Shown one piece after another: positions 1 through 64,000 of a stretch of DNA of 64,000 nt. Origin of the DNA: a virus (taxonomy: Duplodnaviria; Caudoviricetes); the IMG/VR virus record IMGVR_UViG_3300024346_000003. One strand, written 5' to 3'. The notes under the pieces were generated by a model. The model saw only the letters and a list, made by a program, of their open reading frames with translations, did not search any database and was not told where the DNA came from. Positions within the stretch are counted from its first letter, which is position 1, and each line of letters opens with the position of its first letter. Made by a program: the position numbers and the translations under genes.

Positions 1-625
1 CCTTAGCATTATTAATACCTATAGCGTTTACTATTTGTCTTAAAAAAGTTTGTCTACTTTCAGTATTACTTTCTTTATACTGATTTATAAGATTAACAAC
101 TTCTTGTTCTTTATCTCTAGATAATTTTGTTTTATAATCAGCAACATCTGATATACTCATGTAATAGTAACCATCAATTAATTCAGCACTATCTAAAATT
201 TCATTTGTTGACCTAACTCTTACATCAGCATATGAACCTCCAGCTTTTGATGGGTCCCAAATAGTAAAAGCTTCAATTGAACCGTCTGATGTTGGTCTAT
301 ATATACCACCATTTTTTAATTCTTCCTGTAGTCCAGCATTTATCCAAAGTTGCTCATCTGGTATCACTATATCTAAATCACCAATAGTACCACTTAATCC
401 AAATGCGTCTCTTAATTTGGGGTACAAATACAATCTAGCTGACCCACCAATGAAGTACGATTTATTATTGGGTACTATACCAAATTTTTTAAAAATTAAT
501 TCATCAGCTTTACTTAATAATGTGTTTAAACCACTAGTGTCAACTTCATTTACTAAATCCTCACTTACGTTTTTCCAAAATTCTTTTAAAAAAAATTCGT
601 TTATATAAATCTCACTTAATCTCAT
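1..625 (-). CDS. Nucleotidyltransferase-fold protein (partial, runs off window start)
   Basis: Not in ORF track; read manually from ATG at 625: MRLSEIYINEFFLKE...SYFIGGSARLYL...GDLDIVIPD (GGS plus DxD Pol-beta-like signature). Confidence 0.65.
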   Translation of the reverse strand, partial: MRLSEIYINEFFLKEFWKNVSEDLVNEVDTSGLNTLLSKADELIFKKFGIVPNNKSYFIGGSARLYLYPKLRDAFGLSGTIGDLDIVIPDEQLWINAGLQEELKNGGIYRPTSDGSIEAFTIWDPSKAGGSYADVRVRSTNEILDSAELIDGYYYMSISDVADYKTKLSRDKEQEVVNLINQYKESNTESRQTFLRQIVNAIGINNAK

Positions 626-932
626 ATTCTTTTAATCTATCAATTACTTCTTTATTGTATTGACATTCAATTGTCAATTTTTTAAATGATAGAAACATAC
701 TTAATGGTCTTGGTCCATTTAGAAATAAGAAATTATAAGCTGACCATTCACTAGTCACATAATAACTTTTTCTATTTTCCATTATATCCAATAAACACAT
801 TGGGTGTTTATTGACATATTTCCAATCATATTTGTAACAAAGTTTAGATAAATTTTTCATAAATAACCTAAACTCAATAATTCTAGTGATTAATGTTACT
901 AGAACAAACCCTAAAAGTGTAATTGCTATCAT
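612..932 (-). CDS. Hypothetical protein with N-terminal TM segment
   Basis: 106-aa ORF with hydrophobic N-terminus, same strand as neighbours. Confidence 0.7.
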   Translation of the reverse strand: MIAITLLGFVLVTLITRIIEFRLFMKNLSKLCYKYDWKYVNKHPMCLLDIMENRKSYYVTSEWSAYNFLFLNGPRPLSMFLSFKKLTIECQYNKEVIDRLKEYEIK

Positions 933-943
933 ATTATAAATAT

Positions 944-1090
944 TTAAACTTTATCAAATATAATAACTATTTTTGTACTATCCAAATTTATTTGATTATT
1001 TTTTTGATTATTTAAACCATAAGCATCACATGATGTTTTCTTTGTAGCACAAGATGCTAGTATTATTGCTAGTAATAGTAATTTTTTCAT
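944..1090 (-). CDS. Small putative lipoprotein (48 aa)
   Basis: Manual read MKKLLLLAIILASCATKK...; lipobox LASC; ATATTTAT motif upstream. Confidence 0.6.
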   Translation of the reverse strand: MKKLLLLAIILASCATKKTSCDAYGLNNQKNNQINLDSTKIVIIFDKV

Positions 1091-1110
1091 ATTAATAAAT
1101 ATATACTAAA

Positions 1111-1140
1111 AATAAAAATGGTCAACACCTTGCTGACCAT
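1111..1140 (-). terminator. Intrinsic terminator ending tRNA array 1
   Basis: ATGGTCA-GCAAGGTGT-TGACCAT hairpin followed by T-rich tract. Confidence 0.75.
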
Positions 1141-1144
1141 ATTG

Positions 1145-1228
1145 TACGGATAGTCGGACTCGAACCGACAATCATATTTCAGAACACGGGTCTAAGCCGT
1201 GCGGGTCTACCAATTCCCCCATATCCGC
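1145..1228 (-). tRNA. trnL: tRNA-Leu(TAG)
   Basis: GCGGATA/TATCCGT acceptor, CACGG-CTTAGAC-CCGTG anticodon arm, long variable arm, TTCGAGT T-loop. Confidence 0.93.
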
Positions 1229-1233
1229 ATTTA

Positions 1234-1334
1234 AGATTGAAGTAGGTCTCAAACCTACACAGTAGCCTTTGTTAGACCTCTAATGCTACCACCCCAGGTT
1301 ATCGAGGCATGTCTATCAATTCCATCATTCAATC
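1234..1334 (-). pseudogene. Degenerate class II tRNA-like element with extended variable arm
   Basis: GATTGAA/TTCAATC acceptor, Leu-like D-arm, T-arm GTAGG-TTTGAGA-CCTAC; anticodon arm imperfect. Confidence 0.55.
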
Positions 1335-1336
1335 TA

Positions 1337-1419
1337 TGGTAGTCCGAGAGGGACTCGAACCCTCACTCCGAAGAACTGCGGCTTAAACACAGCGTGTATA
1401 CCAATTTCACCATCGGACC
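1337..1419 (-). tRNA. trnL: tRNA-Leu(TAA), encoded CCA
   Basis: CTGTG-TTTAAGC-CGCAG anticodon arm; ends GGACTACCA. Confidence 0.95.
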
Positions 1420-1465
1420 ATTTTGCACTTCCTACCCATCCATATCGTATAGTGCTAACCGCTAG

Positions 1466-1539
1466 TACACCCTGTAGGATTCGAACCTACGACCCTTCGG
1501 ATGTAAACCGAATGCTCTAACCAACTGAGCTAAGGATGT
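1466..1539 (-). tRNA. trnV: tRNA-Val(TAC)
   Basis: TTCGG-TTTACAT-CCGAA anticodon arm; canonical D and T arms. Confidence 0.95.
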
Positions 1540-1550
1540 ATATGGTAGGT

Positions 1551-1880
1551 TTAACCTACCTTTATAAATGTTTCATTCTTTATGGCTTTACTAATCCATC
1601 TGTTAAGCTCGGAGCCTCTCATTTCACTGTAGAAAGTAGTTGTTCCAAGGTCTTCAGACAATGTTGTGACCACATCTGACTCCTTAACTTCTGCATCAAC
1701 TTCTAAAGTTGATACATGATATCTAACCTTTACATCAACTGTTGAAATTGGAAACTCGTATATATCACCAAACACTTCAATGTTGTAATACAAGTTACCA
1801 GCAATATAGTGACTAAACTTAGCCATTGCTTTTGACTTAAATAAGTCTTTTTTTATTTCAGTTTCATTAAACATAACCAT
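1551..1880 (-). CDS. Hypothetical phage protein within tRNA array 1
   Basis: 109-aa ORF, co-oriented. Confidence 0.75.
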   Translation of the reverse strand: MVMFNETEIKKDLFKSKAMAKFSHYIAGNLYYNIEVFGDIYEFPISTVDVKVRYHVSTLEVDAEVKESDVVTTLSEDLGTTTFYSEMRGSELNRWISKAIKNETFIKVG

Positions 1881-2025
1881 TTTTTTTTCTTCGTTTAAAG
1901 AGTAACTTTATAGTATTTAAACTAATCTTATTATTTTTATCAGCTCTAACATGTCTAAAATTTTCATATGACCCTTTATATGTTCCCGTTAATACTACTT
2001 TCCCCTCATTATCTTTTCTTTCCAT
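1867..2025 (-). CDS. Small basic hypothetical protein (52 aa)
   Basis: Manual read MERKDNEGKVVLTGTYKGSY...; fills the gap between tRNA-Cys and the next ORF. Confidence 0.45.
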   Translation of the reverse strand: MERKDNEGKVVLTGTYKGSYENFRHVRADKNNKISLNTIKLLFKRRKKNGYV

Positions 2026-2039
2026 AATCTATCTTTTTG

Positions 2040-2112
2040 AGCTGGGAGAGGGATTTGAACCCCCGTATGTGGATTTGCAATCCACTGCCTAAAGCCACTC
2101 GACCATCCCAGC
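2040..2112 (-). tRNA. trnC: tRNA-Cys(GCA)
   Basis: GTGGA-TTGCAAA-TCCAC anticodon arm; U73 discriminator. Confidence 0.95.
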
Positions 2113-2118
2113 ATTAAA

Positions 2119-2151
2119 CAAAAAACCCGAAGTGACTAATCGCTTCGGGTT
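2119..2151 (-). terminator. Attenuator terminator of tRNA array 1
   Basis: AACCCGAAG-CGATTAGTCA-CTTCGGGTT plus T-run, ending about 7 nt before tRNA-Cys. Confidence 0.85.
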
Positions 2152-2180
2152 GTGAATATTGTTTATTTATTATTAAACTA

Positions 2181-2255
2181 TCAACACAGCCCGAAACTGA
2201 CTACCACTAAAAGTAGACATAAGTTAAGTACCAAAATGTTGTTAATTGTTTTCAT
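2181..2255 (-). CDS. Leader peptide 1, MKTINNILVLNLCLLLVVVSFGLC
   Basis: 24-codon ORF between promoter and terminator; codons 8-19 are 11/12 Leu/Val/Cys; its 3' end is complementary to the terminator 5' arm. Confidence 0.8.
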   Translation of the reverse strand: MKTINNILVLNLCLLLVVVSFGLC

Positions 2256-2289
2256 CGTATTAATTTTTTAATCGTTTTAATTAAATATA

Positions 2290-2324
2290 TGCAAATATAC
2301 TAAAAGTTTTTTAATTTGTCAAGT
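2290..2324 (-). promoter_or_regulatory. Bacteroidota-type promoter of tRNA array 1
   Basis: TTG(ACA)-N20-TATATTTG; nearly identical to 23427-23461. Confidence 0.8.
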
Positions 2325-2366
2325 TTTTATGTAAAAATATTTTTTTTATTTACAATTTAACCAAAT

Positions 2367-2696
2367 TTGATTATAATTTACCCAATGGATAAGGTATATT
2401 TACTAGCAAATGAAGAATGGACACAATTTAAAATTGGTGTCACAAAAAACGTAACTAATAAACGAAAAAGTGATTTACAAACTGGTAATGGTTCTGAAAT
2501 AATTATAGTTAATACTTTTGAAACTAGATTTTCAAACAAAGTTGAGAAGTGGTTGCATAGAAAATACAATTCAAAGCGATTAGTTGGTGAATGGTTTGCG
2601 CTTAATGACAATGATATTACTAATTTCATATCTGATTGTCAAAAAGCGCATGATACATTCCAATGTTTAATCGATAGTGGGAATCCTTTTATATAA
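2367..2696 (+). CDS. T5orf172/GIY-YIG-superfamily endonuclease-like protein (likely start 2385)
   Basis: VYLL...FKIGVT...R.SDLQTGN...EKWLH...GEWF. Confidence 0.8.
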   Translation: MIIIYPMDKVYLLANEEWTQFKIGVTKNVTNKRKSDLQTGNGSEIIIVNTFETRFSNKVEKWLHRKYNSKRLVGEWFALNDNDITNFISDCQKAHDTFQCLIDSGNPFI

Positions 2697-3899
2697 GGTA
2701 GTACTATCTTCTAAATTATAGAATTCCCGTCTAATATGAATTAACAACCCATCTACTAATCTTGAATCAACCTTTTTAGGTAAATCTGAATTATCAAATA
2801 TACTATCCATTTCTTCAATAGCCTGGTCAGCCATTGCTATTAAATTTTCCAAATCAACTTCACCACGTCTAATTGCAAGTAACTCTTGAGCATCTTCTCT
2901 ACGAACATTAATACCTTCACCTCTACCAATCTCTTGGGCCATTCTAATAAGTCGAATACAATGCATCATATTCTTACCATCGATGCGTTGACCATGTTCT
3001 TGCGTTTCAACATAGCGAGTCTCATTACGGTTTTCCAACCATTCTTGATATTCTCTATAGTCTTTGCAGTGCATAGTGTAACCATCTTTGTTATAGATGA
3101 TATTACAAATAGGTGTTTCACCTTTTGGTATGCTTGAAAGACGTAGTTGGTTGGATTCAGCAGCGTTTGCACCTTCATCAGTTTTAACAAGACCTTTGTA
3201 ACCTAACGCATAAGGTTCGGAATAATACTTTTTACCTTCTTCTCTATCTTCTTCAGATAAGTTTTCAGAAAAACAAGCTTGAGCAACTTCATCATGATAA
3301 ACTGCATATACATCTCTAGCATTTGGGACATTTACAACGCCGCAAAATTTGTTCTCATACTTAATATATTCTTGACTATATTTAGGTTTATCCATGCACC
3401 ATATTTTCCATGGTATAGACTTTTCACCCTCAATAACGTATACGAAATCCAATACATCTTTACGAGTTACTTTGTCTTTCTCCCAGTTTTGTTTCTTATC
3501 AAGACCTTTCGCTTTCTTAATTTGTTGTCTAGCATAACCACCGAATGAATCCTTACAAATCTGTGTAATAAAGTCATCTTTATGTGCTAGTATATCATCA
3601 AACAATGGATGTTTAGATACAATGCAATCTTCAGGGCTATTAAGTAATTCTAAAACTGTTGGGTTATTGCTACCCATTAGTTCTAGGAAACGTCTAATTT
3701 CCCACCCAACGTAATCTTTATTTACGTTTATTTGTTCAACATACCCAGTACCTAAGATATAATCTTGTGGTAGTATATATACAAATTTTTTGTCTATATC
3801 AGATGTTGGTGTCTGCGTTCCATACGCTTGTGACCCAACTATTGTTTCAAATAGGATTAACCCATTTTCAACTAAAAATTCATGCGTTATTTGTTTCAT
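2667..3899 (-). CDS. Pol-beta-superfamily nucleotidyltransferase (RlaP/YcgL-like)
   Basis: IVGSQAYGTQTPTSDID motif; C-terminal KNMMHCIRL and LLAIRRGE. Confidence 0.85.
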   Translation of the reverse strand: MKQITHEFLVENGLILFETIVGSQAYGTQTPTSDIDKKFVYILPQDYILGTGYVEQINVNKDYVGWEIRRFLELMGSNNPTVLELLNSPEDCIVSKHPLFDDILAHKDDFITQICKDSFGGYARQQIKKAKGLDKKQNWEKDKVTRKDVLDFVYVIEGEKSIPWKIWCMDKPKYSQEYIKYENKFCGVVNVPNARDVYAVYHDEVAQACFSENLSEEDREEGKKYYSEPYALGYKGLVKTDEGANAAESNQLRLSSIPKGETPICNIIYNKDGYTMHCKDYREYQEWLENRNETRYVETQEHGQRIDGKNMMHCIRLIRMAQEIGRGEGINVRREDAQELLAIRRGEVDLENLIAMADQAIEEMDSIFDNSDLPKKVDSRLVDGLLIHIRREFYNLEDSTTLYKRIPTID

Positions 3900-3922
3900 A
3901 ATTCTTTTTTAAATTTAAATTA

Positions 3923-4285
3923 CTAATGAGTATTTGTTGAACGTACAATATTTTCATGTTCATCATCACCACCAAACCTTACTTCGATATAATCACAGTA
4001 ATTATCTTGCTCTGAATCCAACCACTTACAGAATTGTTCTCTGGCTATATCACCATTTTTAGAAGTGTCCCAACCCTCTTTACTACCATCTGGTGCAATA
4101 AAGAAAGAAGATTGTCCATTGGTTAAACCAGATATAATTTCACCAATTAATTTACTACCATGACGCTCAATAAGCTCACCGCTAAATTGCTCTTCAAATA
4201 TTTCAATAGCTTTATTTCGTGCCTCTAGTACTTTATCTTCTTGCCACCCAGTAACTATAATCGCATTATGTTTAATATACCCCAT
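3923..4285 (-). CDS. Hypothetical protein
   Basis: 120-aa ORF preceded by TATATTTG promoter near 4300. Confidence 0.75.
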   Translation of the reverse strand: MGYIKHNAIIVTGWQEDKVLEARNKAIEIFEEQFSGELIERHGSKLIGEIISGLTNGQSSFFIAPDGSKEGWDTSKNGDIAREQFCKWLDSEQDNYCDYIEVRFGGDDEHENIVRSTNTH

Positions 4286-4415
4286 TTTAATTTACTTTTT
4301 TACAAATATACTAATAATTCTTTAATATACCAAAAATTTTGCAAATATAATATAAAAAAAATCAAAATAAATAGTATTTAGTATTATTAAAAAATATTTA
4401 TAATAAAAGACTATT

Positions 4416-4676
4416 ATGGTGTGGTATAAAAAAGTTAGTAACTGGATAACGGGGTTATTTAAAGATGAAAAGGGTAGTCCTTCATCAAAAAGATTTATTG
4501 GTATTATATGTGGTTTATCTTTATGTGTTTCATTATTTATAAACCAATATACAGGTCATAAACCATCTGATGCCTTGGTTGATTCTGTTGCACTATTAGC
4601 ATTTGGTTGTTTAGGTTTATCTTCAGTCGATAAAATATGGGCTAAAAGAGATGGTAAAGTAGAAGAAAATAATTAA
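4416..4676 (+). CDS. Small two-TM membrane protein (holin-like)
   Basis: SSKRF followed by two hydrophobic helices and a charged C-terminus. Confidence 0.55.
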   Translation: MVWYKKVSNWITGLFKDEKGSPSSKRFIGIICGLSLCVSLFINQYTGHKPSDALVDSVALLAFGCLGLSSVDKIWAKRDGKVEENN

Positions 4677-5329
4677 TTATTTTTTTCAGAAGCATATTTA
4701 ACACCCATTATTGTCCCCACAATACTAAATGCGTTGGTTAATAATATACCAACGATATTACTCCATGTTGAGCCTACAATTGCTGTATCTCTATTTGTAA
4801 GTAAAGAAATAATAAAGACACCTGTGGTTATAATACCTACGCTGATAATAATCCATAGTGCAACTTTAACAATTGACCCTATCAATTCAAATTGTGACTT
4901 CTTCTGTAATAATTCTAAATCATTTTCAACTGAAGCTCTAGCATTTTCAGCTTCACGTCTAGCTATTTCAGATTCTTCTCTGGCATTTTCAGCTTCTATT
5001 TTTAAATGTTCAGCTTCAAATCTAGCTGATTCAGCTTCATTTTTAGCACATTCATTTTCTTTTAAACTATGAATTAATTCTTCTTGTATTCGAATATTCT
5101 CTTCCTTCCAGGTAATTAATTCATTATTTTGTTTTTGAATTTGTTTTGTGATTTCCAACCTTTTTTTTCGGGTTGTCATATCTTTGTCAACACAACTTTT
5201 GATATATTTTTCAAATAGTTCATCACCATCAGTATCAATAACTTTAAGAATATTACCCTCAAGTGAAATCTTTTTAGTTTTATGTAACTGAATTAATAAA
5301 TCTTTAGTCTTGTTGTCAACTTTAATCAT
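4673..5329 (-). CDS. Coiled-coil protein with two C-terminal TM helices
   Basis: Heptad E/A/K-rich middle and two hydrophobic segments; overlaps the receiver gene. Confidence 0.75.
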   Translation of the reverse strand: MIKVDNKTKDLLIQLHKTKKISLEGNILKVIDTDGDELFEKYIKSCVDKDMTTRKKRLEITKQIQKQNNELITWKEENIRIQEELIHSLKENECAKNEAESARFEAEHLKIEAENAREESEIARREAENARASVENDLELLQKKSQFELIGSIVKVALWIIISVGIITTGVFIISLLTNRDTAIVGSTWSNIVGILLTNAFSIVGTIMGVKYASEKNN

Positions 5330-5763
5330 TTATATACTTTAAATTTGTTCGTTCTATTCTTATAACCATCATAATCATTTCTAAATTCTTCCAATCTAGG
5401 TTCTATTTCATCAGATTTAATAATCCAGAATTGAGCACCAGCTTGTAACGCTTTTGATTGTTCTTCAGCTTCATCACTTGATGATATTATTCCTATTACA
5501 ACATGATTACCATATTCGAAGTTTATTTTTCTAACTAATTCAATACCATCAAATGATGAACCAATTATATTTAAATCTACAAATACGCATTCTGGTTTGT
5601 CATGGATATTATTAGTGTCAAACCATTCTTTAAATAGCTTTTCAGCTTCATCTGCACTAGTCAGACTTTCTAATGATAATGTGATATCTAATAAGCTGCA
5701 AGCATCTTCAAATACTAAATGGAATAAATCTTCATCGTCCACTAATAAAATTGAGTTAATCAT
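5326..5763 (-). CDS. Single-domain response regulator (CheY-like receiver)
   Basis: ILLVDD, VFVDLN phosphoacceptor, IISSS, IIKS. Confidence 0.9.
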   Translation of the reverse strand: MINSILLVDDEDLFHLVFEDACSLLDITLSLESLTSADEAEKLFKEWFDTNNIHDKPECVFVDLNIIGSSFDGIELVRKINFEYGNHVVIGIISSSDEAEEQSKALQAGAQFWIIKSDEIEPRLEEFRNDYDGYKNRTNKFKVYK

Positions 5764-5774
5764 AATTGTTTTTT

Positions 5775-7202
5775 TTATTTAATTTTTATTTTTGTCCCTT
5801 GTGACATTTTTTCTACTGTTATACTAAACCCATGTTCTTTAAGAATTGCTTTACAGATGTTTAAACCTAAACCTGTACCAGTTTCTTTTTGACCTTCTTT
5901 TCTTACATACGGTTTTGATAACTCATCAAATTCCTTTTGTGTAATACCTCTACCATTGTCCTCAACACAAATATAACCATCTTCTAAGTATATTTTAATA
6001 AATCTACTCGGACTGTCATTATATTTTAAACCATTTCTTATTAGGTTATCTATTGCTGTACAAAATAATGCTTCATTAACTTCAATTGTGGGTAAATTAT
6101 TATCCAGTAAAACTTGTGATTTATATGCTGTTGCTGATAAGTAATCTTGGAGTATGTCTTTGATATTGTATTCACCCTTATTTAAGGTTGAGTCTTTTTT
6201 AACTAGGTTTGTGAATTCATATACACCTTTATAAACTTTTTGTGTATGCTTTAGTCCCTCTTTAATCATTTTAAGTGGTGCCTCAATTTTAAGGTTATTA
6301 ATATCTTCTTGTGTTAATCTCCTTTCTAATGAAGAAAGACCTCTGGGCATATAAGTATTAATACCAGAATGCATATCATGTCTTAAAATTTTAGCAGCAT
6401 GTTCTAGATATGTGTTTTTCTTTTCAATTTCTTCAGATTGTAAAATTTTATCTGTAACATCAATGGCAATTTTCATAATTTTAACCACCTTTCCATTATC
6501 ATCTAGAATTGGGTTATATGTTGCTTGTAGCCAAATTATTTCACCACCATGTTTAATTCTAGAAAATCTAGATGATATAAATTCACCTCTACTAAGTTTA
6601 ACCCAAAATTCTTTATAATCCTCACTTTTTGAATACTCACTATCAACAAATATACTATGGTGTTTACCGATTAATTCTTCTTGGGAATAACCCATGATAT
6701 GACAAAAATTATCATTAGCTAATATTATATTACCAAATAAATCAAATTCAATAACCGCATTTGATTGGTTAATAGCATTAATTATATTTTTAATCTCTAA
6801 TTCATTTTTTTTAACTAATGTAACATCATGCCTAATTGAAATAAAACCCATTAATTTGCCATTAATATCAAATTCAGCTTTTATATAGGTATCAACATAG
6901 TAAAAATCACCGTTTTTAGTTTTATTTGTAACAACTGAGTTCCAGATACCCTTGTCAACTATAACAGTCTTATACATGTTTGACCAAAAATTTTTATTAT
7001 GAATCCCAGAATTAACGATATTATGGTTTTTACCCACAACTTCTTCTAATGACCACCCAGAAACTTCTTCGAATTTTTTATTAACATATGTGATGTTACC
7101 TTTAGCATCTGCTTTAGAAATTAAAACTGAACTATCAACAAATTGACTAAAGTCATATAATTCTTTATTTAAGTCATTAATTTTATCTAAAGGGTCTTGC
7201 AT
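5775..7202 (-). CDS. PAS-PAS sensor histidine kinase
   Basis: Two PAS/PAC repeats; RHD H-box, NLIRNGLKY N-box, EDNGRGI G1, GTGLGL G2. Confidence 0.92.
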   Translation of the reverse strand: MQDPLDKINDLNKELYDFSQFVDSSVLISKADAKGNITYVNKKFEEVSGWSLEEVVGKNHNIVNSGIHNKNFWSNMYKTVIVDKGIWNSVVTNKTKNGDFYYVDTYIKAEFDINGKLMGFISIRHDVTLVKKNELEIKNIINAINQSNAVIEFDLFGNIILANDNFCHIMGYSQEELIGKHHSIFVDSEYSKSEDYKEFWVKLSRGEFISSRFSRIKHGGEIIWLQATYNPILDDNGKVVKIMKIAIDVTDKILQSEEIEKKNTYLEHAAKILRHDMHSGINTYMPRGLSSLERRLTQEDINNLKIEAPLKMIKEGLKHTQKVYKGVYEFTNLVKKDSTLNKGEYNIKDILQDYLSATAYKSQVLLDNNLPTIEVNEALFCTAIDNLIRNGLKYNDSPSRFIKIYLEDGYICVEDNGRGITQKEFDELSKPYVRKEGQKETGTGLGLNICKAILKEHGFSITVEKMSQGTKIKIK

Positions 7203-7237
7203 TTAAAAAATGTGTTTAAAACTTATTTATAACAAAA

Positions 7238-7276
7238 AATGCGGACATCTATGTTTAATTATAAATAGTCCGCATT
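7238..7276 (-). terminator. Terminator hairpin with TATTTATA motif in its loop
   Basis: AATGCGGAC/GTCCGCATT 9-bp stem plus T-run; loop contains TATTTATA. Confidence 0.65.
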
Positions 7277-7303
7277 AATTCAAATGTTAATAAATTTTAA
7301 TAT

Positions 7304-7930
7304 TTATTTTATAAATCCATCTTTATATAAAGTATGTAAATAAATTGAGTGCTCTACGCACATTTCTTTAGCTTTCATAACGCCAATTTCAAAATCGTCT
7401 GTTGTATAATCAACAGCTCTACCAATCGACATGTGTAATCCAAAATAAGGTTTACCTAACCCCAATTCTGAACGTATCATTTGTAATTCTTCTCTATCCT
7501 CATGTGGAATATTAAACCACCAGTGATAATCACTATTTGGTTCAGAAGAATCAGTTTTTGGTGATAGGTCTATTATAACCTCAATTTTTTTACCATTCCA
7601 TTTAGTTTTTATTTCTTCCCATTTACCATTCATATCTGAAGCTCTATCATTTATGAATGTTATATGAGCACCTCTTAATGGTTTATGCAACTTTAAATTA
7701 TATCGCTTCTTAAGAAACCACATATAGTATTCGCAAACATCACCAGGTATAACAACCATAGCTACTTTCTTCCAAGAAGATTGTTTGCTGTGTTTTAAAG
7801 TCTTATCTTCTGGGTCAAAAACTATTTTACCAGTTAACTTAACAATATTAGTTTGCCAATTTGAATTTTGGTAAGAATTCTCTAAGGAATGCATTTTTTG
7901 GTCCACCGATTTTTTCAACCCATTTTTCAT
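7304..7930 (-). CDS. 2H phosphoesterase-fold protein (start may be downstream, e.g. 7894)
   Basis: Paired HxT/S motifs AHITFI and LHMSIG. Confidence 0.7.
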   Translation of the reverse strand: MKNGLKKSVDQKMHSLENSYQNSNWQTNIVKLTGKIVFDPEDKTLKHSKQSSWKKVAMVVIPGDVCEYYMWFLKKRYNLKLHKPLRGAHITFINDRASDMNGKWEEIKTKWNGKKIEVIIDLSPKTDSSEPNSDYHWWFNIPHEDREELQMIRSELGLGKPYFGLHMSIGRAVDYTTDDFEIGVMKAKEMCVEHSIYLHTLYKDGFIK

Positions 7931-8624
7931 AATTAATTGCGTTTCTTTTTTCTAATTCTTCTATTTTTTTATCACTAGGTCTTGTTCTAGAATATGGTAG
8001 CACTTCTTTCTCAAAGTTTGGATAAGTTTCTTTATTAAACACTCTCTCATCAACCAAGAACACAACAGCTGTTAATGTGTCATTTAAATCTGGTTCATAA
8101 AATTCTGAAAATAACACACCGTTCTCATATAACGTATCTCTACTTTTTTGTAAGGAACCATACCATCTATCATCCTTTGAATTATTCGTTGTTCCACCAT
8201 TTAATATAATAAATGTCTTATCTTGTTTTCTCCATTTATTAAACCCAATCTGATTTGATTTTAACAATGCTTCACCAAAGTTAATACTACGACAAATATG
8301 ATTACCATCAAACATCAAATTATTATATTCTTGAACAGCATGTCCATATTGAATCGCTGATTGTATAGAACTAATATTATATGGTACTAAACCATACATT
8401 CTATATTCCAAATACGATTCACCTTTTCTAGGTTGTGAATTTGGTTTTACAGTGCATGATGTAATCATTTGTAAAAACTCAACCCTACCAACAAAATACA
8501 TTTCAAAAAAATGTCTTTCTTTTGACCCATAGAATTCTTCTGGCCACTCATTTAAATCAAGTGGTCTTATGTTATATTCAACACACCATTCATATGGTGT
8601 TTTAGTTTCTTCTACGTTTTTCAT
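7848..8624 (-). CDS. Peptidyl-tRNA hydrolase PTH2-like protein with N-terminal extension
   Basis: MYGLV...IQYGHA...TFIILNGG...FYEPDLNDTLTAVVF pattern. Confidence 0.55.
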   Translation of the reverse strand: MKNVEETKTPYEWCVEYNIRPLDLNEWPEEFYGSKERHFFEMYFVGRVEFLQMITSCTVKPNSQPRKGESYLEYRMYGLVPYNISSIQSAIQYGHAVQEYNNLMFDGNHICRSINFGEALLKSNQIGFNKWRKQDKTFIILNGGTTNNSKDDRWYGSLQKSRDTLYENGVLFSEFYEPDLNDTLTAVVFLVDERVFNKETYPNFEKEVLPYSRTRPSDKKIEELEKRNAINYEKWVEKIGGPKNAFLREFLPKFKLAN

Positions 8625-8775
8625 ATAAAATTTTAATTATCAAAGCCAACCCAATTGTTGCCAATATTATAAATAAATAATAAAGTAATTTAAGTGTTAT
8701 AACCACACATATAAAACTTAAAATTATTAGTAATCCCCAGTAAAACCCTTTTTTTAATCTATCAAACATACTTTT

Positions 8776-9174
8776 TTATTTTCTTCCAAAATCAGCTGGA
8801 ATTTCACCCCATTCTTTAGTCAACCATTTATTAATTTTAATATCTTTGGTCTTTAAAAATTTACAAGCTTTATCCATCCTCTCAATTATATCACCAGCAG
8901 CTGATGATTTGTGTTTTTTATCCCTAACCCAAGCAATGGCAGTTACACTGTCTGACCAAATGTTTGGTTCAATCCCCTTTTTATCACAATAATGAATTGC
9001 ATGACATATTGCTAAAAATTCAGCAACATTGTTGGTTCCAGGTCCCAAATGTTCTTCAAATATGATTTGACCCGTTTCCAAGTCAACACCACGATAAAAA
9101 CATGGACCTGGATTACCTACAGTACCACCATCAACACATATACCACTCGTTGGTTTAGAATTGTCTTGTGTCAT
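8776..9174 (-). CDS. rnhA: Ribonuclease H1
   Basis: VDGG..GNPG, TNNVAEFLA, SDSVTAIAWV, WGEIPADFGRK. Confidence 0.92.
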   Translation of the reverse strand: MTQDNSKPTSGICVDGGTVGNPGPCFYRGVDLETGQIIFEEHLGPGTNNVAEFLAICHAIHYCDKKGIEPNIWSDSVTAIAWVRDKKHKSSAAGDIIERMDKACKFLKTKDIKINKWLTKEWGEIPADFGRK

Positions 9175-9379
9175 CTACAAATAAATTAGGGTTAGCTTCA
9201 ATCCAATCTATAATTGGTTTTTGAAACATCGCTCGAAAACCATTCATGTATAATACATCGGCAACAATGTGAAATTCTTCACCCATTGTGAATGTTAGTG
9301 GTTGTGGAACACCGTTAAGGTTAACTTCCATAGCTTTCTTTAATCTGAAAACTTTATTTGAATACTTTACTCTGCTCAT
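9155..9379 (-). CDS. Hypothetical protein
   Basis: 74-aa ORF, translationally coupled to neighbours. Confidence 0.7.
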   Translation of the reverse strand: MSRVKYSNKVFRLKKAMEVNLNGVPQPLTFTMGEEFHIVADVLYMNGFRAMFQKPIIDWIEANPNLFVDDTRQF

Positions 9380-9849
9380 AACCCTACTAATTCATTTAAT
9401 TTTATTAAAAACATTTCTCTCGTTTTAGTTGAAATGTATTTATTTATTTCTTTGGGTTCAAGATTATTCTCAATCATGGTATCCATTTCTTCTTTGATAA
9501 CATCATTTACAACCCATCTAATCACGTCACCCATCTTCTTAACATCTAATGGTTCTTGATTAGGGAATACGTTTTCGATTGCTTGGTTAACACGACTTTC
9601 GGTAACCGCATAATCTACGAATTCTTTAATAGAATTCAATTTTTCAACATCAACAGCTGCTAATGTCTTAACTTTAGATGCACTATGCTTTTCACCCTTC
9701 ACCTTGAACCTATGAACAACATTTTGAAATTCACAAGACCATACGATTCCTTCACCAATCATACCAATTTCAAAATTTACATCTTCATTTAATTCAGAAA
9801 CTACTTTATCTTCATTTCCAAATTCTTTTAATTTAATAGTATATCCCAT
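9376..9849 (-). CDS. Rnl2-family RNA ligase, fragment 3 (motifs IV, V and C-domain)
   Basis: IGEGIVW and FKVKGEKHS after a 30-aa unrelated head. Confidence 0.8.
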   Translation of the reverse strand: MGYTIKLKEFGNEDKVVSELNEDVNFEIGMIGEGIVWSCEFQNVVHRFKVKGEKHSASKVKTLAAVDVEKLNSIKEFVDYAVTESRVNQAIENVFPNQEPLDVKKMGDVIRWVVNDVIKEEMDTMIENNLEPKEINKYISTKTREMFLIKLNELVGL

Positions 9850-9853
9850 TTTT

Positions 9854-10861
9854 TTACTTATCTAAACATTTTACTTTCCAACCATTAGTTGACTTATTTT
9901 TACTTTTTATTTTAAATTTAATAACCCCATCGATAATATTTTCTTTTCTAGGGTATTGCAAACAATTATCATTGAAAAACGCCCTAAAATTAAACGTTTT
10001 ATATTCATTACCATCCAAATCAGTTATCACCCATCTTTTAGATGTTGTATTACCAAACTCACCGTTTTTTAACCTAATATCATCTTTATGTATTCTATGA
10101 AATTTACCTTCCCAATCTTTAGCTGTAATATAACCAATTCTCATTTCAGATAATTTATTTTTTAATTCGTCACTATGTTTTTTATCTTTATTATGGTGTT
10201 TATAGTTATTTTTACCACGTTTAAATTCTTCTTTAGTTATTGTTATTTTTTTACCAGTTTCTATTTCAATAACCGAAACAAAACCAATCGTATGACCAGA
10301 AAGATTTATATCGGAATCAAAAACTTTTTTAGACACCCTAACTTTTTTATTAGTTAACACATTAATAGCAACAACTTCATTAGTTTTACCATACATTGGA
10401 TTATTTTTACCACACATAGGTGTTAATTTATGAAGTTTACCTTTTTCATGAGTTTCTTTAGCTATTTTTGATAACATTATTTTATGTTCATCTGTTATAG
10501 CCATACCAAAAAAACCATTTTTACTAGCTAAAGATTCATTTATATATTCATTTGACTTAACAACATTTTGCTCTTTTTGAATTCTTAACTCTTCTGATAA
10601 AGCATCTTGTCTAGTTTCATGATAACTTAATATTTCTGAGTTAAAAAGTTCTTTATTATTTTTAATCTCTAACTCAAATATAGTTTTCCATTTTTTAGAT
10701 TTGACACTACCTAAATAACCATTATTAATTTTTTCTATACTAGTAGAACCAATATAATATTTTGGTAATTTATCACCGCTATACGTAACCAAGTAAACAA
10801 CATATTTTCCCATAATTAAAGTATTTATTAATAAATATCTAGGTATTGTATGGAAAGACAA
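9854..10861 (-). mobile_element. Free-standing GIY-YIG homing endonuclease (likely start MGKYVVY)
   Basis: VVYLVTY...YYIGST...YLGS; NUMOD-like K-rich repeats. Confidence 0.85.
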
Positions 10862-10862
10862 A

Positions 10863-11501
10863 CTAATTTAAAGAAAATTTAATAAAATTAACACCATTAG
10901 GGTTTTTAATACGTTTTTCTTTAAAAACAGGTTTTAATTTATCTTTAATTGGGTTGGTGAAATTAGGTAATGATTCATTTTCAAACCAAATATTTCCATT
11001 TTCGTCCTCATACGCTGTATTATTTTCCAAAACAGAGAAGCCAAATGCTTTCGCTACAGGACATTCTTCCTCAACCGCAATAGTCAACTCGGATAATTGA
11101 TTTTGAATCAACTGAGGCATGTTAAAATCGATATCAATTGAATACGTTTCATAATCATCGATATTGTAAATTTTAACCTCTGGTGCTCTCAAGTACGTTG
11201 AATCAACCCAGTAAGCTGGATTAGCTTTTAATTCTTCTTCAGTTTCAGTATGTGGTGTAATTTTAACACCAAATATGAAGAATGATTTAGGTAAGTTGGA
11301 AATACCAACACCTTTTTGAATATTACCACCAGCCCATTCACCATAAATACTAATAGTGTTATTGTTTCTATTAATATTTTCTTTTTCGGCAACATGTAAC
11401 ATTAAACCATAAAAAATATCCTTATTTGATTCCACAAAGAATGCAAATCCAGCGTTATCGGATGTTTTGATTTCTTTAATATTTTTTATTTTCTTTTCCA
11501 T
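10863..11501 (-). CDS. Rnl2-family RNA ligase, fragment 2 (motifs III, IIIa)
   Basis: DNAGFAFF, IYGEWAGGNIQKGV, FFIFGV, ECPVAKAFG; own TATATTTG promoter near 11515. Confidence 0.8.
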   Translation of the reverse strand: MEKKIKNIKEIKTSDNAGFAFFVESNKDIFYGLMLHVAEKENINRNNNTISIYGEWAGGNIQKGVGISNLPKSFFIFGVKITPHTETEEELKANPAYWVDSTYLRAPEVKIYNIDDYETYSIDIDFNMPQLIQNQLSELTIAVEEECPVAKAFGFSVLENNTAYEDENGNIWFENESLPNFTNPIKDKLKPVFKEKRIKNPNGVNFIKFSLN

Positions 11502-11585
11502 TTTATTTTTTTTTACAAATATACAACTTTTTTTTATCTTTCACAAATTTTATAGATATTTATTAAAAAACGATAAACCAGCATT

Positions 11586-12416
11586 ATGAAAAAACAAAAA
11601 TACCATTACGTTTACAGAATTACTAATAAAGTAACTAAAAAACACTATTATGGTTCTAGAACATCAAAAACAGAACCTAAGTATGATTTAGGTGTAACTT
11701 ATTTTAGTTCTAGTTCTGATAAAGAATTTATTAATGACCAAAAAATAAATACCGAAAATTACAAATATGTAATTGTTAGAATTTTTAATTCTAGGGATGA
11801 GGCTTTATTATTTGAATCACATTTACACACTAAATTTAATGTTGCTAAAAATGATAAATTTTATAATAAATCAAACGTAACAACAACTGGGTTTATTTAC
11901 GGGTTTCTTGGTAAAAAACATAACCCAGAATCACGTAAAAATGCAATCAATAAAAAAGTTAATACTATGAAAACAACTATTAATAATAATGGTGATAATT
12001 TATATAATTTAGCAGCTAAAAAAGGTGATGAAACAAAGCGAAACACTATCACATCTGATGGGTTAAATATACACCAATTAGCAGCTAAAAAATATAAAGA
12101 ACGTTTGGATATCATTAGAGATGGTGAAACAATGTCTACTAGAGATAAATTAAGACAACCTAAAAAAGATAAAACTAATTATCAAAAAGAGTCTGAAACT
12201 ATCCATATATATAATAACAATGATGAATTAATTTACGAAGTTAAAATAAATTTAAGAAAATTTTGTAAACAACATAATTTACCATACACTGAATTATATA
12301 ACTCAAAAAGAAACAATACCAAACTTTACGAAAACATTATCAATAAAAGAGTTATAACCAGATTAACTAATAAAGGTTTTTATAAATATAAAGGTTGGTA
12401 TGCTATAAAACAATGA
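11586..12416 (+). mobile_element. Free-standing GIY-YIG homing endonuclease, antisense to the ligase
   Basis: HYVYRITN...HYYGSR...YFSSS. Confidence 0.85.
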
Positions 12417-12765
12417 TTTCACCTATTTTATATTCACTTATAATTTTACCATTAATAATATCATTTTCATTAAATAACTGTTTTGAACCATCTTCAAATT
12501 CAATTTCAATTAGTTTTGATGGTGATGGTGTAATAATGTTTTCACGAGATTGTGCCCACAAATCATCTTGACTATTATAAGAAACACCAGCATTAGTACC
12601 ATGTAATTTTATAGTACCTTTAAAGGTTAATACTGGTTTAGGTAAATTTGGGTCATAAATTGCCTCACCATTTTCATCTAAACCAACAAAATTGTATCGT
12701 CTATTAACATTAGAAACAACAGTTCTAAATTGCTCAATAGACGGAAATTTAATCATTTTTTTCAT
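12403..12765 (-). CDS. Rnl2-family RNA ligase, fragment 1 (motifs I, Ia)
   Basis: FPSIEQFR, TIKLHGTNAG (adenylated Lys motif), AQSRENIITP, then a 40-aa unrelated tail. Confidence 0.8.
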   Translation of the reverse strand: MKKMIKFPSIEQFRTVVSNVNRRYNFVGLDENGEAIYDPNLPKPVLTFKGTIKLHGTNAGVSYNSQDDLWAQSRENIITPSPSKLIEIEFEDGSKQLFNENDIINGKIISEYKIGEIIVL

Positions 12766-12775
12766 ATTTTTAAAA

Positions 12776-14164
12776 TTAATTTAAACCTTTTGCCATATTT
12801 TCAATTGCCATTATTGATTCCAAAGAATCGCACGTATCTTTATCGTCACGTAGTTGTTTGAACACTGGGTGTAGCAACGCATAGTTACCATTTGAGTCAT
12901 GTGATAATCCAGAACATTTAACTTCAATAATTGTCCCCATCAAAGATTCTTGGTTTTCTGTGATATGTTGCATCAAGCTCTCATTCATACCAGTTGGTCT
13001 CGTAAATAATTTACCATCAGCTGATTCAGCATTTACAGATGAGATTACATGCTCATTTTTACCTGTTCCATAGTTAAAACCAACAATACGTAAATCAACA
13101 TCCATTTCCAACTTCATTTTTATTTGCCAATTTGGTTTACCATCTTTCCATGTACCCTTTATATCTTTAAGAATAGTACCCTCTTGACCAGTAGCTAGTA
13201 TATCTTGGAAATGTGACATAGCTTCATCATATGTGTAAACCATAACCGCATCAACTATTGAAACCATAGATAACCCTTTAGTGTTAATTAAAATACCAGC
13301 TTTATTAGCTCGGTTCAAATAAGGTACATCTGATTTTTTATCGAAATATTCATCAACAGTAATTGTATCCCAAATAGTGTATCTAATCGAGTTCAAAGCT
13401 GTTTCAAAGTTACCATGTTTTTCCTCAAAAGCTGCTAATTTTTTACCATTTTCAACTTCTGTTCTAGAATCTCTCTTACCACAAATATCAATAAGCGATG
13501 CAATGATACCATTAGATTCATAACGAGATACATTATCAATAGTTAACTCACCATTAAATACACAATCATCCAAAGATGATAATTCATCGATAAATTTAGC
13601 TCCAGTAACAATTGTTGGTTCGCCTTGACGACTTTCTAATTCAACTTCACCACCACGAATGATTGCATTACAATAACGACCATCCATTTTAATTTGTGAC
13701 ACACCAACACCACCATTTTCGAATATTTTACGAGCTTTCTTTTCATCAAAAGATACTGCACCCATATAAGGTGTATCTTCAATAAGTCCCTTGATTACTT
13801 TATTCATGTTTGATGTACCCATTCCAATTTTACAATCTTTCTCAATAATTCTCTCAATGATATAAGCATTGTCAGAATCCACACTAGCTAATATGTCACG
13901 TAAGAAATTAAGTGCATCATTACCAGTTACATGTCTATCAATTATGTGTTGTAACTCACTAACCACAAACTCTAATGAATTATTTTGGTCTACGTTTCTA
14001 GTATATTCTGGAAGTTGTTTAATATAAAACTTAACCCTCTTTGAGTTAGCCAAATACAGTACACGTTTCAATAATTCGTTGTCAGCGTATTTTCCTAAAA
14101 TAACCATCTTTTGGTTAGTGCTACTCTCAGCAGCGATTTCATCAAAAATTTGTTTAATGTTCAT
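12776..14164 (-). CDS. ATP-dependent DNA ligase
   Basis: QIKMDGRY motif I, FNGEL, EGTILK, KMKLE, OB-fold C-terminus. Confidence 0.93.
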   Translation of the reverse strand: MNIKQIFDEIAAESSTNQKMVILGKYADNELLKRVLYLANSKRVKFYIKQLPEYTRNVDQNNSLEFVVSELQHIIDRHVTGNDALNFLRDILASVDSDNAYIIERIIEKDCKIGMGTSNMNKVIKGLIEDTPYMGAVSFDEKKARKIFENGGVGVSQIKMDGRYCNAIIRGGEVELESRQGEPTIVTGAKFIDELSSLDDCVFNGELTIDNVSRYESNGIIASLIDICGKRDSRTEVENGKKLAAFEEKHGNFETALNSIRYTIWDTITVDEYFDKKSDVPYLNRANKAGILINTKGLSMVSIVDAVMVYTYDEAMSHFQDILATGQEGTILKDIKGTWKDGKPNWQIKMKLEMDVDLRIVGFNYGTGKNEHVISSVNAESADGKLFTRPTGMNESLMQHITENQESLMGTIIEVKCSGLSHDSNGNYALLHPVFKQLRDDKDTCDSLESIMAIENMAKGLN

Positions 14165-14167
14165 ATC

Positions 14168-14404
14168 TTATTTTTTTACTGGTGGGTGATACATTTTTCT
14201 CATTTTTATAATTATGAGATTTACATAAGCATCATGTTCAGGTGAATTAATAGATGAATATAAAGATTCTTTAATTTGAGTCCAATTATCATCATCCTCA
14301 TCTATAATTTCCATTTTAGCCTTTTCTTCAGCAGCTTTTCTAATAGCTTCAGTACCTTCTCTCATGGCAGCTTCAGCTCTTTCATTTTTCCAATCTTCAC
14401 TCAT
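14168..14404 (-). CDS. Hypothetical protein
   Basis: 78-aa ORF in operon. Confidence 0.65.
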   Translation of the reverse strand: MSEDWKNERAEAAMREGTEAIRKAAEEKAKMEIIDEDDDNWTQIKESLYSSINSPEHDAYVNLIIIKMRKMYHPPVKK

Positions 14405-14406
14405 AA

Positions 14407-14916
14407 TTATACAGTTTCTAATTTGTTAATACCTAATAAAATATCTAAGTGTTCCCACATTGCTTTACCATCTGCTGGTGTGTTTAAGTATAATGCACCT
14501 TTAAATTCTTGATATTCTTTCAAGTACATATCCACTTTACCACCATGTTGTATGTTAGCGATTCTATCAGCTAATTTTAAAATAATAGCATCTGGGTTAC
14601 TAGCTGTTTTAGGTAGTGTTTTCTCTTTTTTCTCTTTTCTAATACGACCTTGTTCATCGGTAACACAATATACCATTTCAGCCACTTCTTCCCCAAAATG
14701 TTTTTTAATTTTGTTAAACGATAACCCGTTATCTTCCATTGTGTCATGTAGGTATCCAGCAACAATGTATTTTCCAGAGAATCCAAATCTTTTCAATACA
14801 TCAACAACATCATCAAGGTGTTTCTCATATGGAAAAATATCATCATAAGATTGGTTAGAGTGTGCTTTCACAGCTACCATTCTTGCTTCTTTGTAAGTTT
14901 TGTCTGTATAGTCCAT
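14407..14916 (-). CDS. HD-domain hydrolase, SpoT/Mesh1-like small alarmone hydrolase family
   Basis: AH...PYEKHL, AGYLHDTMED, VTDE, KLADRIAN. Confidence 0.85.
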   Translation of the reverse strand: MDYTDKTYKEARMVAVKAHSNQSYDDIFPYEKHLDDVVDVLKRFGFSGKYIVAGYLHDTMEDNGLSFNKIKKHFGEEVAEMVYCVTDEQGRIRKEKKEKTLPKTASNPDAIILKLADRIANIQHGGKVDMYLKEYQEFKGALYLNTPADGKAMWEHLDILLGINKLETV

Positions 14917-14918
14917 AT

Positions 14919-15353
14919 TTAATAATTTGTTTGCATTTTATGAATAATTAATTCACCTTCTTTATCATTTCTAACATCTAATTTTAGATAAGGTCTGTCA
15001 AATTGTAAATCATGGTCATATTCATCAATAACATTTGTATAAAAATCATCATGACCCATAAGTATGGGTCTACGTCTTCCTTTACCTAAAACACCTTTTT
15101 TAGTTAGAAATAAGTTTTCTTCAATAAGAGCTGGTAATCTATCTTCTAGATTAAGTATATCATTAACAAATGCTGCCCTTAAATTTATGAATTCTTCTTC
15201 GGTTGGTGCATCTTCATGTAGTTCACCCTTTCCACCACTCGTTCTATGGTTGTCCACGTAATTTTCTCTATTATATGGGATGTTATTAACTTCATTTGCT
15301 AAAGCCTCTAAATCATAACTTACAGTTATTCCTAATACATTAATTGTTTTCAT
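14919..15353 (-). CDS. Hypothetical protein
   Basis: 144-aa ORF with upstream TATATTTG promoter. Confidence 0.75.
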   Translation of the reverse strand: MKTINVLGITVSYDLEALANEVNNIPYNRENYVDNHRTSGGKGELHEDAPTEEEFINLRAAFVNDILNLEDRLPALIEENLFLTKKGVLGKGRRRPILMGHDDFYTNVIDEYDHDLQFDRPYLKLDVRNDKEGELIIHKMQTNY

Positions 15354-15411
15354 ATTACAAATATACGAATAATATTTTAATTAAACAAATTTCCTGATTC
15401 TTTTGTCATAA

Positions 15412-16530
15412 TTATAACATTTTATATAACAATTTATCATCGTAGTTTAACATATATTCATTTACTGATGTTATTTTACCATCAACTAACCCAAAGCACA
15501 TCCCTGTGAAAGGTTTTAAATCATATTTATCACATAACTCAAATACCTTAGCAGCATATCTCTTTTTTTCAGACGCTATTATACTCTTAGGTTTATGTAG
15601 CTTCAATTCTTCCCACAAAAACTTTAATCTATTAACCAAATCATCATAACCATCTTTTAATCTCAATAATTCATCCTTTCTATCTGGGAAAGTTGAAATA
15701 AATTCATCGATTTCATTAGTTTTAACAATTACCATAATATTGTGTTCAGCAGTTTTACCTTTTAAGTGGTGAACGGCCAGGTAGGCTGGGTTCTTAATTT
15801 TAACTCTATTATCATCAGCATCTATAACCACATAACCTTCTTCAGACCATGGCATGTTTTCAAAGGTCTTAATTAGAACGCCAGCATTCTTAGCATTTAA
15901 GTCATAAGATTTAACTAATGGTATTCCTAATGATACCGAAACCATAAATAAATCATTGTATGGTATTTCTTTTAATGTTAATCTATTTCTAACAGCTAAT
16001 AATTTAGATGATGATTCACCATGTGGTGTAACAACAATATTATATGGTGTTGTTAATTCAAATACATAAACATGGTCCTTATCTAATAAACAAGTGTTAA
16101 ATGAATACTTTGAAATAACAGTATCCCAAAATAATTCATTAAATGTAGTACCATATTTATTATTCACTTCACCTTCACCCTCAGCAGTACCTGTAGTTGC
16201 CGCAAACCAAATTTCTTTATGCCAATCCCAATAAACTTGAATCATTGTACCATCTTCTTTATTAAGAACATGTGCAGTGTCCCAGTTTATTTTAGCCGCA
16301 TGACCTTCAGCATTATTAAAAAACTTTCTAAATGCTAATGACATAACTTTTAAAGTATCTTTTTCAAGGATAAGACCTCTACAATCCTTAACTTCTTCTA
16401 AGGACATATTAGACTCTATTTGATTGTATTTTAAAAGAATCTTATTTTCATATTCTTTTACAATCAACTTAAATTCTGAAACAGCTTTTTTAAGCCCATT
16501 TTTCTTTATGTATTCTACTATTGCTAACAT
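15412..16530 (-). CDS. T4 Rnl1-like RNA ligase
   Basis: CRGLIL...AFRKFFN, KEDGT motif I, FEL, EGYVV, VKIK. Confidence 0.88.
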   Translation of the reverse strand: MLAIVEYIKKNGLKKAVSEFKLIVKEYENKILLKYNQIESNMSLEEVKDCRGLILEKDTLKVMSLAFRKFFNNAEGHAAKINWDTAHVLNKEDGTMIQVYWDWHKEIWFAATTGTAEGEGEVNNKYGTTFNELFWDTVISKYSFNTCLLDKDHVYVFELTTPYNIVVTPHGESSSKLLAVRNRLTLKEIPYNDLFMVSVSLGIPLVKSYDLNAKNAGVLIKTFENMPWSEEGYVVIDADDNRVKIKNPAYLAVHHLKGKTAEHNIMVIVKTNEIDEFISTFPDRKDELLRLKDGYDDLVNRLKFLWEELKLHKPKSIIASEKKRYAAKVFELCDKYDLKPFTGMCFGLVDGKITSVNEYMLNYDDKLLYKML

Positions 16531-16560
16531 ACTTTAATTATTTATTGGCAAATATACATA

Positions 16561-16593
16561 AAAAAAAGGTAACCACCAAATGATTACCTTTTT
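16561..16593 (-). terminator. Intrinsic terminator
   Basis: AAGGTAA/TTACCTT stem flanked by A and T runs. Confidence 0.65.
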
Positions 16594-16612
16594 ATTTTCA
16601 ATTTATTTTTAA

Positions 16613-17701
16613 TTATCTATAAACTCTTTCATGTGTACCATCAGTATAATGAACAATTAAATTACCTTTAACCTCATCATTTACAATTTGACCTAATAAA
16701 TTCGTAAAGTATAATACTATTTTTGTTTTACCAAGATTGTTAAGACTTATTGTTTTAAAAGTTTCTGATTGACCGTCAATATCTACTTGGGTTAATCTAT
16801 AATAATTAATTGCCGCTTCATAAGTGAAGTCTCTGAAGCTATAATCAATTTTAGATGTGGAATTACCAGCACCGTTCTGATTGTTGACTACAGACCAATT
16901 AAATCCATCTGTGGAACGTTCTACTAAATAATAATCATTATTATGTTCAGATGCACTAGACCAGGTTATTAAATTATAAGTATTTTGGTTAGTAGCATCA
17001 AAATTAATCAATTCAATAGGTAATGAATATACTCGAATCAATTCAAAATTATCAAACCACCATTCTTCACCAGCTGAATTAGTTCGTGTAGGTATTCTAA
17101 ATGCTAACTGTGTTACCCCCATTGGTAAAGTTAATTCGATTATAGAATAACCGTCACCAGTGGATGTTCTATCCCCACCAGCAGTCGGTGCGTATGTTGT
17201 TAGTGTTCCATTTGCAGTTTTTGAGGCAGTAGCATTAGTATTATAATTCCATACAGCATTACCAAAACCAGTTATTCTCATTTCAGTAATATATGCAGTT
17301 GCACCATTATTTGAACTATATTGAACATCAAAATAATCTGGACCATCATTTCCAGCAGTGGCGGCTAAGGGTGATGAAAATTTATAAGCTCCAGCTCTAA
17401 ATTTAAGCATATAGGATGATGTAGCACTTAAACCTGTAATGTTACTTAAAATATATGTACCAGATTCAATACCAGAACCCCCATTACCTGAACCAATTAA
17501 TACAGCACTCGAATTTGATGATACAAATGCATTTATATAGTAACCACATGGTCCACAACCAACTGACCAACCAGCCCCTCCAGTACCCCAACTAGTAGTT
17601 TCAATATAATCATAAGCTATTACTGTTTGACTATATGATAATGTATTTAATAATACAAATAATGATAATAATAATCTTTTCATAAGTTTGTGTTTTATCA
17701 T
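16613..17701 (-). CDS. Secreted Bacteroidota-type protein with LPIEL Ig-like domain and CTD-like tail (likely start 17683)
   Basis: Signal peptide MKRLLLSLF..., LPIELINFDA...WSSASEHNNDYYLVERS...YYRLTQVDIDG, tail TNLLGQ. Confidence 0.75.
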   Translation of the reverse strand: MIKHKLMKRLLLSLFVLLNTLSYSQTVIAYDYIETTSWGTGGAGWSVGCGPCGYYINAFVSSNSSAVLIGSGNGGSGIESGTYILSNITGLSATSSYMLKFRAGAYKFSSPLAATAGNDGPDYFDVQYSSNNGATAYITEMRITGFGNAVWNYNTNATASKTANGTLTTYAPTAGGDRTSTGDGYSIIELTLPMGVTQLAFRIPTRTNSAGEEWWFDNFELIRVYSLPIELINFDATNQNTYNLITWSSASEHNNDYYLVERSTDGFNWSVVNNQNGAGNSTSKIDYSFRDFTYEAAINYYRLTQVDIDGQSETFKTISLNNLGKTKIVLYFTNLLGQIVNDEVKGNLIVHYTDGTHERVYR

Positions 17702-17732
17702 AAATATAACACAAACTCACAAAAAATAAATA

Positions 17733-18032
17733 CTATTTATTCCTATCTTTTAAAGTTTTTATTAATTTTTCAAGTTCTGAAAAACTTAAATCACCAAGTA
17801 ATCCCATTATTTCACTTTCTTCCATCATTTTCTTAGCGGCTATCATACTGCACATTTCAGAAAATACATGCATATCATTTTCATCATATATTAATGAGCT
17901 AATAAAGATTATAAAATTACCAATAGTGCTAATTACATAATCTTGTTTATCTTCACCTTCCATTATCAAGGCTTCACCTATCTTTAGTAGTTTAATAGAT
18001 AACTCATCATATCTTTCCATATTATCTTCCAT
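17733..18032 (-). CDS. Hypothetical protein
   Basis: 99-aa ORF. Confidence 0.7.
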   Translation of the reverse strand: MEDNMERYDELSIKLLKIGEALIMEGEDKQDYVISTIGNFIIFISSLIYDENDMHVFSEMCSMIAAKKMMEESEIMGLLGDLSFSELEKLIKTLKDRNK

Positions 18033-18065
18033 CGATTCTTTTTTGTAAAAATATGAGTTTTTTTA

Positions 18066-18542
18066 TTAATCGACAACAAACCAATCAGGTTTTTTTCTAT
18101 TTTTCCAGTCAGCTAAGCTTTTTTTATGTGTCATATAGTATAATCTATATGAATCAACAACTGAATCGATTTTACAATCATCTGGCATGGCCATAGCAAA
18201 GTTTGTTATATCACCATTGGTTGGTATATTTGGTGTGTTTATCAAGCACCATTCAATAACATCCTGAGATTTATGCCTCTTACCATAACGATATGTATAT
18301 TCCTCACATAATGACATACCCAAATCACACAACCAAATATAATTTTCAATACACTCTCTGGTCCAAATTGAACATGGGTGATTTTTATGTGATAACTTAT
18401 ACGGTATTAGATATTGACTATCAGTTACGTGATGAACACCACATAATAATTGAGCCGTTTCCAATATCATTTTAACCACATGTTTATTATTGTGCATTTG
18501 CGCAGCAACTTGTGGATTTTCATCTAGAACAAAAATATTCAT
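18066..18542 (-). CDS. denV: Pyrimidine-dimer DNA glycosylase (endonuclease V-like)
   Basis: MNIF.LD...KHVVKMILETAQLL...HKNHPC..W. Confidence 0.85.
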   Translation of the reverse strand: MNIFVLDENPQVAAQMHNNKHVVKMILETAQLLCGVHHVTDSQYLIPYKLSHKNHPCSIWTRECIENYIWLCDLGMSLCEEYTYRYGKRHKSQDVIEWCLINTPNIPTNGDITNFAMAMPDDCKIDSVVDSYRLYYMTHKKSLADWKNRKKPDWFVVD

Positions 18543-18544
18543 AG

Positions 18545-19507
18545 TTATTTCTTTATTTCAGTAACTTTTCCAATAACGTTGAATGGTTTTATTTTTCTCC
18601 ATTCAGTAATATCATTACTCATAACAACTTTACCACCATTTGGGTTAACAGCTATTGTGATGTGTGGTGTTGCATTTTTAGTTGGGTATCCTTCAACTTT
18701 AACAGCCATAGCCATATCAGATAACCCCAATTCCGTAACTTTAAGTGTTATATCTTTACCCAAATCTTCTTTGTTCGGTACTGGTTTACCAAATACAATT
18801 GTCATATGATGTGCGATTATACTCCAACCGTCTGGAATTTCATTTTCAACTATAGATAATAGTGAACTTCTAGAACCACTATCTAATACAACAGCAGAAT
18901 ATAATACATCAGATTCTTTATACATATCTTTTGAACCCATAACACTAGCAACACTTAATGGGCCTTGACCAGCGTGACTAGCTATCATTGATTCAATCTT
19001 TTCCAATGGAACACCATGAGTATTCCTATCAGCTAATTCTTGTGCTGATAACCCACCAGTACCAATATCAACAAATTGAATGTTCTTATCATCCAACCCT
19101 AAATCCAATGCTGATTTAACTGCAACTTTAGATTCGTTTTGTTTAATATTTGTATTGTCTAAGATAACTGGTGATACACCACTTTTTAATGAATTGGTAA
19201 GATTTGTAAGATTTGTTGAATGTGCTTTAGATAAAGGACTAAAGTCTTTAGTTGTAATCATCTTTTCGAAGAATTCCCTGTAATCACCTTGGGCTTCAAT
19301 AACATCATCAGTTGAATGAATAACACCATCAGTACCAGCCAATTCTTTTGCTTTTGTTGATTTACCAGAACCTGGAATCCCCCTCATTACAATAAGTACT
19401 TGGTCTGGTCTAGTAATGGTTACACCTAATGAATTTTTAAGCGTACCTTCTCTTAATATAGATTTAATTTTATCTTTCATACCACAAAGATATAAAATAT
19501 ATTCCAA
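18545..19507 (-). CDS. Polynucleotide kinase fused to 2H cyclic phosphodiesterase (RNA end-healing enzyme)
   Basis: GIPGSGKST P-loop, ILDNTN, RNTHGVP; AHHMTI and PHITIA. Confidence 0.85.
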   Translation of the reverse strand: MEYILYLCGMKDKIKSILREGTLKNSLGVTITRPDQVLIVMRGIPGSGKSTKAKELAGTDGVIHSTDDVIEAQGDYREFFEKMITTKDFSPLSKAHSTNLTNLTNSLKSGVSPVILDNTNIKQNESKVAVKSALDLGLDDKNIQFVDIGTGGLSAQELADRNTHGVPLEKIESMIASHAGQGPLSVASVMGSKDMYKESDVLYSAVVLDSGSRSSLLSIVENEIPDGWSIIAHHMTIVFGKPVPNKEDLGKDITLKVTELGLSDMAMAVKVEGYPTKNATPHITIAVNPNGGKVVMSNDITEWRKIKPFNVIGKVTEIKK

Positions 19508-19517
19508 TATAACAAAT

Positions 19518-19895
19518 TTATTTTTTAGGTTTTGTTTTTAACTTAATAAGTTTCTTTTTTACTATTGGTTTCTTTTTAACTTTTTTCTTAATTTTAGCCT
19601 TTCTAGTAAACCCACCAATACCACCAACTTTTAAATTCATACACTTACCATTTTTGACTTTTGATAGTGTGACAATTGCTTTTTCTCTTTCAGCTAATAA
19701 TTCTCTATTCTCAACTATTTCTAAAATCTCAACTCTATGTTTTTCTTTACCATATCTTTTTATTGAAAATTTTATCGCTTTACCAGAACCCATATAACCA
19801 TCTTCCAGATTATCGGTTGAATGCATACCAATATAATATTTGTTATTAACTAAACAAGTAGTTTTATATATGATATGATATTTTTTTTCATTCAA
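19518..19895 (-). mobile_element. Short Seg-like GIY-YIG endonuclease (possibly truncated)
   Basis: IIYKTTCLVNNKYYIGMHST...YMGSG. Confidence 0.75.
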
Positions 19896-19904
19896 TGATA
19901 TATT

Positions 19905-20549
19905 CTAATTATTAAATAAATTAGTTTTAACTTTAAAATTTTCAGCTAATTCCATTATCTTATTTTGAATATCTTCTGGTAACTCATCAAATATTGAATC
20001 AATATCAATACTTTGACCATCTAATGTTTCAAATTTGTTTAATTGTTCATAATATCTAATGATATCACCAGAGGTTAGTTTGATTTTTTTAAACCTATCT
20101 TTGTTTGGTTGTGCTTGTAGTGGTTGTTGTTCTTTACCAGTAACATAAAGGATTTGATTTGATGTTTCAAAATCCTTTTTTCTCATAATGGTTTTACTGA
20201 TTAAATCTAACTCACCATTTTCCTTATCCCAACTTATAGTAAACGGGATATTAATATTTGTTGGGTTGTTTTTAAATACAGCCTCAAAACCATCTTTATA
20301 TTTAATTAACTGCTCTTTGTATTGTGAATAAATCTTTTTAAAGATATCCCTAAGTTCTTCAATTGTAATTTCCTTACCATTTCTAACATCATTCACCCTA
20401 TCCAAAAAATGTTTTGTAAATTCAATATCAACACCAACACTTTTAAATAAATTATCTAATTCAATTTCTAATTTACCAAGCTGAGATGATGTGACGTAAT
20501 CTTCTCTTAAAAGACTTTCCCTTAATAATTTTTTAATTAATGATTTCAT
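19905..20549 (-). CDS. Hypothetical protein with IKKLLRE-type leader
   Basis: 214-aa ORF, ATATTTAT motif upstream. Confidence 0.75.
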   Translation of the reverse strand: MKSLIKKLLRESLLREDYVTSSQLGKLEIELDNLFKSVGVDIEFTKHFLDRVNDVRNGKEITIEELRDIFKKIYSQYKEQLIKYKDGFEAVFKNNPTNINIPFTISWDKENGELDLISKTIMRKKDFETSNQILYVTGKEQQPLQAQPNKDRFKKIKLTSGDIIRYYEQLNKFETLDGQSIDIDSIFDELPEDIQNKIMELAENFKVKTNLFNN

Positions 20550-20599
20550 ATATTATAAATATCATTAAAAAATTAAAAATTTGACATATTAGTAAATAG

Positions 20600-20688
20600 T
20601 AGAGAAGATGGGATTCGAACCCATGGGACCTTATTAAAGGTCCACCACATTAGCAGTGTGGCCACTTAAACCTCTCGTGCACCTCTCT
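20600..20688 (-). tRNA. trnS: tRNA-Ser(GCT)
   Basis: CCACA-CTGCTAA-TGTGG anticodon arm; long variable arm. Confidence 0.92.
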
Positions 20689-20694
20689 ATATTG

Positions 20695-20767
20695 TACCCC
20701 TAGAGGGATTCTAACCCCCATTCTAGCCTTAGAAGGGCCATGTCCTATACAGTTGAACGATAGGGGC
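20695..20767 (-). tRNA. trnR: tRNA-Arg(TCT), with D- and T-loop deviations
   Basis: TGGCC-CTTCTAA-GGCTA; T-loop TTAGAAT. Confidence 0.8.
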
Positions 20768-20775
20768 GTGTATTG

Positions 20776-20848
20776 TACCCTCGACTGGATTCGAACCAGT
20801 ATTTTTGGTTTCGTAGACCAATGTTCTAATCCATTGAACTACAAGGGC
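20776..20848 (-). tRNA. trnR: tRNA-Arg(ACG)
   Basis: TTGGT-CTACGAA-ACCAA. Confidence 0.93.
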
Positions 20849-21030
20849 ATATTGTTATAATAAGAGTATAAACTGATATAAAACACACCAACCGTATCGT
20901 ATTTATATTCACCGTTTTTATTTGGTGGTTCAATCGCAACAATAGGATAATTCTCACCTAGTATTTTTTGATATTCCATAAATTGATTGTCCGTCTTTGG
21001 TATTGACATTTTTGTGTATAATAAATCCAT
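20839..21030 (-). CDS. Small hypothetical protein (63 aa) in tRNA array 2
   Basis: Start MDLLYTK at 21030; the track start at 21081 lies inside a tRNA. Confidence 0.55.
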   Translation of the reverse strand: MDLLYTKMSIPKTDNQFMEYQKILGENYPIVAIEPPNKNGEYKYDTVGVFYISLYSYYNNMPL

Positions 21031-21044
21031 AATATTTAAATTAG

Positions 21045-21114
21045 TACCGCCTGTGAGGTTCGAACTCACCTTTCCATCCATATGAGGGATAGTTGTACTC
21101 CACTGACTAGCGGC
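21045..21114 (-). tRNA. tRNA-CAT (Met, Ile2 or fMet), weak D-arm
   Basis: ATCC-CTCATAT-GGAT anticodon arm; canonical T-arm; short irregular D region. Confidence 0.7.
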
Positions 21115-21116
21115 AT

Positions 21117-21227
21117 TTTGGTCGATGTCTAGAATCTTTAACCTCCTTTCTTGGCAAGGTCTCCATCATGGGTTCCGTTGATTGATTCATCTTTATAACC
21201 CCATACGGAACAAGCGGGGTAACCAAA
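21117..21227 (-). ncRNA. Unassigned pseudoknotted structured RNA
   Basis: Closing stem TTTGGTT/GACCAAA; ACCCC/GGGGT hairpin whose loop GTTCCGT pairs with downstream ACGGAAC; further stems. Confidence 0.55.
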
Positions 21228-21235
21228 TTATTTTG

Positions 21236-21309
21236 CTCTTCAGGAGGGATTCGAACCCCCAACCCATCGGTTAACAACCGATTGCTCTGACCATTATAGC
21301 TACCGAAGA
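21236..21309 (-). tRNA. trnN: tRNA-Asn(GTT), second copy
   Basis: ATCGG-TTGTTAA-CCGAT; G73. Confidence 0.93.
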
Positions 21310-21385
21310 ATAAAAAAGTTTAGAGGCTTTGGGTTAGACACGCCTCAATATTACATGAGAGACCCCATAGATTGCATAAACTTTG

Positions 21386-21462
21386 TACAGAAGGTGAGAT
21401 TCGAACTCACATGTGACCAACTACCCTTTCTACAAGATATAAGCTTGAGGGGATACATCTGC
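21386..21462 (-). ncRNA. D-armless tRNA-like RNA with TAT anticodon-position triplet
   Basis: Acceptor GCAGATG/CTTCTGT, canonical T-arm, CAAG-CTTATAT-CTTG arm extended by CCCT/AGGG; no D-arm. Confidence 0.65.
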
Positions 21463-21465
21463 ATT

Positions 21466-21516
21466 TTTATAAGTGGCCAAAACTATGTTTTTTAGTGAGT
21501 TTTGGCCACTTATAAA
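21466..21516. repeat. Perfect inverted repeat (14-bp core, 19 bp with flanks)
   Basis: AAGTGGCCAAAACT ... AGTTTTGGCCACTT. Confidence 0.85.
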
Positions 21517-21519
21517 TTG

Positions 21520-21561
21520 TAGGAAACACGGGACTCGAACCCATAACCTTTCACGTATAAA
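21520..21561 (-). pseudogene. 3' half of interrupted tRNA-Ile(TAT)
   Basis: TTTATAC-GTGAA-AGGTT-ATGGG-TTCGAGT-CCCGT-GTTTCCT-A. Confidence 0.8.
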
Positions 21562-21568
21562 TATTTAG

Positions 21569-21640
21569 TAGGCATGTCGAGATTCGAACTCGAAATACAA
21601 CAGTATCAGTGTTGCGTGATAACCATTTCACTACACGCCT
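21569..21640 (-). tRNA. trnI: tRNA-Ile(GAT)
   Basis: CAACA-CTGATAC-TGTTG; acceptor AGGCGTG/CATGCCT; A73. Confidence 0.88.
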
Positions 21641-22208
21641 ATTTATTTAATTCTTCATGTATTTCTCTATGACAATTTGCGCAGACCATAATACATTTGT
21701 CTAATTCTAGTTTTATCTTTTCCCATGATAACACTGAGTAGGAACCAATTCCAAAATCTTTTTCGTTTGGGTCTAAATGATGAAATTCTAACGCTGAATT
21801 ACATCTATCATACCCACATTTTTGACAACAACCACCTTTATATTCAATAGCTTTTTCTTTTAACTTTTGACGAAAGTTTTTAACTTTTTGATAATTTCTA
21901 ATTTTTAACTCTTCATCGTTTAATTTAACATACTTATTTTCAGTATGTTTAATTATTGTTGATTTACCTAGATTAAATTTAACCATACATTCTTCAATGG
22001 TGTGGTCTTTATAGAAGCTATTTAATTCTTCTATTTCAATCTTTGTTAATTTAGCTCTTTGTTTACTAACAAAATTACCACCTAAATTATTATTGTTGCA
22101 ATGAAATGAAACGGTGCTTTTTGAACAATTCAATAGTTCACTTATTTCATTATAATTTTTACCAGAGTTTCTCAACTCTAGAATACTTTCTTTTAAACTT
22201 GTAGTCAT
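21639..22208 (-). mobile_element. HNH endonuclease with N-terminal HTH
   Basis: CQKCGY...LEFHHLDP...KCIMVCANCHREIH. Confidence 0.9.
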
Positions 22209-22280
22209 ATCAATATCTTTTATAGTTATAAATATACTACAAGTTCTAAAAAAGTCAATAGGTGCTAATTTTTATTTTTT

Positions 22281-22307
22281 TGCTCTAACCAGTTGAGCTA
22301 GCTTCCT
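22281..22307 (-). pseudogene. 5' half of interrupted tRNA-Ile(TAT)
   Basis: AGGAAGC-TA-GCTC-AACTGGTTA-GAGC-A; AGGAAGC pairs with GTTTCCT of the 3' half. Confidence 0.8.
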
Positions 22308-22326
22308 ATTGTGAGTGGAAGCCCCA

Positions 22327-22563
22327 TTACTTCCACTTTGTTTTTCTGTTGTGTTTCCACGTTTTGTATTCTCGCCATTTATGATTTGGTAGCTTACGGT
22401 GGCTCCAATTCCACCCATAATCCCATATGTTATAACCATAAATGTTCATCCATCGAATACAATTGTATTCTTTAGAAGTTTTTGCTTTGTTCAGTTTTGC
22501 TCTGTTAATTTTTTTACTCATAATGTTGTGAGTCTGTGAATAGCAGACCTTACAACATATCAA
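22327..22563 (-). CDS. Small basic, Trp-rich hypothetical protein (start uncertain)
   Basis: ORF track; co-oriented within the array. Confidence 0.55.
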   Translation of the reverse strand: MICCKVCYSQTHNIMSKKINRAKLNKAKTSKEYNCIRWMNIYGYNIWDYGWNWSHRKLPNHKWREYKTWKHNRKTKWK

Positions 22564-22591
22564 ATTCCTTTTTCATAAATTTTAAATTTTG

Positions 22592-22678
22592 AGGAGGGGG
22601 TGGGACTCGAACCCACACACCACTAGGGCCTACGGTTTTCAAAACCGCCAAGCTTAGACCGACTGCTCTTACCCCTCC
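22592..22678 (-). tRNA. trnS: tRNA-Ser(TGA)
   Basis: GCGGT-TTTGAAA-ACCGT; long variable arm. Confidence 0.9.
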
Positions 22679-22689
22679 ATTTTTAAATA

Positions 22690-22784
22690 ATAAGGCTACA
22701 GCCTTATAATGTTATAATATAAGGCTACAGCCTTATAACCTTATAACGTTATAATATAAGGTTATAACCTTATAACGTTATATT
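22690..22784. repeat. Palindromic modular tandem repeat
   Basis: ATAAGGCTACAGCCTTAT twice and CCTTATAACGTTATA twice. Confidence 0.8.
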
Positions 22785-22786
22785 AG

Positions 22787-22857
22787 CACGACTAGTAGGA
22801 TTCGAACCCACATCAAGGGATTTGGAATCCCGTATGCTACCATTGCACCATAGTCGT
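22787..22857 (-). tRNA. trnW: tRNA-Trp(CCA)
   Basis: GGGA-TTCCAAA-TCCC; acceptor ACGACTA/TAGTCGT; G73. Confidence 0.92.
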
Positions 22858-22893
22858 GTATTTTACTTACCAATATGTCAAAGAACCTTTGTT

Positions 22894-22977
22894 GGTGTCT
22901 GACGGGAATTGAACCCGCATGTCGTAAGACCCCTGTTTCACAGACAGGTGTGGCAAACTAATATCCACCTCAGACAC
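22894..22977 (-). tRNA. trnH: tRNA-His(GTG), atypical (long variable arm)
   Basis: CCTGT-CTGTGAA-ACAGG; C73; GTC-TTAC-GAC extra arm. Confidence 0.75.
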
Positions 22978-22979
22978 AG

Positions 22980-23054
22980 CTCCCCAGACAGGATTCGAAC
23001 CTGTAACCCCTCGATTAACAGTCGAGTGCTCTAACCAGTTGTAGCTACTGGGGA
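22980..23054 (-). tRNA. trnN: tRNA-Asn(GTT)
   Basis: CTCGA-CTGTTAA-TCGAG; G73. Confidence 0.95.
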
Positions 23055-23224
23055 ATGTTAATGGTGACAAATATTGTTACTTTGCCACCCTTCTTTTCAA
23101 ATTTAAGATTACCGTTGTAACCCATTTCTTTTGCTTTCGCATTGTATTCGTCATAAATCTTATCGAAGTCCTTTTGGAAGTCTGAGACTTTTACAGTTCC
23201 TAATGTTCTTACTAATTTTTCCAT
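23045..23224 (-). CDS. Small hypothetical protein (59 aa), first gene after attenuator 2
   Basis: Start MEKLVRTL at 23224; the longer track start runs through the terminator. Confidence 0.65.
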   Translation of the reverse strand: MEKLVRTLGTVKVSDFQKDFDKIYDEYNAKAKEMGYNGNLKFEKKGGKVTIFVTINIPQ

Positions 23225-23238
23225 AATTTTTATGACAT

Positions 23239-23271
23239 AAAAAAACCCAACTCTATTTCTAGGTCGGGTTT
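23239..23271 (-). terminator. Attenuator terminator of tRNA array 2
   Basis: AACCCGAC-CTA-GAAA-TAG-A-GTTGGGTT plus T-run. Confidence 0.85.
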
Positions 23272-23294
23272 CTGATTTTATTAAATTCTTATTT

Positions 23295-23393
23295 TTAGAA
23301 CTCAATGATATCGCTGAACATACCAGACCTAGTTTGTAGACTATTACGTCTCCAATTACTAATCGACATTCTATGTATGTTATTTGTTATCAT
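23295..23393 (-). CDS. Leader peptide 2, MITNNIHRMSISNWRRNSLQTRSGMFSDIIEF
   Basis: 32-codon ORF; codons 4-18 are all Asn/Ile/His/Arg/Met/Ser/Trp; its CTAGGTC is complementary to terminator GACCTAG. Confidence 0.82.
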   Translation of the reverse strand: MITNNIHRMSISNWRRNSLQTRSGMFSDIIEF

Positions 23394-23426
23394 TGTGTTT
23401 TTTTATTCGTGTATTAATTAAATATA

Positions 23427-23461
23427 TGCAAATATACTAAAAGTTTTTTTATTTGTCAAGT
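23427..23461 (-). promoter_or_regulatory. Bacteroidota-type promoter of tRNA array 2
   Basis: TTG(ACA)-N20-TATATTTG. Confidence 0.8.
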
Positions 23462-23490
23462 ATTTTTAATTTTTATTTTAATTTTTTTTA

Positions 23491-24417
23491 TTAATCACCA
23501 TCTGGACCGTCATCTTTTAGTCTACCCCAAAGTTCGTTAGAAATATCATTTTCAAAATTTTCAACCGATTTAACGACATTCGGTATTGCTATTTTTTTCA
23601 TTTCATCAGTTAACTTATATTCTTGTCCACTAGTACAATCAATATATTTAATTTCTATGATTTTCTCTAGTGCAAACTCTGCTTCTGGATATTCTTCTGG
23701 ACTACCCCCATGATAACCCCACGATGCTGCCCTATATGAACCAGTAATTTTAAAATAAAAAGTAACAAGAGCTTTTAAATAGAAACAACTACTATCTGTT
23801 TCAGTATAGGTATATTCAATTTCTAATTCTGAATCGTCATAACCGTGGTTAAATTCTACAATATTATAACTATCCATTTCAAATTGTTCTAATTTAAAAA
23901 TTTCTTCTGGAATAAACATTTGTTCGTTTCCATCTTCACTTAATTCGTTATATTGTAAATCAGTTGGTTCGATTTCTGGGTTGATACCATATTGTTGTTT
24001 TCTATCTTCTAATTCCCAATCTTCATTATCATTTTCACTCAAACTTGAAGTCCCATTTATTATATTGACAACAATATTCGCTTTTTTAATCGCCCCTTCA
24101 ATATTACCCGCTTCTAAAAATTCACTAACTGAGTTAATACCACCATCAAATACACCACCATAACCATAAGCGAATTGGTTATCGAATTCCTCGAATCTTT
24201 TACCCATTTTTATTTCAAGCATTGTGTTAATTAACTCTTTAGCAACCCTTTCATAATCACCATTGTATTCAGTCATCCAAGATTGTATTTTAGATTCGTT
24301 ATCAGCGGCTAATCCACCACTAATATCTTCACTAATCAATCCCTTAGATTGTAGATATCTTTGTTCAGCTAATTTATTAGCTTTTCTAATATTATCTTTT
24401 TTATCAAATCTTCTCAT
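23491..24417 (-). CDS. Acidic protein with shared MRRFDK leader (putative virion/internal protein)
   Basis: Shares its first ~30 aa with the two upstream ORFs. Confidence 0.8.
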   Translation of the reverse strand: MRRFDKKDNIRKANKLAEQRYLQSKGLISEDISGGLAADNESKIQSWMTEYNGDYERVAKELINTMLEIKMGKRFEEFDNQFAYGYGGVFDGGINSVSEFLEAGNIEGAIKKANIVVNIINGTSSLSENDNEDWELEDRKQQYGINPEIEPTDLQYNELSEDGNEQMFIPEEIFKLEQFEMDSYNIVEFNHGYDDSELEIEYTYTETDSSCFYLKALVTFYFKITGSYRAASWGYHGGSPEEYPEAEFALEKIIEIKYIDCTSGQEYKLTDEMKKIAIPNVVKSVENFENDISNELWGRLKDDGPDGD

Positions 24418-24427
24418 TTTTGTATTT

Positions 24428-25423
24428 TTAATTTGGATTTATAAATTCAGCAAATTCGCCAGGATTTAAACCAGCTGGTGCTACATTTTTATTTAAGTAA
24501 GAGAATTTTTTATTTTGACCATCAATTTGCATAGTACATCTAATATAAGAGATTTTACTTAAATCCAAAGATTTGAATTCATATGCATTTTCTAGTGCAA
24601 ATATTTCTTGAGCCGCTTCTTGGTTTTCAATATCCAATAATCTTTTAGGCATTTTAGCACTGTATGATTTAGGTGATAAACTAAAAACAAAATTAACTTC
24701 TTCTGGTGTTAGTTCAGCTATATCACCTTGGTAGTTTAAGAAATATTTAGTTTCACCTTTTTTAACCCCAACTTTTTTAGCATATATTGCCAATCTTTTT
24801 GTTTCAGTACCTTGGTGTTGTTGGAATGGTGTTCCCATAACTTCTTCCCATCCACTACCTCTTTTATCATTCGTATCGATTTCACCACCATCTGGCCATT
24901 GTAAACCATGTTTATCATAGGCACTTTTAACTTCAGCATCTTTATCAGCTTTATTTTTAATATTACCCCACTGTATAGTAAAACTTTTAGTTGTGTATAC
25001 TTTAGATGGTATTTTAACACCACCTTCTGTTTTAGCAGCAAATGGACTTTTAAAATTTTTACCAGCACCTTTATTTTTAGTCCAATCCTCTGAAGATATC
25101 ATATTTGTAAAAGCTGGGTTGTTTAATTTTCTAGCAATATCTTCCAAACCTTGCATATCTTCATTTTTAACTGTAACACTTAAGTCAGCATTATTCACAT
25201 ACCCAACAGTCATAAACCAACTATTATTTGGTTGGTATTTTGAAAACATTTTAAGTAATGTTTCAACATTATCAGTTACATCACCAAAAAACTCAGACAT
25301 TGAAGTTCTTTCAACTTCATTAAGTTCATCATTTTCATTAATTAAACCCTTAGATTGTAGATATCTTTGCTCAGCTAATAAATTAACTTTTCTAATGTTA
25401 TCGTTTTTATCAAATCTTCTCAT
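24428..25423 (-). CDS. Protein with shared MRRFDK leader
   Basis: Same leader, unrelated body. Confidence 0.8.
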   Translation of the reverse strand: MRRFDKNDNIRKVNLLAEQRYLQSKGLINENDELNEVERTSMSEFFGDVTDNVETLLKMFSKYQPNNSWFMTVGYVNNADLSVTVKNEDMQGLEDIARKLNNPAFTNMISSEDWTKNKGAGKNFKSPFAAKTEGGVKIPSKVYTTKSFTIQWGNIKNKADKDAEVKSAYDKHGLQWPDGGEIDTNDKRGSGWEEVMGTPFQQHQGTETKRLAIYAKKVGVKKGETKYFLNYQGDIAELTPEEVNFVFSLSPKSYSAKMPKRLLDIENQEAAQEIFALENAYEFKSLDLSKISYIRCTMQIDGQNKKFSYLNKNVAPAGLNPGEFAEFINPN

Positions 25424-25435
25424 TTTATTTTTTAT

Positions 25436-26308
25436 TTACCATGTTTTATACATTGTTAATTCGTACCTACCACTAGGCATTCTGTAAATTGATACACGTA
25501 TATATCTATTAGCTTCATTACCTCTTTTATCCAGGATTGGTTCTCCATTCTGTAATAATGGGATATTTGCTGACTTCTCAGTTTCATATGATATCCCACC
25601 AGTACCAAAATTAGTCCAAATTGTCTGCTCATCAACTTCAAACCCTAATTGCGCTGCTTTTTGTCTAACAGCATCCAATACTTCACTTAAAGTTTCAAAG
25701 TATGTATCATTACCATCTTCATGTAAACTACTCTGAGCACCCTTAACAATAGAATCAGCAAAACTTGGTTTACTAAATTGACTTTCTACATTATCTTCAC
25801 TTAATCCGTAATTATGTTTGTATGAATCATAATCTTCTTGATTATTCCACGAATCCCACATATCATTCATATTCTTATCTTCTTTATCGGTCCATTCTTG
25901 ATTTGGGTGATTCATGTTTGATTTAAGCATAACAACATTATTGTTATCCATTTTTGATTGTTCAGCGAATGTTGTTAATTTTTTCAATAATTCAATTTCT
26001 CTTTGGTAATCAAATGAGGTTAAATCACTGGCACCTTCAATAGCATCTTGAAGACCTATTTTAGCTGTTTGTATCCCATTAATTAATTCAGAAAGAGATA
26101 TTTCCTCATCTTCCCTAATGTCAAAACCAAATTTATAAAGAATACCATAATCATCATAACCTATTTCAATTATTGGACTATTTGCTGATGGTCTATCAGC
26201 ATATTGTAGCGTTAAATCTTCACTAATTAAACCTTTAGATTGTAGATATCTTTGTTCAGCTAATAAATTAGCTTTTCTAATGTTATCTTTTTTATCAAAT
26301 CTTCTCAT
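25436..26308 (-). CDS. Protein with shared MRRFDK leader
   Basis: Same leader, unrelated body. Confidence 0.8.
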   Translation of the reverse strand: MRRFDKKDNIRKANLLAEQRYLQSKGLISEDLTLQYADRPSANSPIIEIGYDDYGILYKFGFDIREDEEISLSELINGIQTAKIGLQDAIEGASDLTSFDYQREIELLKKLTTFAEQSKMDNNNVVMLKSNMNHPNQEWTDKEDKNMNDMWDSWNNQEDYDSYKHNYGLSEDNVESQFSKPSFADSIVKGAQSSLHEDGNDTYFETLSEVLDAVRQKAAQLGFEVDEQTIWTNFGTGGISYETEKSANIPLLQNGEPILDKRGNEANRYIRVSIYRMPSGRYELTMYKTW

Positions 26309-26946
26309 TACAATAAGTTTCTAAACATTTCGTCAATTTTCCATTTAGGCATATCTAAATCCATGCTGAATAGAATATTTCTTATTTTCTCTTCTTCTTC
26401 TCTTTGTTCGTTAACATAACCTAGAGCAAATGAATATGTATCATTGTCATCTTCACCTTTAGCTTTATTAGCAATATCGTTCCAATTCTTAGTAACTTTC
26501 ATTTCATGCTCTAACGCTTTTGCAACAACGTCTCTAACATTATTAAAGTTAACTGGAACATTTTTAACATTAGGTACAATTGCTTTAGCATTTTTTTCAT
26601 AAAGATATGTGTATATTTTTGACATATGACCTAATTCTTCATCTGCATATTTAAAGAAAAGTGCAGAACCACCAATCCAACCTTCGTCATCTAACCATGC
26701 ACTAAATGCACGATATACTTGAGATGAGTAAAGTTCATTCTCGATTTGCTTATTTAAAATAGCTGTAATACCATTACTCAATCTAGCTTTTTGTTCGATA
26801 GAGTTCTTTTTAACTGCTTCTACAATAATTTCAGCATCATCATTTCTTTTAATTTTATTAAAAGTGTTTACAAAACTTTCCAACATAGCATTTTTAACTT
26901 CGTTTGCTTGTTCTTGTCTTTTAGTTTCTGATATAATTTTTTTCAT
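26308..26946 (-). CDS. Ferritin with N-terminal extension
   Basis: LNKQIENELYSSQVY, EELGH, EHE..VT, EQREEE ferroxidase pattern. Confidence 0.88.
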   Translation of the reverse strand: MKKIISETKRQEQANEVKNAMLESFVNTFNKIKRNDDAEIIVEAVKKNSIEQKARLSNGITAILNKQIENELYSSQVYRAFSAWLDDEGWIGGSALFFKYADEELGHMSKIYTYLYEKNAKAIVPNVKNVPVNFNNVRDVVAKALEHEMKVTKNWNDIANKAKGEDDNDTYSFALGYVNEQREEEEKIRNILFSMDLDMPKWKIDEMFRNLL

Positions 26947-26980
26947 GATATACTTTTAATTATAAATATCTTAAATTAAC

Positions 26981-27005
26981 AAAAAAACCACCCGAAGGTG
27001 GTTTA
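26981..27005. terminator. Intrinsic terminator
   Basis: AAACCACC-CGAA-GGTGGTTT. Confidence 0.8.
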
Positions 27006-28184
27006 TTATATTAGATTTTTGAATTTATCAACCTCAATAGCATTTATCGCTTGACCCACTTCAGGACCATCTTTTTGTAGATTATACTTTTCTTTAGCTT
27101 CTGGTCCAGAGGTCATTGGTAATTTTAAGTATTCCTCAAAGGAATCTAACAATTGTGAACTTATACCCATATTGGCACCAAAGTTTCTTAATTGGTCACT
27201 TGATAATCCAGATTTACCAAATAAAGCTTTTAATTTCGGTGCTGTGTCAATGTTCAAATTAACCATAGCGATTAATGTTGTTATCTTTTTAACTTCATCA
27301 GCACTGTATTTTAACTCATTTAGTTTTTTAGCTAACGGCATTAATTCATTTTTAGATAATAATATCGCAATCAATACAAGTGGGTCATCGTTATCTATAA
27401 ATCTTTTATTTACATTTAAACCTTTAAACACCCAAGAGAATAATTCATATTTATCAATCATCTCAAGAAATTGTTTAGTTGATTTAGCCGATGCTAACCC
27501 TTTAATAAATTCATCTCTAATTCTTTCACCAGAAATACCTTCAAGACTTGCATCTTTCATTAAAGCCGCATCAACTGCTGGGTCTAAATCAGAACCGAAT
27601 CTACCAGCAAATCTAATAGCTCTAAGTATTCTTAATCTATCTTCAGTAAATCTATCTTCTGGCGAACCTACAGTTCTAACAATACCATTTTTAAGGTCAT
27701 TAATACCACCTACTAAGTCAACAACCTCACCAGATTCAATATCGTAGAATAACGCATTAATTGTTAGGTCCCTTCTTTTAACATCACCCTCAATATCAGT
27801 AAATGATACAGCATCTGGTCTTCTACCGCCAGATAAATCTTCCCTGAAAGTGGCCACTTCGTATTCACCTTGGTCAGTAAATACGTTAATTACACCAAAT
27901 GCTTTACCTGTTGGTAATGTTTTTAACCCAGCTTTGGTCATCATATCTTCAACTTTATCTGGAACAGCATCAGTAGCGAGGTCATAATCTTTAGGTGTTT
28001 TACCTAATAATGCATCTCTAACCGCACCACCAACAACATATAATTTATGTCCGTTTTTAACGAATATATCTTTTATTTGTTGAATATCACTAGGTATTGG
28101 GATAGACATTTTAATTCTATCTTCGTTAATAATACCTTCTCTTAATATTTGTTTAATAGTTTGTTTCATAATGCAAATATACAT
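27006..28184 (-). CDS. cca: CCA-adding tRNA nucleotidyltransferase (class II)
   Basis: VGGAVRD..LG..PKDYDLAT, RRDLTINA, EDRLRILRAIRF. Confidence 0.88.
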   Translation of the reverse strand: MYICIMKQTIKQILREGIINEDRIKMSIPIPSDIQQIKDIFVKNGHKLYVVGGAVRDALLGKTPKDYDLATDAVPDKVEDMMTKAGLKTLPTGKAFGVINVFTDQGEYEVATFREDLSGGRRPDAVSFTDIEGDVKRRDLTINALFYDIESGEVVDLVGGINDLKNGIVRTVGSPEDRFTEDRLRILRAIRFAGRFGSDLDPAVDAALMKDASLEGISGERIRDEFIKGLASAKSTKQFLEMIDKYELFSWVFKGLNVNKRFIDNDDPLVLIAILLSKNELMPLAKKLNELKYSADEVKKITTLIAMVNLNIDTAPKLKALFGKSGLSSDQLRNFGANMGISSQLLDSFEEYLKLPMTSGPEAKEKYNLQKDGPEVGQAINAIEVDKFKNLI

Positions 28185-28223
28185 ACTTTATTTCATATAA
28201 CCAAATTATATCGTTCCTTTTAA

Positions 28224-29417
28224 TTAATGTACTAATAAAAATGTTTTATGAACATCCATTCTTTGTGCTGCAATATCACTATCACCAGTTGGTAATACAA
28301 TTACATCATATTTAAATTTTTCATCTTCTTTAGCTGGTAATTCATATTGATATTTAAGTCTATCTAATGGTACGTTATATTGTTTAGAAACCCTTCTCTT
28401 TAATTCTTCAGCACCACCTTTAATAAAATTAGGTAAACCTGTTGCTGGGTTTATATCATATTTTTTAGCTTTACCTGTTTCTGAGTCAACACCTTTGGTA
28501 AATAAATCAGTAAACATTTTATTACCTTCTGTATCTACTCTTTGAACGATATCCGAATACTTTGTTTTTTCTAAATCAACTTGTCTCAATTCTCTTTCAT
28601 GTGAACCTTTAGAAAAATTCATAATGAATTCATCATCTGATAAGTTTACATATTTTGCTTGTTTTGTATAAGCATAAGATTTAATATCAAACCCAGAGGC
28701 TAATAAATCCGCAGTAACTCTTTTAGCAATATCAAAATACTTATCACTAAAGAAATCACCAGCATCATTCCATCTAATAACTAATTGGTCAACTTGTCCT
28801 TCTCTTCTACCTTGTCTTTTTAATTTTACAGCTAGTGGTTCAAGTTCATCCATAATCATATTGTAGTATTCTTCTGGGTTATTCCAAAGTAAGTTAAGTC
28901 TTCTCATTAATTTAAGAATCTTACCATCATTCATACCATAAAAACCTTTTCTAGCGTAACAAACTAATTGACAAGCACCAGCACCAGGACATGTATTAAT
29001 ATGTTTGAATTGGCCATCACTTTCGTCATATACAATACCATTTATAGCTGGTAAACCAGTATTAACTGTAAATTGTGATTTACCTTTATCACTTTTTTCC
29101 ATTTTAGGGTTTTTATCAAAAATGGTTTGGGGTGTTGCTGTTATAAGTGATTTAAATTTATCAACATCTAATTCACCGTCTTTAGTTAAAACTTGTTTGA
29201 TTTGTTTTGTATGATAAATAACATCTTTCTTAGCACGACTATCTCGGTCTTTAGCTGAGACACCTAATCTATTTATCTCTTTGTTCATGTCATCAGCTAA
29301 TGATTGTGGTGTCACACATTTAGTTATTGCATCTGGGTGGTCTTCGGCACCCTCATTAATTAACGTATTGTAATAAACGCTAATTAATGATTCATTTAGT
29401 AATTCATGTATATTCAT
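28224..29417 (-). CDS. GP88-like Cys-cluster protein (radical-SAM-related)
   Basis: TCPGAGACQLVCYARKG and IRWNDAGDFFS. Confidence 0.7.
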   Translation of the reverse strand: MNIHELLNESLISVYYNTLINEGAEDHPDAITKCVTPQSLADDMNKEINRLGVSAKDRDSRAKKDVIYHTKQIKQVLTKDGELDVDKFKSLITATPQTIFDKNPKMEKSDKGKSQFTVNTGLPAINGIVYDESDGQFKHINTCPGAGACQLVCYARKGFYGMNDGKILKLMRRLNLLWNNPEEYYNMIMDELEPLAVKLKRQGRREGQVDQLVIRWNDAGDFFSDKYFDIAKRVTADLLASGFDIKSYAYTKQAKYVNLSDDEFIMNFSKGSHERELRQVDLEKTKYSDIVQRVDTEGNKMFTDLFTKGVDSETGKAKKYDINPATGLPNFIKGGAEELKRRVSKQYNVPLDRLKYQYELPAKEDEKFKYDVIVLPTGDSDIAAQRMDVHKTFLLVH

Positions 29418-29432
29418 ATTAATAAATATGTA

Positions 29433-30998
29433 TTATAATGTCATTGTTATATTTCCGTGTGGGTCTTCACTCACTTTTTTAAACCCATAATGTTTTTCCA
29501 TTGTATTTGCTAATGAATTATTAACAACATTCAACATAAATGTATAATTATCACCCCTTAATTGTTTCATCTTCTTGTATTTTTCAACAACACCATCGAT
29601 TAATTTTTGTGATAAACCTATTTTTCTGTATTCTGGGTCAATAATCATATGTGGACTAAATGCACCAGAAGTTTCAATCCAAGTTGCACCAACCAATCGA
29701 CCAGTTTCATCATCATATAGAATTTCAAATGGGTCAGCTGAACCAAAACTAATTTCACTAGTAGTTCTTAAGGTATTTGCTTGGTTATCTAAGGAATCAT
29801 ATAGGTCATCATCATCAATATTTACCAATTCAGATTTAACTATACCCTCATTTATATTTGGTTTATATGGTTCACCATTATCCAACCCATATTCAATAAT
29901 ATCATTATAAGCATTTATGAATTTTTTAGTGTACATATCCACCATAGATGGATTAACTTTTAATTTAACTTCTATTGGGTTTGATGATACTCTTATCACC
30001 TCATCTTCATTTTCACCAGTTAAGATATTAAAGTATTTGTGTTTAAATATAAAATCGTTTTGATTTGATTTAGCAACATATACAACTGGGATTGGGGTTG
30101 ATGCATATTCTTTTTTTGGTAAAATATTTAAAAAGAAATTGTCTTCAGCTTTTAACCCTTTTAAGTGGTGTTTTATAAATTCTTTACTAAGTTTATCAAT
30201 ATTAATATCAATAGCACCTGTAAATTGTTCGGCAATTTTTTCATCTGAAGTCCAACTTTGTATTGGTGTTCTTGGTGTGTATGTGTAATCAATACCTTCT
30301 TTACTTATTTTTAACCCATTTTTCATAAAAAAACTCAATGGTAAATAAGACCCTCTATATACTATTTCAGCATCTGGTATTAAAACTTCTGGATATACTG
30401 ATGCACATTTTTTTAAATTATATATGGCATCTACTAATTTTGAATTGATTCCGACACCAAATTCACTATCACCAAATTGATTTATTAATTTAGCGTATTC
30501 ATCTTCTAACCTAGTATTTTTTTCCTGACCACCAAACTGGTTACCAAATAATTCTTTACCGAATTTATCTAAACAACTAAGATTTTCTCCATTTTCATTT
30601 AGTTGTTTGTTTAATTGTAGTTCCATCTTACCATCATTGGTATCAACAAACCCAAACTTACTATAAAAACTATATAACCCAGCCTTATCAATCCCCTTTG
30701 TATCCATTGGTTCTGGTTCTAGTATTACAGAATTTAAACCTTTTTTAGTTGCATGGTTTATTGCTTTATTCATAAGCAATTTAGCATAACCACTACCTCT
30801 GTATTTATCTAATACATCTAATTGTAATATTTCCATTGTGGTATCCGAATAGGCTAATTCGATATCACCAACCATCTGGTCATTTGAATATAAAGTGATA
30901 ATTTCACCATTTGGTGATTTACTGAATATGAACTTATTATTTGTATAGTTTTCAGATAATAAATGCGTTCTTAATGTATTTTTAATAAATCCTTTCAC
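29433..30998 (-). CDS. Multidomain GNAT / ADP-ribosyltransferase-like / GNAT protein
   Basis: YRGSGYAKLL and FYSKFGF; YRG...QSWT...EDEV; YRKIGLSQKL and YGF. Confidence 0.7.
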   Translation of the reverse strand: MKGFIKNTLRTHLLSENYTNNKFIFSKSPNGEIITLYSNDQMVGDIELAYSDTTMEILQLDVLDKYRGSGYAKLLMNKAINHATKKGLNSVILEPEPMDTKGIDKAGLYSFYSKFGFVDTNDGKMELQLNKQLNENGENLSCLDKFGKELFGNQFGGQEKNTRLEDEYAKLINQFGDSEFGVGINSKLVDAIYNLKKCASVYPEVLIPDAEIVYRGSYLPLSFFMKNGLKISKEGIDYTYTPRTPIQSWTSDEKIAEQFTGAIDINIDKLSKEFIKHHLKGLKAEDNFFLNILPKKEYASTPIPVVYVAKSNQNDFIFKHKYFNILTGENEDEVIRVSSNPIEVKLKVNPSMVDMYTKKFINAYNDIIEYGLDNGEPYKPNINEGIVKSELVNIDDDDLYDSLDNQANTLRTTSEISFGSADPFEILYDDETGRLVGATWIETSGAFSPHMIIDPEYRKIGLSQKLIDGVVEKYKKMKQLRGDNYTFMLNVVNNSLANTMEKHYGFKKVSEDPHGNITMTL

Positions 30999-31465
30999 AA
31001 CCTTAATATCATTTCTTTATTATTTGACCATTTATCACTATGTGGTAAAATTTGAAAGCCAAAACTCTTATAGAAATTGGTCAAATTATTTATATTTAAT
31101 CCACTACTACCCATTGGTGATGCATTTAGGTAAATAATCTTTTCACCAATTTCTTTAGCGTATTGTATTGCTTGAGCAACTAATGCTTTACCGTAACCTT
31201 TATCTTTATAATCATCAGGTACAAATAGATGTTCAATTCTTAAAAATGTATCATCTGGGAAAAGCTCATCATATTCATCTTCACTCATATCATCTTCAAA
31301 CATCCAATAAACATTCATTAATTGTTCAACGATAATATTACCAACATTTGTTCTACCAACATGTGCAGATATGGTAACTCGACCATCATCGTCAAAAGTC
31401 GTAAATGTAATTGGGTTTTCAATTGCTTCATTATATAATGTTGTTAATTTCATTGTGCTAACCAT
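30995..31465 (-). CDS. GNAT acetyltransferase
   Basis: LFVPDDYKDKGYGKALV...FYKSFGF. Confidence 0.85.
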   Translation of the reverse strand: MVSTMKLTTLYNEAIENPITFTTFDDDGRVTISAHVGRTNVGNIIVEQLMNVYWMFEDDMSEDEYDELFPDDTFLRIEHLFVPDDYKDKGYGKALVAQAIQYAKEIGEKIIYLNASPMGSSGLNINNLTNFYKSFGFQILPHSDKWSNNKEMILRL

Positions 31466-32262
31466 TCGTCTAAACTCATACTTTTATCAAAAGCCTTATC
31501 CATTAAATCACCAATCTGAGTCATTATTTCATTTCTTCTTAATAATTTGAATGCAATGTTTTCTGCGGAAAATTCACCACCAGATTCAAGACCAGACTGT
31601 CTCATTTTTTTAATTCTATCTTTAAGTTTACCTAAACGAGTTGTGACAGTTTCCTCATTACCCTTTTTATATTGTTTTTTAATATCATTAAGAGTATCAA
31701 CTATTTTTTTGTATTTTTCCCTAACAGAGTTTTTATTTATTTTAGGTGCTGTTTTTTCAGGTTTTAATACCCATTTTTCATCCATTAATGAATAGACCCC
31801 AGTTGAATGATGTTCTTCATTTTTATCCTGGATATATAATTCAACATCATAATCTTTTATTTTAATATCATGATTATCATTCCAACTCCTTGTTTTAGCA
31901 CCGAGTAAATCTTTAACTAAATCTTTTTTATCACCAAATTTATTCATATCGATTACTATATGAATATCAAAATCAGAATATTTTGACCAATTATAATTAG
32001 CTAAACTACCTGTTAGAACAATATCGGTAATTGGTACATTTAATGATAGTGAATCATAATAACTTTTTGCGATTTTTATTAAAGTTTCTCTAATTTCTGA
32101 ATTTATAGTATCTTCTGATTCCCAAACCTTAGGGTTCAGTATTTTATTTACTTTAAATGAAGAAAAATCTAAATCATCAGTTATTTCATTTATCGCCGCA
32201 TCAATAAATAAACCTTCCCTTAATAATTTTTTAATTATATTACTCATACTAATAAATATCAA
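31450..32262 (-). CDS. Pol-beta-family nucleotidyltransferase (likely start 32248)
   Basis: LTGSLANYNWSKYSDFDIHI. Confidence 0.82.
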   Translation of the reverse strand: MIFISMSNIIKKLLREGLFIDAAINEITDDLDFSSFKVNKILNPKVWESEDTINSEIRETLIKIAKSYYDSLSLNVPITDIVLTGSLANYNWSKYSDFDIHIVIDMNKFGDKKDLVKDLLGAKTRSWNDNHDIKIKDYDVELYIQDKNEEHHSTGVYSLMDEKWVLKPEKTAPKINKNSVREKYKKIVDTLNDIKKQYKKGNEETVTTRLGKLKDRIKKMRQSGLESGGEFSAENIAFKLLRRNEIMTQIGDLMDKAFDKSMSLDEWLAQ

Positions 32263-32270
32263 TAATATAC

Positions 32271-32299
32271 AAAAAAACCCATTGTATTAATGGGTTTTT
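32271..32299. terminator. Intrinsic terminator
   Basis: AAAACCCATT/AATGGGTTTT. Confidence 0.75.
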
Positions 32300-32808
32300 A
32301 TTAATGCTTTACCTAATCGTATTACCCTTTCTTTAAATTCCTCAAAACCACCATTATTATCTATAATAATATCAGCATCACTTTTACCAATATTAAATGA
32401 AGAACTATCTTCTAATGGTAACCTTTTTGAAGCATCAACCCAAATGATTAAATCAAATAAGTCTTGTTGGATACATTCTTTAATTTCTTTTGAATCACGC
32501 ATGCCAACATAACAATCAGCTTGGTTTAATATTCCTTTGGCCAATCTAGCTTTGTCCTGGATATTATAATCACAAATTAACTGGTGCCACTCAGCTCTAT
32601 GGTTAACTCTATCTTCAAAACATTCAAAAGGTGTTTCATATCCATATTTTTTACTTAGCACATCGTAAATAAAAATTTCAGCAGCAGCTTCTGATGATGA
32701 TTTAAATCTTAATCCAAATTCATCTTGTAAAATTTCAGCCATAGAATCCTTTCCGTGGCGCATGTGCCCAACCAAACAAAGGGTTGGGAACTTTTTATTA
32801 TCTCTCAT
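32287..32808 (-). CDS. Deoxynucleoside monophosphate kinase-like protein
   Basis: VGHMRHGKD P-loop variant, YVGMRD, IWVDAS. Confidence 0.75.
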   Translation of the reverse strand: MRDNKKFPTLCLVGHMRHGKDSMAEILQDEFGLRFKSSSEAAAEIFIYDVLSKKYGYETPFECFEDRVNHRAEWHQLICDYNIQDKARLAKGILNQADCYVGMRDSKEIKECIQQDLFDLIIWVDASKRLPLEDSSSFNIGKSDADIIIDNNGGFEEFKERVIRLGKALIKTH

Positions 32809-32809
32809 A

Positions 32810-33589
32810 TTATTTATATTTAAATCTATAATTTTTACATTTATTTTTTTTACTTTTTAAACATGCGAACTGTATTGCCCCGCCAGTTACATTAATAAAC
32901 TCAGCAGCGGCTTTAGCTGATTCAAACTCCATAATGAAATTATAATCTAAATCAAACATCAACACTTTTTTAGCCCTAATACTTTTTTTATTTTTAACAA
33001 AACTACCAGAATTAGGTTTGTGAATAATTGTAAATCTATCTTTTATTTTTAATTTTAATTCTTCATCAGTTAATTTAATTATATCATTTAAATAAAACCA
33101 AGTGTACCCCTTAACTGTTTTATTTTTACACTTAAAGCTACAACAGCAAGGTATATTACTTTTATGTACATTAAAATATTTTGTAGCATCCTCAGCTGTA
33201 TCAAACTCATAAGTTTTTTCACAATCCACATTATAACCAACCACTTTTTTACCACGTTGCCCTTTTTTAAATGATGTTTGATTAGCAAATGTACAACCAT
33301 CACCACCATTTGTGTAATTTATTAAATCAAACCCCCAGGTTTTCATTTGACTAATCCAATATGTTTCCCAAAAAATCCAATCTTCAATCGGTACAATATC
33401 AATCACTTCTATTATTGGTTTTAGGTCTTGTTTTTTTAATTTTTCAATCCAATTTTTTTTATGTACTTGGTGTTTTCTAGCTCTATTTAAATGTGCCTTA
33501 TATCTTTGACTTACATCATTAGCTTTACCAACATATCTAACCATATTTGTTGTTGGGTCAATTAACACGTAAATATTTGTTGTTTCCAT
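32810..33589 (-). mobile_element. GIY-YIG homing endonuclease with NUMOD1-like repeats
   Basis: IYVLIDP...RYVGKA...QRYKAH. Confidence 0.88.
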
Positions 33590-33635
33590 ATCTATTTTTA
33601 TAATAAATATGTAAAAAATTAAAAAAAGTTACAAT

Positions 33636-33680
33636 CCCATGCCTAGCGTGACCAATAATTAATAACTTTGGTAAACTCAT
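33636..33680 (-). pseudogene. Orphaned original 5' end of the dNMP kinase gene
   Basis: MSLPKLLIIGHARHG behind a promoter matches the GHMRHG of 32287-32808. Confidence 0.7.
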
Positions 33681-33729
33681 AATTTATAATTTTTTACAAA
33701 TATACTACATATTTTAAATTTATGCAAAT

Positions 33730-33861
33730 AAAAAACCCCACTATATTAGTGGGGTGTAATCACTTTCGTGACCCTTCAGAAAGATGTTTTTTCTTTTTTA
33801 TCTAAATCTAAGTTTTTTTAAGTTTGCAGTAATCTTTCTTTGTCCCGTGTTTATAACGAGA
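33730..33861 (-). ncRNA. Candidate stand-alone small RNA
   Basis: TATATTTG promoter at 33866-33873 and terminator at 33730-33755, with no ATG-initiated ORF between; several stems. Confidence 0.5.
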
Positions 33862-33891
33862 TATGCAAATATACTACAATTTTTAAATATA

Positions 33892-34104
33892 TCAACTTTT
33901 TTTATCAAAAAGTTCAACAATTATAAATATTTCATGTTTATGAGTCATATTATGGATTACATTTAAAACTCTAAAATATTGTTCTTGATTATTTAAATAG
34001 ATAAACTCACCATATCTTGGAATGTGTCTAACACTCATTTTTGGTACTATCATACCCCATTTTTCATCCATTAATGATATATTATATTTTCTAAACATAT
34101 TCAA
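33892..34104 (-). CDS. Hypothetical protein
   Basis: 70-aa ORF. Confidence 0.6.
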   Translation of the reverse strand: MNMFRKYNISLMDEKWGMIVPKMSVRHIPRYGEFIYLNNQEQYFRVLNVIHNMTHKHEIFIIVELFDKKS

Positions 34105-34200
34105 ATATAATTAATTAACAAAAAAAATAAATAATAATCTTTATTAATTGTAATTGTCAATTATATTTATAAGTATAACAATCATTAAAACCCTTTAACT

Positions 34201-34248
34201 ATGAAATGTGGATGCGGTAAACCAAAACCAACTAGACCTAGAAATTAA
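34201..34248 (+). CDS. Microprotein MKCGCGKPKPTRPRN
   Basis: ATATTTAT motif and A-rich leader upstream, terminator at 34284-34313 downstream. Confidence 0.45.
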   Translation: MKCGCGKPKPTRPRN

Positions 34249-34283
34249 TATATTTCTGGATTATTTTGCAAAATTATTCGAAT

Positions 34284-34313
34284 AAAAAAGGACCCCTATT
34301 GGAGTCCTTTTTT
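34284..34313. terminator. Bidirectional terminator
   Basis: AAAAAAGGAC ... GTCCTTTTTT. Confidence 0.75.
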
Positions 34314-34331
34314 ATGTTTTGTAATTATAGT

Positions 34332-34754
34332 TTATACGATTTCAACAACTTCTAATTCGAATACTAATGTTTTACCAGCCATTGGGTGATTACCATCTAA
34401 TATTACAAATTCTTCATTAACTTCTTTAACAACAACATTAAATGAACCCTGTTCTGTTTCAGTTGTTAACATTTCACCAACTGTTACGGTTTCTGGAACA
34501 AATTTCTTTGGAACTTCCTGAACCATTTCAGTGATAATCTCACCATATGCTTCATTAGGCGGTAATGTAACTGTTTTACTTTCACCAATTTCCATTCCAA
34601 TTATTGCATTTTCAAAACCAGGGATTACTTGTTTACCACCTACGGTAAATGTAATTGGTTCGTTTCTTTGTACTGATGAGTCAAACACTTGACCATCTTC
34701 GAAGGTTCCAGTATAATGTACTTTAACTGTGCTACCATTTTCAACTTTACTCAT
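34332..34754 (-). CDS. FKBP-type peptidyl-prolyl isomerase (SlyD/SlpA-like)
   Basis: VKVHYTG...FDSS...IPGFE...AYG...DGNHPMAGKTLVF. Confidence 0.92.
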   Translation of the reverse strand: MSKVENGSTVKVHYTGTFEDGQVFDSSVQRNEPITFTVGGKQVIPGFENAIIGMEIGESKTVTLPPNEAYGEIITEMVQEVPKKFVPETVTVGEMLTTETEQGSFNVVVKEVNEEFVILDGNHPMAGKTLVFELEVVEIV

Positions 34755-34824
34755 AATTTTAATTTTTCTTTCAATTTTATATACAATAATATCAAATTAA
34801 AATCAAAATGTAAATACTAAAAAT

Positions 34825-34855
34825 AAAAAAACCCAACATGCGATTATGTTGGGTT
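34825..34855 (-). terminator. Terminator downstream of tmRNA
   Basis: AACCCAACAT-AATCGC-ATGTTGGGTT plus T-run. Confidence 0.8.
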
Positions 34856-34900
34856 AGATTATTCTAAACTCGTGGTAGTTTGAGTTAGAAGCGTTAAGCG

Positions 34901-35273
34901 TGGAGATGATGGGAATCGAACCCATGTGTTACTTATTCTCAAAGAGCTTTCTACATGTTTAGGTTGTAATTTACGAATTACCCAAAACCTTTCAGTTCCC
35001 TTATTAACACAGTTCGGTTTACTAACAACTAATCTTCTGCCTATTTAGTTTTAACTCCAATAAGTTAGAGGTTTCAGTGGACTACCACCATCGCATTATC
35101 TTAGGCTAATGCTACCTCTCCTGAAACTACTTCTATCGAAGCGTTTGCTAGGAAGTTTTCGTCTATGTCAAATGAATTGCCATTTACAAAAATAATAGGT
35201 GATTAAAGTGTTTCCATCTAACACTACATGCTTACTAGACAAGACCATAAATAGTCAAAGCCTGGCCATCCCC
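34901..35273 (-). ncRNA. ssrA: tmRNA; tag (A)GNSFDIDENFLANASIEVVSGEVALA
   Basis: 5' GGGGATG...TTTGAC, 3' GGTTCGATTCCCATCATCTCCA, G3:U70 pair, tag ORF 35101-35181. Confidence 0.92.
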
Positions 35274-35393
35274 ATAAATTAAAGAACTTTTGTTTGTTTT
35301 TACAAATATACTAACAATTTATATAAATATCAACTTTTATGTAAAAAAAATGGGAAAATTTCTTTTCCCATTAAAATGTAGCACCGTTTTATG

Positions 35394-35744
35394 TTAGTCG
35401 TTTAAAATTTGTTTGTCTGTGGGGTTATATTCAGACTTACCCTTTATTTTTGCATCTAATTTATCACACCTTGAATCAATTGTTCTTCTAATGTCATCAA
35501 ATTCATTAGAAGTTTGACTATGATTGTGATTAATTGTATCATATACAGTTGTTATTAATCTGTCAAATCTATCACCTGTTTCGTTATTCAATTCATCAAT
35601 TCTTTGATGAATGTCTCTTATGGTTATATTTAAGGAATTACCATCAACCTTACTTTTCAACTTAATGAACGCAACCACAATACTAGTAAGTACTGCAACT
35701 GCACCCAATGTTGATAAAACTGATATTAAAATTATTGTTTCCAT
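35394..35744 (-). CDS. Membrane-anchored coiled-coil protein
   Basis: N-terminal TM helix. Confidence 0.7.
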   Translation of the reverse strand: METIILISVLSTLGAVAVLTSIVVAFIKLKSKVDGNSLNITIRDIHQRIDELNNETGDRFDRLITTVYDTINHNHSQTSNEFDDIRRTIDSRCDKLDAKIKGKSEYNPTDKQILND

Positions 35745-35793
35745 ATTTATTTTTTTTAATTAAAAATTGTTATATGGTGCTACAATTTATTTT

Positions 35794-36024
35794 TTAACAT
35801 CGATAAACACTCTCACTATCACTCGGTAATAGTGATGATGAGTCATTGTGTATTTCATTTAATATTTGTTGATGTGATTCGTCACCCATACTTGGGTCTA
35901 TCTCATGTTTAAACACTAACGCTAAATGTTTCTTAATCATCTCAGTCTGTTTAATCTCAATTGTTTTAGGGTCTGATATTTCAAAAAACCCTTGTAACCA
36001 ATATGCAAAATCTCTACTAGTCAT
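35794..36024 (-). CDS. Hypothetical protein
   Basis: 76-aa ORF, MTSRDFAYWLQGFFE. Confidence 0.75.
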   Translation of the reverse strand: MTSRDFAYWLQGFFEISDPKTIEIKQTEMIKKHLALVFKHEIDPSMGDESHQQILNEIHNDSSSLLPSDSESVYRC

Positions 36025-36025
36025 A

Positions 36026-36772
36026 TTATTTTTTACCTTTTAGTTTGTTTTCAACAACACCATCAATTATCCCATAAGCTAATGCTTCTTCAGCATTTAA
36101 CCAATTATCACGATTACAATCAGCTAATACTTGTTCTTTAGATTTACCACAATAATCACCTAACATTTCAAATAATTTATGGTTGTATTTAATCGCTTCA
36201 CCTAAACTTATTTTAATATCCTCAACATGTCCAGATGCACCAGAACTAACTTGGTGTAACATCACTCTACTATTTGGTAATGAGTAGCGCATACCCTTTG
36301 TTCCAGCACCCAATAAGATTGAACCCATTGATGCTGCCATACCTGTATTAATAGTTGATATTGGTGAACTTATGTAGTTCATAACGTCAACCATACTTAA
36401 ACCTGATTTAACTGACCCACCTGGACTGTCAATGTGCATTGTGACTATTTTATTTTCCAAGTTATCCAAGAACATTAGTTGAGCTTGTACAACTGTACTC
36501 ATAGCATCGTTAACTGGACCAGCAACCCAAAGTATGCGGTCCATCATGAGCCTATCGAATACTGACATTTGAGTTACTCTCAACTCCCTTTCTTCTAGCA
36601 CCATAGGTGTCATACTACCCATAGGTGTCATCCCACCTATGACCATACTATTATTATAAATATTATCCTGTGTTTTTTCCCAGTAATATAATTGCATACT
36701 GCTTATACCCATATGTTTCATAGCGTAATTTTTAAACTCACTATAAAAATCTAATTTCATGTAACCTTCCAT
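36026..36772 (-). CDS. clpP: ATP-dependent Clp protease proteolytic subunit
   Basis: IDSPGGSV, GMAASMGS (catalytic Ser), RVMLHQ, RDNWLNAEEA. Confidence 0.95.
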   Translation of the reverse strand: MEGYMKLDFYSEFKNYAMKHMGISSMQLYYWEKTQDNIYNNSMVIGGMTPMGSMTPMVLEERELRVTQMSVFDRLMMDRILWVAGPVNDAMSTVVQAQLMFLDNLENKIVTMHIDSPGGSVKSGLSMVDVMNYISSPISTINTGMAASMGSILLGAGTKGMRYSLPNSRVMLHQVSSGASGHVEDIKISLGEAIKYNHKLFEMLGDYCGKSKEQVLADCNRDNWLNAEEALAYGIIDGVVENKLKGKK

Positions 36773-36773
36773 A

Positions 36774-37460
36774 TTATTTTATTTTAAACCAATTTTTAAA
36801 TTTGTCTATTTTATTATTTAACCTATACTTAATCGCACTTCTACTAATTTTAAGTATTTCAGTTGCCTCCGATATTGTGTTATATATAACACCGTCAATG
36901 GAAACTTGTTGAGCCTTAGGGTTATTGTCAGTCATAAATTTAGAATGTTTTGGATTCTTTCTACCAGACATAATTTTTGATAATTTATCCTTAGTTTCTT
37001 TAGAGAGGGGTGTACCACCCCTCTTTTTGACTGCTTCACCTATGTTTTTCCTATGTTCCTTAGTAAAGATTTTTACTTTAGCTGATAAACTCATTTGTTT
37101 CTTAGTTTCATCACTAAAAACACGACCCTTTAATTTTTTAGATTGTTTCTCACGAATAATCCTTAATTCTTCCTCTGTTTTATTATTAACCCAATGATTA
37201 CCACCCTCGCCACCTAATGTGCTGTTATAACCGTTATTAAACGAATCCTCTAACTCAATATAATAGATTTCTCTATTATTTAACTCCACATCATCTATAT
37301 TGTCCTCTAGTATAACTCTAATGAAAATATCTCTACCATGTTTATTGGCGATTCTATTTGGTACTAGACCAGATGACCAATAATCATATTTCTTACCATT
37401 ATGCTTACCAACATATTTCTTCCCGTTTCTTTTATCAATTAACATATAAACGTATCCCAT
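36774..37460 (-). mobile_element. GIY-YIG homing endonuclease with NUMOD3-like repeats
   Basis: YVYML...KYVGKH...GYNSTLGG. Confidence 0.85.
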
Positions 37461-37507
37461 ATTTATCTTTTATAATAAATATGTCCAACATTAGAAAAGC
37501 GAAAATG

Positions 37508-37783
37508 TTATTCGTATATTGTTTTTGTTTTTGGAAATACTTCTTTCATCTCATCACCAAAATAGTATTCCTGTCTAAAAGTTAACATCCAAAAATACTT
37601 AAAGAATTTACCATCTGATGTTCTTTTTACAATTACATCATGACCTTGACCATCGCACTTATTATTTTCTAATGTTGTTACGTAATCAAACATTTCACCA
37701 TTATTAAGTTCCCAACCTTCTTCACTAGTAAAATCAATTTCTTCTTTTTCTAACTCAGTTAGTTTAATTATTTCCCTTGTCAT
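37508..37783 (-). CDS. Hypothetical protein
   Basis: 91-aa ORF. Confidence 0.7.
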   Translation of the reverse strand: MTREIIKLTELEKEEIDFTSEEGWELNNGEMFDYVTTLENNKCDGQGHDVIVKRTSDGKFFKYFWMLTFRQEYYFGDEMKEVFPKTKTIYE

Positions 37784-38079
37784 TCTTCAATTAATTTTTC
37801 TATGAATACTGGGGTGAATTCACCCATCCAAGCACCCTTTATGTTGTATTCGAAATATTCGTAAGCATCTGAATATTTCTTACTTTCTATTGTTTCACCG
37901 TCTTCCAAATCTTCTTCTGACACTTCCATGTCTTTCATTAGAATCTCAATGATTTTTTCTACACTATAAGCAACAACAGGGCCGAGGTTTATTCTCTCAG
38001 CCATGCCTATGATTGCTTCATCAAACCCATCACATAATAATGCTTCTGGATTTATGTCTTCAATTTCCTCTACAGTCAT
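37780..38079 (-). CDS. Hypothetical phage protein
   Basis: DGFDEAIIG...YNIKGAWMGEFTPVF. Confidence 0.75.
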   Translation of the reverse strand: MTVEEIEDINPEALLCDGFDEAIIGMAERINLGPVVAYSVEKIIEILMKDMEVSEEDLEDGETIESKKYSDAYEYFEYNIKGAWMGEFTPVFIEKLIEE

Positions 38080-38504
38080 TACGCTTCAGTTTCAGCTTCT
38101 GACTCTTGTTTTTGAGAGTAAATTAATTTAATCAATTCTTTCAATTCAACACATTGGTCAGCACCATATTTTTGTAATAAACCACTGAATGTTGTAAAGT
38201 CAGCCTTACCGATAGTTAACTTATCCTTTTCGAAATCGTAATGGATACCAGCCAATGCTTCATCAGCAATAATAATTTTATGCACATCACTTAATTGGTC
38301 GAATACTTTTTCATTAATCACCATGAAAACATCAACATTTGTTTTGTACTTTGTTAAATCATTAGTTTTGATTAACTTGTAGATTTCTTTTTGTTTGTTA
38401 TTTACCAAAACTTCGATAGTAACATTTCTATCCAAATCAGCATTAACAATTAGACCATCAAAAATTGATTTTGTGTCTTCAAACGGTTGTTCAAACTTTG
38501 CCAT
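38079..38504 (-). CDS. Hypothetical protein (degenerate phage metallopeptidase-like)
   Basis: 141-aa ORF; IIIADEALAGI resembles a degraded HExxH helix. Confidence 0.5.
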   Translation of the reverse strand: MAKFEQPFEDTKSIFDGLIVNADLDRNVTIEVLVNNKQKEIYKLIKTNDLTKYKTNVDVFMVINEKVFDQLSDVHKIIIADEALAGIHYDFEKDKLTIGKADFTTFSGLLQKYGADQCVELKELIKLIYSQKQESEAETEA

Positions 38505-38565
38505 AATTTTTTATTTATTTTAGTTATTAATTATATTGATTGCAAACTTACTACCTTTTTTTATA

Positions 38566-39588
38566 TTAAACAACACTATCATCAACATTTTTCATTTTTT
38601 CTAATAATTCCCTATCTTTATCTGACAATTCTTTAGGCATATCAATATCTAAATTAATCATTAAATCACCTCTTGATTCAGAATTCATTACCTTCATACC
38701 TTTACCTGATACCCTTAATGTATCACCAATACTATTTAATTCTGGAATCTTAATTTTAATTTTAGCACCATCTATTGTTTCAATATTTGTTTCACCACCT
38801 AACACTAATGTATAATATGGTAATTTTAATGTATATCTTAAATCATTACCGTTTCTAACGTATCTTTTATTTGGTATTTCATTGAAATTGACAACTAATG
38901 AACCCGATGTACCATTTTTAATAGCTTGACCCATGCCCTGAAAAACCATACTCATACCATCTTGAACACCAGATGGGATTTTAATGTCAATCATTTCCTC
39001 TTTGTTTGTAATACCATTTCCATGACATGTGGTACATTTATTTTTATATATAACACCATCACCTTGACATAGATGACAATTAGTTACATTTTGCATTACA
39101 CCAAATGGTGTTCTAACTTCTTCAGTAACTACACCTTGGCCGTTACATCTTATACATGTTATTGGTTCAGAACCACCAACTGAGTTGCATGACATACATG
39201 CACTATGTCTATTGTATTTTATACTCTTAACTGACCCCTCAAATATCTCTTCTAAGGATACTTTAATGTTTAATCTAAGGTCACTACCTTTTCTGTTCAT
39301 TGCTTTGTTTCTGGGGTTATGTCCGAAGCCGAAATGATTAAACATATCTTTGAAATTTGAATTAGTGCTATTCTGATTTGGTTTTGAGTGTCCATATCTA
39401 TCATAGTTTAATTTTTTCTGTTCATCACCTAATATTTCATAAGCTTCATTGATTTCTTTAAACTCTTCTTCATTACCACCAGAATCTGGATGTTTTTCTT
39501 TTGCTAATTTTCTATATGCTTTTTTTATTGTTGCCTGGTCTGAATTTTTATTAACACCAAGAATTGAATAATAATCTTGTTTACTCAT
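38566..39588 (-). CDS. dnaJ: DnaJ chaperone
   Basis: J-domain with HPD, four CxxCxGxG-type repeats, C-terminal domain. Confidence 0.95.
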   Translation of the reverse strand: MSKQDYYSILGVNKNSDQATIKKAYRKLAKEKHPDSGGNEEEFKEINEAYEILGDEQKKLNYDRYGHSKPNQNSTNSNFKDMFNHFGFGHNPRNKAMNRKGSDLRLNIKVSLEEIFEGSVKSIKYNRHSACMSCNSVGGSEPITCIRCNGQGVVTEEVRTPFGVMQNVTNCHLCQGDGVIYKNKCTTCHGNGITNKEEMIDIKIPSGVQDGMSMVFQGMGQAIKNGTSGSLVVNFNEIPNKRYVRNGNDLRYTLKLPYYTLVLGGETNIETIDGAKIKIKIPELNSIGDTLRVSGKGMKVMNSESRGDLMINLDIDMPKELSDKDRELLEKMKNVDDSVV

Positions 39589-39651
39589 CTATTTATTTTT
39601 ATTTAAAAATAATTATAATTAACATATAAATCAATAGTTAACAAATTTAAA

Positions 39652-40311
39652 ATGTATAGAGTTATACTGGTAAAAAACGGGGAATATAAAAAGACACTAC
39701 ATAGATGTAGGACTAGGGAAACATCTTTTGTTAGATTTAGAGGTTTTAAAGAAGAAAATAAATCAGTTATATTTCCAAAAATGAATATTAATTACAATAA
39801 GATTGATAAAGTTAATTACAAAATTTATGTTGTAAAAGATATTGAGGAAGGTGACAAATCTAGAATGTTAAGAGATTCATACGGTAAGTTATATGAAGAA
39901 AAACCTATATTTGGTATATGGACCGTACTTGATGATGCTGATTACAAAATTGAGGAAACCTTTTGGTTATTTGGTAAAAACCCAAAAAATGATAGAGTTA
40001 CAATTAAAGATATAATCAAGATTTTAATGTCAGGTATTTATAAAAAGCAAATAACTAAACAAGCTATTGTTGTTCATAATAAATTGATTATTCATAATGA
40101 AGACCAATTTGATATGGTCATATGTAAATGTATTGATGATGCTCAAAGATTGCATCACGTATTAGCTAAAGTAACTAAAATTAATAAAATAAACAATATT
40201 TTATTTATGGGTACTGCTAGCCAGGCAACTATTAGTAGAATGTATGATTTAATTAAAGAAAAGACTGGGTGGCCCATCCAAAAGATATGGAGAACCACCA
40301 CTCGCCCTTAA
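39652..40311 (+). CDS. Hypothetical protein
   Basis: 219-aa ORF. Confidence 0.75.
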   Translation: MYRVILVKNGEYKKTLHRCRTRETSFVRFRGFKEENKSVIFPKMNINYNKIDKVNYKIYVVKDIEEGDKSRMLRDSYGKLYEEKPIFGIWTVLDDADYKIEETFWLFGKNPKNDRVTIKDIIKILMSGIYKKQITKQAIVVHNKLIIHNEDQFDMVICKCIDDAQRLHHVLAKVTKINKINNILFMGTASQATISRMYDLIKEKTGWPIQKIWRTTTRP

Positions 40312-40652
40312 TCATCTAATTCAACTTCATTATTATCACTATCTAATTCAACTTCATTAGCTGAATCATCTTTACCTTTATCAGCACCTTTACCAACATC
40401 AAAGTTGCTAGCTAGGTCTTGAATCATTTGATTCACTCTTTCCATGTCAGCTTCATGCATCATAACTGGATTTATACATTCAATTCTTTCTTCTTCATCT
40501 GTTGGTAAGAAGAATGCCATACAATTGGCTTCTCTTTGCGCAATTGCATTATTAACGGAGTCAGCAAATGCTCTAATTATTTCTCCTTGCATCATTACCT
40601 CTCTGTCGAGATAAAACACTAAAATTAATGGGTAACCTTTTTCAATATTCAT
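40308..40652 (-). CDS. Hypothetical protein
   Basis: 114-aa ORF. Confidence 0.7.
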   Translation of the reverse strand: MNIEKGYPLILVFYLDREVMMQGEIIRAFADSVNNAIAQREANCMAFFLPTDEEERIECINPVMMHEADMERVNQMIQDLASNFDVGKGADKGKDDSANEVELDSDNNEVELDD

Positions 40653-40655
40653 TTT

Positions 40656-40940
40656 TTATTGATTTATGTAGTCGTTATACGTCATTTCTTCAAGCTCAAT
40701 CATTTCACCAAATTTAGTGATTAATTCACTTATGACATTTTCTTTATTTTCAATATTCGCATATTCACATTTTAATGGGGAACCAGCATCATCCATAACA
40801 TATATGATATATTTGCTACCAGTTTCATTAATTTCTTTTGACATTATTTTCATTTTGAACCAATTTTTTGTCTTATTATTTATAACACAAGAATATCGAT
40901 TTTTTTTGATAGTGTAAACCTTAAAAATAAAAAAAACCAA
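40656..40940 (-). CDS. Hypothetical protein (start probably downstream)
   Basis: ORF track; the annotated start overlaps a terminator. Confidence 0.55.
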   Translation of the reverse strand: MVFFIFKVYTIKKNRYSCVINNKTKNWFKMKIMSKEINETGSKYIIYVMDDAGSPLKCEYANIENKENVISELITKFGEMIELEEMTYNDYINQ

Positions 40941-40959
40941 ATATTTCTACTTGGTTTTT
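40930..40959 (-). terminator. Intrinsic terminator
   Basis: AAAAACCAAG ... TTTGGTTTTTTTT. Confidence 0.7.
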
Positions 40960-40970
40960 GATATTTGTGT

Positions 40971-41122
40971 CAGAATGCTGGGGCTATATAGCTTAACCCT
41001 GTAAGGCTTCGTTACTTTATATTTTCTAAACCGAGTAACTAACGGTTTGTGCTTCTGTAACCCTAAGGTCCAATAGCGCTCTTTTATTTGTATAGTTTGT
41101 GTTTATTGCAGCATGCATTCTT
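40971..41122 (-). ncRNA. Candidate structured RNA downstream of the DUF2828/TROVE-like gene
   Basis: Ends pair (AGAATGC/GCATTCT); internal stems AAACCG/CGGTTT, GTTACT/AGTAAC, GCTA/TAGC. Confidence 0.45.
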
Positions 41123-41134
41123 TACACAATATTT

Positions 41135-42589
41135 TTACACAGTAATTAGTGAGTATCTTTCTGAACCAATTACTTCCATCATCATAGATAATGGTGTAAG
41201 GTCTTTACCAGAAAGAACACTAGTTAATAGTGATGGGCTAAACCCTGAAACTAAACCAACACCTTCCTTATTAAATTGAACAGGGAAGTTGTCATTTCTT
41301 GCATTAATATTCCAATATATTATTTTTGGCATTTTATATCCAGCTTCAGCATACTTAGATTCGAAAGTATCTTGAGCCGTTTTATTCCAGTTGTTTCTAG
41401 TACCTTCGTTGAATTCCATATCTGACAATATGATTATCATTGTTGGCATTTCAGATTCAGGTACATTATTAGTAACTGCTGATTGAAGTATAGTTGAAAA
41501 CACTTTTTCAACATTTGTACTCATGTCCCAATTAGCTCTTTCTAATTGGTTATATCTTTCAGATAATGAACCTTTAAGCACTTGTAATTGTGGTCTTTCT
41601 GAGAAAGTAATGAAACTATCTTTAAAAGCACCTACATTTCTTTCTGAAATATACAATCCTAATGAAATTGCAACATCCATACAACTTACATTTGGGTTGT
41701 TACCCGCTGGACAACACATTGAACCAGATACGTCAACAACTGGTAAAAATTGTTCGTTGTTGTTTTCCAAATAATTTGGTAGTGCATTCCATTGTGCATC
41801 AGCACCATTAGAACTACCAAATCTTAAGTTTTTAACGATATCATATGGATATACCGAACTAGCGTTGATTTTAACTTCACCATTATTAACAGACTCAATG
41901 TATGCTGAGAATCTTTCAGCATCTTTCTTACCGAAAGCTCTCATGTAGTCTGACATCGCTTTTGATGGTACGTGAGAATAGTTTATTTTATCAAAATCAT
42001 TACCACACATCAATTGTTCAACAGTTGATGATAATTCAGCTAACATTTTTCTATAAGAAGCTGGAGTTAACTTTAAGAATTTTCTTAAAGCACTAGCTTG
42101 TCTTTTCTTTTCTCTGTTAGTAACGTTTGGTCTTGGCATCCATTTAGCCGCTAAAGCATTACCGTTTTTAAGAGCATTACCAATCAATGCCAATGCATCA
42201 TTTTCTAATGGTGTACCAATTAATGATAATAAATCATCCCATCTACCGAACTCTGAAATTAAATTTAAATTCTTTCTCATAGATTCAGTTCTTGAACTAG
42301 CAAGATACTTAACAATATCTTTAAAGATTTGTCTTTCACCAGCACCGCCACGAACATCTCTAGCCCAGAATAGAATTTTCATAGCTGTTAACGCATCTTC
42401 TTCATACGCTTTAACAAACGTATTAATTAGTTTAGATGTTTCCTTACCTCTCATTGCACCTATTTGGAAAAATAAGTTAACACAATCATTTAATGATGAA
42501 GAATTTGTAACCATTCCGTTTTCAGTTACTGTGTTTTTTGTTTGTAAAGCATCTACTAATTTCATAATCTTAAGTTTTTGTTTTTGCAA
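41135..42589 (-). CDS. DUF2828-type TROVE/Ro60-related VWA protein
   Basis: TENG...SS...VNLFF, ARDVRGGAGER, GRWDDL, AAKWMPR, VVDVSGSM and ILSDMEF (MIDAS). Confidence 0.82.
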   Translation of the reverse strand: MQKQKLKIMKLVDALQTKNTVTENGMVTNSSSLNDCVNLFFQIGAMRGKETSKLINTFVKAYEEDALTAMKILFWARDVRGGAGERQIFKDIVKYLASSRTESMRKNLNLISEFGRWDDLLSLIGTPLENDALALIGNALKNGNALAAKWMPRPNVTNREKKRQASALRKFLKLTPASYRKMLAELSSTVEQLMCGNDFDKINYSHVPSKAMSDYMRAFGKKDAERFSAYIESVNNGEVKINASSVYPYDIVKNLRFGSSNGADAQWNALPNYLENNNEQFLPVVDVSGSMCCPAGNNPNVSCMDVAISLGLYISERNVGAFKDSFITFSERPQLQVLKGSLSERYNQLERANWDMSTNVEKVFSTILQSAVTNNVPESEMPTMIIILSDMEFNEGTRNNWNKTAQDTFESKYAEAGYKMPKIIYWNINARNDNFPVQFNKEGVGLVSGFSPSLLTSVLSGKDLTPLSMMMEVIGSERYSLITV

Positions 42590-42635
42590 ATATACTAACT
42601 ATTTTTTAATATGACAACTTTTTTTTAAAATATTT

Positions 42636-43397
42636 TTAAATTTTTGTATCTTTTATGAATTTACTGTGTGATTTTTTATATGACTCTTGAGTTTCATCTT
42701 CAGAATCTTTAGTGTATTGCCAGTTCCAATATAGATTATCATTTGGTTTGAAACCATAAAATTCATGAACTTTCTTTTGTGTTTCTGTTACGTTTTCTCC
42801 GTTCCAATTTTGTCCAACACAAATGAACCCTGTCTCAATATCTTTAACTAAATTTGATTCACCTAATGTTGTGTGTCTATTTTCAATCCAATTTAATCTC
42901 TCAATTAAATTCTGATAGAACATATTTGCTTGACCCCATCTAACTGAACTAAAAAATATGACTACATCCGATTCAAATAACTCTTTGGAAATCTTCCATA
43001 GTTCGTCTGATGGTTCGTTGATATTAACCCAGCATCTGTGATGTCCTGATGGATTTTTATCCTTATTTTTAAGTGCTGCTTTTAATAAACCACAAGAATT
43101 TCCATCCTTTCTTGATACATTACCTTCACAAGGTAGTATTTTAAGTTCGGGTACATCTATTAATACTGATTTATCACCTAATTTATCATTTAGGTACATC
43201 GCAATCATTTTTGATTTTGGTGTATCTATATTTTTATCATCCCAATTGTATCTATTTGAACAACTTAACAGTAAAACTTTATTTTTACCTTTTAAAATAT
43301 CTATAGTTTTTTGTATTGATTCCCAAGCTTCTGTTTGATTTGACTCTTCTAAAATCATTATTTCCCTTATTCTATTTATTTCTTCTCGTAAACCCAT
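42636..43397 (-). CDS. Flavodoxin-like NADPH-dependent FMN reductase family protein
   Basis: SCSNR, ILPCEGNVS, DVVIFFSSVRWG...LIERL. Confidence 0.7.
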   Translation of the reverse strand: MGLREEINRIREIMILEESNQTEAWESIQKTIDILKGKNKVLLLSCSNRYNWDDKNIDTPKSKMIAMYLNDKLGDKSVLIDVPELKILPCEGNVSRKDGNSCGLLKAALKNKDKNPSGHHRCWVNINEPSDELWKISKELFESDVVIFFSSVRWGQANMFYQNLIERLNWIENRHTTLGESNLVKDIETGFICVGQNWNGENVTETQKKVHEFYGFKPNDNLYWNWQYTKDSEDETQESYKKSHSKFIKDTKI

Positions 43398-43467
43398 ATG
43401 TTTTTATTAATAAATATTAAAAAAAATAAATAGTTATAATAACTATTTATCTTATCTTCAAGTTTTT

Positions 43468-43950
43468 TTAAATTTTTACGAACCAAGCTCTAATCGTTGC
43501 CGTATTATTCTGTAAATCAACAAATTCAATATTACTCATCATACCATCTTCAACAGCATATTGACCAATTTGTCCAGAATAATTACTACCACCAAATGGG
43601 TAAAAGAAATCTAATGTCAAACTTTTGTTTGTTGAACCTGTTATCATACTTAAAGTATATGGTCTTTGAGCATTTTGATTCAATACATATCTATTTGATG
43701 ATATAAATGTTATTGTATCATTTGGGTAGTTGGTTGAGAATGCTGAAACTACTTTAACTAACACCCATTGTGTTCCAACTATCGTATTTGGTGTTTGTGT
43801 GCCACCGCCTGGTAATACGCCACCACTTGTATAATCATCTTGCCATGCTGTTGTGTCAACTGGGTCTGGTATTTGTTGATAAGAACCTTCATACTTTTTG
43901 CATGATGTGATTGAAAGAAATAATCCAAATATTAATATTAACTTTTTCAT
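43468..43950 (-). CDS. Lipoprotein
   Basis: Signal peptide with ITSC lipobox. Confidence 0.75.
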   Translation of the reverse strand: MKKLILIFGLFLSITSCKKYEGSYQQIPDPVDTTAWQDDYTSGGVLPGGGTQTPNTIVGTQWVLVKVVSAFSTNYPNDTITFISSNRYVLNQNAQRPYTLSMITGSTNKSLTLDFFYPFGGSNYSGQIGQYAVEDGMMSNIEFVDLQNNTATIRAWFVKI

Positions 43951-43988
43951 AATGTTTAATTTATTTATACAAATATAAGTATAATATT

Positions 43989-44231
43989 CTAATCTACCAA
44001 ATCTTTTACAACTTTTTTGAAGAATTTAATTGTAATTCCACCAATTTCTACTTCGATAGTACTTCTATGTACAAAACCAGCCCCATCAGGATTTGCTTTA
44101 TAATATAAATGTTCATCCATTTTTTTGTGGTTTTCTTCACTTAACTCATAAACTAAAGTTAAACCATTTTTGTGTATTTTCTCATTGTTAACTATTTCTG
44201 AAATAGTTTCAATTAATTCATTATAATCCAT
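43989..44231 (-). CDS. Hypothetical protein
   Basis: 80-aa ORF. Confidence 0.7.
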   Translation of the reverse strand: MDYNELIETISEIVNNEKIHKNGLTLVYELSEENHKKMDEHLYYKANPDGAGFVHRSTIEVEIGGITIKFFKKVVKDLVD

Positions 44232-44232
44232 A

Positions 44233-44547
44233 TTAAAACTTTGTAAATATATTTTTAACCCAATAACCTAGTTTACTATACCATGGTTTAGTGTGTCTTA
44301 TTATTGTGGTTGGGTTTTCTTTTATTTTTTTACCTAAACCAGATTTAATCTCACCAATAAATTTATGTTTATTTAGTACGGTTTGATTTTTTTGACCTTT
44401 AATGTCATTAATCATAGCATCAACAGTTTCAATTCGTTCACTCTGCTCATCTCGTTCAATTCCACTTATAAATTCCTTTGTTTGTTTATCAAACCTAACT
44501 AAAAGTTCATCAAGTGTTACTATTTTTTGATTATTCTCCATATTCAA
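44233..44547 (-). CDS. Hypothetical protein
   Basis: 104-aa ORF. Confidence 0.7.
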   Translation of the reverse strand: MNMENNQKIVTLDELLVRFDKQTKEFISGIERDEQSERIETVDAMINDIKGQKNQTVLNKHKFIGEIKSGLGKKIKENPTTIIRHTKPWYSKLGYWVKNIFTKF

Positions 44548-44625
44548 TATTACTTATAATATCTGTTAAAGTAAATATTGACTTTATTATAAAAAATACA
44601 TATATTTGAATAAAATTAAAAAATT

Positions 44626-44961
44626 ATGATAACAGCAACATTTTTATTATTATCTTACGGTATTACAAATATAGCAGTATTTGGTTCCATGTTCAACGGT
44701 TGGAGAAGTTTTTGGAAAAATATTAGTCCAACATTCTTTGGTAAACTATTTAGTTGTCCATTATGCTTATCAACTTGGGTAGGCTTTATATTATCCTTTG
44801 TATTTTCAACATTAGGATATCAAACCCCGATGTCTTTATATGGTGTTGACAATATACCATTAATGATTTTCTTGGATGGTTGTTTAACGTCTGGTGGCGT
44901 TTGGTTAATGCACACTCTTCAAGAATTCTTTGAAAGGGCATTTTACTCAGATAACGAATAA
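44626..44961 (+). CDS. DUF1360-like membrane protein
   Basis: TM helices around LFSCPLCLSTWVG; TATATTTG upstream. Confidence 0.7.
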   Translation: MITATFLLLSYGITNIAVFGSMFNGWRSFWKNISPTFFGKLFSCPLCLSTWVGFILSFVFSTLGYQTPMSLYGVDNIPLMIFLDGCLTSGGVWLMHTLQEFFERAFYSDNE

Positions 44962-44964
44962 AAG

Positions 44965-44990
44965 AAAAGCCCTCAATTGAGGGCTTTTTT
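44965..44990. terminator. Bidirectional terminator
   Basis: AAAAGCCCTC-AATT-GAGGGCTTTT. Confidence 0.85.
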
Positions 44991-44991
44991 A

Positions 44992-45642
44992 TTAATAGGT
45001 TAAATCTTTTTGTTCTTCACATATTGGACATATTTCATCTGGTCCACATTTACAAACAATATTGGTTGGTTCAATAAACTCTTCCAATATAATCTTTTCA
45101 CCAGATGGTGGTAGTTCAATGTTATTATGTGTTGCTACTTTTTTGTTTGAACCATTCTTTGGTGGTTTTACAATTTCAGATTTTGGTTTTTCTACAACTG
45201 TTACCACTTCATTACTTTTTTCAAGTAAATCAGTAGCACTCTCACCATCAATTTTTTCCATATCAATTAGTGCTGGAATAATATCTGGTTCATTAAAAGT
45301 GAATTTAAGCCTTTGTAATTTGGTGAAACTATTATCTTTAAAGATTTTTTGTAGTTCAACAACTTTCTCTTTTAACAAATCGTATTTTTTCTCTCTTTCA
45401 ATATTCAAATTAATAACTTCATGAACGTAGTCCAATAAATCATCAATATCTATATCATCGTTTTCACTAAAGAACATGTAGTAGTTTTCTTCACCATCAA
45501 CCTTTTCTTTGTGAATTAATTGGGACTCTGGTACTGTCCAACCTTCCTTTAAAATAGCATCTACCAACTGGATACCTTGTAGGTATCTAATACCTATAAC
45601 ATATGGTCTCAATGCATTTAATCTTTCTTGTATTTTTGACAT
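44992..45642 (-). CDS. Hypothetical protein with C-terminal Cys cluster
   Basis: Ends CKCGPDEICPIC. Confidence 0.75.
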   Translation of the reverse strand: MSKIQERLNALRPYVIGIRYLQGIQLVDAILKEGWTVPESQLIHKEKVDGEENYYMFFSENDDIDIDDLLDYVHEVINLNIEREKKYDLLKEKVVELQKIFKDNSFTKLQRLKFTFNEPDIIPALIDMEKIDGESATDLLEKSNEVVTVVEKPKSEIVKPPKNGSNKKVATHNNIELPPSGEKIILEEFIEPTNIVCKCGPDEICPICEEQKDLTY

Positions 45643-45655
45643 ATTCTTATTTTAT

Positions 45656-45871
45656 TTATTTAATGAATACACCGTAAACTATTGTTGAGACAACATAACC
45701 AATTGCAATACTTAATACCCACAGTGATTTATTACTAACTTTGTATTTTTCTGGTGATTCGCTATCAGATTTTAACCAGGCCTGAATAAAATAATAAGCA
45801 TGTCTAAATACATTTAAACAAGCCATGGCTAAAATCATTAATAATAACTTATTGATTAAACTTATCAACAT
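45656..45871 (-). CDS. Small membrane protein
   Basis: Two hydrophobic segments. Confidence 0.65.
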   Translation of the reverse strand: MLISLINKLLLMILAMACLNVFRHAYYFIQAWLKSDSESPEKYKVSNKSLWVLSIAIGYVVSTIVYGVFIK

Positions 45872-45872
45872 A

Positions 45873-46055
45873 TTACAACTTTGTTTCTTTCTTCATTGAT
45901 GAAACTTTATTTCTAACAGCTTTTGCTGCATTAATAACATCTCTCATTGTTTTACTAACTCTAGTTCCAGCAGTTTTATTACCTTTTTCCACAAATTTAG
46001 CAACATCACCCTCAAGTGATTCAATTAACGCTTTTAAATCTTCAAATTCTTTCAT
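45873..46055 (-). CDS. Histone H1-like (Hc1-type) nucleoid protein of Bacteroidota type
   Basis: KFVEKGNKTAGTRV...KAVRNKVS. Confidence 0.75.
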   Translation of the reverse strand: MKEFEDLKALIESLEGDVAKFVEKGNKTAGTRVSKTMRDVINAAKAVRNKVSSMKKETKL

Positions 46056-46066
46056 TTTTACTTTTT

Positions 46067-46279
46067 TTATTCATTATTATTATTATTAGTTGGTGCAGTG
46101 TATGCTCTCCATCTATCAATCATTTGTTCTGTTTCAATAATTTTACCCAAATGATATTTTATTGTTTGGATTCGCTCTTCAACGTTATCTTTACCGTTAA
46201 TAGCTAATTCCATAGCTTCCTCATGTTTCATAACATCAGATGCTAAGTCAGTTAAAACTATGTTTATTATCCTACTCAT
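46067..46279 (-). CDS. Hypothetical protein
   Basis: 70-aa ORF. Confidence 0.65.
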   Translation of the reverse strand: MSRIINIVLTDLASDVMKHEEAMELAINGKDNVEERIQTIKYHLGKIIETEQMIDRWRAYTAPTNNNNNE

Positions 46280-46331
46280 ATTTCAAATATAAGGAAATGT
46301 TTTATAGAAATAAATAGATAATCGTGTTTTT

Positions 46332-46805
46332 TTAGCTATTTTTTAAGGATTTATCAAAAATATTATAAATTTCAATAAAGCTATCAACATCAGCTCTACT
46401 TTTTGTACCCTTATAATTGAAAATGTGAACCCACAAATTTATAATATTATCTTTAACATGTGGGTTATTATCTTTACCATCTAAATTGTAGAAAATCTCT
46501 AACATGAAATCTTTGAAATAAGATTCTAATTCTTCATTATGTTGGAACTCTATCGATTCTTTTTTAAAATTCTCAATGTTTTTATTCCAACACCAATCAA
46601 AATGTTTCATTCTTAATTCCTGATTGGTTATATCATCACCCATATATGTATCAAATGATAAATGTAATAATGATAATATAAAATCTAAGTATAAAGTAAC
46701 TCTATTATATTTAACATTATTTGTTGAGTATAAAATAGTTATACTATCGTCACTAAGTGGTGTTGCAATGTAGTTCATAAATTTCATCTTATTTTTATCA
46801 CTCAT
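46332..46805 (-). CDS. Hypothetical protein
   Basis: 157-aa ORF. Confidence 0.75.
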   Translation of the reverse strand: MSDKNKMKFMNYIATPLSDDSITILYSTNNVKYNRVTLYLDFILSLLHLSFDTYMGDDITNQELRMKHFDWCWNKNIENFKKESIEFQHNEELESYFKDFMLEIFYNLDGKDNNPHVKDNIINLWVHIFNYKGTKSRADVDSFIEIYNIFDKSLKNS

Positions 46806-46921
46806 TCTATTTATATTTTACACAATATAATTAATTTCTATATAAAAATAAATATTAAAAATAATTACTTAAAAATTTGGTTTATTGATAAAGATTAATT
46901 ATATTTGTTAAAAAGATAATT

Positions 46922-47350
46922 ATGGTAACAATACTTAAAATTAAAAATGATAGTGATTCTGAGGTAAACTTTAGAATCAATCAAGATTTTAAAGATATTA
47001 ACGGGTTCTCAGTTTTTGATAGGATGTTAGTTAAAGATAGTGACTGTGGTGAATTTGAATATTTGTATTTGTTCCTTAATCAAGTTGAATTAAATTCATT
47101 TATAAATATAGCCTTGGCTGAAGACACAACTATATTTTATAAATATGATTTTACTGATGACTTAATAAATATTATCATTAATAACAAATTAGATGAGTTT
47201 AAATCTGAATTTGAATTGGAATTTGATTTTGATGAATTATTAGGTTTATTTTATGATGAATCAATCACTAAAGATATAGTTTTAGATAAGATATGTTTTA
47301 GTGGTAAAAATTCATTAAATGAATCTGATTATAATATATTAGACCAATAA
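46922..47350 (+). CDS. Acidic hypothetical protein
   Basis: 142-aa ORF; TATATTTG upstream. Confidence 0.7.
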   Translation: MVTILKIKNDSDSEVNFRINQDFKDINGFSVFDRMLVKDSDCGEFEYLYLFLNQVELNSFINIALAEDTTIFYKYDFTDDLINIIINNKLDEFKSEFELEFDFDELLGLFYDESITKDIVLDKICFSGKNSLNESDYNILDQ

Positions 47351-47374
47351 AAAAAGCCCCAAACGGGGCTTTTT
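47348..47374. terminator. Bidirectional terminator
   Basis: AAAAGCCCC-AAAC-GGGGCTTTT. Confidence 0.85.
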
Positions 47375-47395
47375 GTTATTTATAAATTTTTATAC

Positions 47396-49042
47396 TTATT
47401 CAGCAACTTTAGAATCAGCTTTTTTCTTTCTTAGATATTCTACAACATCTTTTGTTTGTGTTGATGCACCAGCAGCTGTATCAAATAAACCACCTGGTGC
47501 TGTTGCTCTTACCAGTACTCGGCTATATTTTGCAAACCAATCGTTTTCATTTTCAGCTTCCATAAATGATTTTTCTAATTCTTGACCTTCTGGAGTTTGT
47601 AATCCTTTTTCTATACCTCTATCAAATCCACCAATACCGCTTCCAACTTTTCTAAAAAAATCACCAACTTTACCTTCTTCCATTGTTCCATCATCAGCTA
47701 AATCAGAAAATACTTCATCGAATCTATCCATTTGAGGCATTTCACCCATTTCAGCCATAGGTGCAGCTGATTGATTATCTTGTAGTTCTTTATCAACTAA
47801 GGCAACCATTCTATCCATTAATGTTTTGAATTGACCAGATGATTGATTACCAGCTTGTGCTAAAAAGTCACTAATCTTAGTAATTAATGAATCAAAAACC
47901 ATTTTTTCACCTGTACCCATTTTTGATACATCTTGTTTAAGAATTGACATCATGTCACCTTTAATTTTTGCTTGGTTTACTGGTGCTGCCGCATCCATAG
48001 TACCTGTAGCATCCATTTCGTACATAGCTTCATCTTTTCTAAGTGCATCCATATCTTCTGGTTCAAATGGTGTACCATCTTGGTCACCTTTATCGAATGC
48101 ATCTAATTGTTTAGGTGACCAATCACCCATACCTTCAGATAATAAAGTTTTTGTTTTGTCCCAGATTTTGCTGAAATTTTTATCTTCAGCTAATCTTTCA
48201 GCACCTTTTAAGTTTCCAAAAGTTTCTTTAGAATTATAACCCATTAGGTGTTTCATTTTTTGAACGTCTTCGTTAACTAATGTGGCATCAGATGCTATTA
48301 ATACAACTCCCTTACCTTCGTTTAATGAACCTTCCCATCTTACCTTATATGATTCATTACCATCACTCATTTCAAATACCTTGTTATCAACTTTATAGTT
48401 TTCAGGTATTAAATTTAATGCATTATTAACGCCATTGAAAGGTTTCTTAAATTTAAGTCTTTTCATTTTTTCAGATTCTTTTATTGTTTCTTTATTATTT
48501 TTTGTATTTTCCATTGCGTATGCTTTATGAGATTTATCTGTAACAACTTCCCAGTCATCACCAAACATTTTAGTAGTTGGTGTATCGTCACTTCTTCTTT
48601 TAGCTGACGCTTTGATTGCTTTAACTAATTTTTTACCGAATTCTGGGTCACCACCTTGACCAGCAGCCACAACATTAGCCCACTCTGGGTTATTACCCAT
48701 TCTTGTTGAACCTTCGATTGCCTCTTCAGCTCTTTTTGTATATTCTTCACTAGGTGTTCTATCGTACTGAATCATTTCCTGACCATTCATGATTTCCATT
48801 TCCTGGTGGTATTCTTCTTCAGAATCGTCTGTATAATTAAATTTTACGGGTTTAATAGCGTCTTTCGTTGCTTTTTTAGATTCCTTATCATAATTAGATA
48901 ATTCAGTCCCCATATCTTTAATAGCTTTTTTATTTTCTTTACCACTATCAGCTTTAGCCTTATTTGTAACATCAAGGCCAGGTACCTTCGCTTCGTTAAC
49001 GAAAGTCTGATTAAGTAAATCTTTTATATTATTCTTATCCAT
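47396..49042 (-). CDS. Large acidic putative head/internal virion protein
   Basis: 548 aa; many L/I/V-x-E sites; ATATTTAT motif upstream. Confidence 0.65.
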   Translation of the reverse strand: MDKNNIKDLLNQTFVNEAKVPGLDVTNKAKADSGKENKKAIKDMGTELSNYDKESKKATKDAIKPVKFNYTDDSEEEYHQEMEIMNGQEMIQYDRTPSEEYTKRAEEAIEGSTRMGNNPEWANVVAAGQGGDPEFGKKLVKAIKASAKRRSDDTPTTKMFGDDWEVVTDKSHKAYAMENTKNNKETIKESEKMKRLKFKKPFNGVNNALNLIPENYKVDNKVFEMSDGNESYKVRWEGSLNEGKGVVLIASDATLVNEDVQKMKHLMGYNSKETFGNLKGAERLAEDKNFSKIWDKTKTLLSEGMGDWSPKQLDAFDKGDQDGTPFEPEDMDALRKDEAMYEMDATGTMDAAAPVNQAKIKGDMMSILKQDVSKMGTGEKMVFDSLITKISDFLAQAGNQSSGQFKTLMDRMVALVDKELQDNQSAAPMAEMGEMPQMDRFDEVFSDLADDGTMEEGKVGDFFRKVGSGIGGFDRGIEKGLQTPEGQELEKSFMEAENENDWFAKYSRVLVRATAPGGLFDTAAGASTQTKDVVEYLRKKKADSKVAE

Positions 49043-49085
49043 AATATCTTTTTATATAAATATGTAATTAATTCAAAAAAAACGA

Positions 49086-50873
49086 TTATTCACCTTGTTT
49101 TTTACCCAAACTAGGAGCGTTAACATTACTTTTGGTTTTTCTTAATTTCACAACATTATCTGATGCGCCAGTTGAACAACCACCATTCTGTGCTTCTTTA
49201 TTATTATTTAATTTAGTACAGTCATCGAATTCCACAAATTCACCACCAGCCCATTGTGTTTTATCAGTTGCTGATTCACCTACAATTGTACCGCCTGGCC
49301 AAATTGGTGTTTCCTTTTTCATACTTACAGGTGCTTTACCTTTTTTACCAGAAGTACCCATTGATTTTTGTTTACGACTAGCTAGTTCATTGTTGATAGA
49401 TGCAATCTCAGATTCATTACCTTGATATCTAGAAAGATTTATTTTCATATCTGTTAAGGCATCGTTAGAATATTCTGAAAAGTTTGAATCAGTTTCTTCT
49501 TCTACACTTTTCTTTAAAGTGTCTAATGCTTCATATATTTTATTTTGTGCTGGGTTGTGGTTAATATTTAACATGTCAGCAATCATTGATAATTTTTCAC
49601 CACTAGTATATATATCACTAAAGTATATTTTTTCAATAGTATCTAATTCAGCCATTGAGTTATTTACCACGTCCCAAAACATATCAGTAGTAATACCTAA
49701 TTCATCAGCAATTTCATCGTAAATATCACCACCATTCTCTCTAAGTTTACCAACTGGGTATCCACCACCTTGATTAGAAAATACTGCACCAGAACCACCC
49801 ATAGACGTTGTTTCATCAACCTCTACTTCGTCTAGACCTGATGTCATACCTTGACCTCTTTCTGCATCCATCCAAGATTGTTTAGCAGCGTTACCAGTTT
49901 CTTTCCAGTCTAAGAATTTTTCATTAGCTATATCAGCTCTACCGAATCTACCAGGTGTTAAATTAATAAAGATAGGGTCTTCACCGTACAAGCTTTTAAA
50001 TCTAGATATGTATCCAGCAAAATTGTGAACCATTTTAGGTCCTTGCACTTGGTGGTCAATAAAATCTTCTTTTGAGAACATTATTAAGCTAGCGTCAGCA
50101 GTATCTAAACTTGGTAATTTTGGTTCCATTCTAACGGTATAATCGCCCATTTCACGTCTGGTGTCTGGTAAACTTTTAAATGGTTCGTAGTTTAAAATAT
50201 CTAAACCTACAACACCATTTTGATTATTAACATCTTCATCACCTTCTTCTTTAATCGGCATCTCACCAGTTTCACCTCTTCTTTGTAATTCTAACGCTCT
50301 TCTTCTTTTAATTTCATTATGTTTTTCTTCGTCAGAGAATTGGTTGGTAGGTTCTTGTGTTAGTTGTTGTTTTAATGATTGTGTAATACGGTCATATTCA
50401 TTTTCCATATGTTCCATAGCCATATATGGGCTACCACATTCATGTAGTTTATTTAAACCACTACTGATAACATCTTTAGCTGTATTTTTATCACCATCAA
50501 ATTTAGTTTTAGATAGCTTTCTATTTTCAACATAACCACATGCTTCCATTAATTTAATTAATTTTTCATATAGATTATTACCAGATTCATTTAAACCATA
50601 TAGTTCATTAACAAATTCTTTCCATAACCCTTCAGATTCCTTAAATACACCTTTAATCTTAGTTTCAGAATTAACATTTTGTCTATAATCTTTACCAGCT
50701 TTTGTATCTACCTTACTTATTGAGTTGGCTATTTGTGGTATTACAGCACCTTCACCTAAACCTTCATGCTTTAATATAGCATTATATTGCGCTTCGGTAA
50801 TTCTTAATACTTTAGGTTTGTTTAAATTTTCAAGCATTAAAGCTTGTTTTTGCGTTATTTTAATTTTAGCCAT
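49086..50873 (-). CDS. Large acidic putative head/internal virion protein
   Basis: 595 aa; KIKITQKQ...LRITEAQY leader; repeated x-x-E linkers. Confidence 0.65.
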   Translation of the reverse strand: MAKIKITQKQALMLENLNKPKVLRITEAQYNAILKHEGLGEGAVIPQIANSISKVDTKAGKDYRQNVNSETKIKGVFKESEGLWKEFVNELYGLNESGNNLYEKLIKLMEACGYVENRKLSKTKFDGDKNTAKDVISSGLNKLHECGSPYMAMEHMENEYDRITQSLKQQLTQEPTNQFSDEEKHNEIKRRRALELQRRGETGEMPIKEEGDEDVNNQNGVVGLDILNYEPFKSLPDTRREMGDYTVRMEPKLPSLDTADASLIMFSKEDFIDHQVQGPKMVHNFAGYISRFKSLYGEDPIFINLTPGRFGRADIANEKFLDWKETGNAAKQSWMDAERGQGMTSGLDEVEVDETTSMGGSGAVFSNQGGGYPVGKLRENGGDIYDEIADELGITTDMFWDVVNNSMAELDTIEKIYFSDIYTSGEKLSMIADMLNINHNPAQNKIYEALDTLKKSVEEETDSNFSEYSNDALTDMKINLSRYQGNESEIASINNELASRKQKSMGTSGKKGKAPVSMKKETPIWPGGTIVGESATDKTQWAGGEFVEFDDCTKLNNNKEAQNGGCSTGASDNVVKLRKTKSNVNAPSLGKKQGE

Positions 50874-50875
50874 GG

Positions 50876-51130
50876 TTATGAACTTTTATTTTTTAAATCA
50901 TTTCTCCAGAAACCTCTTCTAGTCCATAGAGTTTTATATAATTGAGTAAGGACATTTTTAGTTATTTCAACTATCTTATCTTCCAAATCTTTATCATCTT
51001 TTAATTTATCTTTGATGATTTTCTCAATTTTATTTTTAAAGGTTGCAGAATCAATAAACGCAGTGATTTCTTTAGTAACATCTTTTTTACCAAATTCCTC
51101 ATTTAATTTTTGCTTTATTATGTTCTTCAT
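50876..51130 (-). CDS. Small protein with IIKQKLNE leader
   Basis: 84-aa ORF. Confidence 0.7.
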   Translation of the reverse strand: MKNIIKQKLNEEFGKKDVTKEITAFIDSATFKNKIEKIIKDKLKDDKDLEDKIVEITKNVLTQLYKTLWTRRGFWRNDLKNKSS

Positions 51131-51163
51131 TTTGTTTTTAATAATAAATATTTGATTAATAAT

Positions 51164-51188
51164 AAAAAAACCCCTTAATAGGGGTTTT
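51164..51188. terminator. Intrinsic terminator
   Basis: AAAACCCC-TTAATA-GGGGTTTT. Confidence 0.8.
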
Positions 51189-51208
51189 AATAAATTATTT
51201 TAATTAAA

Positions 51209-51673
51209 TTATTTCAATAATACTAATGCGGTAACAACTGGAAGTATAATCGCACTACTAAATCCGACTATTTTTAACACCTTTTGTTTCCTAATCTCTT
51301 TTTTTTGTTGTTTTATAATCATATCTTTATAACTAATTTCAGTATCTTTATTTTTAATAATTTCTTCTAAATTAGCTATTCGCATTTCTTGATTTTCTGA
51401 TTTCTCAGTTAATTTAATAATTGCTTCTTTCTGTAAAATGATTATTTTACTTTTTTCATTATCTTTAGCTTCATATTCTTTAACTAAGCTATCCGCTATT
51501 TGATAATTTAATATGTCAGTTAAAATACTTTTAGCGTCATCTAATCTCATTGCGATTAGTGTGTCGCCAGTTTCATTTACGAACGCCTTTACCTGACCTT
51601 TTTTTAATGTAATTTGTGAATTCGCTGGCAACGTCATCAGCATTAAGAACATTAACCCTATTAGATGTTTCAT
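51209..51673 (-). CDS. Signal peptide + coiled coil + C-terminal TM (spanin-like)
   Basis: Topology by inspection; overlaps the upstream TM coiled-coil ORF. Confidence 0.5.
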   Translation of the reverse strand: MKHLIGLMFLMLMTLPANSQITLKKGQVKAFVNETGDTLIAMRLDDAKSILTDILNYQIADSLVKEYEAKDNEKSKIIILQKEAIIKLTEKSENQEMRIANLEEIIKNKDTEISYKDMIIKQQKKEIRKQKVLKIVGFSSAIILPVVTALVLLK

Positions 51674-51956
51674 TTTGTTTATTTTTTAAATCATTTATTC
51701 TGTTATCATATTGTACAATCAATTTTTCAGTTATTCTAATTATACCATATATTTTTTCCAATTCTTTATCAATCTTTTGGTTTACTATCTTTAAACTATC
51801 ATTACTATGTAGTAACTCTTTATTTTTTTGATGTAAAACTTTAATCTCACCTTTATAAGTTTGTATTTTTTTATTCGGTTGGAATATCGTAAATATGACC
51901 AATAAAGATGCTAATATTATTATAATAATTGATTTTGTGTCTAAAGTTTTAAGCAT
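51573..51956 (-). CDS. N-terminal TM + coiled coil (i-spanin-like)
   Basis: Topology by inspection. Confidence 0.5.
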   Translation of the reverse strand: MLKTLDTKSIIIIILASLLVIFTIFQPNKKIQTYKGEIKVLHQKNKELLHSNDSLKIVNQKIDKELEKIYGIIRITEKLIVQYDNRINDLKNKQNETSNRVNVLNADDVASEFTNYIKKRSGKGVRK

Positions 51957-52470
51957 TTCTAACGTTTGTAAAATTTTCAGTGTTCAACTTAGTTGACCAA
52001 TCTTTATACCAGTTTTGGTAGTACTTATACAAAGCACTTAATGTTTTCATTACATTTTCATCTAATTTAATGTCAGAACTTTGAGCCCCTTCTGGTGCTG
52101 TAGTAATAACTAAACCTAAACTAGCGTTTTTATTCATTGAGAACCCAATATCGTAAGCATCTAAAATTCCAGTCATTTTAACATCACCTTCATTTGCGCC
52201 AGATTTTGGTGTAATTGAAAAGCTAGTAAATCTAACATCGGATGATACAGTTTGCATAAACGATTCTTTATCAGCTTTCCAAAATCCAGAAATACTACCC
52301 TCAACATTTTGTTCTTCACCATTTTTAAGGATAATGATTTCTTGTGGTGCTTGTTCGTTATTCATACCCATAGATTGCTCTGCTTGATTTGGTTCAACAG
52401 ATTCTCTAACTAATTTAACTGACCTCATTGTGTCAATCATTGATTTAGTCATGTCGTGTTCATTTATCAT
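51949..52470 (-). CDS. Hypothetical protein
   Basis: 173-aa ORF. Confidence 0.75.
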   Translation of the reverse strand: MINEHDMTKSMIDTMRSVKLVRESVEPNQAEQSMGMNNEQAPQEIIILKNGEEQNVEGSISGFWKADKESFMQTVSSDVRFTSFSITPKSGANEGDVKMTGILDAYDIGFSMNKNASLGLVITTAPEGAQSSDIKLDENVMKTLSALYKYYQNWYKDWSTKLNTENFTNVRNA

Positions 52471-52476
52471 TTCTAT

Positions 52477-53085
52477 CTAATTTTCTATTTGTTCTTTAAT
52501 ACCAGCAAAATCCCAAGATGGGTTAACATCTGTAAAGTAAGTATTTAAATTACTCTTATATAAAATACCCTCATATGAATACCCATTACTTATTTTAGTA
52601 TTATGGTGTATGACATTTTTAGGTATTTCAAAATCATTACACAATTTATTAATTAAATAAACTGTGGAATCTAGTTGTTTTTGACTATATGGTGACCAAT
52701 ATTTATTATGTCGCCATTTTTTAACAAAAACCTCGTCAATTCTATTATAAATATTACCAACATAGGTAATGTATCGATTTTCATCATTTAAATCTTTAAT
52801 TAACCAACCTTCGTTTTCTAATAATATTGTAATTGTTGATTCATCAAAATCTTTTTTATCAATTATTTCTGAACTGTATTTTGGGTTGAAGTGTTCGTAT
52901 ATTTTACCATCTATAGCAATAGTATACATCGATGTTTTTTTATATTTACCATTATACCTATTTAACCAACCATTGTAATGATTCATATCAATAGAAAAAG
53001 AATTGCCTATGACAATTCTTTTTTTAGTTGTTTCCACATTTAAATAGTGACTTTCTTCTAGTTTATATGTTTCTTTATCAATCAT
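52477..53085 (-). CDS. Amidase_2-fold protein with degenerate Zn ligands
   Basis: YTIAIDGKIYE, YSQKQLDS...LCNDFEIP; HH replaced by GN. Confidence 0.6.
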   Translation of the reverse strand: MIDKETYKLEESHYLNVETTKKRIVIGNSFSIDMNHYNGWLNRYNGKYKKTSMYTIAIDGKIYEHFNPKYSSEIIDKKDFDESTITILLENEGWLIKDLNDENRYITYVGNIYNRIDEVFVKKWRHNKYWSPYSQKQLDSTVYLINKLCNDFEIPKNVIHHNTKISNGYSYEGILYKSNLNTYFTDVNPSWDFAGIKEQIEN

Positions 53086-54242
53086 AAATGTTTCTTTTTA
53101 AAGAAAACCTTACCTGGTTCATTGTCCCTAACCTCTTTATTAGAACCTATTCTTTCAACACTATTATTTGATTTTCTATCTGGGATATTAACACTAAACC
53201 CTCGGTTGTTTCTTTCTGGTAAATCTTCAACCGTTATTGTTCTTTCTTGTGGTTTAGGTTCTTCAACTATATCCATAGCTGATAAAATACCAGTTCCATC
53301 TGGTGGTGACATAGATTGGATTGCTAATAGTTCGTCTAGCATTTCAAATTCTTCTTCATTTACTCCCTCACTTGCTCCTTCATTTACTCCCTCACTTGCT
53401 CCCTCATTTACAGCATTACTTACAGCATCATTTACAACATCACTTACAGCATCATCTTTACCATTAATAATTTTATTAAATATGATAATCATTAGAATTG
53501 CCATTGGGTCACCGATAACGATTAATAATAGTATAAACCATTTCATTACATTATCCATTGATGAACCAGTAACATCAGCTAAGTATTTTAATGGGCCTAA
53601 TTCACTAGACATTGCAGCATTGGTTTCAAGTTCAACCTTTGATTCAGATAAAACGTTAATAACTGAATCAGCTGAATTTAAATCATTAGTTAATCTAATC
53701 TCAGTATCGGTAGCAATCTTTAATTGACTCTCAAATGCCTTTCTATTACCAGTTGATGAGCTTGTTATAACGGTTCCACTTCTATCAACTCTAGTCTGAG
53801 TATTATTACCCAATGCTGTTCTTAACTGAGAAACACTTTTTTGTGTTTGAACTAATTGTGAATTGATTGATTCCCTAGATTGTTCTTTTAATTTAATTTT
53901 GGTATCAATTAACGTAATTTCCCTATCAACACCATCTGATTTTGCTGAATTCTTTTGGTATCCTGAACTTAAGAACCCATAAACACCCATAGATGTTATA
54001 ATCATTGCGATTATAATACCTAATGATAACAAACCATTGTATACCCAACCTATTTTCTTACCATAGGTGTGTATTGCTGATGTTGCAATTATTTTAGATA
54101 TCTCAATCGCTGAAAAGAATAATAATCCTAAAAATCCAGCACCACTGAATACTGTTAGTAACCCACTTATTGATACGTAGGCTACTGTGGCTGCTAATGT
54201 AACAGCCATTAATAAAATGAAATATAATAATACTTTCTTCAT
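53082..54242 (-). CDS. Multi-TM plus long coiled-coil protein
   Basis: Three N-terminal TMs, ELGPLKYLA...TM. Confidence 0.75.
   Translation of the reverse strand: MKKVLLYFILLMAVTLAATVAYVSISGLLTVFSGAGFLGLLFFSAIEISKIIATSAIHTYGKKIGWVYNGLLSLGIIIAMIITSMGVYGFLSSGYQKNSAKSDGVDREITLIDTKIKLKEQSRESINSQLVQTQKSVSQLRTALGNNTQTRVDRSGTVITSSSTGNRKAFESQLKIATDTEIRLTNDLNSADSVINVLSESKVELETNAAMSSELGPLKYLADVTGSSMDNVMKWFILLLIVIGDPMAILMIIIFNKIINGKDDAVSDVVNDAVSNAVNEGASEGVNEGASEGVNEEEFEMLDELLAIQSMSPPDGTGILSAMDIVEEPKPQERTITVEDLPERNNRGFSVNIPDRKSNNSVERIGSNKEVRDNEPGKVFFKKKHL
53355..53455. repeat. 24-nt coding tandem repeat (VNEGASEG)
   Basis: ttcatttactccctcacttgctcc twice plus degenerate 12-nt units. Confidence 0.75.
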
Positions 54243-54258
54243 ATTAATAAATATTCGG

Positions 54259-55101
54259 TTATTTGTTTAAGATATCATGTAAGTCACTTGAGTTAAATCT
54301 AAGTTTTCTTATTGCTCTTTCTTTAATTTGTCTAATTCTTTCTTTTGTTAATTTAAACTTCTCACCAATAGCTTCTAATGTCATAGGTTCGTAATCACTA
54401 TTTAAACCATAATAACAATCAATAATTACTCGTTCTCTTGCTGAGAGTATTGATAGAGTTTTCTCAAGTTCAAATTTAACAACTTCATCAACTTCGTAAA
54501 AGTTATCTTCAACAATATTTCCTGGGTTTTCAATTAACTCATATAATTCTGAACCATCTTCAGTTACAGTTTCATTTAATGATTTACAACTTGGTAACTC
54601 CATTTCTACAAATGTTTCAGAATCAGTATCTTCAAATAAGATATCGCCATATACTGGTTCTCTCTCATTTTCAAACTTAAACTTTTCGATTTCTTTTTTT
54701 AACGATGCTAGTTTATTGATAACATTAGACGGGAGTCTAATAATTCTCGCATTATCATTTAAACTTTGTATTATAGATTGTCTAATCCACCATACACCAT
54801 AAGATATAAATCTAAACCCTCTAGTGTGGTCAAATCTATTTGCAGCTTTAATTAAGCCGTAATTCCCTTCATTTATTAGGTCACTTAATGGTAGACCCTG
54901 ACCTTGATAGTCTTTTGCGATTGATATCACAAATTTTAAATTGGCGAATACTAATTCATCGATTGCCTTCGTATCACCTTCTTTTATTTTTTTTGCCAGT
55001 TCAACTTCTTGTTCTGGTGTTATAACTTTTGATTTCCTTACTTCTTTAAAGTATTTAGTTACAGTATCATTTCCACTTAAATTAATATAATTTTTGCTCA
55101 T
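54259..55101 (-). CDS. RNA polymerase sigma-70 factor, Bacteroidota primary-sigma-like (no region 1.1)
   Basis: ANLKFVISIAKDY, DLINEGNYGL, RFISYGVWWIRQSI, TLEAIG...TKERIRQI. Confidence 0.92.
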   Translation of the reverse strand: MSKNYINLSGNDTVTKYFKEVRKSKVITPEQEVELAKKIKEGDTKAIDELVFANLKFVISIAKDYQGQGLPLSDLINEGNYGLIKAANRFDHTRGFRFISYGVWWIRQSIIQSLNDNARIIRLPSNVINKLASLKKEIEKFKFENEREPVYGDILFEDTDSETFVEMELPSCKSLNETVTEDGSELYELIENPGNIVEDNFYEVDEVVKFELEKTLSILSARERVIIDCYYGLNSDYEPMTLEAIGEKFKLTKERIRQIKERAIRKLRFNSSDLHDILNK

Positions 55102-55178
55102 TCATAATTAATAATCTTAATTGTTATCTGTCTAACGACATATAAATATAACGATTTTTTTTGTAAAAGTAAACAAAT

Positions 55179-55781
55179 TTATCGTAAATTCGATAATTTA
55201 TCTAACATTTTTTTATCTAAATCAGTAAGGTTTTCAACACCTTTATCGATAATTTTATTCACCATTTCATTAATATCCTTCTTACTCATATCTTCATCGA
55301 TGTTAAGTGAATATTCTTCTAATTCTGGGTGTTGATAAATTTCAAACCCTTTAGGTGTTATTGGTGAACCTAAATAAGGGTTATTCGAAATTATACTAGA
55401 TATATCAACATCTGGGGTTGATTCTTTAATACCATGAATATCCTTTAGAATATCATCCATTAACGTGTTTGATAGTTTTTCGAAATCTTTATTAGATTCA
55501 TTTGATTTTAAAAATCCAAATAAGTCATTCTCTTTCACCTTATCAATAAAATTAAAACCAGAGTTTTCTTCTTTTAAATCGAATAATAAAAAATTCCTAC
55601 CATAAGATTTAAAATACTCAGTTAATATGGGTGCTTCAACAATGCTGGTAAAGGTATATATAGAAATACCCTTACCCTTCATTGTTCTATGTGCTTCTTC
55701 ACAAATTTTACTTACTTCTTCATTTAAACCATCAGTTGGGTTGAAGAATACTGCGCAATAATGTTTAAAATTAATCGTCAT
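55179..55781 (-). CDS. Hypothetical protein
   Basis: 200-aa ORF. Confidence 0.75.
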   Translation of the reverse strand: MTINFKHYCAVFFNPTDGLNEEVSKICEEAHRTMKGKGISIYTFTSIVEAPILTEYFKSYGRNFLLFDLKEENSGFNFIDKVKENDLFGFLKSNESNKDFEKLSNTLMDDILKDIHGIKESTPDVDISSIISNNPYLGSPITPKGFEIYQHPELEEYSLNIDEDMSKKDINEMVNKIIDKGVENLTDLDKKMLDKLSNLR

Positions 55782-55827
55782 ATCTATTATTTATAATGCA
55801 AATATAATAAAAAAAAGTGAATATAAC

Positions 55828-58068
55828 CTAACTTATTTTAATTTTTGATATATTATTTTCTTTGATAACAGTCACTATGTTGTCAGCCCAATCCTTAACA
55901 ATCTCATTTTGAGTTATAAAGAATATATTATCATACATATCTTTAACTTTATCAAATAACAATTTCATCTTCTCAACGTTATTTGGTGCAACTCTACCAA
56001 GTACTTCATCAAATGTTATAAAATTCGGCATGGATAATTTAGACATTTTACCTAATACACACCTCAAAGCCAAACTAGATGCGGTTCTTTCAAAACCACT
56101 ACCAGCTTTTAATTGTTTTTCTATATCATCTTTTATTAATAAATATCTAACTTCATTTTTATCGTCAATAGAAATTTCAACTTCAAAATCAGTTACATCA
56201 TCTAATAATCTTTGTAGTTCTGAATTGATAATCGGCAAAACTGACCTTAAAACTAATTTGCTAATGCCTTTCTTACCAATCATATCAATATACAATTTGT
56301 AAATCATTTCAATTTCCTTTTCTTTCTTGATTTGAACAATTAGTTTATCTTTGTTTACAATATCAGTACCATTTGATTCAATATCCAATAATACTCTTTG
56401 TATCTTGTTATTTATTTCAGTTTTTTGGTGGTCACAAACATTCAATTTAGTATCAACTGATGATATTGTAGCGTCAATATTTTTATTAGTATCAATAGCA
56501 CTTAAATTATCATTATATTTTTTTAAGTCAACTTTTTTAGATTTTAAATCATTTTTCAATGATGTTATCTCAACTTCAAACTTATCCTTACTTAATTCCA
56601 ATTTATTAACTTCATCAACCAATTTTTTAACAGTATTTAACTTAGTTAACTCATCATTCAACTTTTTTAATTTTTTGTTAATCTTATCAATTTCAGTTCC
56701 AATAGTTTTAGCTGTTGTTTCGTGTTCTAATATATGATTTGAATTATCAACATCATCTAACTTTCTATTACAAGCTTTACATATACCACCAGCAATCAAA
56801 TCTTCAACAACTTGATTTAATCTTTCAACTTCGGCAGATTTAACAGCGACAGATGTGTTTAATGTATTAACTTCATTAGTAATCTCAAAATGTCTATCTT
56901 CATCAAATACTAATGGTCCAATTTCTGTTATCCTTTCAACTATAGTATCAATTTCACCTTTGTATTCAATACCACTCTTAATTATTGCATCGATATCTTC
57001 TTGTAGTTTTGATGGGTTTAAGGTTAATATCTCAACATCAATTTTAATCTTACTGGAAACTAAATCTAACTTTTCATTTGTCAAATTAATAATTGATTTT
57101 TTTTCAGCATCTAATTTAAGATTTAAATCAATCTCAATTTCTTTTAGTTTAACTATATTCTCAGTATGTGTTTGAATCTCATCAGATAAAGTTACAATAT
57201 CATGTAAGTTTGATTTCATAGTTTTAGAAAACGTATTATACATGTTTCTAGCTATTTCTTCTTTTGTTTCAATAATATCAAGCCCAATGAATCTAGTTAA
57301 TAACTTACCACTTTCTCCAGATGTAAAATCAATTAAATCATCCAAATTTCTAGCAGTTGCTAATACAACTAATTCAAAATCCTTTTCAGTACCAATAGTA
57401 TCTCTAATCTTTTTGGTAGTTTTAGTTGCGTCCTCATCATTTAATACTTCTTCTTCACCATCAGGTAGTATTTTATAATAATTCAGCGTATTCTTTATAG
57501 TCCACCCACCTGATTTATTTTTAGACCTTTTCATGTTTCTTTCGATGATTATTTCCTCATCACCTTCAATCTCTATCATACCTCTAACAACTAATTCATT
57601 GTCATCACTATGTAAGTTAAAGACTTCCTCATTTCTATCAGTCTTTGTTGTTTTACCAAATAATAAGTATTTGATTGAATCAACAGTTAATGTTGTATTG
57701 TGTGATACTATACCATTGGTGTAATATTGATGAACTTCAGCTACTTGTATGTCATATAAAGTATCTTTAAAATCCATTAACTCAATGGTTTTAATTTTAC
57801 TAATCCCATCAATCGTTTGTATTGGTACTCCTACTTCAGCTTCTTTTAAATGAATGAATTCATCATTTTCATGTTTTAATTTATGGTAATCAGCACCTTC
57901 AACATACATACCATTTTCCAATTCACATCTATATATATCCGCATTTTCCTCGGTTATACCACACCATTCAATACCTTTAAAACCATATGGTGTTTCAACT
58001 TTAAACCCTAAATCACCATATTTTTGATAAATTTTATGTAATTCACCGATTGTTAATACTTTTTTCAT
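55828..58068 (-). CDS. sbcC: Split-intein C-fragment (124 aa) fused to the C-terminal part of a Rad50/SbcC-like ATPase
   Basis: LYDIQV...YYTNGIVSHN|T; then coiled coil, CKAC hook, GSGFE, TFDE Walker B, ITQ. Confidence 0.9.
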   Translation of the reverse strand: MKKVLTIGELHKIYQKYGDLGFKVETPYGFKGIEWCGITEENADIYRCELENGMYVEGADYHKLKHENDEFIHLKEAEVGVPIQTIDGISKIKTIELMDFKDTLYDIQVAEVHQYYTNGIVSHNTTLTVDSIKYLLFGKTTKTDRNEEVFNLHSDDNELVVRGMIEIEGDEEIIIERNMKRSKNKSGGWTIKNTLNYYKILPDGEEEVLNDEDATKTTKKIRDTIGTEKDFELVVLATARNLDDLIDFTSGESGKLLTRFIGLDIIETKEEIARNMYNTFSKTMKSNLHDIVTLSDEIQTHTENIVKLKEIEIDLNLKLDAEKKSIINLTNEKLDLVSSKIKIDVEILTLNPSKLQEDIDAIIKSGIEYKGEIDTIVERITEIGPLVFDEDRHFEITNEVNTLNTSVAVKSAEVERLNQVVEDLIAGGICKACNRKLDDVDNSNHILEHETTAKTIGTEIDKINKKLKKLNDELTKLNTVKKLVDEVNKLELSKDKFEVEITSLKNDLKSKKVDLKKYNDNLSAIDTNKNIDATISSVDTKLNVCDHQKTEINNKIQRVLLDIESNGTDIVNKDKLIVQIKKEKEIEMIYKLYIDMIGKKGISKLVLRSVLPIINSELQRLLDDVTDFEVEISIDDKNEVRYLLIKDDIEKQLKAGSGFERTASSLALRCVLGKMSKLSMPNFITFDEVLGRVAPNNVEKMKLLFDKVKDMYDNIFFITQNEIVKDWADNIVTVIKENNISKIKIS

Positions 58069-59123
58069 ATTTCTAAAAATTTTTTACATTTATTTATTAC
58101 ACCTTCTTTATTTCCCCATCTATATTCGGAATCCCATATAACCAACACTTCAAAACCCCCTTCAATAGCAACATCCAATTTCCTTTTATCCTTATTCCAC
58201 ATCTCTTGTGCTGTTATCGTATTTCTAAATGGATGCGGGTAATCTGTTGCTTTATATTTCTTGGGGTTTCCATGAAACATATCACCATGAAACTCAATTA
58301 TTTTTTTATTATTGACATCAGTAAAATCATATAACCAAATTCCACCTTCTGATTCACATTTATCTAATTTATATTCTTTATTGTGAGTAGCGAAATAAAT
58401 ATTATTTCTATTATCAATATCATAGGTTTCCAATAAAACATTAAATAAATCTTGTGATATTTTAGAATACCCTATTTTTAAATTACCACCAGATGATAAT
58501 GACTTAGACCATTTATTTTGCCTTTCAGTGAAAATCATTAAACCTTTTTCTTCACCGTGTTTTTTAATACACCCCTCTTTTGAAAATGTTTTTTGTCTTT
58601 CTGAACGTTTTATTATTGATTCTTCTTCAGAATATCCTTTATTTAACCAATATTGAAGATTTGTACTTCCAAGTTTACCAGCAGCACTTCTTTTACCTTC
58701 TCGCTCTTCCCATTTTTTAATACCTTCTTTTTCACCAAATCTAGCTATACAACCTCTTAAAGAAACCATTTTTTGACCTTCAATTTGTAATATCGCTTCT
58801 TCTTCAGTGTAACCATTTTTAATCCAATATTCTTTATTAACTGGTCTAAGTGTTTTAATATGTTCTTTGGATTCATTATCACTAAGCCCCCTTTGATTCC
58901 AATACTTAATGGAATAAGGTGAACCTTTAGCTATCTTAATCCCACTTTTAATTAATCTATTTTTAATCACACTTTCATCGACACCATATTTTTTAGCTAT
59001 ATTATAAACACCCTCTAATTGATTTAAATACATATCAACCATATTTTTAATTTCACCTTCTGTAAATTCATACCTTTTTCCCATGCTTATTATATTTTTA
59101 TATAAATATAACCTTATAACCAA
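58065..59123 (-). mobile_element. Vsr-like homing endonuclease between the intein halves
   Basis: YDFT...IIEFHGDMFHGNP...KDKRK...VIWDSE; YWxxxGY repeats. Confidence 0.8.
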
Positions 59124-59145
59124 AAAGGTAAAGAGATGTGGTAAT

Positions 59146-59766
59146 TTATTTTAACTCATCTGGTAAAAAACCTAGTTTTTTAATAATTTCATCAGTATTA
59201 TATTCTATAGTAACCTTAGTATCAGACCTAATACATTTACCACCTTGATTTTCTGGAATTGAGTTGACAACTGTTAACCCTCTAAAGTGATTCATAGGGA
59301 AAAAATTATCATTACCAAATGATAAGAAGTTATTTAATGTAACCCATTTTAGATTCCATCGTTTGTATGACACTTCATCATTGTCACTATTTAATTCACC
59401 ATTAACTTTATCATCTAAAGCATATAATCTTTCAATACTAACAGTTTTGTTATTCCTACTTAACCATTCCTTGAATAATTCTCTTTGGTAAGCAGTATCC
59501 ATGATGTTATCAATTGATGCACCATCAATTTGTATTAACTTACCATTCTTACCAATTCTAACTGGTCTATACTCAACCTGGATATTATTTTTATCAATAC
59601 CATATTTTTTAGCGAAATACCTTTGAACTCTATTCTTAGATTCTCTACTATAATTCTCTGGGGTATCATCCCAATATACCTTTATTCTCGCATTCTTAGG
59701 TATATTTAAAACCTCTTTAACATTACTCACCATAAATATCTTTCTTTTTATTCTTACTTTGCTCAA
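59146..59766 (-). CDS. sbcC: N-terminal part of Rad50/SbcC-like ATPase fused to a 29-aa split-intein N-fragment (likely start 59733)
   Basis: LNNFLSFG...ENQGGK|CIRSDTKV... Confidence 0.88.
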   Translation of the reverse strand: MSKVRIKRKIFMVSNVKEVLNIPKNARIKVYWDDTPENYSRESKNRVQRYFAKKYGIDKNNIQVEYRPVRIGKNGKLIQIDGASIDNIMDTAYQRELFKEWLSRNNKTVSIERLYALDDKVNGELNSDNDEVSYKRWNLKWVTLNNFLSFGNDNFFPMNHFRGLTVVNSIPENQGGKCIRSDTKVTIEYNTDEIIKKLGFLPDELK

Positions 59767-60136
59767 TTTCTAATTTTTGCAAGGTATTATTCCATTCTAA
59801 TTGAAAGTGTTCCATTTCTTTTTTATAATAATCACGGTCAGTTTCCAATTTAGTGATTTGGTCAGCTAAAGTTTTTATTTCAGTATTATCAGTAATATAT
59901 ACTTCTTTTTCAACTGGTACTTCAACTATCTTTTCAACAATTTTATCCACTTTTACCTCAATTATTTTTTCAACAATCTTTTCAACTATTCGTTCTTTGG
60001 CTGTTGGTGCTGCTCCATACTTTTCAACAGTAAACCCTTGAGATACCATTTTTAATATGAAGTCATCAATATTGGGTATGTCATTCAAACGACAATAATC
60101 CCAAATTTCTTCTTTAACTTTTTTAGGAATTTCCAT
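59723..60136 (-). CDS. Hypothetical protein with KIVE repeats
   Basis: 137-aa ORF. Confidence 0.7.
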   Translation of the reverse strand: MEIPKKVKEEIWDYCRLNDIPNIDDFILKMVSQGFTVEKYGAAPTAKERIVEKIVEKIIEVKVDKIVEKIVEVPVEKEVYITDNTEIKTLADQITKLETDRDYYKKEMEHFQLEWNNTLQKLEIEQSKNKKKDIYGE

Positions 60137-60368
60137 CGTTATTTTTTGCTGAATTTATTATTTCATTCACTTCTTCTTGTGATTGATGCAGTAATAAAAA
60201 CTCACCAGTTTCCTCATCAATCTCTAAATGAATTATTGGTTTATCAACCCTAGCATAATACCCAGTTTCTGTTAATTCACTCACTTCACCATTAACCATT
60301 TCAAATTCATCCATATGTTCTGGAATTGAATTTAAAAATGATTTTAATTCTTTAATTGTTATTCCCAT
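60123..60368 (-). CDS. Hypothetical protein
   Basis: 81-aa ORF. Confidence 0.7.
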   Translation of the reverse strand: MGITIKELKSFLNSIPEHMDEFEMVNGEVSELTETGYYARVDKPIIHLEIDEETGEFLLLHQSQEEVNEIINSAKNNDGNS

Positions 60369-60371
60369 AAT

Positions 60372-61436
60372 TTAATGTGTTAATTCTTTTATTTTATCAA
60401 TTATAATTTCATTGTCATATCTATCTGAAATAGATTTAGCAAAAAATACTCTATCTGTTGTCATACCTTCAGTCATTTCAGCTAGTTCATAATTACCATC
60501 CAAAATTTCTAATCGCTTAGCAAAGTTTGGTCCTGTGATTTCTCTAACATATTTCATTCTTGATGGTCTTTCTTTAATCGATGAATCAATCTTCTCAATG
60601 TCATTACAGGTCATAAAGAATACTACTTGGTTATATTCATTATAAACACCGTCTAATGCGCTTAATATAACATCATATGTGAATTTAACTTCATTGTTTT
60701 TGATTACACATTCACGTTTATTAAAATAGTTATCAAAATCCTCAAATAATACTATACATCTTTTAGGTATATCACTAAACATTAATAATATATCTAAATT
60801 ATTATATTCTGGATTTAAATATATTGTATATATCGGTAGGTTATATTTTACTGAGAAATATTTTATTAACCTAGTTTTACCAGTTCCAGGTAAACCATGT
60901 AATAATGCACTAGTTTTACCAACACCAGATTCTAAAATTTCTACAATGTCAGCTTCAATATCTTCATATTGGTCATCATTGATGTATACCTTAGGTTCTT
61001 CAAGTTTTGATAACTCACCTAGTTTATCAGAACCCCATGGTGCTAAAAACATAACATTAACATGCTCTTTAGTATCGACACACGCTTTAATTAAATTCTC
61101 GACTTTAGTCCTTTGCCACCTTAAAAAGTATAATTCAGATATTGTTTCTTTTGATTGCCAACCAGCATTTAATAAACGTTCACTTCTACTGAAGTACATG
61201 AATACACCTTTAACTATCACAAATGAAGAGTAAGTTGCTGGATATTTCTTATTAATACTTATCTCATTATTAATCTCAAGTTTCCATTTAGCTTTTTGTA
61301 AATGTGGTAATAAATTCTTACTTAAATTATCATCCAATCGCATATGTTTTGATACGATGTATCGCATTATAGCCCATATTGAGACTAATATACTACCTAT
61401 AATACCTAATAAAGACCAAATCCCTATATTTCCCAT
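60372..61436 (-). CDS. Membrane-anchored AAA+ ATPase (BCS1-like)
   Basis: N-terminal TM, GLPGTGKT, LFEDFD, MTCN, RPSR. Confidence 0.85.
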   Translation of the reverse strand: MGNIGIWSLLGIIGSILVSIWAIMRYIVSKHMRLDDNLSKNLLPHLQKAKWKLEINNEISINKKYPATYSSFVIVKGVFMYFSRSERLLNAGWQSKETISELYFLRWQRTKVENLIKACVDTKEHVNVMFLAPWGSDKLGELSKLEEPKVYINDDQYEDIEADIVEILESGVGKTSALLHGLPGTGKTRLIKYFSVKYNLPIYTIYLNPEYNNLDILLMFSDIPKRCIVLFEDFDNYFNKRECVIKNNEVKFTYDVILSALDGVYNEYNQVVFFMTCNDIEKIDSSIKERPSRMKYVREITGPNFAKRLEILDGNYELAEMTEGMTTDRVFFAKSISDRYDNEIIIDKIKELTH

Positions 61437-61441
61437 GTTTT

Positions 61442-62266
61442 TTACAAATTAGTTATTATTTCATTGTCATTCTCAATATCATCTAATGATTTTATTCTGA
61501 ATTGGTAAAAACCATAATCAGTTTCAATATCATGTTCCTGACAAGTTTTACTTTCTATGTCCCAAAATAGGAATCCATGTTTTGTTACAGTTTCACCAAA
61601 GTTTTGTTGAATTAAACTTGATGGATAAGCAATTGGGATACCATTATGGTTCCATATCTGTCTCTTATGTATATCACCCATCATTACTATATCGCAACCC
61701 TCAAAATGCTCAAAACTTAAACCATGGTCGAATTCATAACCAATATCAGTTCTAGCACCCAAAACTGGTGCATGATATAAACCAATGTATGTTTTATCAT
61801 CACCAAATTCATTTCTAGCTTTTTCTATATCAGGTCTAGCGTTTTCATCAAAAATAGAATACACACACCAAACTATATTGTTATCCAAATAACAAGAGCT
61901 TTCGCCAGTGTAATAGTTAATACTTAAACCTGGTAATAATTTAACCATAGGGGTTAATGAATCAATTCTATCCTTATTATTTTCCAATAAGTCGTGATTA
62001 CCAGCAATCATAACAACAGTTGCTATTGATTCAAGTTTTCTTAAAAACCAAGTACCTAAAATTAATAATTCATTGGAGATTGTAATCTTTTGATGAACAT
62101 AGTCTCCAGCAATAACAATTCTAATTTCTTCTCGGTCATAATCTTTAACCAAATTCCTTATTTTTTTTAAGGTGGTCTTAAAAGTTTCACCGTACTCTTC
62201 ATGCATCCTAAATGTCCTCAAATGTATGTCAGCCATGTGGATTACTACTTTTACTTTTTTATCCAT
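61442..62266 (-). CDS. sbcD: Mre11/SbcD-like metallophosphoesterase
   Basis: ADIH, AGDYVH, AGNHD, GDIHK, YPSS..QQ. Confidence 0.9.
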   Translation of the reverse strand: MDKKVKVVIHMADIHLRTFRMHEEYGETFKTTLKKIRNLVKDYDREEIRIVIAGDYVHQKITISNELLILGTWFLRKLESIATVVMIAGNHDLLENNKDRIDSLTPMVKLLPGLSINYYTGESSCYLDNNIVWCVYSIFDENARPDIEKARNEFGDDKTYIGLYHAPVLGARTDIGYEFDHGLSFEHFEGCDIVMMGDIHKRQIWNHNGIPIAYPSSLIQQNFGETVTKHGFLFWDIESKTCQEHDIETDYGFYQFRIKSLDDIENDNEIITNL

Positions 62267-62570
62267 ATTTTTCTTTATATTTTATACTCGCATTTGGTTC
62301 TAATATCTCTGGATTTGCAATAGGTTCAAGTAGCATTGTATCTTTTGCATACAAATATATAACTTTACCATTCAACATTTCAAATGCATGCCTACCCTTA
62401 TTATGTTTAAACCCTTTATCTAATTTACCGATAAACTTAACTGGGGTATTTATTAATGGTTTATGTTTGAATGTTATAAAGTTATAATCATACCACATAC
62501 CATCCAAATAGTATGTATCACCTATAACACACTTATTAACTGTTATTTCGTTATCTAATTTTTTATCCAT
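62259..62570 (-). CDS. Hypothetical protein
   Basis: 103-aa ORF. Confidence 0.6.
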   Translation of the reverse strand: MDKKLDNEITVNKCVIGDTYYLDGMWYDYNFITFKHKPLINTPVKFIGKLDKGFKHNKGRHAFEMLNGKVIYLYAKDTMLLEPIANPEILEPNASIKYKEKYG

Positions 62571-63330
62571 GCATTAATTGTGTTTGAAATTTGTGATGTT
62601 CTAATAATTTTTTAGCTTCACTCTTTAAATACATAACTGGTATTTTACTCATGACTTCAGCTTCTTTATCCCAGTACCCAATCCATATCTGTCTACACTT
62701 TCTATGTGGGAACTCCATTTCGTACATTAGAGCGTATGTACTTAGCTGTAATGAATATATTGAGTACTGACAGTCTTGCATGTGCTCAAATGGCTTTAAA
62801 AGCGTCTTAAACCCAAAGTTATTGAAGAAGTTAAACTCCCTATTCGTTTTCCAGTCACCAACATCGAAAAATTCATCATCAATATCAATGATTAAATCCG
62901 ATGTACCAGCTAATTTGTATTCAGAAGAAAACATTATCCTTTCTGGCCAAATAGTAGCACCCTCATCAAACTTCATTCTTTCATACTCTTGAATAACTTT
63001 TTTCTGTAAATCATTATCAGGAAAAAACCACTTATCATTTAACAAATACTCTTCAATAGTTTCGTGAACATGTGTACCATATTCATTCGCAGTATCATTT
63101 AGCATTTGCCAGTAATCCAGTATCTGAATTTTGGTCATACCAATATACCTTTCTTGCTTATTGTTATCAGCTTGCTTTACAATTGCCTCAGCAATTGAAT
63201 CGCTATCGAAATGTGGTTCAACACTACTTAAAACTTTTGTTACTGATGTATACTTAATACCTGTCTCTCTATGAATATAAACGTGTTCAATAGGTTCTAA
63301 GTATACAGGTCCTTCCCAAATTTTTGCCAT
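62563..63330 (-). CDS. PD-(D/E)XK exonuclease (RecB/Cas4-like)
   Basis: SVT, GTHVH...E, AGTSD...DWKT, QLSTY. Confidence 0.85.
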   Translation of the reverse strand: MAKIWEGPVYLEPIEHVYIHRETGIKYTSVTKVLSSVEPHFDSDSIAEAIVKQADNNKQERYIGMTKIQILDYWQMLNDTANEYGTHVHETIEEYLLNDKWFFPDNDLQKKVIQEYERMKFDEGATIWPERIMFSSEYKLAGTSDLIIDIDDEFFDVGDWKTNREFNFFNNFGFKTLLKPFEHMQDCQYSIYSLQLSTYALMYEMEFPHRKCRQIWIGYWDKEAEVMSKIPVMYLKSEAKKLLEHHKFQTQLMHG

Positions 63331-63413
63331 GATTATTTATTATTTAATTGCAAATATACTTAATTTTAAATTACATTGCAATATTTATATAATAAACCTT
63401 ATTTTAATTTAAA

Positions 63414-63791
63414 ATGAAAGACTTTATAAAAACAAGATTATTGGAGAGTATCGAAAATGAAATTGATACTTCTAAGATAAGAATAAAAAAAACAATGGTT
63501 AATAATCTATTGGTGTATATTCCGTTTTATGATGGGGTTAGAATGGGTGCGTTTAGGTTAAGACCAGTGCCTGATGGTTTTAAAGTTTTTGAAACGCTTT
63601 TATACGATAAGTATCAGGGTAAAGGTTTAGGTAAAGGTATGTATAAGTATATCATTAGAGATTTATCAAAAGAAAGTAAAATTTTATATTCTGATGATAA
63701 ACAATCAACTGATGCCGCTAGAGTATGGGATAGTTTAGTTTCAATGGGTATTGCTGAAAAAACTGGTAACACTTATAAATCAAAAGGTTAA
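63414..63791 (+). CDS. GNAT-like protein with FIKTRLLE leader
   Basis: KYQGKGLGKGMY...SDDKQSTDAARVW. Confidence 0.7.
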   Translation: MKDFIKTRLLESIENEIDTSKIRIKKTMVNNLLVYIPFYDGVRMGAFRLRPVPDGFKVFETLLYDKYQGKGLGKGMYKYIIRDLSKESKILYSDDKQSTDAARVWDSLVSMGIAEKTGNTYKSKG

Positions 63792-64000
63792 TATATTTCT
63801 TCCTCACTAAGTCTTCTAGAATTCTTCAATAATTTTATTATACCTTTTTTACCCAATCTTTCAAATATTGATGATGAATCATGACCTTGTGGTGGCTTAC
63901 ATATCTTAACTCTACCATTTAATTCACCAAAGTCTAATTCTTTATAAATATTAATAGCATCTTCATATGCATCATCATCTAATAAAATAACAATATCAGC
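63788..64000 (-). CDS. DNA primase, TOPRIM C-terminal end (partial)
   Basis: Manual read ADIVILLDDDAYEDA...GHDSSSI..., stop at 63788-63790. Confidence 0.65.
   Translation of the reverse strand, partial: ADIVILLDDDAYEDAINIYKELDFGELNGRVKICKPPQGHDSSSIFERLGKKGIIKLLKNSRRLSEEEIY

Follow-up and report, generated by a model that had tools for sequence, protein, structure and literature searches.

Little has been described of what determines when, and in what quantity, a phage makes its own tRNAs. Codon usage, the loss of host tRNAs, and the evasion of tRNA-targeting defences have been the main themes in the debate over what these tRNAs do. A locus on a 64,000-nt stretch of Caudoviricetes DNA (IMGVR_UViG_3300024346_000003; hereafter the window) raises the question of whether a tRNA operon can be switched by the speed at which its cognate codons are decoded. 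An earlier note on this locus had proposed that a short leader ORF and the terminator behind it have the layout of the ribosome-mediated attenuators of amino-acid operons. All parts of that layout (ORF, regulatory codons, terminator, and exclusive antiterminator) were found.

Organization of the tRNA-Cys/Val/Leu operon

The operon lies on the minus strand, with its promoter, 24-codon ORF, terminator, and genes for tRNA-Cys, tRNA-Val, and two tRNA-Leu all located where the earlier note had placed them. The promoter (2292–2322) combines a TTGACA (2322–2317), a 17-nt spacer, and a TATATT reaching to 2294; a Bacteroidota-type -7 motif (TAnnTTTG) is present as TATATTTG (2299–2292) and overlaps the TATATT. 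A near-identical promoter block is positioned ahead of the leader of a second tRNA array (~23460–23429). Downstream of an A-rich 5′ UTR of ~30 nt that lacks a Shine-Dalgarno sequence, the leader ORF (2181–2255) comprises 24 codons and a TGA and encodes MKTINNILVLNLCLLLVVVSFGLC. Codons 8–19 (2199–2234), here termed the regulatory codons, read exactly as first quoted, with 11 of the 12 specifying Leu, Val, or Cys and both Leu codon boxes in use.

The leader is followed by an intrinsic terminator (2120–2151) with a 9-bp GC-rich stem (2151–2143 with 2132–2124) and a U tract (U6; 2125–2120), for which the hairpin folded in isolation has an energy of -14.9 kcal/mol. This terminator is absent from the output of a consensus terminator scan, probably because its loop exceeds the 8-nt limit of the scan. 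The gene for tRNA-Cys(gca) (2039–2112) starts 8 nt past the U tract, and the gap between terminator and first tRNA is similarly short (8–23 nt) in most of the copies compared. No room for a promoter was found between the terminator and tRNA-Cys, and the minus strand has no TAnnTTTG motif from 2292 to 1257. As such, there is no obvious promoter by which the terminator could be bypassed, and an internal promoter for the tRNAs is unsupported.

The set and order of the tRNAs are as originally described, but the array is not contiguous, as two small co-oriented ORFs of 52 aa (1867–2025) and 109 aa (1551–1880) are located inside the operon between tRNA-Cys and tRNA-Val. Neither could be assigned convincingly to a Pfam family. 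The carriage of two protein ORFs by the operon was counted against the attenuator reading. The remaining genes, tRNA-Val(tac) (1465–1539), tRNA-Leu(taa) (1337–1419), and tRNA-Leu(tag) (1144–1228), are followed by an operon-end terminator (1108–1140) consisting of a 10-bp stem and then TTTTTATTTTT.

Alternative structures in the leader RNA

The 3′ end of the leader had been claimed to pair at 11 of 12 positions with the 5′ arm of the terminator. This core pairing, between TTTCGGGCTGTG (2196–2185) and CACAACCCGAAG (2154–2143), was recovered as 10 Watson-Crick pairs, one G-U pair, and one mismatch. The mutually exclusive helix thus stands, but its extent had been underestimated; the full antiterminator in this copy has 22 pairs (2208–2185 with 2154–2131) and is the minimum-energy fold. 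Its 5′ arm (2185–2208) covers ORF codons 17–24, with a conserved core at 2196–2185. Its 3′ arm (2131–2154), delimited by pairing and covariation, is composed of the 3 nt immediately 5′ of the terminator stem (2154–2152), the 5′ arm of the terminator, its loop, and the initial 2 nt of its 3′ arm. Because the terminator 5′ arm is included in the antiterminator, the two helices are mutually exclusive.

Folding of the free leader RNA led to the antiterminator (-36 kcal/mol, z = -2.97, with 0/200 shuffles as good). In a masking model, the terminator formed when the end of the ORF was masked, while masking codons ~6–17 resulted in the antiterminator. None of the folds of the leader contained a helix sequestering the antiterminator arm in the untranslated RNA, a role filled in trp by the 1:2 helix of the leader. 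Read-through would consequently be the default, including for untranslated RNA, and the logic of the cassette is not identical to that of trp. An additional hairpin within the leader ORF, P1 (UGUCUAC ... GUAGUCA; 2198–2219), was identified in the RNAalifold consensus for the group of leaders to which this copy belongs (class C). P1 is positioned directly 5′ of the antiterminator arm, with the arm itself outside P1, and an analogous hairpin was found in class B; it is a possible RNA polymerase pause hairpin.

Copies of the leader on related phage contigs provide a comparative view of both the ORF and the RNA. In a check set beforehand, the ORF was found to be retained in 18 diverged class C copies (24–27 codons, ATG invariant), among which the peptide core LCLLVV is conserved. 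Near-identical copies differ by three substitutions in all, each of them synonymous (3/3), and one of these converts a C-G pair of the antiterminator to U-G. Compensatory changes occur in both of the alternative helices. For the antiterminator (class C, column-wise), 81.9% of cells were paired, 9 of the 12 pairs had changed on both sides, and the covariation score was reached by 0/500 shuffles, with slid controls 26–50% paired. For the terminator, 92.8% were paired and 6/10 pairs were compensatory (0/500 shuffles). When antiterminator arms were cross-paired between copies, own pairs were more stable (mean, -12.9 vs -10.1 kcal/mol), though this control is blunt because many of the terminators are homologous, and the column-wise covariation counts are the better test. 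The same terminator/antiterminator architecture is present in class B, and a terminator was found in every genuine leader copy examined.

Leader composition and tRNA array content

Other tRNA arrays are preceded by paralogous cassettes that share this promoter and N-terminus, and each of their leaders is written in codons for the amino acids of the array behind it. Four classes were recognized, using the window (classes C and D) together with its relatives (classes A, B, C, and D). The class D cassette of the window (23237–23460, minus strand) has a 32-codon leader (23393–23295) with the core HRMSISNWRRNS, followed by a terminator and an Asn/His/Trp/Ser/Ile/Met/Arg array. The leader codons CAT AGA ATG TCG ATT AGT AAT TGG AGA CGT AAT AGT stand before tRNAs for Asn, His, Trp, Ser(tga), Ile, Asn, Met, Arg(acg), Arg(tct), and Ser(gct), such that both the Ser and both the Arg codon boxes are used in a leader whose array encodes both isoacceptors of each. 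Among the relatives, a FDFAFFAAEADE-type core precedes a Phe/Glu/Asp/Ala array and TYQPKQYTQGGKP precedes a Pro/Gln/Tyr/Thr/Gly/Lys array. A complete relative of 287,855 bp has only two arrays, and only the two matching leaders. In two distant phages of 634–642 kb (LR745206 and LR756502), the amino acids are partitioned differently and the leaders match that partition, including PQPQDQDP ahead of Pro/Asp/Gln and ETIGYTGYEGAY ahead of Glu/Tyr/Ile/Gly/Ala. Across 10 leader/array pairs, the best fit for each leader was its own array, and the observed sum was reached by 0/100,000 permutations. The suggestion that leader content would co-vary with array content therefore holds for the four paralogous classes and for the different partition of the two distant huge phages.

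The ORF might instead be a conventional small gene, equipped with a terminator of its own, whose hydrophobic product is a membrane or signal-like peptide; the tRNAs would then derive from unregulated read-through or another promoter, and the Leu/Val/Cys content would reflect no more than hydrophobicity. The product is indeed hydrophobic, Leu/Val-rich small ORFs are common, and the LCLLVV core is conserved as a peptide. The probability of 11/12 residues in {C,V,L} is low (P ~6e-9) against the amino acid background of the phage itself, but this background is too lenient for a hydrophobic peptide and the value on its own overstates the case for class C; chance is instead excluded by the paralogous leaders that are not hydrophobic. 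These leaders share their promoter, N-terminus, and terminator layout with class C and are acidic/aromatic, basic/polar, or Gly/Pro/Thr-rich, each matching its array, and on these grounds the hydrophobic micropeptide was rejected. Further, the C-terminal part of the peptide changes along with the terminator arm so that RNA pairing is preserved, and neither room nor a motif for a promoter was found ahead of tRNA-Cys. Overall, a membrane peptide gene is a very improbable account of the locus.

The correspondence between leaders and arrays has limits. Codons that are exact Watson-Crick cognates are no more frequent in the leaders than expected (136 observed vs 160 expected). Codon-level tuning to exact cognates was thus looked for and not found, and the tuning is placed at the level of amino acids and codon boxes. 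The description of the leader as “codon-matched” is retained in the latter sense and dropped in the former. An Asn codon occurs among the regulatory codons, yet tRNA-Asn sits in another array, and some arrays of the relatives contain tRNAs missing from the leader (His in Phe/Glu/Asp/Ala; Pro and Met in Cys/Val/Leu). The absence of enrichment for exact cognates would also fit a translation-driven switch that is real but reports general translation capacity or the timing of infection (ribosome availability; early vs late), with the amino acid match as a weak modulator. Such a sensor would be in keeping with a promoter and N-terminal codons common to all classes, and with an untranslated RNA that defaults to the antiterminator, as any loss of ribosome loading would open the operon. 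A general sensor would have no need, however, for at least four leader compositions mirroring their own arrays or for leaders that track the partition of distant phages. Leader D, moreover, uses both Ser boxes and both Arg boxes just where its array carries both isoacceptors. This explanation is considered unlikely, and sensing specific to the amino acids of each array is preferred.

Several searches extended beyond these copies. Querying cultured and deposited phages at the DNA level with the complete operon returned only tRNA-to-tRNA matches; at this sensitivity, homologues of the leader were not found. The nearest cultured relative, based on the neighbouring RlaP gene, is Tenacibaculum phage PTm1, which has no tRNA genes at all and so offers no test system. 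An RNase P-like sequence 5′ of leader A in the relatives was discarded, as only tRNAs reached the gathering score in an Rfam scan. The phage or close relatives are present in marine and lake metagenomes (public sequencing runs), with the RNA-labelled runs consisting of short assembled contigs.

A proposed demand-driven switch for phage tRNA supply

Judged from sequence comparison, the cassette is likely a ribosome-mediated transcription attenuator that gates the phage tRNA operon, and the Cys/Val/Leu tRNAs are probably made only when ribosomes slow on Leu/Val/Cys codons. Transcription would begin at the promoter (2322–2292) and a ribosome would translate the 24-codon leader behind the advancing RNA polymerase. 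With fast passage over the Leu/Val/Cys codons, the ribosome would reach the last codons and stop, covering the antiterminator 5′ arm (2208–2185), upon which the terminator hairpin (2151–2124) would form and transcription would stop at the U tract, ahead of tRNA-Cys. When charged Leu/Val/Cys tRNA is scarce, the ribosome would lag at codons ~8–15, which by footprint reasoning should be far enough 5′ to leave the arm free to pair with the terminator 5′ arm; the same pairing would arise if no ribosome were loaded. With the antiterminator formed, polymerase would read through tRNA-Cys, the two small ORFs, tRNA-Val, and the two tRNA-Leu. A stall at the Val codons 17–19, close to the antiterminator arm, might instead favour termination. 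We infer the coupling of ribosome and polymerase (assumed for the host), a stall-dependent choice between structures, and a physiological trigger; read-through would be expected to respond to decoding speed, and anticodon nucleases may be a specific trigger. As the output of the operon is the very tRNAs that its leader needs, the circuit would provide demand-driven negative feedback on phage tRNA supply.

A different product could also be envisaged, in which a short terminated leader RNA or peptide acts in trans (as for rnTrpL/peTrpL of Sinorhizobium) or the hairpins serve as signals for the processing or stability of the tRNA precursor. Action in trans by terminated attenuator RNAs is described in PMC6614838 and PMC7968998. 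The N-terminal codons of the leader, which spell M-K/R-T-I/V-N-N, are conserved beyond obvious need. Nothing in the data indicates a target, and a processing signal would require neither the alternative pairing nor the codon matching. As the main function either role is highly doubtful, though it could operate alongside attenuation instead of taking its place.

The attenuator proposed here resembles the enterobacterial leader-peptide attenuators (ilvGMEDA, ilvBN, thr, and leu, with trpL and hisL as the single-amino acid prototypes) in its short ORF with many regulatory codons, which is directly followed by an intrinsic terminator, in an antiterminator that excludes the terminator by pairing with its 5′ arm, and in the sensing of more than one amino acid through a single leader, as in the multivalent members. 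The general logic of attenuators, in which the regulatory codons correspond to the pathway under control, is set out in PMC1183508. In the phage the regulatory codons are tied to tRNA identity and not to a biosynthetic pathway; the genes under proposed control are tRNA genes in place of biosynthetic enzymes, the element belongs to a phage of a Bacteroidota-like host, and up to seven amino acids would be sensed by one leader. There is also no sequence similarity to the enterobacterial attenuators. The Rfam Trp, His, Leu, Thr, and Leu/Phe leader families were unmatched, as was the T-box family (window positions 1–5000, E ≤ 1), and all matches above the gathering score in that interval were tRNAs. 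In the leader region (2120–2330), no cis-regulatory family was found at E ≤ 1, the sole match being to a microRNA model (E = 0.7). The phage cassette would work like the leaders of amino-acid operons without belonging by sequence to their Rfam families.

A cellular precedent for the target is pheST of E. coli, where the pheM leader peptide attenuates a component of the translation apparatus serving the amino acid of the leader codons, though in that case an aminoacyl-tRNA synthetase is controlled and a single amino acid is sensed. T-box riboswitches share the variable (supply or charging of a particular tRNA) and the output (terminator vs antiterminator before translation-related genes), but bind uncharged tRNA directly without a ribosome, whereas the phage cassette has a conserved ORF and a signal spelled in codons. 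In phage tRNA clusters (e.g., that of T4), too, the genes form a transcription unit whose precursor is processed, and we are aware of none with a described leader ORF or attenuator. Searches of the literature yielded no published description of leader-peptide attenuation over tRNA genes or phage tRNA arrays, and the earlier note knew of none for phage tRNA arrays.

For giant phages of Bacteroidota-like hosts, it is likely that the tRNA blocks constitute a set of demand-driven circuits, with each leader testing the decoding capacity that its block supplies. On this reading, the blocks jointly cover the 20 amino acids (3 + 7 + 4 + 6 in this clade), with the partition reshuffled in evolution and the leaders rewritten, and would represent the first ribosome-mediated attenuation of tRNA genes and a viral sensor of the host tRNA pool. 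If true, the phage gauges decoding speed for each set of codons and supplements only what runs short, and attenuation, a textbook mechanism, would gain viruses as a setting and a new class of genes as targets. As a sensor of tRNA supply, the cassette would be natural, modular, and compact and could potentially be rewired, and the rewriting of leaders upon array reshuffling would offer a clean evolutionary test bed. The question of what phage tRNAs are for would then become directly testable, by asking which conditions open which cassette.

Anatomy and alternative folds of the array-1 cassette

The leader under study is a 24-codon ORF with an ATG start (2255–2181, minus strand). On the same strand, a TTGACA hexamer (2322–2317) is followed by a 17-nt spacer and TATATT, which overlaps TATATTTG (2299–2292), a fit to TAnnTTTG, the −7 motif in promoters of Bacteroidota. 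The ORF is preceded by an A-rich 5′ leader of ~30 nt without a Shine-Dalgarno sequence and separated by a 29-nt AT-rich spacer from a terminator with a 9-bp GC-rich stem (2151–2143 with 2132–2124) and a U tract (2125–2120). After tRNA-Cys(gca), which starts at 2112, 8 nt past the U tract, come two small ORFs of 52 and 109 aa, then tRNA-Val(tac) and the two tRNA-Leu genes (taa, then tag), and a second terminator (1140–1118) closes the operon. No TAnnTTTG motif occurred on the minus strand between 2292 and 1257, leaving no obvious promoter that bypasses the leader, and the Rfam matches in the region were its four tRNAs only. The cassette layout observed by an earlier note was confirmed, and codons 8–19 were identical to those it had listed. 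Directly past the operon-end terminator is a 48-aa ORF (944–1090, minus strand) with a lipoprotein-like signal (MKKLLLLAIILASC...) and its own promoter-like site. Elsewhere in the window, ARAGORN called a phage-encoded tmRNA gene (34900–35273, minus strand; tag peptide, ENFLANASIEVVSGEVALA).

The same note had paired 12 nt of the ORF 3′ end with the terminator 5′ arm as an antiterminator, and this pairing stands (10 Watson-Crick pairs, one G-U, and one mismatch). In the window copy, it belongs to a 22-pair helix (2208–2185 with 2154–2131) joining ORF codons 17–24 to the terminator 5′ arm and loop. Folding of the whole leader yields this helix as the state of minimum energy (−36 kcal/mol, z = −2.97; equally stable shuffles, 0 of 200) and, since the free RNA folds as the antiterminator, the default state would be read-through, which differs from the trp leader. 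Masking the last third of the ORF, to mimic a ribosome that has reached the stop codon, gave the terminator hairpin (−14.9 kcal/mol in isolation), and masking codons ~6–17, to mimic a stalled ribosome, gave the antiterminator and no terminator.

Conservation among related phages

Relatives were collected using the neighboring RlaP-family nucleotidyltransferase gene (2667–3899, minus strand; 410 aa), which lies upstream of the tRNA operon and belongs to an RNA-repair-pathway family, as an anchor. Between this gene and the leader promoter lies a T5orf172/MUG113 homing-endonuclease-like ORF (2385–2696, plus strand), overlapping the 3′ end of the RlaP gene by 30 nt on the opposite strand. The anchor retrieved 80 related loci on contigs of uncultured phages (≤368 kb), and in many of these the promoter and leader could be recognized from DNA similarity. 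An anchor-independent scan, in which every small ORF ≤450 nt upstream of any tRNA was scored for its match to the array, set the leaders apart (9–12 of 12 residues matching) from nearly all other small ORFs (≤8).

Eighteen distinct Cys/Val/Leu (class C) leaders, including the window copy, could be aligned, with an invariant ATG and a frame of 24–27 codons. Near-identical copies differed by only three substitutions, all synonymous, one of which converts an antiterminator C-G pair to U-G. Counted column-wise on this alignment, the antiterminator was paired in 81.9% of cells (slid controls, 26–50%) and the terminator in 92.8% (slid controls, 20–68%), both sides had changed in 9 of 12 and 6 of 10 pairs, respectively, and neither covariation score was reached by any of 500 shuffles. 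By these counts, the ORF end and both terminator arms change in concert, as a two-state switch requires. An extra hairpin, also conserved, sits in the ORF immediately 5′ of the antiterminator arm; it has a counterpart in class B (a further leader class from relatives) and may be a pause site.

Correspondence between leaders and tRNA arrays

That leader content tracks array content, the earlier note's own critical test, was borne out by a second cassette, the relatives, and distant phages. The second cassette (class D) has a nearly identical promoter and a 32-codon leader (23393–23295, minus strand) with the core CAT AGA ATG TCG ATT AGT AAT TGG AGA CGT AAT AGT, ahead of tRNAs for Asn, His, Trp, Ser(tga), Ile, Met, Arg(acg), Arg(tct), and Ser(gct) (array 2), such that the leader covers both codon boxes of Ser and of Arg. 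A 59-aa ORF (23224–23045, minus strand) follows the array-2 terminator and runs 10 nt into the first tRNA-Asn; its location and its conservation in a complete relative (G005; 287,855 bp with terminal repeats, loci L111–L125) suggest that the array-2 attenuator would also govern a protein gene. Among relatives, leaders with a Phe/Glu/Asp/Ala-rich core precede Phe, Glu, Asp, and Ala tRNAs, and those with a Thr/Tyr/Gln/Pro/Lys/Gly-rich core precede Pro, Gln, Tyr, Thr, Gly, and Lys tRNAs; the four classes specify sets of 3, 7, 4, and 6 amino acids that jointly cover all 20. G005 has only 22 tRNA genes; of the four arrays it retains the Pro/Gln/Tyr/Thr/Gly/Lys and seven-amino-acid ones, and it carries only those two leaders, with no orphans. 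The Cys/Val/Leu and Phe/Glu/Asp/Ala arrays are absent together with their leaders, which argues that cassettes are gained or lost as whole units. In relatives, the class-A leader is preceded by a promoter and, after it, a conserved, apparently non-coding stretch of ~500 nt (G002, 26650–27330, plus strand, L091; G005, 72500–71900, minus strand, L087) that had no Rfam family at gathering score and ends in a tRNA-like element called by ARAGORN and not by the Rfam tRNA model.

Two distant phages, LR745206 (634 kb) and LR756502 (642 kb), have an anchor protein of 48–51% identity and possess 61 and 50 tRNA genes, respectively, grouped unlike those of the window clade. Their leaders follow their own grouping: a His/Lys/Phe/Trp-rich leader precedes His, Phe, Trp, and Lys tRNAs, SKSSSRSSS precedes Arg and Ser, PQPQDQDP precedes Pro, Asp, and Gln, ETIGYTGYEGAY precedes Glu, Tyr, Ile, Gly, and Ala, and an Asn/Leu/Met/Thr/Val/Ile-rich core precedes tRNAs for the same six amino acids. 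Whatever the regulatory codons, the leader N-terminus was near-constant in all classes (M, K/R, T, I/V/M, N, N/T, I/L; window 2255–2235 and 23393–23376, and L131–L138 in LR745206 and LR756502), and might reflect a role in initiation where the host lacks Shine-Dalgarno sequences, a role in pausing, or common descent alone.

For 10 distinct leader/array pairs scored against the amino-acid background of the window phage, the own array was the best fit for all 10 leaders, and the summed score was reached by none of 100,000 permutations; in the leader under study alone, C, V, or L occupies 11 of 12 positions (P = 6e-9). The match holds at the level of amino acids and codon boxes, as 337 core codons had their amino acid in the array and 328 of these were readable by array tRNAs with wobble, with no enrichment of exact cognate codons in the leaders (136 observed, 160 expected). 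The array-1 leader core includes one Asn codon, and some arrays in relatives carry a tRNA unrepresented in their leader. Public RNA-labelled runs contained short pieces, available only as contigs.

Host, mechanism, and known attenuators

A Bacteroidota host is suggested by the type of promoter, by relatives of the anchor gene in Tenacibaculum and Prevotella phages, and by the occurrence in marine and lake samples. The cassette shares its layout and logic with multivalent leader-peptide attenuators of the ilvGMEDA type (the general principle is outlined in PMC1183508), but differs in controlling tRNA genes, in being carried by a phage, in the number of amino acids per leader, and in its default-on design. 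An Rfam scan assigned the leader neither to the T-box nor to any other leader family. Full-text searches, in a collection with only a minority of subscription journals, turned up no account of leader peptides controlling tRNA genes, whether phage or cellular, and the sole co-occurrence was unrelated.

Strong comparative evidence supports interpretation of the cassette as a putative attenuator. Fast decoding of the Leu/Val/Cys codons would place the ribosome on the ORF end as the terminator is made, stopping transcription, and slow decoding, or no ribosome loaded, would allow the antiterminator to form and the tRNA operon to be transcribed. Val codons 17–19 closely adjoin the antiterminator arm and, judging by the size of the ribosome footprint, a stall there may leave the switch closed. 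Host anticodon nucleases, raised by the earlier note, are compatible with this scheme as a putative trigger. The loop would be self-limiting, since the tRNAs it yields would speed translation of the leader itself.

Follow-up and report, generated by a model that had tools for sequence, protein, structure and literature searches.

A codon-matched leader ORF and a switchable terminator as a likely attenuator of a phage tRNA operon

In textbooks, tRNA genes answer to the stringent response and to growth rate rather than to gene-specific sensors, and phage tRNA arrays are commonly seen as static supplements to codon usage or as spares against tRNA-cleaving defences. In a 64,000-nucleotide stretch of a Caudoviricetes virus, referred to below as the window, a tRNA array is preceded by a promoter, a translatable short ORF with regulatory codons, a terminator, and a mutually exclusive antiterminator whose 5' strand starts at the end of the control run; with these, all the features by which a leader-peptide attenuator is defined at the sequence level are in place. 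Does this arrangement control the array, and what would it sense? We consider it likely that the locus is a ribosome-mediated (leader-peptide) transcription attenuator of the phage tRNA operon; translation, stalling, and regulated read-through are inferred, without any experiment. The control region, termed class D, is composed of the following elements.

23429..23460, minus strand: promoter of the Bacteroidota sigma-A type, with TTG at 23459-23457, a 20-nt spacer, and TATATTTG at 23436-23429
23394..23428, minus strand: A-rich 5' leader GCATATATTTAATTAATACACGAATAAAAAAACACA, without a Shine-Dalgarno sequence
23295..23393, minus strand: leader ORF of 32 codons plus stop, MITNNIHRMSISNWRRNSLQTRSGMFSDIIEF
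23340..23384, minus strand: control codons 4-18, of which 15/15 encode N, H, W, S, I, M, or R
23370..23381, minus strand: region 1, AACATACATAGA, codons 5-8, which pairs with TCTGGTATGTT of region 2 in the MFE fold
23315..23333, minus strand: region 2, the antiterminator 5' strand, ACTAGGTCTGGTATGTTCA, codons 21-27
23239..23271, minus strand: intrinsic terminator (regions 3 and 4), AAACCCGACCTAG / loop / TAGAGTTGGGTTT plus a T run

The 47-nt promoter/5'UTR block (23460-23414) differs by one base from the corresponding block of another array of the window, array 1 (2323-2277), and tRNA arrays lie downstream of this promoter core in 14/15 viral contigs that have it. The transcription start, placed near 23423 by inference, is not mapped. 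An A-rich context devoid of a Shine-Dalgarno sequence is typical for Bacteroidota. The leader promoter is the sole complete promoter motif on the minus strand from 23500 to 20500, when the HNH cassette described below is excluded, and no full promoter motif was found between the terminator and tRNA-Asn in the class D array.

Codons 4-18 read AAT AAC ATA CAT AGA ATG TCG ATT AGT AAT TGG AGA CGT AAT AGT, and the ORF carries a single Leu and neither Val nor Cys. The codon-anticodon match is reciprocal: each of these codons has an anticodon in the array and each array anticodon has a codon in the leader, where every isoacceptor is represented by one codon, with the two Arg and the two Ser boxes covered as well as ATA/ATT/ATG. 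The probability of the codon match against genome codon usage, a check proposed in the earlier note, was computed on the proteome of the window and gave P = 3.6e-7 for the 15-codon own-set run; among 256 short ORFs in the window, the runner-up run is 7 codons. The synonymous-codon (isoacceptor) match is not significant by itself in the class D leader of the window (P = 0.16). In 24–26 distinct relatives, the start ATG is invariant and the frame is conserved, with an ORF length of 30–33 codons counted from the conserved start and indels in multiples of three. The C-terminal peptide sequence drifts, while substitutions at the control codons remain in set: at variable control columns, 19/21 residue types in class D and 18/21 in class A (see below) are in set, against an expectation of about 31%. 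At Ser10, TCG, a rare codon that accounts for 3% of Ser, is invariant in the alignment.

The array behind this leader extends over 23054-20599 on the minus strand, with tRNA genes called by ARAGORN and Infernal.

23045..23224, minus strand: 59-codon ORF that follows the terminator, precedes the first tRNA, and overlaps tRNA-Asn with its stop; it is kept in close relatives
22979..23054, minus strand: tRNA-Asn(GTT) (both programs)
22894..22977, minus strand: tRNA-His(GTG) (both programs)
22786..22857, minus strand: tRNA-Trp(CCA) (both programs)
22591..22678, minus strand: tRNA-Ser(TGA) (both programs)
21520..22307, minus strand: native tRNA-Ile(GAT), interrupted; 5' part 22307-22281, 3' part 21549-21520
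22258-22231 and 22208-21639, minus strand: insert in the native tRNA-Ile(GAT), with a promoter and an HTH-HNH endonuclease gene, respectively
21640-21568, minus strand: intact, different tRNA-Ile(GAT) of the insert, a replacement copy (both programs)
21386..21462, minus strand: atypical tRNA-like element with a UAU anticodon loop (CUUAUAU), 27.4 bits against an Rfam cut-off of 29
21235..21309, minus strand: second tRNA-Asn(GTT) (both programs)
21044..21117, minus strand: CAT-anticodon tRNA (Met or Ile2) (ARAGORN only)
20775..20848, minus strand: tRNA-Arg(ACG) (both programs)
20694..20767, minus strand: tRNA-Arg(TCT) (both programs)
20599..20688, minus strand: tRNA-Ser(GCT), the last gene of the array (both programs)

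In the UAU element the D arm is reduced and the variable region is long; this element, of sub-threshold score, is conserved in the relative L010 and is the candidate reader of ATA. The CAT tRNA was not reported by Infernal at E <= 10. In the window, transcription of the distal half of the array could also start from the HNH cassette's own promoter, without the leader, which speaks against a strict dependence on read-through.

The terminator (23271-23239) has a dG of -12.9. Its 5' arm can alternatively pair with the leader: ACTAGGTCTGGT (23333-23322) matches ACCCGACCTAG of this arm at 10/11 positions by hand count, and the extended 2:3 duplex, ACTAGGTCTGGTATGTTCA / AGAAACCCGACCTAGA, reaches a dG of -16.0 with RNAduplex. 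The 1:2 pairing may act as a protector or pause hairpin, a role that is inferred; the segments ACATAC and GTATG(T) are invariant or almost so in the alignment. All folded tRNA-array leaders (25 promoter-linked and 29 of class D) have a terminator before the first tRNA, with a dG of -10 to -20, and across leaders a segment at codons ~18-27 pairs with the terminator 5' arm with a dG of -7 to -20; in the D and C leaders examined, the segment lies at codons ~20-27. The two strands vary in a compensatory manner, as testified by the leader/arm variants GTCGGGT/ACCCGAC, CTAGGTC/GACCTAG, GGTCAAGG/CCTTGACC, GAGACG/CGTCTC, GTAGCAGGT/ACCTGACTAC, and TTGAGTC/GACTCAG. Leaders pair better with cognate than with non-cognate arms, with permutation p values of 5e-5 (D), 3e-4 (C), 0.03 (A), and 0.04 (B), and a gapless register test of the arm pairing gave p = 2e-5.

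The own-set run ends at about codon 18-19 and gives way to region 2 at about codon 20-21. In a folding model of the nascent transcript in which the ribosome is represented by a 30-nt mask, the terminator 5' arm is sequestered when the stall is at codons 1-17 and free from codon 18 on. At equilibrium, the D and A terminators of the full transcript are favoured at every ribosome position, and the switch must therefore be kinetic and co-transcriptional. This equilibrium result is a point against an attenuator, and so is one result of the mask model: the class D stop codon lies 8 codons past region 2, so that a ribosome parked at the stop leaves region 2 uncovered and the 5' arm becomes pairable once more.

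The earlier note, made from the sequence alone, had described a promoter nearly identical to that of array 1, a 32-codon ORF at 23295-23393 whose codons 4-18 all belong to seven amino acids, one Leu and no Val or Cys in this leader, a cognate leader codon for each array anticodon, and a pairing of codons 21-24 with the 5' arm of a terminator at 23239-23271. All of these held. Its list of the array also held, with the CAT tRNA resting on ARAGORN alone, except for a 'split Ile(TAT)'. This reading was rejected: the gene is a tRNA-Ile(GAT) broken by the HNH endonuclease cassette, and it is intact in L010. A second correction concerns the 59-codon ORF, to be added after the terminator and ahead of the tRNAs.

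Retrieval by the promoter core and the D-leader motif yielded dozens of phage contigs. The relatives have four leader classes, each located before a matching array: A (T/Y/Q/P/K/G), B (F/D/A/E), C (L/V/C), and D (N/H/W/S/I/M/R), which jointly cover all 20 amino acids. A total of 48 distinct leaders was found. The own-set runs have 15 codons in D, 17 in A, 12 in B, and 8 in C (core 11/12), with probabilities of 4e-7, 2e-8, 3e-7, and 3e-6, respectively, and the leader-by-array matrix of the four classes is diagonal. An unbiased search combining a terminator, a short ORF, and tRNAs in distant relatives (G003-G006) recovered the same four classes with matching arrays. The metatranscriptome contigs that touch the locus are relatives only, and RNA ends, levels, or regulation are not visible in them. 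Class C is represented in the window by array 1.

1144..2323, minus strand: class C paralogous unit (array 1), with promoter 2323-2277, leader MKTINNILVLNLCLLLVVVSFGLC 2255-2181, and terminator 2151-2120

In this unit, tRNA-Cys begins 14 nt past the start of the T run and is followed by Val, Leu(TAA), and Leu(TAG). Throughout class C the first tRNA begins 14-21 nt past the T-run start and is therefore reachable solely by read-through. The matching is not without exceptions: some arrays include tRNAs lacking a control-run codon, e.g. His, Ser(AGA), Met or Gln in B arrays, and in the L052/L053 lineage a class C leader precedes Cys, Val, Asn, Ile, His, Arg, Arg, Trp, Phe, Cys, and Leu. The earlier note had argued that the independent repeat at array 1 speaks against coincidence, which held for the class C unit and was extended by classes A and B. 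The leader/array co-evolution across phages that it had proposed to look for held as matching in four classes with a diagonal matrix; what it had named as refuting, relatives with different arrays that keep the same leader codons, is touched on by that one lineage, with a broader array behind an unchanged C leader.

The anatomy of the locus, its statistics and conservation, the compensatory changes, and the dependence of the in-silico fold on the ribosome position are shown. The mechanism that we propose is inferred. Host RNA polymerase would initiate at the Bacteroidota-type promoter and a ribosome would start on the 32-codon leader. With N, H, W, S, I, M, and R aminoacyl-tRNAs all ample, the ribosome would clear codons 4-18 and be on or past region 2 (codons 21-27) while the polymerase synthesises regions 3 and 4; the terminator hairpin would then form and transcription would end ahead of the tRNA genes. 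If any one of about ten tRNA species were short, owing to a host tRNA deficit, to cleavage, or to a still insufficient phage tRNA, the ribosome would stall in codons 4-17, region 2 would be free to pair with the terminator 5' arm, and the polymerase would continue into the tRNA array. The new charged tRNAs would end the stall and the gate would shut. Overall, the locus would act as a homeostat of decoding capacity, with negative feedback through an OR gate. The OR logic is a consequence of the layout: in the folding model, the antiterminator strand remains free wherever the ribosome stalls among the control codons, up to about codon 17. As the leader is written in the codons read by the array and stands before a switchable terminator, the tRNAs are probably made only upon slow decoding. 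The multi-input OR-gate sensor of host decoding capacity put forward in the earlier note is thus supported from the sequence, but whether it is the capacity of the host or the phage's own tRNA output (feedback) that is sensed remains unresolved.

Three other explanations can be weighed against this one. The attenuator could read amino-acid starvation, i.e. uncharged tRNA, and couple tRNA transcription to host nutrition instead of to tRNA abundance or tRNA-targeting defences. The anatomy would be the same, and classical attenuators such as trpL and hisL are known to respond to charging; since the mechanism senses aminoacyl-tRNA, low tRNA and low charging cannot be distinguished by mechanism alone. 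However, extra tRNA cannot cure amino-acid starvation, which leaves this explanation without a feedback logic, and both the sampling of one codon per isoacceptor and the fact that the regulated genes are exactly those tRNAs fit the sensing of tRNA supply better. We regard starvation sensing as unlikely.

Less likely still is a terminator that acts constitutively and leaks in part, merely holding tRNA transcription at a low level, with the ORF kept for another reason. The D and A terminators predicted at any ribosome position at equilibrium are in favour of this explanation, as is the hydrophobic class C peptide, conceivably a membrane peptide. Other roles of an ORF would include ribosomes shielding the transcript from Rho or RNases, or a peptide with a function of its own. 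It does not account for the match between each of four leaders and the amino acids of its own array, for in-set substitutions despite C-terminal drift, or for a leader segment that co-varies with the terminator 5' arm. As for a chance ORF with a coincidental codon match, AT-rich DNA abounds in Asn, Ile, and Ser codons and set D makes up 31.5% of the window proteome; yet with P = 3.6e-7 for one leader, three others that match independently, and a pattern conserved in 48 distinct leaders, chance is all but ruled out.

Beyond the single attenuator, we lean, if only slightly, towards a bolder reading, in which decoding capacity is held in balance through four channels across a whole clade of large Bacteroidota phages, with four paralogous leaders that split the 20 amino acids, each continuously testing its subset and activating only the needed tRNA operon. 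On this reading, the phage could compensate in real time for a mismatched host tRNA pool or for tRNA-cleaving host defences, and this would be the first known regulation of tRNA genes through translation of a codon-matched sensor. In the literature searched, no published description of a leader-peptide attenuator on tRNA genes was found, and nothing on the regulation of phage tRNA arrays. If the attenuator reading is true, the phage gauges decoding per tRNA group through the ribosome and supplies tRNAs on demand. The reason why phages carry tRNAs, the timing of their expression, and their response to tRNA-targeting immunity would become testable. Conserved unannotated small ORFs beside tRNA arrays would be accounted for, and synthetic biology would gain compact natural multi-input sensors of tRNA availability.

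The closest known systems are the enterobacterial attenuators, which share the promoter, the short ORF with regulatory codons, the 1:2, 2:3, and 3:4 hairpins, and the terminator before the genes. This group includes trpL, hisL, pheL, and leuL, and its multivalent leaders are thrL (Thr and Ile), ilvL of ilvGMEDA (Leu, Val, and Ile), and ivbL of ilvBN (Val and Leu), where, as proposed here, one leader reads several amino acids with OR logic. Unlike these, which regulate biosynthetic enzymes, the phage locus would regulate the tRNAs themselves, and the loop would therefore close on decoding capacity; a single leader would cover seven amino acids and some ten isoacceptors, and the setting is a large Bacteroidota phage, where the promoter is of the TAnnTTTG form and a Shine-Dalgarno sequence is lacking. 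Classical attenuation would gain a new class of target genes and would extend to expression signals of the Bacteroidota type. No match to the Rfam leader families (Thr_leader, Leu_leader, His_leader, Trp_leader, and others) or to the T-box was obtained at gathering score in the whole window, or at E <= 1 over 20400-23500. The pheM attenuator of Escherichia coli pheST likewise controls a translation component via the supply of the cognate aminoacyl-tRNA, but in this cellular case a synthetase and one amino acid are concerned, against an entire tRNA array and many amino acids in the phage. The T-box riboswitches of Firmicutes share a 5' terminator/antiterminator decision on tRNA state within the same decoding pathway. 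They bind uncharged tRNA directly via a specifier codon, without translation, whereas the phage codons lie within a conserved ORF and the reader is therefore the ribosome. Finally, phage tRNA arrays regarded as constitutive supplements or as counter-defence share the setting of a large phage with a near-complete tRNA set; they are generally taken as simply expressed, whereas here each array stands behind a codon-matched sensor.

The class D unit of the window lies on the minus strand and is composed of a promoter, a short leader ORF, a terminator and tRNA array 2. The promoter fits the Bacteroidota sigma-A pattern (TTG ... TAnnTTTG), as do those of the relatives, and the hairpin of the terminator is G+C-rich within a stretch whose overall G+C content is 29.5%. 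The positions, codon string and leader/terminator pairing reported in the earlier note were all confirmed.

Features of the class D unit (all on the minus strand)
23436-23429: TATATTTG of the promoter, preceded by cTTGaca and a 20-nt spacer
Between promoter and ORF: A-rich leader region without a Shine-Dalgarno sequence
23393-23295: leader ORF, 32 codons, MITNNIHRMSISNWRRNSLQTRSGMFSDIIEF
Between leader ORF and terminator hairpin: AT-rich spacer
23271-23239: terminator, G+C-rich hairpin and T run, dG -12.9
23224-23045: 59-codon ORF of unknown function, between terminator and array
22307-21520: interrupted tRNA-Ile(GAT), broken after the D arm
21386-21462: atypical tRNA-like element, anticodon loop CUUAUAU (UAU, Ile/ATA)
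21044-21117: CAT-anticodon tRNA, called by ARAGORN only
tRNAs of array 2: Asn, His, Trp, Ser(TGA), Ile(GAT), Asn, CAT tRNA, Arg(ACG), Arg(TCT), Ser(GCT)

Pfam and PHROGs gave no match for the small ORFs within the array, and a blastn search of the phage collection returned only the HNH gene and tRNAs, with no close deposited relative. At 23491-26308 (minus strand) stand three tandem paralogous genes of 308, 331 and 290 aa, which share the N-terminus MRRFDK(K/N)DNIRK(A/V)N(K/L)LAEQRYLQSKGLI; of these, only the 308-aa copy was scanned, and it had no Pfam or PHROG match.

One gene of the array had been misread. The split tRNA-Ile(TAT) of the earlier note is an interrupted tRNA-Ile(GAT), and an intron-containing tRNA-Ile(TAT) was ruled out, as no group I intron model matched and the uninterrupted gene in the related locus L010 (1949-2023) is Ile(GAT). 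Besides a promoter of its own, the insert bears a gene for an HTH-HNH homing endonuclease and a second tRNA-Ile(GAT), which is intact and differs from the broken one; the endonuclease appears to bring in a substitute for the tRNA gene that it breaks up. The UAU element, which may read ATA, has only 4 nt in place of the D arm and an 18-nt variable region, and scores 27.4 bits against a cut-off of 29. Its counterpart lies at ~2080-2157 of L010, and ARAGORN calls '???(ta)' and '???(ttaa)' at the same array place in relatives. The CAT tRNA goes unreported by the tRNA model of Rfam at a threshold as loose as E <= 10 and could be degenerate or atypical; the D arrays of relatives contain one or two CAT tRNAs, which we take to be elongator Met and Ile2.

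The seven amino acids of the D set account for 31.5% of the long-ORF proteome of the window. Against this usage, an own-set run of 15 codons in a 31-codon ORF has a probability of 3.6e-7, and across the window's 256 short ORFs the next-longest D-set run is 7; the claim of an above-chance codon match thus held. Isoacceptor coverage was dropped as separate evidence: synonymous sampling would cover every anticodon by chance with P = 0.16 in this single D leader and 0.43 in the class C leader, and the D coverage can therefore be regarded as supportive at most.

Array 1 of the window is preceded by the leader MKTINNILVLNLCLLLVVVSFGLC and consists of tRNAs Cys, Val, Leu and Leu; its unit and that of array 2 have in common a 47-nt promoter block in which one base differs. 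Scanning the promoter core over viral and metagenome contigs gave ~50 loci, nearly all of the viral ones with a tRNA array directly downstream, and these sort into four leader classes. Arrays A and B were characterised in relatives, not in the source genome of the window.

Leader classes and their tRNA arrays
Class A: example leader MRTTGTTYQPKQYTQGGKP...; array Pro, Gln, Tyr, Thr, Gly, Lys
Class B: example leader ...FDFAFFAAEADE...; array Phe, Glu, Asp, Ala (+ extras)
Class C: example leader ...LVLNLCLLLVVV...; array Cys, Val, Leu
Class D: example, the leader of the window; array Asn, His, Trp, Ser, Ile, Met, Arg

The matrix of leaders against arrays is diagonal (P = 2e-8 for A, 3e-7 for B, 3e-6 for C and 4e-7 for D). 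A second search used the D-leader motif without the promoter as a criterion and found 35 viral loci, many of them on contigs of 190-370 kb, which between them carry 29 distinct D leaders; an array of the same seven amino acids follows at every locus, in varying order and copy number. In a third, unbiased search, all tRNAs of four large relatives were listed and their arrays screened for the combination of terminator, short ORF and tRNAs, and the same four classes were recovered in each genome. Distinct leaders over all loci number 48. The complete 288-kb genome of the relative G002 is limited to classes A and D, for arrays and leaders alike.

Leaders and arrays agree across the relatives, with one exception found, L052/L053 (VFQT/VFQS metagenome contigs, two assemblies 99.9% identical). 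Here a class C leader, whose peptide is identical to that of L002, precedes a compact mixed array (Cys, Val(GAC), Asn, Ile, His, Arg, Arg, Trp, Phe, Cys, Leu), and the family homology ends ~95 nt past tRNA-Cys. Some arrays also include tRNAs that their leader does not test. L019 (IMGVR_UViG_3300032288_002237) carries two tandem D-type leaders, MRTNNIHRMSISNWRRNSLQTRSGMFDIIEF followed by His and MRTINIHMISISNWRRNSIHTGQGMLNDIIEW followed by the remaining array, apparently a duplication or recombination of the attenuator unit. The search of bacterial and archaeal genomes for host-encoded counterparts yielded only two low-GC phage contigs in MAGs, plus chance matches in GC-rich genomes. L102, in a MAG labelled Methanobacterium sp., and L105, in a bin labelled Gammaproteobacteria, are low-GC contigs that bear a D leader and array within bins of unrelated organisms, and are probably mis-binned phage contigs.

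A strong terminator stands ahead of the first tRNA in every folded tRNA-array leader (25 promoter-found, 29 class D). In class C, the first tRNA begins 14-21 nt past the start of the T run, and read-through is therefore the only route to its transcription. The leader segment at codons ~18-27 is complementary to the terminator 5' arm (dG -7 to -20), and this pairing is kept by compensatory changes between antiterminator and terminator arm: CTAGGTC/GACCTAG in the window, GAGACG/CGTCTC in G002, and elsewhere GTCGGGT/ACCCGAC, GGTCAAGG/CCTTGACC, GTAGCAGGT/ACCTGACTAC and TTGAGTC/GACTCAG. MAFFT with RNAalifold did not recover even the terminator from 26 D leaders, because the arms are out of register in the alignment; covariation was therefore assessed by permuting cognate and non-cognate duplexes and by a gapless register test, without an R-scape-type test. 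A leader's own terminator arm outpairs same-class arms, with permutation p = 5e-5 (D, n = 25-26), 3e-4 (C), 0.03 (A) and 0.04 (B), and the fixed-register count gave p = 2e-5.

The own-set run stops at about codon 19 and the 5' strand of the antiterminator (region 2) starts at about codon 20-21. The nascent transcript was folded without the 3' arm and with 30 nt masked as the ribosome footprint; in these folds, the terminator 5' arm was predicted to be sequestered with the ribosome at codons 1-17 and free with it at codon 18 or later. Equilibrium folding of full leaders with the ribosome mask showed a clear switch in class C only and a partial one in B and D, and favoured the D and A terminators at any ribosome position; it was set aside as a model, nascent-transcript folding being preferred. 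The class D stop codon lies 8 codons past region 2, so that a terminating ribosome leaves region 2 uncovered. The nearly invariant ACATAC of codons 5-7 is complementary to GTATGT of region 2, which gives the class D leader a 1:2 hairpin like that of trpL.

Several observations favour a codon-by-codon reading of the ORF. The D alignment has an invariant start codon and indels in multiples of three. Residue types at variable control positions belong to the own set in 19/21 cases (18/21 in class A), unlike the C-terminal part of the peptide, which drifts freely. At Ser10 the alignment always has TCG, a rare codon that makes up 3% of Ser codons. The leaders retain CGT/CGC as well as AGA and in this way sample each of the two Arg tRNAs; the two Ser tRNAs are likewise each sampled. 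Public RNA data, represented by contigs from relatives only, added no evidence on translation or regulation; one contig crosses the 3' side of the terminator and possibly reflects DNA carry-over.

Related promoters occur at other stable-RNA genes. Immediately ahead of the phage tmRNA (35273-34900, minus strand, tag ENFLANASIEVVSGEVALA) lies a promoter of similar form, TTG...TAGTATATTTG (35330-35300), and an array-type promoter precedes tmRNA in L039 and an initiator-like tRNA-Met without a leader ORF in L018, L026, L032 and L047. One promoter family thus serves stable-RNA genes, with leaders on elongator arrays only. The same promoter type drives a ~120-nt transcript with no ORF and a terminator at its end, at 33895-33730 (minus strand) of the window and in L047, L051 and L017; its hairpin motif, AAAGAAAG..TT.CAGCAAA ... 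CTTTCTGA, is found again ahead of those tRNA-Met genes of relatives that lack a leader, and it may represent a small-RNA family. In the more distant relatives G003-G006, a CUA-anticodon tRNA (ARAGORN 'Pyl(cta)', amber-suppressor type) adjoins tRNA-Cys outside the leader-controlled arrays (L087, L090, L097, L098), and one B array includes a tRNA with the anticodon UCA ('SeC(tca)'); these phages might suppress or recode stop codons.

The D unit is likely a kinetic, ribosome-mediated attenuator of a tRNA operon, a reading made from sequence alone in which both translation and regulation are inferred. A stall at any control codon would leave region 2 free to form the antiterminator and allow transcription of the tRNAs, and fluent translation of the leader would lead to termination before them. 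Since the products are the very tRNAs tested, the circuit would act as negative feedback on decoding capacity, and since ~ten isoacceptors are tested in series, it would behave as an OR gate. The multi-input OR gate of the earlier note is kept as a proposal with which the layout agrees. The attenuator reading is weakened by the equilibrium folds of D and A, the distance of the D stop codon from region 2, the arrays with tRNAs beyond the reach of their leader, the mixed array of L052/L053, and the separate promoter of the HNH cassette inside array 2.

Rfam leader families and the T-box gave no match to the D element, and the full-text literature searched, which excluded subscription-only papers, contained no description of tRNA genes controlled by a leader peptide. 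What is new here, as far as can be inferred from the sequence, is probably a classical attenuation mechanism acting on a new class of regulated genes, tRNAs; the multi-amino-acid, genome-partitioning scale of the leaders, equally an inference, is likely unprecedented. T-boxes follow a like logic with a different reader, and the closest known systems in both layout and logic are thrL, ilvL and ivbL, multivalent attenuators of enterobacteria, together with the pheM leader of pheST.

Follow-up and report, generated by a model that had tools for sequence, protein, structure and literature searches.

We show by comparative sequence analysis that the minus strand of the window, the whole stretch of 64,000 nucleotides analysed here from the IMG/VR virus record IMGVR_UViG_3300024346_000003, carries at 21227..21117 the gene for a structured RNA of about 107-113 nt, pseudoknotted and non-coding. 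The family to which this RNA belongs is new to Rfam 15 and to the literature searched, while its kind, a small non-tRNA RNA in a phage tRNA cluster, is already known. The copy in the window is about 111 nt long, with a predicted fold of four parts: a terminal helix, a hairpin with a pseudoknot, an A-rich linker and a bulged stem. Helix A, of 5-7 bp across the family, joins both ends of the RNA; the loop of the 5-bp hairpin B pairs with a strand in the next domain, giving a 7-bp H-type pseudoknot; and the bulged 3+5-bp stem D encloses the pseudoknot 3' strand, the conserved CCAUGAUGG stretch and the small hairpin F. In the window these parts are placed as follows, from the 5' to the 3' end of the RNA.

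21221..21227, minus strand: 5' strand of helix A, UUUGGUU, partner 21117-21123; 7/7 pairs covary, and the inner 4-5 pairs are paired in about 100%.
21216..21220, minus strand: 5' strand of hairpin B, ACCCC, which is stem 1 of the pseudoknot; partner 21198-21202; 97.9% paired, 4/5 pairs covary.
21203..21215, minus strand: loop of hairpin B, 13 nt, GCUU + GUUCCGU + AU; the pseudoknot 5' strand is 21205-21211.
21198..21202, minus strand: 3' strand of hairpin B, GGGGU, partner 21216-21220.
21192..21197, minus strand: A-rich linker UAUAAA, loop 3 of the H-type pseudoknot; UAUAAA or UGUAAA, nearly invariant in all 38 family members.
21184..21191, minus strand: 5' strand of stem D, outer GAU (21189-21191) and inner GAAUC (21184-21188); 3/3 outer and 4/5 inner pairs covary.
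21179..21183, minus strand: junction AAUCA, unpaired and conserved, consensus RRUHA.
21172..21178, minus strand: pseudoknot 3' strand ACGGAAC, partner 21205-21211; 100% paired over 266 cells.
21163..21171, minus strand: CCAUGAUGG stretch, a possible 2-3-bp mini-hairpin or else, with AUGG, an unpaired functional site; CC...UGG is nearly invariant, with no covariation.
21141..21160, minus strand: hairpin F, ACCU/AGGU, with the conserved loop GCCAAGAAAGG; 3/4 pairs covary.
21137..21140, minus strand: junction UAAA, A-rich and conserved, 3-5 nt in the family (UAAA, AAA, GAAA, GAGA).
21124..21136, minus strand: 3' strand of stem D, inner GAUUC (21132-21136), 5-nt bulge UAGAC (21127-21131) and outer AUC (21124-21126); partner 21184..21191.
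21117..21123, minus strand: 3' strand of helix A, GACCAAA, partner 21221-21227; the next tRNA-like gene begins within 1-2 nt.

The helices vary in sequence across the family and the core hardly does. Hairpin B shows double changes such as ACCAC/GUGGU and ACGCU/AGCGU; inner stem D, fixed as GAAUC/GAUUC in the first of two subfamilies, reads AUAUC/GAUAU, ACAUC/GAUGU or UCUC/GAGA in the second; and hairpin F occurs as ACCU/AGGU, GUCU/AGAC or CCUAU/AUAGG, with the loop motif CC-R-A-R-A-A-A in most variants. The bulge of stem D opens on a conserved UA in the members of subfamily 1; in those of subfamily 2 it is UGUAA(CA). Conversely, the loop GUUCCGU is fixed throughout, with the sole exception of the phage sequence LR756504.1, which has AUUCCGU together with the partner ACGGAGU. 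Nearly invariant nucleotides number about 60, many of them unpaired. The loops of the pseudoknot (4 nt, 2 nt and the A-rich third loop UAUAAA) match classical H-type geometry, and the linker may run along the minor groove of stem 1, an arrangement that its location and composition fit.

All the complementary segments that the initial annotation had pointed out on the minus strand are present in the sequence. Its closing helix TTTGGTT/GACCAAA (21227-21221 / 21123-21117), its hairpin ACCCC/GGGGT (21220-21216 / 21202-21198) and its hairpin ACCT/AGGT correspond to helix A, hairpin B and hairpin F and are borne out by the covariation listed above, and the loop GTTCCGT (21211-21205), for which it had noted the perfect complement ACGGAAC (21178-21172), is 100% pairable with it in the family. 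The pairing proposed between GATG-AATC and GATTC..CATC needed redrawing: the stem is present, but it is better described as an outer 3-bp GAU/AUC and an inner 5-bp GAAUC/GAUUC separated by a 5-nt bulge on the 3' side. From the hairpin CCAT/ATGG only the CC/GG pairing is kept, with no covariation and with the third pair lost in several variants. The higher G+C content reported for the element also holds, at 0.43, compared with 0.295 in the window as a whole and 0.26-0.37 in the adjacent spacers.

Taken by itself, the window sequence gives little reason to expect this fold. Its minimum free energy (MFE) z-score is -0.63, which is not beyond chance; a 7-mer with a perfect downstream complement is present in 20% of shuffles; and the proposed nested fold reaches -13.3 kcal/mol, with -8.8 for the pseudoknot duplex, against an MFE of -25.4 for another fold, so that thermodynamic folding by itself does not favour the proposed model over the MFE fold. 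We regard the features of the element as real because they are conserved across homologs, and not on the strength of single-sequence statistics. Among 38 distinct family members, 93.8% of cells form standard pairs and 22 of the 31 pairs show changes on both sides. None of 500 shuffles matched the paired percentage, the counts of double-change pairs or cells, or the covariation score, and only 1/500 matched the number of pair types; when partners were slid by 1-3 columns as a control, only 33-53% were paired. The 38-sequence alignment was fitted to a covariance model and is somewhat biased toward structure, and plain MAFFT alignments already showed the same helices.

The pairs with changes on both sides are spread over helix A (7/7), hairpin B (4/5), outer stem D (3/3), inner stem D (4/5) and hairpin F (3/4), and include 1/7 pairs of the pseudoknot. 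There, GUUCCGU/ACGGAAC is pairable in every sequence and 5/7 pairs never vary; the single double change is the A-U for G-C in LR756504.1, in addition to an alternation of G-C with G-U and of U-A with U-G. The pseudoknot is compatible with the data and geometrically sensible, and its chief support is invariance rather than covariation. G-U pairs are frequent (16 U-G at one pair of hairpin B, 17 at one pair of the pseudoknot), and these would be C-A mismatches on the opposite strand; the RNA is therefore read on the strand of the tRNAs. Length differences of 1-3 nt occur within hairpin F and the bulge, and therefore exclude a coding reading.

Homologs were collected by pattern scans of IMG/VR and of JGI/ENA metagenome contigs, and a covariance model (R1) that we built on 11 sequences confirmed them. 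The 38 distinct members come from viral and metagenome contigs, mostly from lake water, and fall into two subfamilies recovered with independent patterns. Members of subfamily 1 are, among others, the copies in the window, in LR756504.1 and in four complete genomes (288, 288, 430 and 434 kb) that have terminal repeats. LR756504.1, an uncultured phage of 636 kb, was the one relative found by BLAST among GenBank phages; its copy is likewise flanked by a tRNA on each side, and three of its helices contain compensating changes. Subfamily 2, recovered only with a search pattern that left stem D free, occurs in contigs of 5-90 kb whose arrays have up to 15 detected tRNAs; its usual place is between tRNA-His and tRNA-Arg, and it had no match among the GenBank phages. 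With model R1 we found exactly one copy in each of the four complete genomes (288-434 kb), one in a 73%-complete record of 208 kb and one in LR756504.1, and no homolog in Prevotella phage Lak-B1, LR745206.1 or the nearest record, the fragment G001. Four pattern matches in contigs of prokaryote genomes were set aside as chance matches, unconfirmed by R1.

Parts of the array of the window are contained in 22 DNA runs from lake-water and 'marine' samples. In a freshwater RNA library, one contig of 972 nt overlaps 46 nt of the core and then continues, at the contig level, as a subfamily-2 relative. The metagenome contig Ga0102828_1006327 (L066:1998-2115) has a core identical to that of the window, with the 5' strand of helix A swapped for a non-complementary sequence; this copy may be a recombinant junction or an assembly chimera.

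The element sits in a same-strand tRNA array that makes up the surrounding 2.5 kb. Its flanks and the genes of interest around the arrays are the following.

21235..21309, minus strand: tRNA-Asn(GUU), upstream flank, called by ARAGORN and Rfam, 7 nt from helix A.
21044..21117, minus strand: tRNA-like gene with anticodon CAU, downstream flank, called by ARAGORN only, the Rfam tRNA model being silent even at E<=10.
27006-28184, minus strand: CCA-adding enzyme encoded by the window.
18545-19507, minus strand: kinase weakly matching the CPD domain of fungal tRNA ligase; this kinase is also found near the element in 8 other loci.
14407-14916, minus strand: HD-domain protein (HD phosphohydrolase), near the arrays.
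12776-14164, minus strand: ATP-dependent ligase, near the arrays.
10863-11501, minus strand: weak RNA-ligase-like protein, near the arrays.

Among neighbours detected by ARAGORN, the 3' end of the upstream tRNA lies 0-9 nt (mostly 0-4) from helix A, and 2-7 nt separate helix A from the start of the following tRNA. This spacing equals that between tRNAs within the same arrays. Since the identities of the flanking tRNAs vary between phages, the element is an independent unit that occupies a tRNA slot. Upstream of the array lies a strong promoter-like site (23459-23431, minus strand) that matches at 11/12 positions, and within the array there is no minus-strand terminator-like site.

Several other features of the locus deserve mention. 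Enzymes acting on RNA or nucleic-acid ends cluster around the arrays (10863-19507 and 27006-28184, minus strand). An HTH-HNH homing-endonuclease gene (21639-22208, minus strand) lies inside the array and a GIY-YIG gene (19518-19895, minus strand) just beside it (compare segB in T4), and relatives of the GIY-YIG protein are present in 17 loci that carry the element. The T-arm of the CAU tRNA-like gene (21044-21117, minus strand) is normal and its D region odd; in a subset of the relatives, too, this gene comes after the element. An 80-codon ORF (20839-21081, minus strand) spans the gap from this gene to tRNA-Arg, overlapping both; Pfam gave no match for the ORF, and the fetched loci no relatives. 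The window also encodes a phage tmRNA (34898-35273, minus strand; Rfam, 67.7 bits) with the tag peptide ENFLANASIEVVSGEVALA.

Other spacers of the array are structured as well. The 76-nt gap at 21310-21385 (minus strand), between tRNA-Asn and a sub-threshold tRNA (21386-21462, 27.4 bits), resembles a second small pseudoknotted RNA in a tRNA slot: a helix AAAGUUUA/UAAACUUU closes it, an upstream GGGU can pair with the loop ACCC of a hairpin GAGGC/GCCUC, and it is 96-100% conserved in six related loci, one of them with a compensating change from U-A to C-G in the closing helix. At 21463-21567 (minus strand), a perfect 19-bp palindromic hairpin (z -6.5) comes after a 3' fragment of a tRNA with its T-arm (GGGUUCGAGUCCCGU). 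The hairpin looks like an insertion, because in a relative from contigs of other sequencing runs the T-arm piece continues straight into position 21464. Finally, the 108-nt spacer between tRNA-Ser and tRNA-Trp (22679-22786, minus strand) consists of repeated palindromic units (UAUAACGUUAUAAGG...), with a z of -7.3 against shuffles.

From these comparisons we consider, with about as much belief as doubt, that the element is a stable small RNA, cut out of the transcript along with the tRNAs, which would bind in trans to a conserved partner through its invariant pseudoknot core. It would be co-transcribed with the array from the promoter-like site near 23431-23459. The processing of its neighbours would then free it: on its 5' side RNase Z (or trimming) would finish the upstream tRNA at its 3' end, and on its 3' side RNase P would cut at the 5' end of the downstream tRNA. 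Helix A stacked on outer stem D would form about 10 bp with a continuous 3' strand, similar to the acceptor/T-arm stack of a tRNA; such a stack would protect both ends, and the tRNA-processing enzymes may recognise the stack itself. This recognition of the element by RNase P and RNase Z is a conjecture, because the stack, at about 10 bp, falls short of the 12 bp found in a tRNA minihelix, and the element lacks a T-loop. The partner in trans might, speculatively, belong to the machinery of translation or tRNA maturation, as a protein or as an RNA. Among the neighbouring genes we found no specific protein partner, only the homing endonucleases and the kinase with the CPD match recurring near the element. 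Strongly conserved unpaired nucleotides and a pseudoknot are, however, a combination that small ribozymes show just as typically.

A cmscan of the 2.7-kb region and of a 136-nt slice against Rfam 15, at gathering cut-offs and at E<=10, gave only chance-level snoRNA and SECIS matches. In the full-text literature searched the RNA is not described; a phage structured-RNA catalogue (PMC10690425) counts 8,495 IMG/VR candidates, among which this motif may figure. With a fold backed by covariation (38 distinct members, both-side changes at 22/31 pairs), recurrence in many phages and no match in Rfam 15, even at E<=10, or in the literature, two of the checks proposed in the initial annotation, an Rfam search and homolog covariation, favour its suggestion of a new structured RNA. 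Its other remark, that the topology recalls small self-cleaving ribozymes, stands in part: the order of the elements is pistol-like, but the defining features of pistol, hatchet, HDV/theta and hammerhead are absent, and the processing ribozyme that it inferred as an alternative keeps a low probability. We also tried by eye to fit the sequence to the motifs of HDV, hammerhead (CUGAUGA...GAAA), twister, hatchet, group II domain V, SAM-I, 4.5S, 5S and RNase P, and no fit held from one variant to the next.

The likeness to pistol (RF02679), which is also phage-associated, is topological only: a hairpin, a pseudoknot from loop to junction, an A-rich linker, an enclosing stem and an inner hairpin follow in the same order (PMC4604425), and the loop of hairpin B pairs with a strand between stem D and hairpin F in 38/38 members. 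The element is about twice the size of pistol and has in addition the terminal helix and the conserved CCAUGAUGG stretch. The GU junction of pistol between the 3' strands of P3 and P2 is strictly 2 nt and bears the cleavage site (PMC4604425), whereas the corresponding junction of the element, between hairpin F and the 3' strand of stem D, has 3-5 nt; the covariance model of pistol, with its 10 highly conserved nucleotides, has no match at E<=10 in the 2.7 kb or the 136-nt slice, and membership in this class fails. As to HDV-like RNAs, theta ribozymes of phages adjoin tRNAs (PMC10879173). Like them, the element is a small pseudoknotted RNA directly 3' of tRNA genes without an encoded CCA, in phages that encode a CCA-adding enzyme (PMC10879173); it differs in coming mostly from lake water rather than gut and in its variable tRNA spacer of 0-9 nt. 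Theta ribozymes next to tRNAs are expected to cut no more than +/-1 nt (at most 5) away from the tRNA 3' end; in this family helix A begins 0-9 nt downstream of the tRNA. For HDV/theta we looked for a nested double pseudoknot, with P1 starting from the cleavage site at the 5' end, the partner of P1 following the P3 hairpin, P2 closing with the 3' end and a catalytic C in J4/2. In the element the strand at the 5' terminus is paired to the 3' end, the 7-bp pseudoknot originates in a hairpin loop, no placement of P3/P1.1 is consistent across variants and there is no Rfam match, which rejects HDV and theta (RF00094, RF02682). Hatchet, defined by a P1 hairpin at the 5' end, a conserved 3-nt linker to P2 and conserved L2 nucleotides (PMC6561176), was also rejected: the hairpin of the element is enclosed by the terminal helix, its linker is the 6-nt UAUAAA, and RF02678 gives no Rfam match.

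Against this background a self-cleaving or otherwise catalytic RNA with a pistol-like core topology appears unlikely on comparative grounds. It would account for the run of hairpin B, pseudoknot, linker, 5' strand of stem D, 5-nt junction, pseudoknot 3' strand, hairpin F, short junction and 3' strand of stem D in pistol order (PMC4604425), for the many invariant unpaired nucleotides and the sequence-invariant pseudoknot, and there is the precedent of theta ribozymes beside phage tRNAs (PMC10879173); moreover, the CPD-match kinase, the ligases and the CCA-adding enzyme of the window could heal 5'-OH and 2',3'-cyclic-phosphate ends. T4-like tRNA repair, however, would account for these enzymes equally well. 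With the 136-nt slice no ribozyme family of Rfam reaches even E<=10, a 3-5-nt junction takes the place of the strictly 2-nt one that holds the pistol cleavage site, and a terminal helix that joins the ends right beside the flanking tRNAs makes the whole element look like the product. A former of tRNA 3' ends, in turn, must cut at its own 5' edge, as HDV and hatchet do, and here the spacer varies over 0-9 nt. That the element founds a new class of small ribozyme with a pistol-like core, which would mature tRNA precursors with the help of the end-healing and CCA-adding enzymes of the phage, seems to us quite unlikely. We regard as similarly improbable a cis-acting module of the tRNA precursor that is inert once released, be it a 'dummy tRNA' keeping the register of RNase P and RNase Z, an exonuclease block or a setter of processing order or rate. 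The constant tRNA-like spacing between two tRNAs and the acceptor-like helix, free in sequence with 7/7 pairs covarying, would suit such a module, yet it has no need for about 60 nearly invariant nucleotides or for a pseudoknot shared by subfamilies with differing flanking tRNAs; the other tRNAs of the same arrays, moreover, lie 1-7 nt apart without any such module, and each complete genome searched has a single copy.

The 7-nt complementarity might instead act between molecules, forming dimers or rings as in phi29 prohead RNA or the GOLLD and ROOL multimers, which we hold to be very improbable. Loop and complement are invariant rather than covarying, which is also expected if copies must match, and large phage RNAs near tRNAs are reported to form RNA-only complexes (bioRxiv 10.1101/2024.12.08.627333). 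The loop lengths, with 4 nt, 2 nt and a long A-rich loop 3, nevertheless suit an intramolecular H-type knot, and pRNA, GOLLD and ROOL gave no Rfam match; the sole variant of a loop base also changed the partner in the same molecule, which fits both readings. A slimmer chance still, drawn by analogy, is given to a riboregulator that would bind the NCCA 3' end of tRNAs through the invariant UGG-N before hairpin F, modelled on the UGGN bulge of the T-box antiterminator or on the GGU of loop L15 in RNase P. The T-box bulge has the same local arrangement, UGGN and then a hairpin. In the element AUGG is found in 37/38 variants, the next base varies (A, U, C), the hairpin follows directly, and the phage has its own CCA-adding enzyme. 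All this remains resemblance, however, and the GG can pair with the conserved CC seven bases upstream; there is neither a domain like Stem I nor a T-box match in Rfam, and one variant reads AAGG. Barely credible, lastly, is a degenerate tRNA or pseudogene, or a small protein-coding gene. The tRNA slot, the 7-bp terminal helix and the one ORF over the element (56 codons, 21107-21277, overlapping tRNA-Asn) might suggest it. Against a tRNA, the element is called neither by ARAGORN nor by the Rfam tRNA model (RF00005) at E<=10 and has no T-loop (GUUCRANYC) or anticodon arm; against both, it is conserved above the flanking tRNAs, its conservation tracks base pairing and not codons, and indels of 1-3 nt break the frames. 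The covariation pattern already contradicts this reading.

A stable RNA with a partner in trans is the reading that we carry forward. What the element adds is a family supported by covariation, with a highly constrained pseudoknot core and a single copy in each complete genome searched, carried by jumbo phages of 288-636 kb and by shorter phage contigs, uncultured and mostly from lakes. A short RNA with a fold resolved to the base pair makes an easy experimental target. Any function, whether catalytic, as a binder of tRNA ends, as a decoy against host defences that target tRNAs or as a component of a ribonucleoprotein, would inform on the translation-support modules of large phages, and if the RNA were inert after release it would show how tRNA operons tolerate units that are not tRNAs.

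Among known systems, GOLLD (RF02032) and ROOL (RF03087) are likewise pseudoknotted RNAs of phages or prophages, near tRNA genes and of unassigned function; they measure 500-800 nt against the approximately 110 nt of the element, which lies exactly in a tRNA slot. The nearer parallel is phage T4, where species 1 and 2, small stable RNAs of unassigned function, have been known for about fifty years in the tRNA cluster. Species 1 (rnaC, 139 nt) and species 2 (rnaD, 119 nt) are non-tRNA RNAs of similar size inside a phage tRNA cluster, and the element shares with them the position of a non-tRNA RNA gene on the same strand as the tRNAs and a few nt from them. Model R1, run with filters off, has no match on rnaC or rnaD, and rnaC has a canonical T-arm (GGUUCGAAUCC), whereas the element is without a T-arm and has a conserved H-type pseudoknot. 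By analogy, the element might, speculatively, be a functional counterpart of rnaC and rnaD. In the T4 annotation rnaD comes 1 nt after tRNA-Arg and rnaC 6 nt further, with a GIY-YIG homing endonuclease adjacent, and the layout of the window is the same.

Follow-up and report, generated by a model that had tools for sequence, protein, structure and literature searches.

A genome fragment of 64,000 nt from an aquatic phage (hereafter the window, meaning the whole stretch of DNA that was analyzed) probably carries a mobile cassette within the phage's resident tRNA-Ile(GAU) gene, at the 5' strand of its anticodon stem, by which a homing-type HNH endonuclease and the tRNA linked to it would replace this allele. 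The window and its relatives provide a natural record of such an event. The empty site, the filled site with both tRNA halves, and decaying halves are found in the same phage population, and a clean replacement is found in another lineage. The conserved unit is an endonuclease gene fused, by overlap of its stop codon, to a spare copy of the displaced tRNA. Homing endonucleases in phage tRNA clusters (SegB, T5 F-Tfl) and the forced inheritance of neighboring tRNA genes were already known. The present locus adds a testable system in which selfish nucleases may shape phage tRNA repertoires and in which the cost of insertion may be offset without an intron.

All the elements of the locus lie on the minus strand. 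Two pieces of a tRNA gene, of 27 nt (22307..22281) and 41 nt (21560..21520), stand on either side of a 720-bp insert. The insert begins with an A/T-rich joint and a promoter-like site, followed by the gene of a 189-aa HTH-HNH protein; the stop codon of this HNH gene is overlapped by an intact tRNA-Ile(GAU) gene. What is left of the resident tRNA-Ile(GAU) on the 5' side is the acceptor strand AGGAAGC, TA, the full D arm, and A26. The 3' remnant covers tRNA positions 33-73, with anticodon-loop positions 33-38, the 3' side of the anticodon stem and, after the variable loop and the T arm, the acceptor strand GTTTCCT and A73 (21520); it shows a G34 to T change at 21559. The acceptor strands of the two pieces pair at 7/7 positions, one G-U included, and the insert (22280..21561) stands in place of six tRNA bases, positions 27-32 (alignment A1). 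The initial annotation of this DNA had reported two flanking tRNA pieces with complementary acceptor strands, an HNH stop codon overlapping an intact tRNA-Ile(GAT), and the absence of the 5' strand of the anticodon stem. The pieces were found where it placed them, the A and G of the TAG stop codon are bases 1-2 of the intact tRNA, and reading through 22307..21520 confirmed that the anticodon-stem 5' strand is missing from both pieces. The edge of the 3' half, given as 21520-21561, had to be moved by one base: the piece is real, but 21561 is already part of the insert's right joint and lies outside the tRNA.

The left joint of the insert (22259..22280, 22 nt, A/T-rich) does not occur in the empty-site relatives (alignment A1). 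It recurs after GAGCA in L117/L118, is present in a diverged version in L091, and was deleted along with the D arm in L001. The right joint, CTAAATAT (21561..21568, 8 nt, alignment A1), has its counterpart in the CTAAA(A/T) that also follows the cassette tRNA in L001, L093, L094, and L118. The promoter-like site TTGACT-16 nt-TATATT (22231..22258) lies 22 nt upstream of the HNH start codon and is the best match to the consensus in the region (10/12). The same motif is found upstream of the HNH gene in L090, L092, L096, and L117/118, with TTGATT in L001 and L091. We infer from these matches that the site may function as a promoter.

The free-standing HTH-HNH endonuclease gene (21639..22208, taken from the ORF list) encodes a protein in which several HTH families of Pfam match residues 6-44, and the Pfam HNH profile matches residues 128-185 with 16.9 bits, below the cut-off of 21.4. 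Its match to PHROG 2255, annotated 'HNH endonuclease', has an E-value of 9e-30. A search of PDB sequences gave weak matches only, with McrA at E 0.017. The motif CxxC...HH...CxxCH...H, both Cys pairs and the His included, is invariant over 10 homologs down to 44% identity (alignment A2), and the catalytic and metal-binding (zinc) residues are all kept in these ten proteins. Comparison with L089 gave dN 0.043 and dS 0.42, i.e. a dN/dS of about 0.1, which indicates purifying selection. The HNH gene hence looks functional.

The intact cassette tRNA-Ile(GAU) (21569..21640 by ARAGORN and Rfam, with one end at 21568/9) is the only canonical tRNA-Ile called by ARAGORN in the 64-kb window. It scores 65 bits with the Rfam tRNA model (E 3.5e-13) and folds into a cloverleaf at -22.2 kcal/mol. 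Changes in its stems between copies keep the pairing (G5-T68 vs A5-T68; G3:C70 vs T3:A70). Given the 65-bit score and these compensatory changes, the cassette tRNA looks functional as well.

Close relatives of the window were found in IMG/VR through a neighboring protein of 214 aa; the filled and empty alleles compared below come from metagenomic contigs. L003 and L004 have no HNH gene at the site and carry one intact 74-nt tRNA gene, of which the two pieces of the window form the ends. Between the pieces these genes read CTTCG-CTGATAC-CGAAG, and ARAGORN calls them tRNA-Ile(GAT). L003 1949-1975 and L004 2415-2441 have the 27-nt 5' piece without a mismatch, as the start of the intact tRNA. As this piece and the 25 nt at the end of the 3' piece match the intact tRNA of L003/L004 exactly, the two pieces can be taken as no chance resemblance. 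Intact HNH-less alleles lie at L003 1949-2023, L114 6063-6137, and L197 2103-2178, and at the empty site (L003, L004, L114) the intact allele equals the two pieces of the window plus 6 nt. From the variable loop onward, the window (21549..21044) is 99.6% identical to L003, and the anticodon-stem strand GTGAA of the 3' remnant is that of the intact L114 allele. A contig of run X6, an independent lake metagenome, joins 21549 to 22281 via 17 letters that hold a GAU anticodon arm. The same locus is therefore empty, with an intact tRNA, in L003, L004, L114, and the X6 contig, and filled in the window, L001, L002, and L117/118. The two halves come from one tRNA and not from two, being joined as a single gene in the four empty versions, and these relatives bear out the earlier proposal that a cassette with an HNH gene and a tRNA-Ile split a single tRNA gene. 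The runs holding the stretch are labeled lake, freshwater, and "marine" metagenomes, and 5-9% of the sampled words were present in the RNA runs X23 and X24. The nearest record, G001, has short tRNA-like matches only to this region.

The triplet at the anticodon position of the 3' piece (21559..21557) is TAT. The initial annotation had taken the destroyed gene to be a tRNA-Ile(UAU), to which the cassette delivered an isoacceptor; the phage would then have lost the tRNA reading AUA, gained one with a GAU anticodon, and changed its decoding set. We consider this highly improbable. The 3' piece does show T-TAT-A at this position, and the T at 21559 appears genuine and no assembly error, because contigs of runs X2 and X5 contain the filled form exactly, this letter included. 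However, every intact version at the site (L003, L004, L114, the X6 contig) has GAT, and the 3' remnants of the cassette-bearing L001 and L002 still begin TGATAC, with G34 kept. A pattern scan for intact genes with the GTGAA strand and either G or T as base 34 had a single hit, contig L114, which has G34 and is HNH-less at the site. True tRNA-Ile(TAT) genes do exist in related arrays (L094 3605-3679, L197), but they are unrelated in sequence. No HNH-less relative keeps an intact tRNA-Ile(UAU) here, an outcome that the initial annotation had itself named as speaking against its reading. Since all four intact versions have GAT and the remnants of L001 and L002 keep G34, the destroyed gene is identified by these comparisons as tRNA-Ile(GAU), and the TAT of the window as a later G34-to-T substitution in a pseudogene, with no decoding role. 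This removes a false lead, as no AUA-reading tRNA-Ile(UAU) would have been lost at this site. Instead of an isoacceptor being delivered, one tRNA-Ile(GAU) was apparently swapped for another, the cassette and resident genes being 61% identical. The rarity of UAU anticodons in bacteria, which had also been raised, is irrelevant with an ancestral GAT.

Could the interrupted tRNA still be functional, either as the exons flanking an HNH-encoding group I intron or as halves joined in trans? The acceptor strands of the pieces pair perfectly, and homologous HNH genes do lie inside group I introns in four loci (L157 1471-2005, L160 733-1268, L166 1400-2030, and L189 with the same layout). These introns match RF00028 at 65-74 bits vs a cut-off of 50 and sit in the anticodon loop of a tRNA-Thr-like gene, in high-GC contigs from soil and sediment. 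Their HNH homologs are 57-62% identical to ours in the core and, by this similarity, are intron-borne relatives of the free-standing phage genes. Yet no intron family, Intron_gpI included, matched window 20400-23400 at E-values up to 10, whereas the same search finds the introns of all four loci. With tRNA bases 27-32 gone, no splice could rebuild the anticodon stem, and the insert itself includes a complete tRNA. The halves have no complementary leader and trailer sequences beside them: the A-rich joint after the 5' half is not complementary to the end of the cassette tRNA and CTAAATAT before the 3' half. In related filled loci the pieces are further eroded. L001 has lost about 40 nt more, the D arm of the 5' piece included and G34 kept, and in L118 the 5' piece persists while the 3' piece is gone altogether. 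A functional interrupted tRNA is thus virtually untenable, and both halves are best described, from these comparisons, as decaying pseudogene pieces. In terms of known classes, a group I intron in a tRNA gene was rejected for want of a ribozyme core match and of a complete exon (positions 27-32 missing), and a trans-joined split tRNA of the Nanoarchaeum type was rejected given the absence of the 5' strand of the anticodon stem.

The linked tRNA moves together with the HNH gene. The cassettes of the window and L118 are 94.8% identical and their upstream flanks 62%, whereas for the window and L001 the figures are 91.8% for the cassette and 95-100% for the flanks. A search of IMG/VR with a 38-nt core pattern of the cassette tRNA gave four contigs, and in 4/4 of them the HNH gene lies directly upstream. 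In L093 and L094 the order is tRNA-Thr, HNH, the same cassette tRNA, and a conserved downstream element, with no remnants, and in L197, their HNH-less relative, this very position is occupied by a tRNA-Ile(GAT) of another allele. The cassette thus seems to have cleanly replaced the resident tRNA-Ile in the L094 lineage. The discordance between cassette and flanks, the finding of the core pattern beside HNH only, and the clean swap in L094 vs L197 together indicate that the HNH gene and the linked tRNA act as one mobile unit, moving independently of the backbone. The gene shows three marks of a free-standing, intron-less homing endonuclease gene: a nuclease domain of such a family with intact catalytic residues, a patchy occurrence at one locus in close relatives whose empty allele is intact, and a similarity at odds with that of its flanks. 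The endonuclease-driven replacement of a tRNA allele, proposed in the initial annotation, fits the empty and filled sites, this discordance, and the clean replacement elsewhere, and is upheld to that extent, stripped of its UAU and isoacceptor parts.

Within the close clade, the D stems of the linked tRNAs (GTGA/TCAC) differ from those of the displaced alleles (GCTC/GAGC), a hint that the D arm may be part of the recognition site. Among homologs near 50% identity, the tabulated D stems show no consistent difference of this kind. Two further observations concern the tRNA genes around the cassette. Upstream of the HNH gene in L091 (2400-2500) lies a chimeric tRNA stump, in which the 5' end of a cassette-type tRNA-Ile is fused, in the D loop, to a resident-type D-loop/D-stem piece and to the A-rich left joint seen in the window; it suggests a later invasion of a cassette-type tRNA. 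The upstream tRNA array of the window (23050-22566, minus strand; Asn, His, Trp, Ser) is 45-68% identical to L001, with sides at 94-100%, and has the appearance of a recombination mosaic within the array.

To place the cassette in its family, we used 104 loci that hold 504 tRNA genes in 324 kb; having been fetched through HNH, they cannot tell how often tRNA arrays lack this gene. In 16 of the 20 loci with near-full-length homologs (at least 49% identity), a tRNA gene with a GAU anticodon abuts the HNH gene; this is a canonical tRNA-Ile(GAT) in 12 loci and a non-canonical tRNA-like gene with a GAU loop in 4. The loci L007-L080, obtained via the 214-aa flank protein, have 12 tRNAs in total and are unusable as a control of any association that is independent of HNH, and a 308-aa neighbor protein used as query gave one related locus only. 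In L096, where the HNH protein is 59% identical, a tRNA-Ile is split between position 26 and about position 31, the same region as in the window; here the intact spare tRNA precedes the HNH gene, which has as its stop codon the TGA in the anticodon loop of the remnant. L114 has a homolog of 116 aa with a zinc-ribbon-like N-terminus (8534-9040, minus strand) that interrupts a tRNA-Asn(GTT). Of this tRNA, the 5' half runs to about position 29 and the 3' half begins in the anticodon loop, with around 5 bases lost; the stop codon TAA lies inside the loop of the remnant, and this insert is without a spare tRNA. In L097, L098, and L135 the acceptor pair also matches across the HNH gene, but the piece before the gene is of hybrid make-up, having a T arm of its own, and these loci were left out of the count of split tRNAs. 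In cultured Alcyoneusvirus phages an HNH homolog is found beside tRNA-Asn. Judging from these placements, the targeting of tRNA genes is a habit across the family, and a single HNH family ties together free-standing, tRNA-splitting, and intron-borne members, all inserting at or near the anticodon arm of a tRNA.

How such a cassette might spread can be sketched from these comparisons. In a mixed infection, the HNH protein would cut the cassette-free tRNA-Ile(GAU) genes in or near the junction of the D arm and the anticodon stem; the target site is deduced from the insertion point and the small deletions only. The break would be repaired from the co-infecting genome that bears the cassette, so that the endonuclease gene and the linked tRNA are copied in. 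With homologous flanks, the old tRNA would be cleanly replaced, as in the L094 lineage. With poor flank homology, as may have been the case in the window, capture would resemble end joining, a few bases would be lost, and both halves would stay as decaying pseudogene pieces. The linked tRNA, presumed not to be cut by the HNH protein, would restore the decoding destroyed by the insertion, much as self-splicing does in the intron-borne relatives. Two findings speak against a resistant linked tRNA: the anticodon arm of the linked tRNA in L096 is near the sensitive-looking alleles, and a cassette-type tRNA is itself truncated in L091.

The HNH protein may alternatively not be the agent of insertion. 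The tRNA array, being prone to recombination, would then have acquired the cassette through an ordinary illegitimate event, and the protein would have another role, for instance in DNA packaging or as an anti-host nuclease, or would cut a generic tRNA-gene motif elsewhere, as SegB does at the T-arm motif. Such tRNA arrays are indeed strongly mosaic (window 23050-22566 vs L001), cleavage by the HNH protein is itself deduced from sequence, and what SegB recognizes is a motif of the T stem-loop and not the site of its own insertion (PMC2330249). We nevertheless find this unlikely. Insertion recurs in the region of the D arm and anticodon arm in three unrelated tRNA contexts (the window, L096, L114), each time with about 4-6 nt deleted. 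The HNH genes are tightly associated with tRNA genes that have a GAU anticodon, relatives occur inside introns of a tRNA anticodon loop, and the presence/absence pattern and the discordance of trees are typical of homing elements. Homing driven by the HNH protein thus remains our preferred account. A bolder version of it would make this clade a 'self-compensating' homing element that, where its relatives shelter in self-splicing tRNA introns, carries an uncuttable spare of the tRNA that it destroys, in an arms race with tRNA-Ile genes that drives change in tRNA sequence and architecture. We hold this to be doubtful, if conceivable. If true, the arms race would account for the altered D stems of the linked tRNAs, and for non-canonical tRNA-like genes with Ile loops that lack the contiguous D-stem/anticodon-stem junction, the hot spot of insertion.

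The closest characterized system is SegB of phage T4, a free-standing GIY-YIG homing endonuclease encoded in a tRNA gene cluster and absent from the close relatives T2L, RB1, and RB3 (PMC2330249). SegB cuts the tRNA genes of the endonuclease-less phage, and the T4 tRNA region is preferentially inherited; its preferred site is a T-arm motif in tRNA-Asn, and no isotype preference was reported (PMC2330249). Homologs of SegB are statistically associated with tRNA genes across phages (PMC13096335). Both systems have a free-standing endonuclease gene within a phage tRNA array that is missing from close relatives, and the replacement of tRNA alleles, established for SegB, would fit the comparative data here. 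However, SegB is a GIY-YIG enzyme located between tRNA genes, whereas the window has an HNH gene inside one. SegB has no spare of a disrupted gene overlapping its stop codon, while the HNH gene of the window does, and the close clade of the window appears to keep to tRNA-Ile with a GAU anticodon where SegB prefers its tRNA-Asn T-arm site. Membership in the SegB-like GIY-YIG endonucleases was rejected, as the Pfam scan of the 189-aa protein gave HTH families and HNH only and no GIY-YIG domain; the resemblance lies in the way of working.

Homing endonuclease ORFs are also present in the tRNA gene cluster of phage T5, according to a 2004 study as cited in PMC2330249. The likeness to T5 is one of location, with endonuclease ORFs in a phage tRNA cluster. 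The endonucleases of the T5 cluster are of the HNH type, and we know of no split tRNA or linked replacement tRNA for them. In Synechocystis, the group I intron of tRNA-fMet carries I-Ssp6803I, a homing endonuclease ORF in the anticodon loop of a tRNA. Such introns share with the window an endonuclease gene in a tRNA gene, at the anticodon arm. The window differs in being without a ribozyme, with an exon that is short of 6 nt, and the harm of insertion would be offset by a spare gene and not by splicing. In Aeromonas phage Aeh1, nrdA is split by mobE ('genes in pieces'), a case cited in PMC2330249 and PMC2790892. The two protein pieces there reassemble and remain functional. The pieces in the window are, in contrast, apparently dead fragments of an RNA gene, function being provided by a second complete gene in the insert. 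No account of such an arrangement came up in the literature that was searched for tRNA pseudogenes next to homing endonuclease genes of phages, which is no proof that none exists.

The window has other RNA genes of note. ARAGORN identifies a phage-borne tmRNA gene at 34900-35273 (minus strand), with the tag peptide ENFLANASIEVVSGEVALA. A family of non-canonical tRNA-like genes, with one copy at window 21386-21462 (minus strand), has a normal acceptor stem and T arm and a 3-bp D-like helix around an anticodon-like stem-loop; the D-loop-like TAG..GGT stretch comes after, not before, this stem-loop. Other copies lie at L114 5931-6007, L130 1758-1834, L138 1238-1313, L145 539-615, L146 1319-1395, L137 712-801 and 1105-1181, L126 2057-2134, L006 1844-1923, L112 33-112 and 1052-1130, L092 2362-2442, L096 255-335 and 3214-3302, L091 3073-3153, L132 1354-1436, and L144 197-277. 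ARAGORN misses or mislabels these genes, and the copy of the window scores 27.4 bits with the Rfam tRNA model vs a cut-off of 29. Among the loci fetched through HNH, they often directly adjoin HNH genes. Over 16 distinct copies, the structure described above is 98% paired and 17 of its 19 pairs have changed on both sides, a level that not one of 500 shuffles attains; controls in which the structure was slid are 38-50% paired. The loop triplets of the distinct copies found are GAU (8), UAU (7), CAU, UCU, and UCG.
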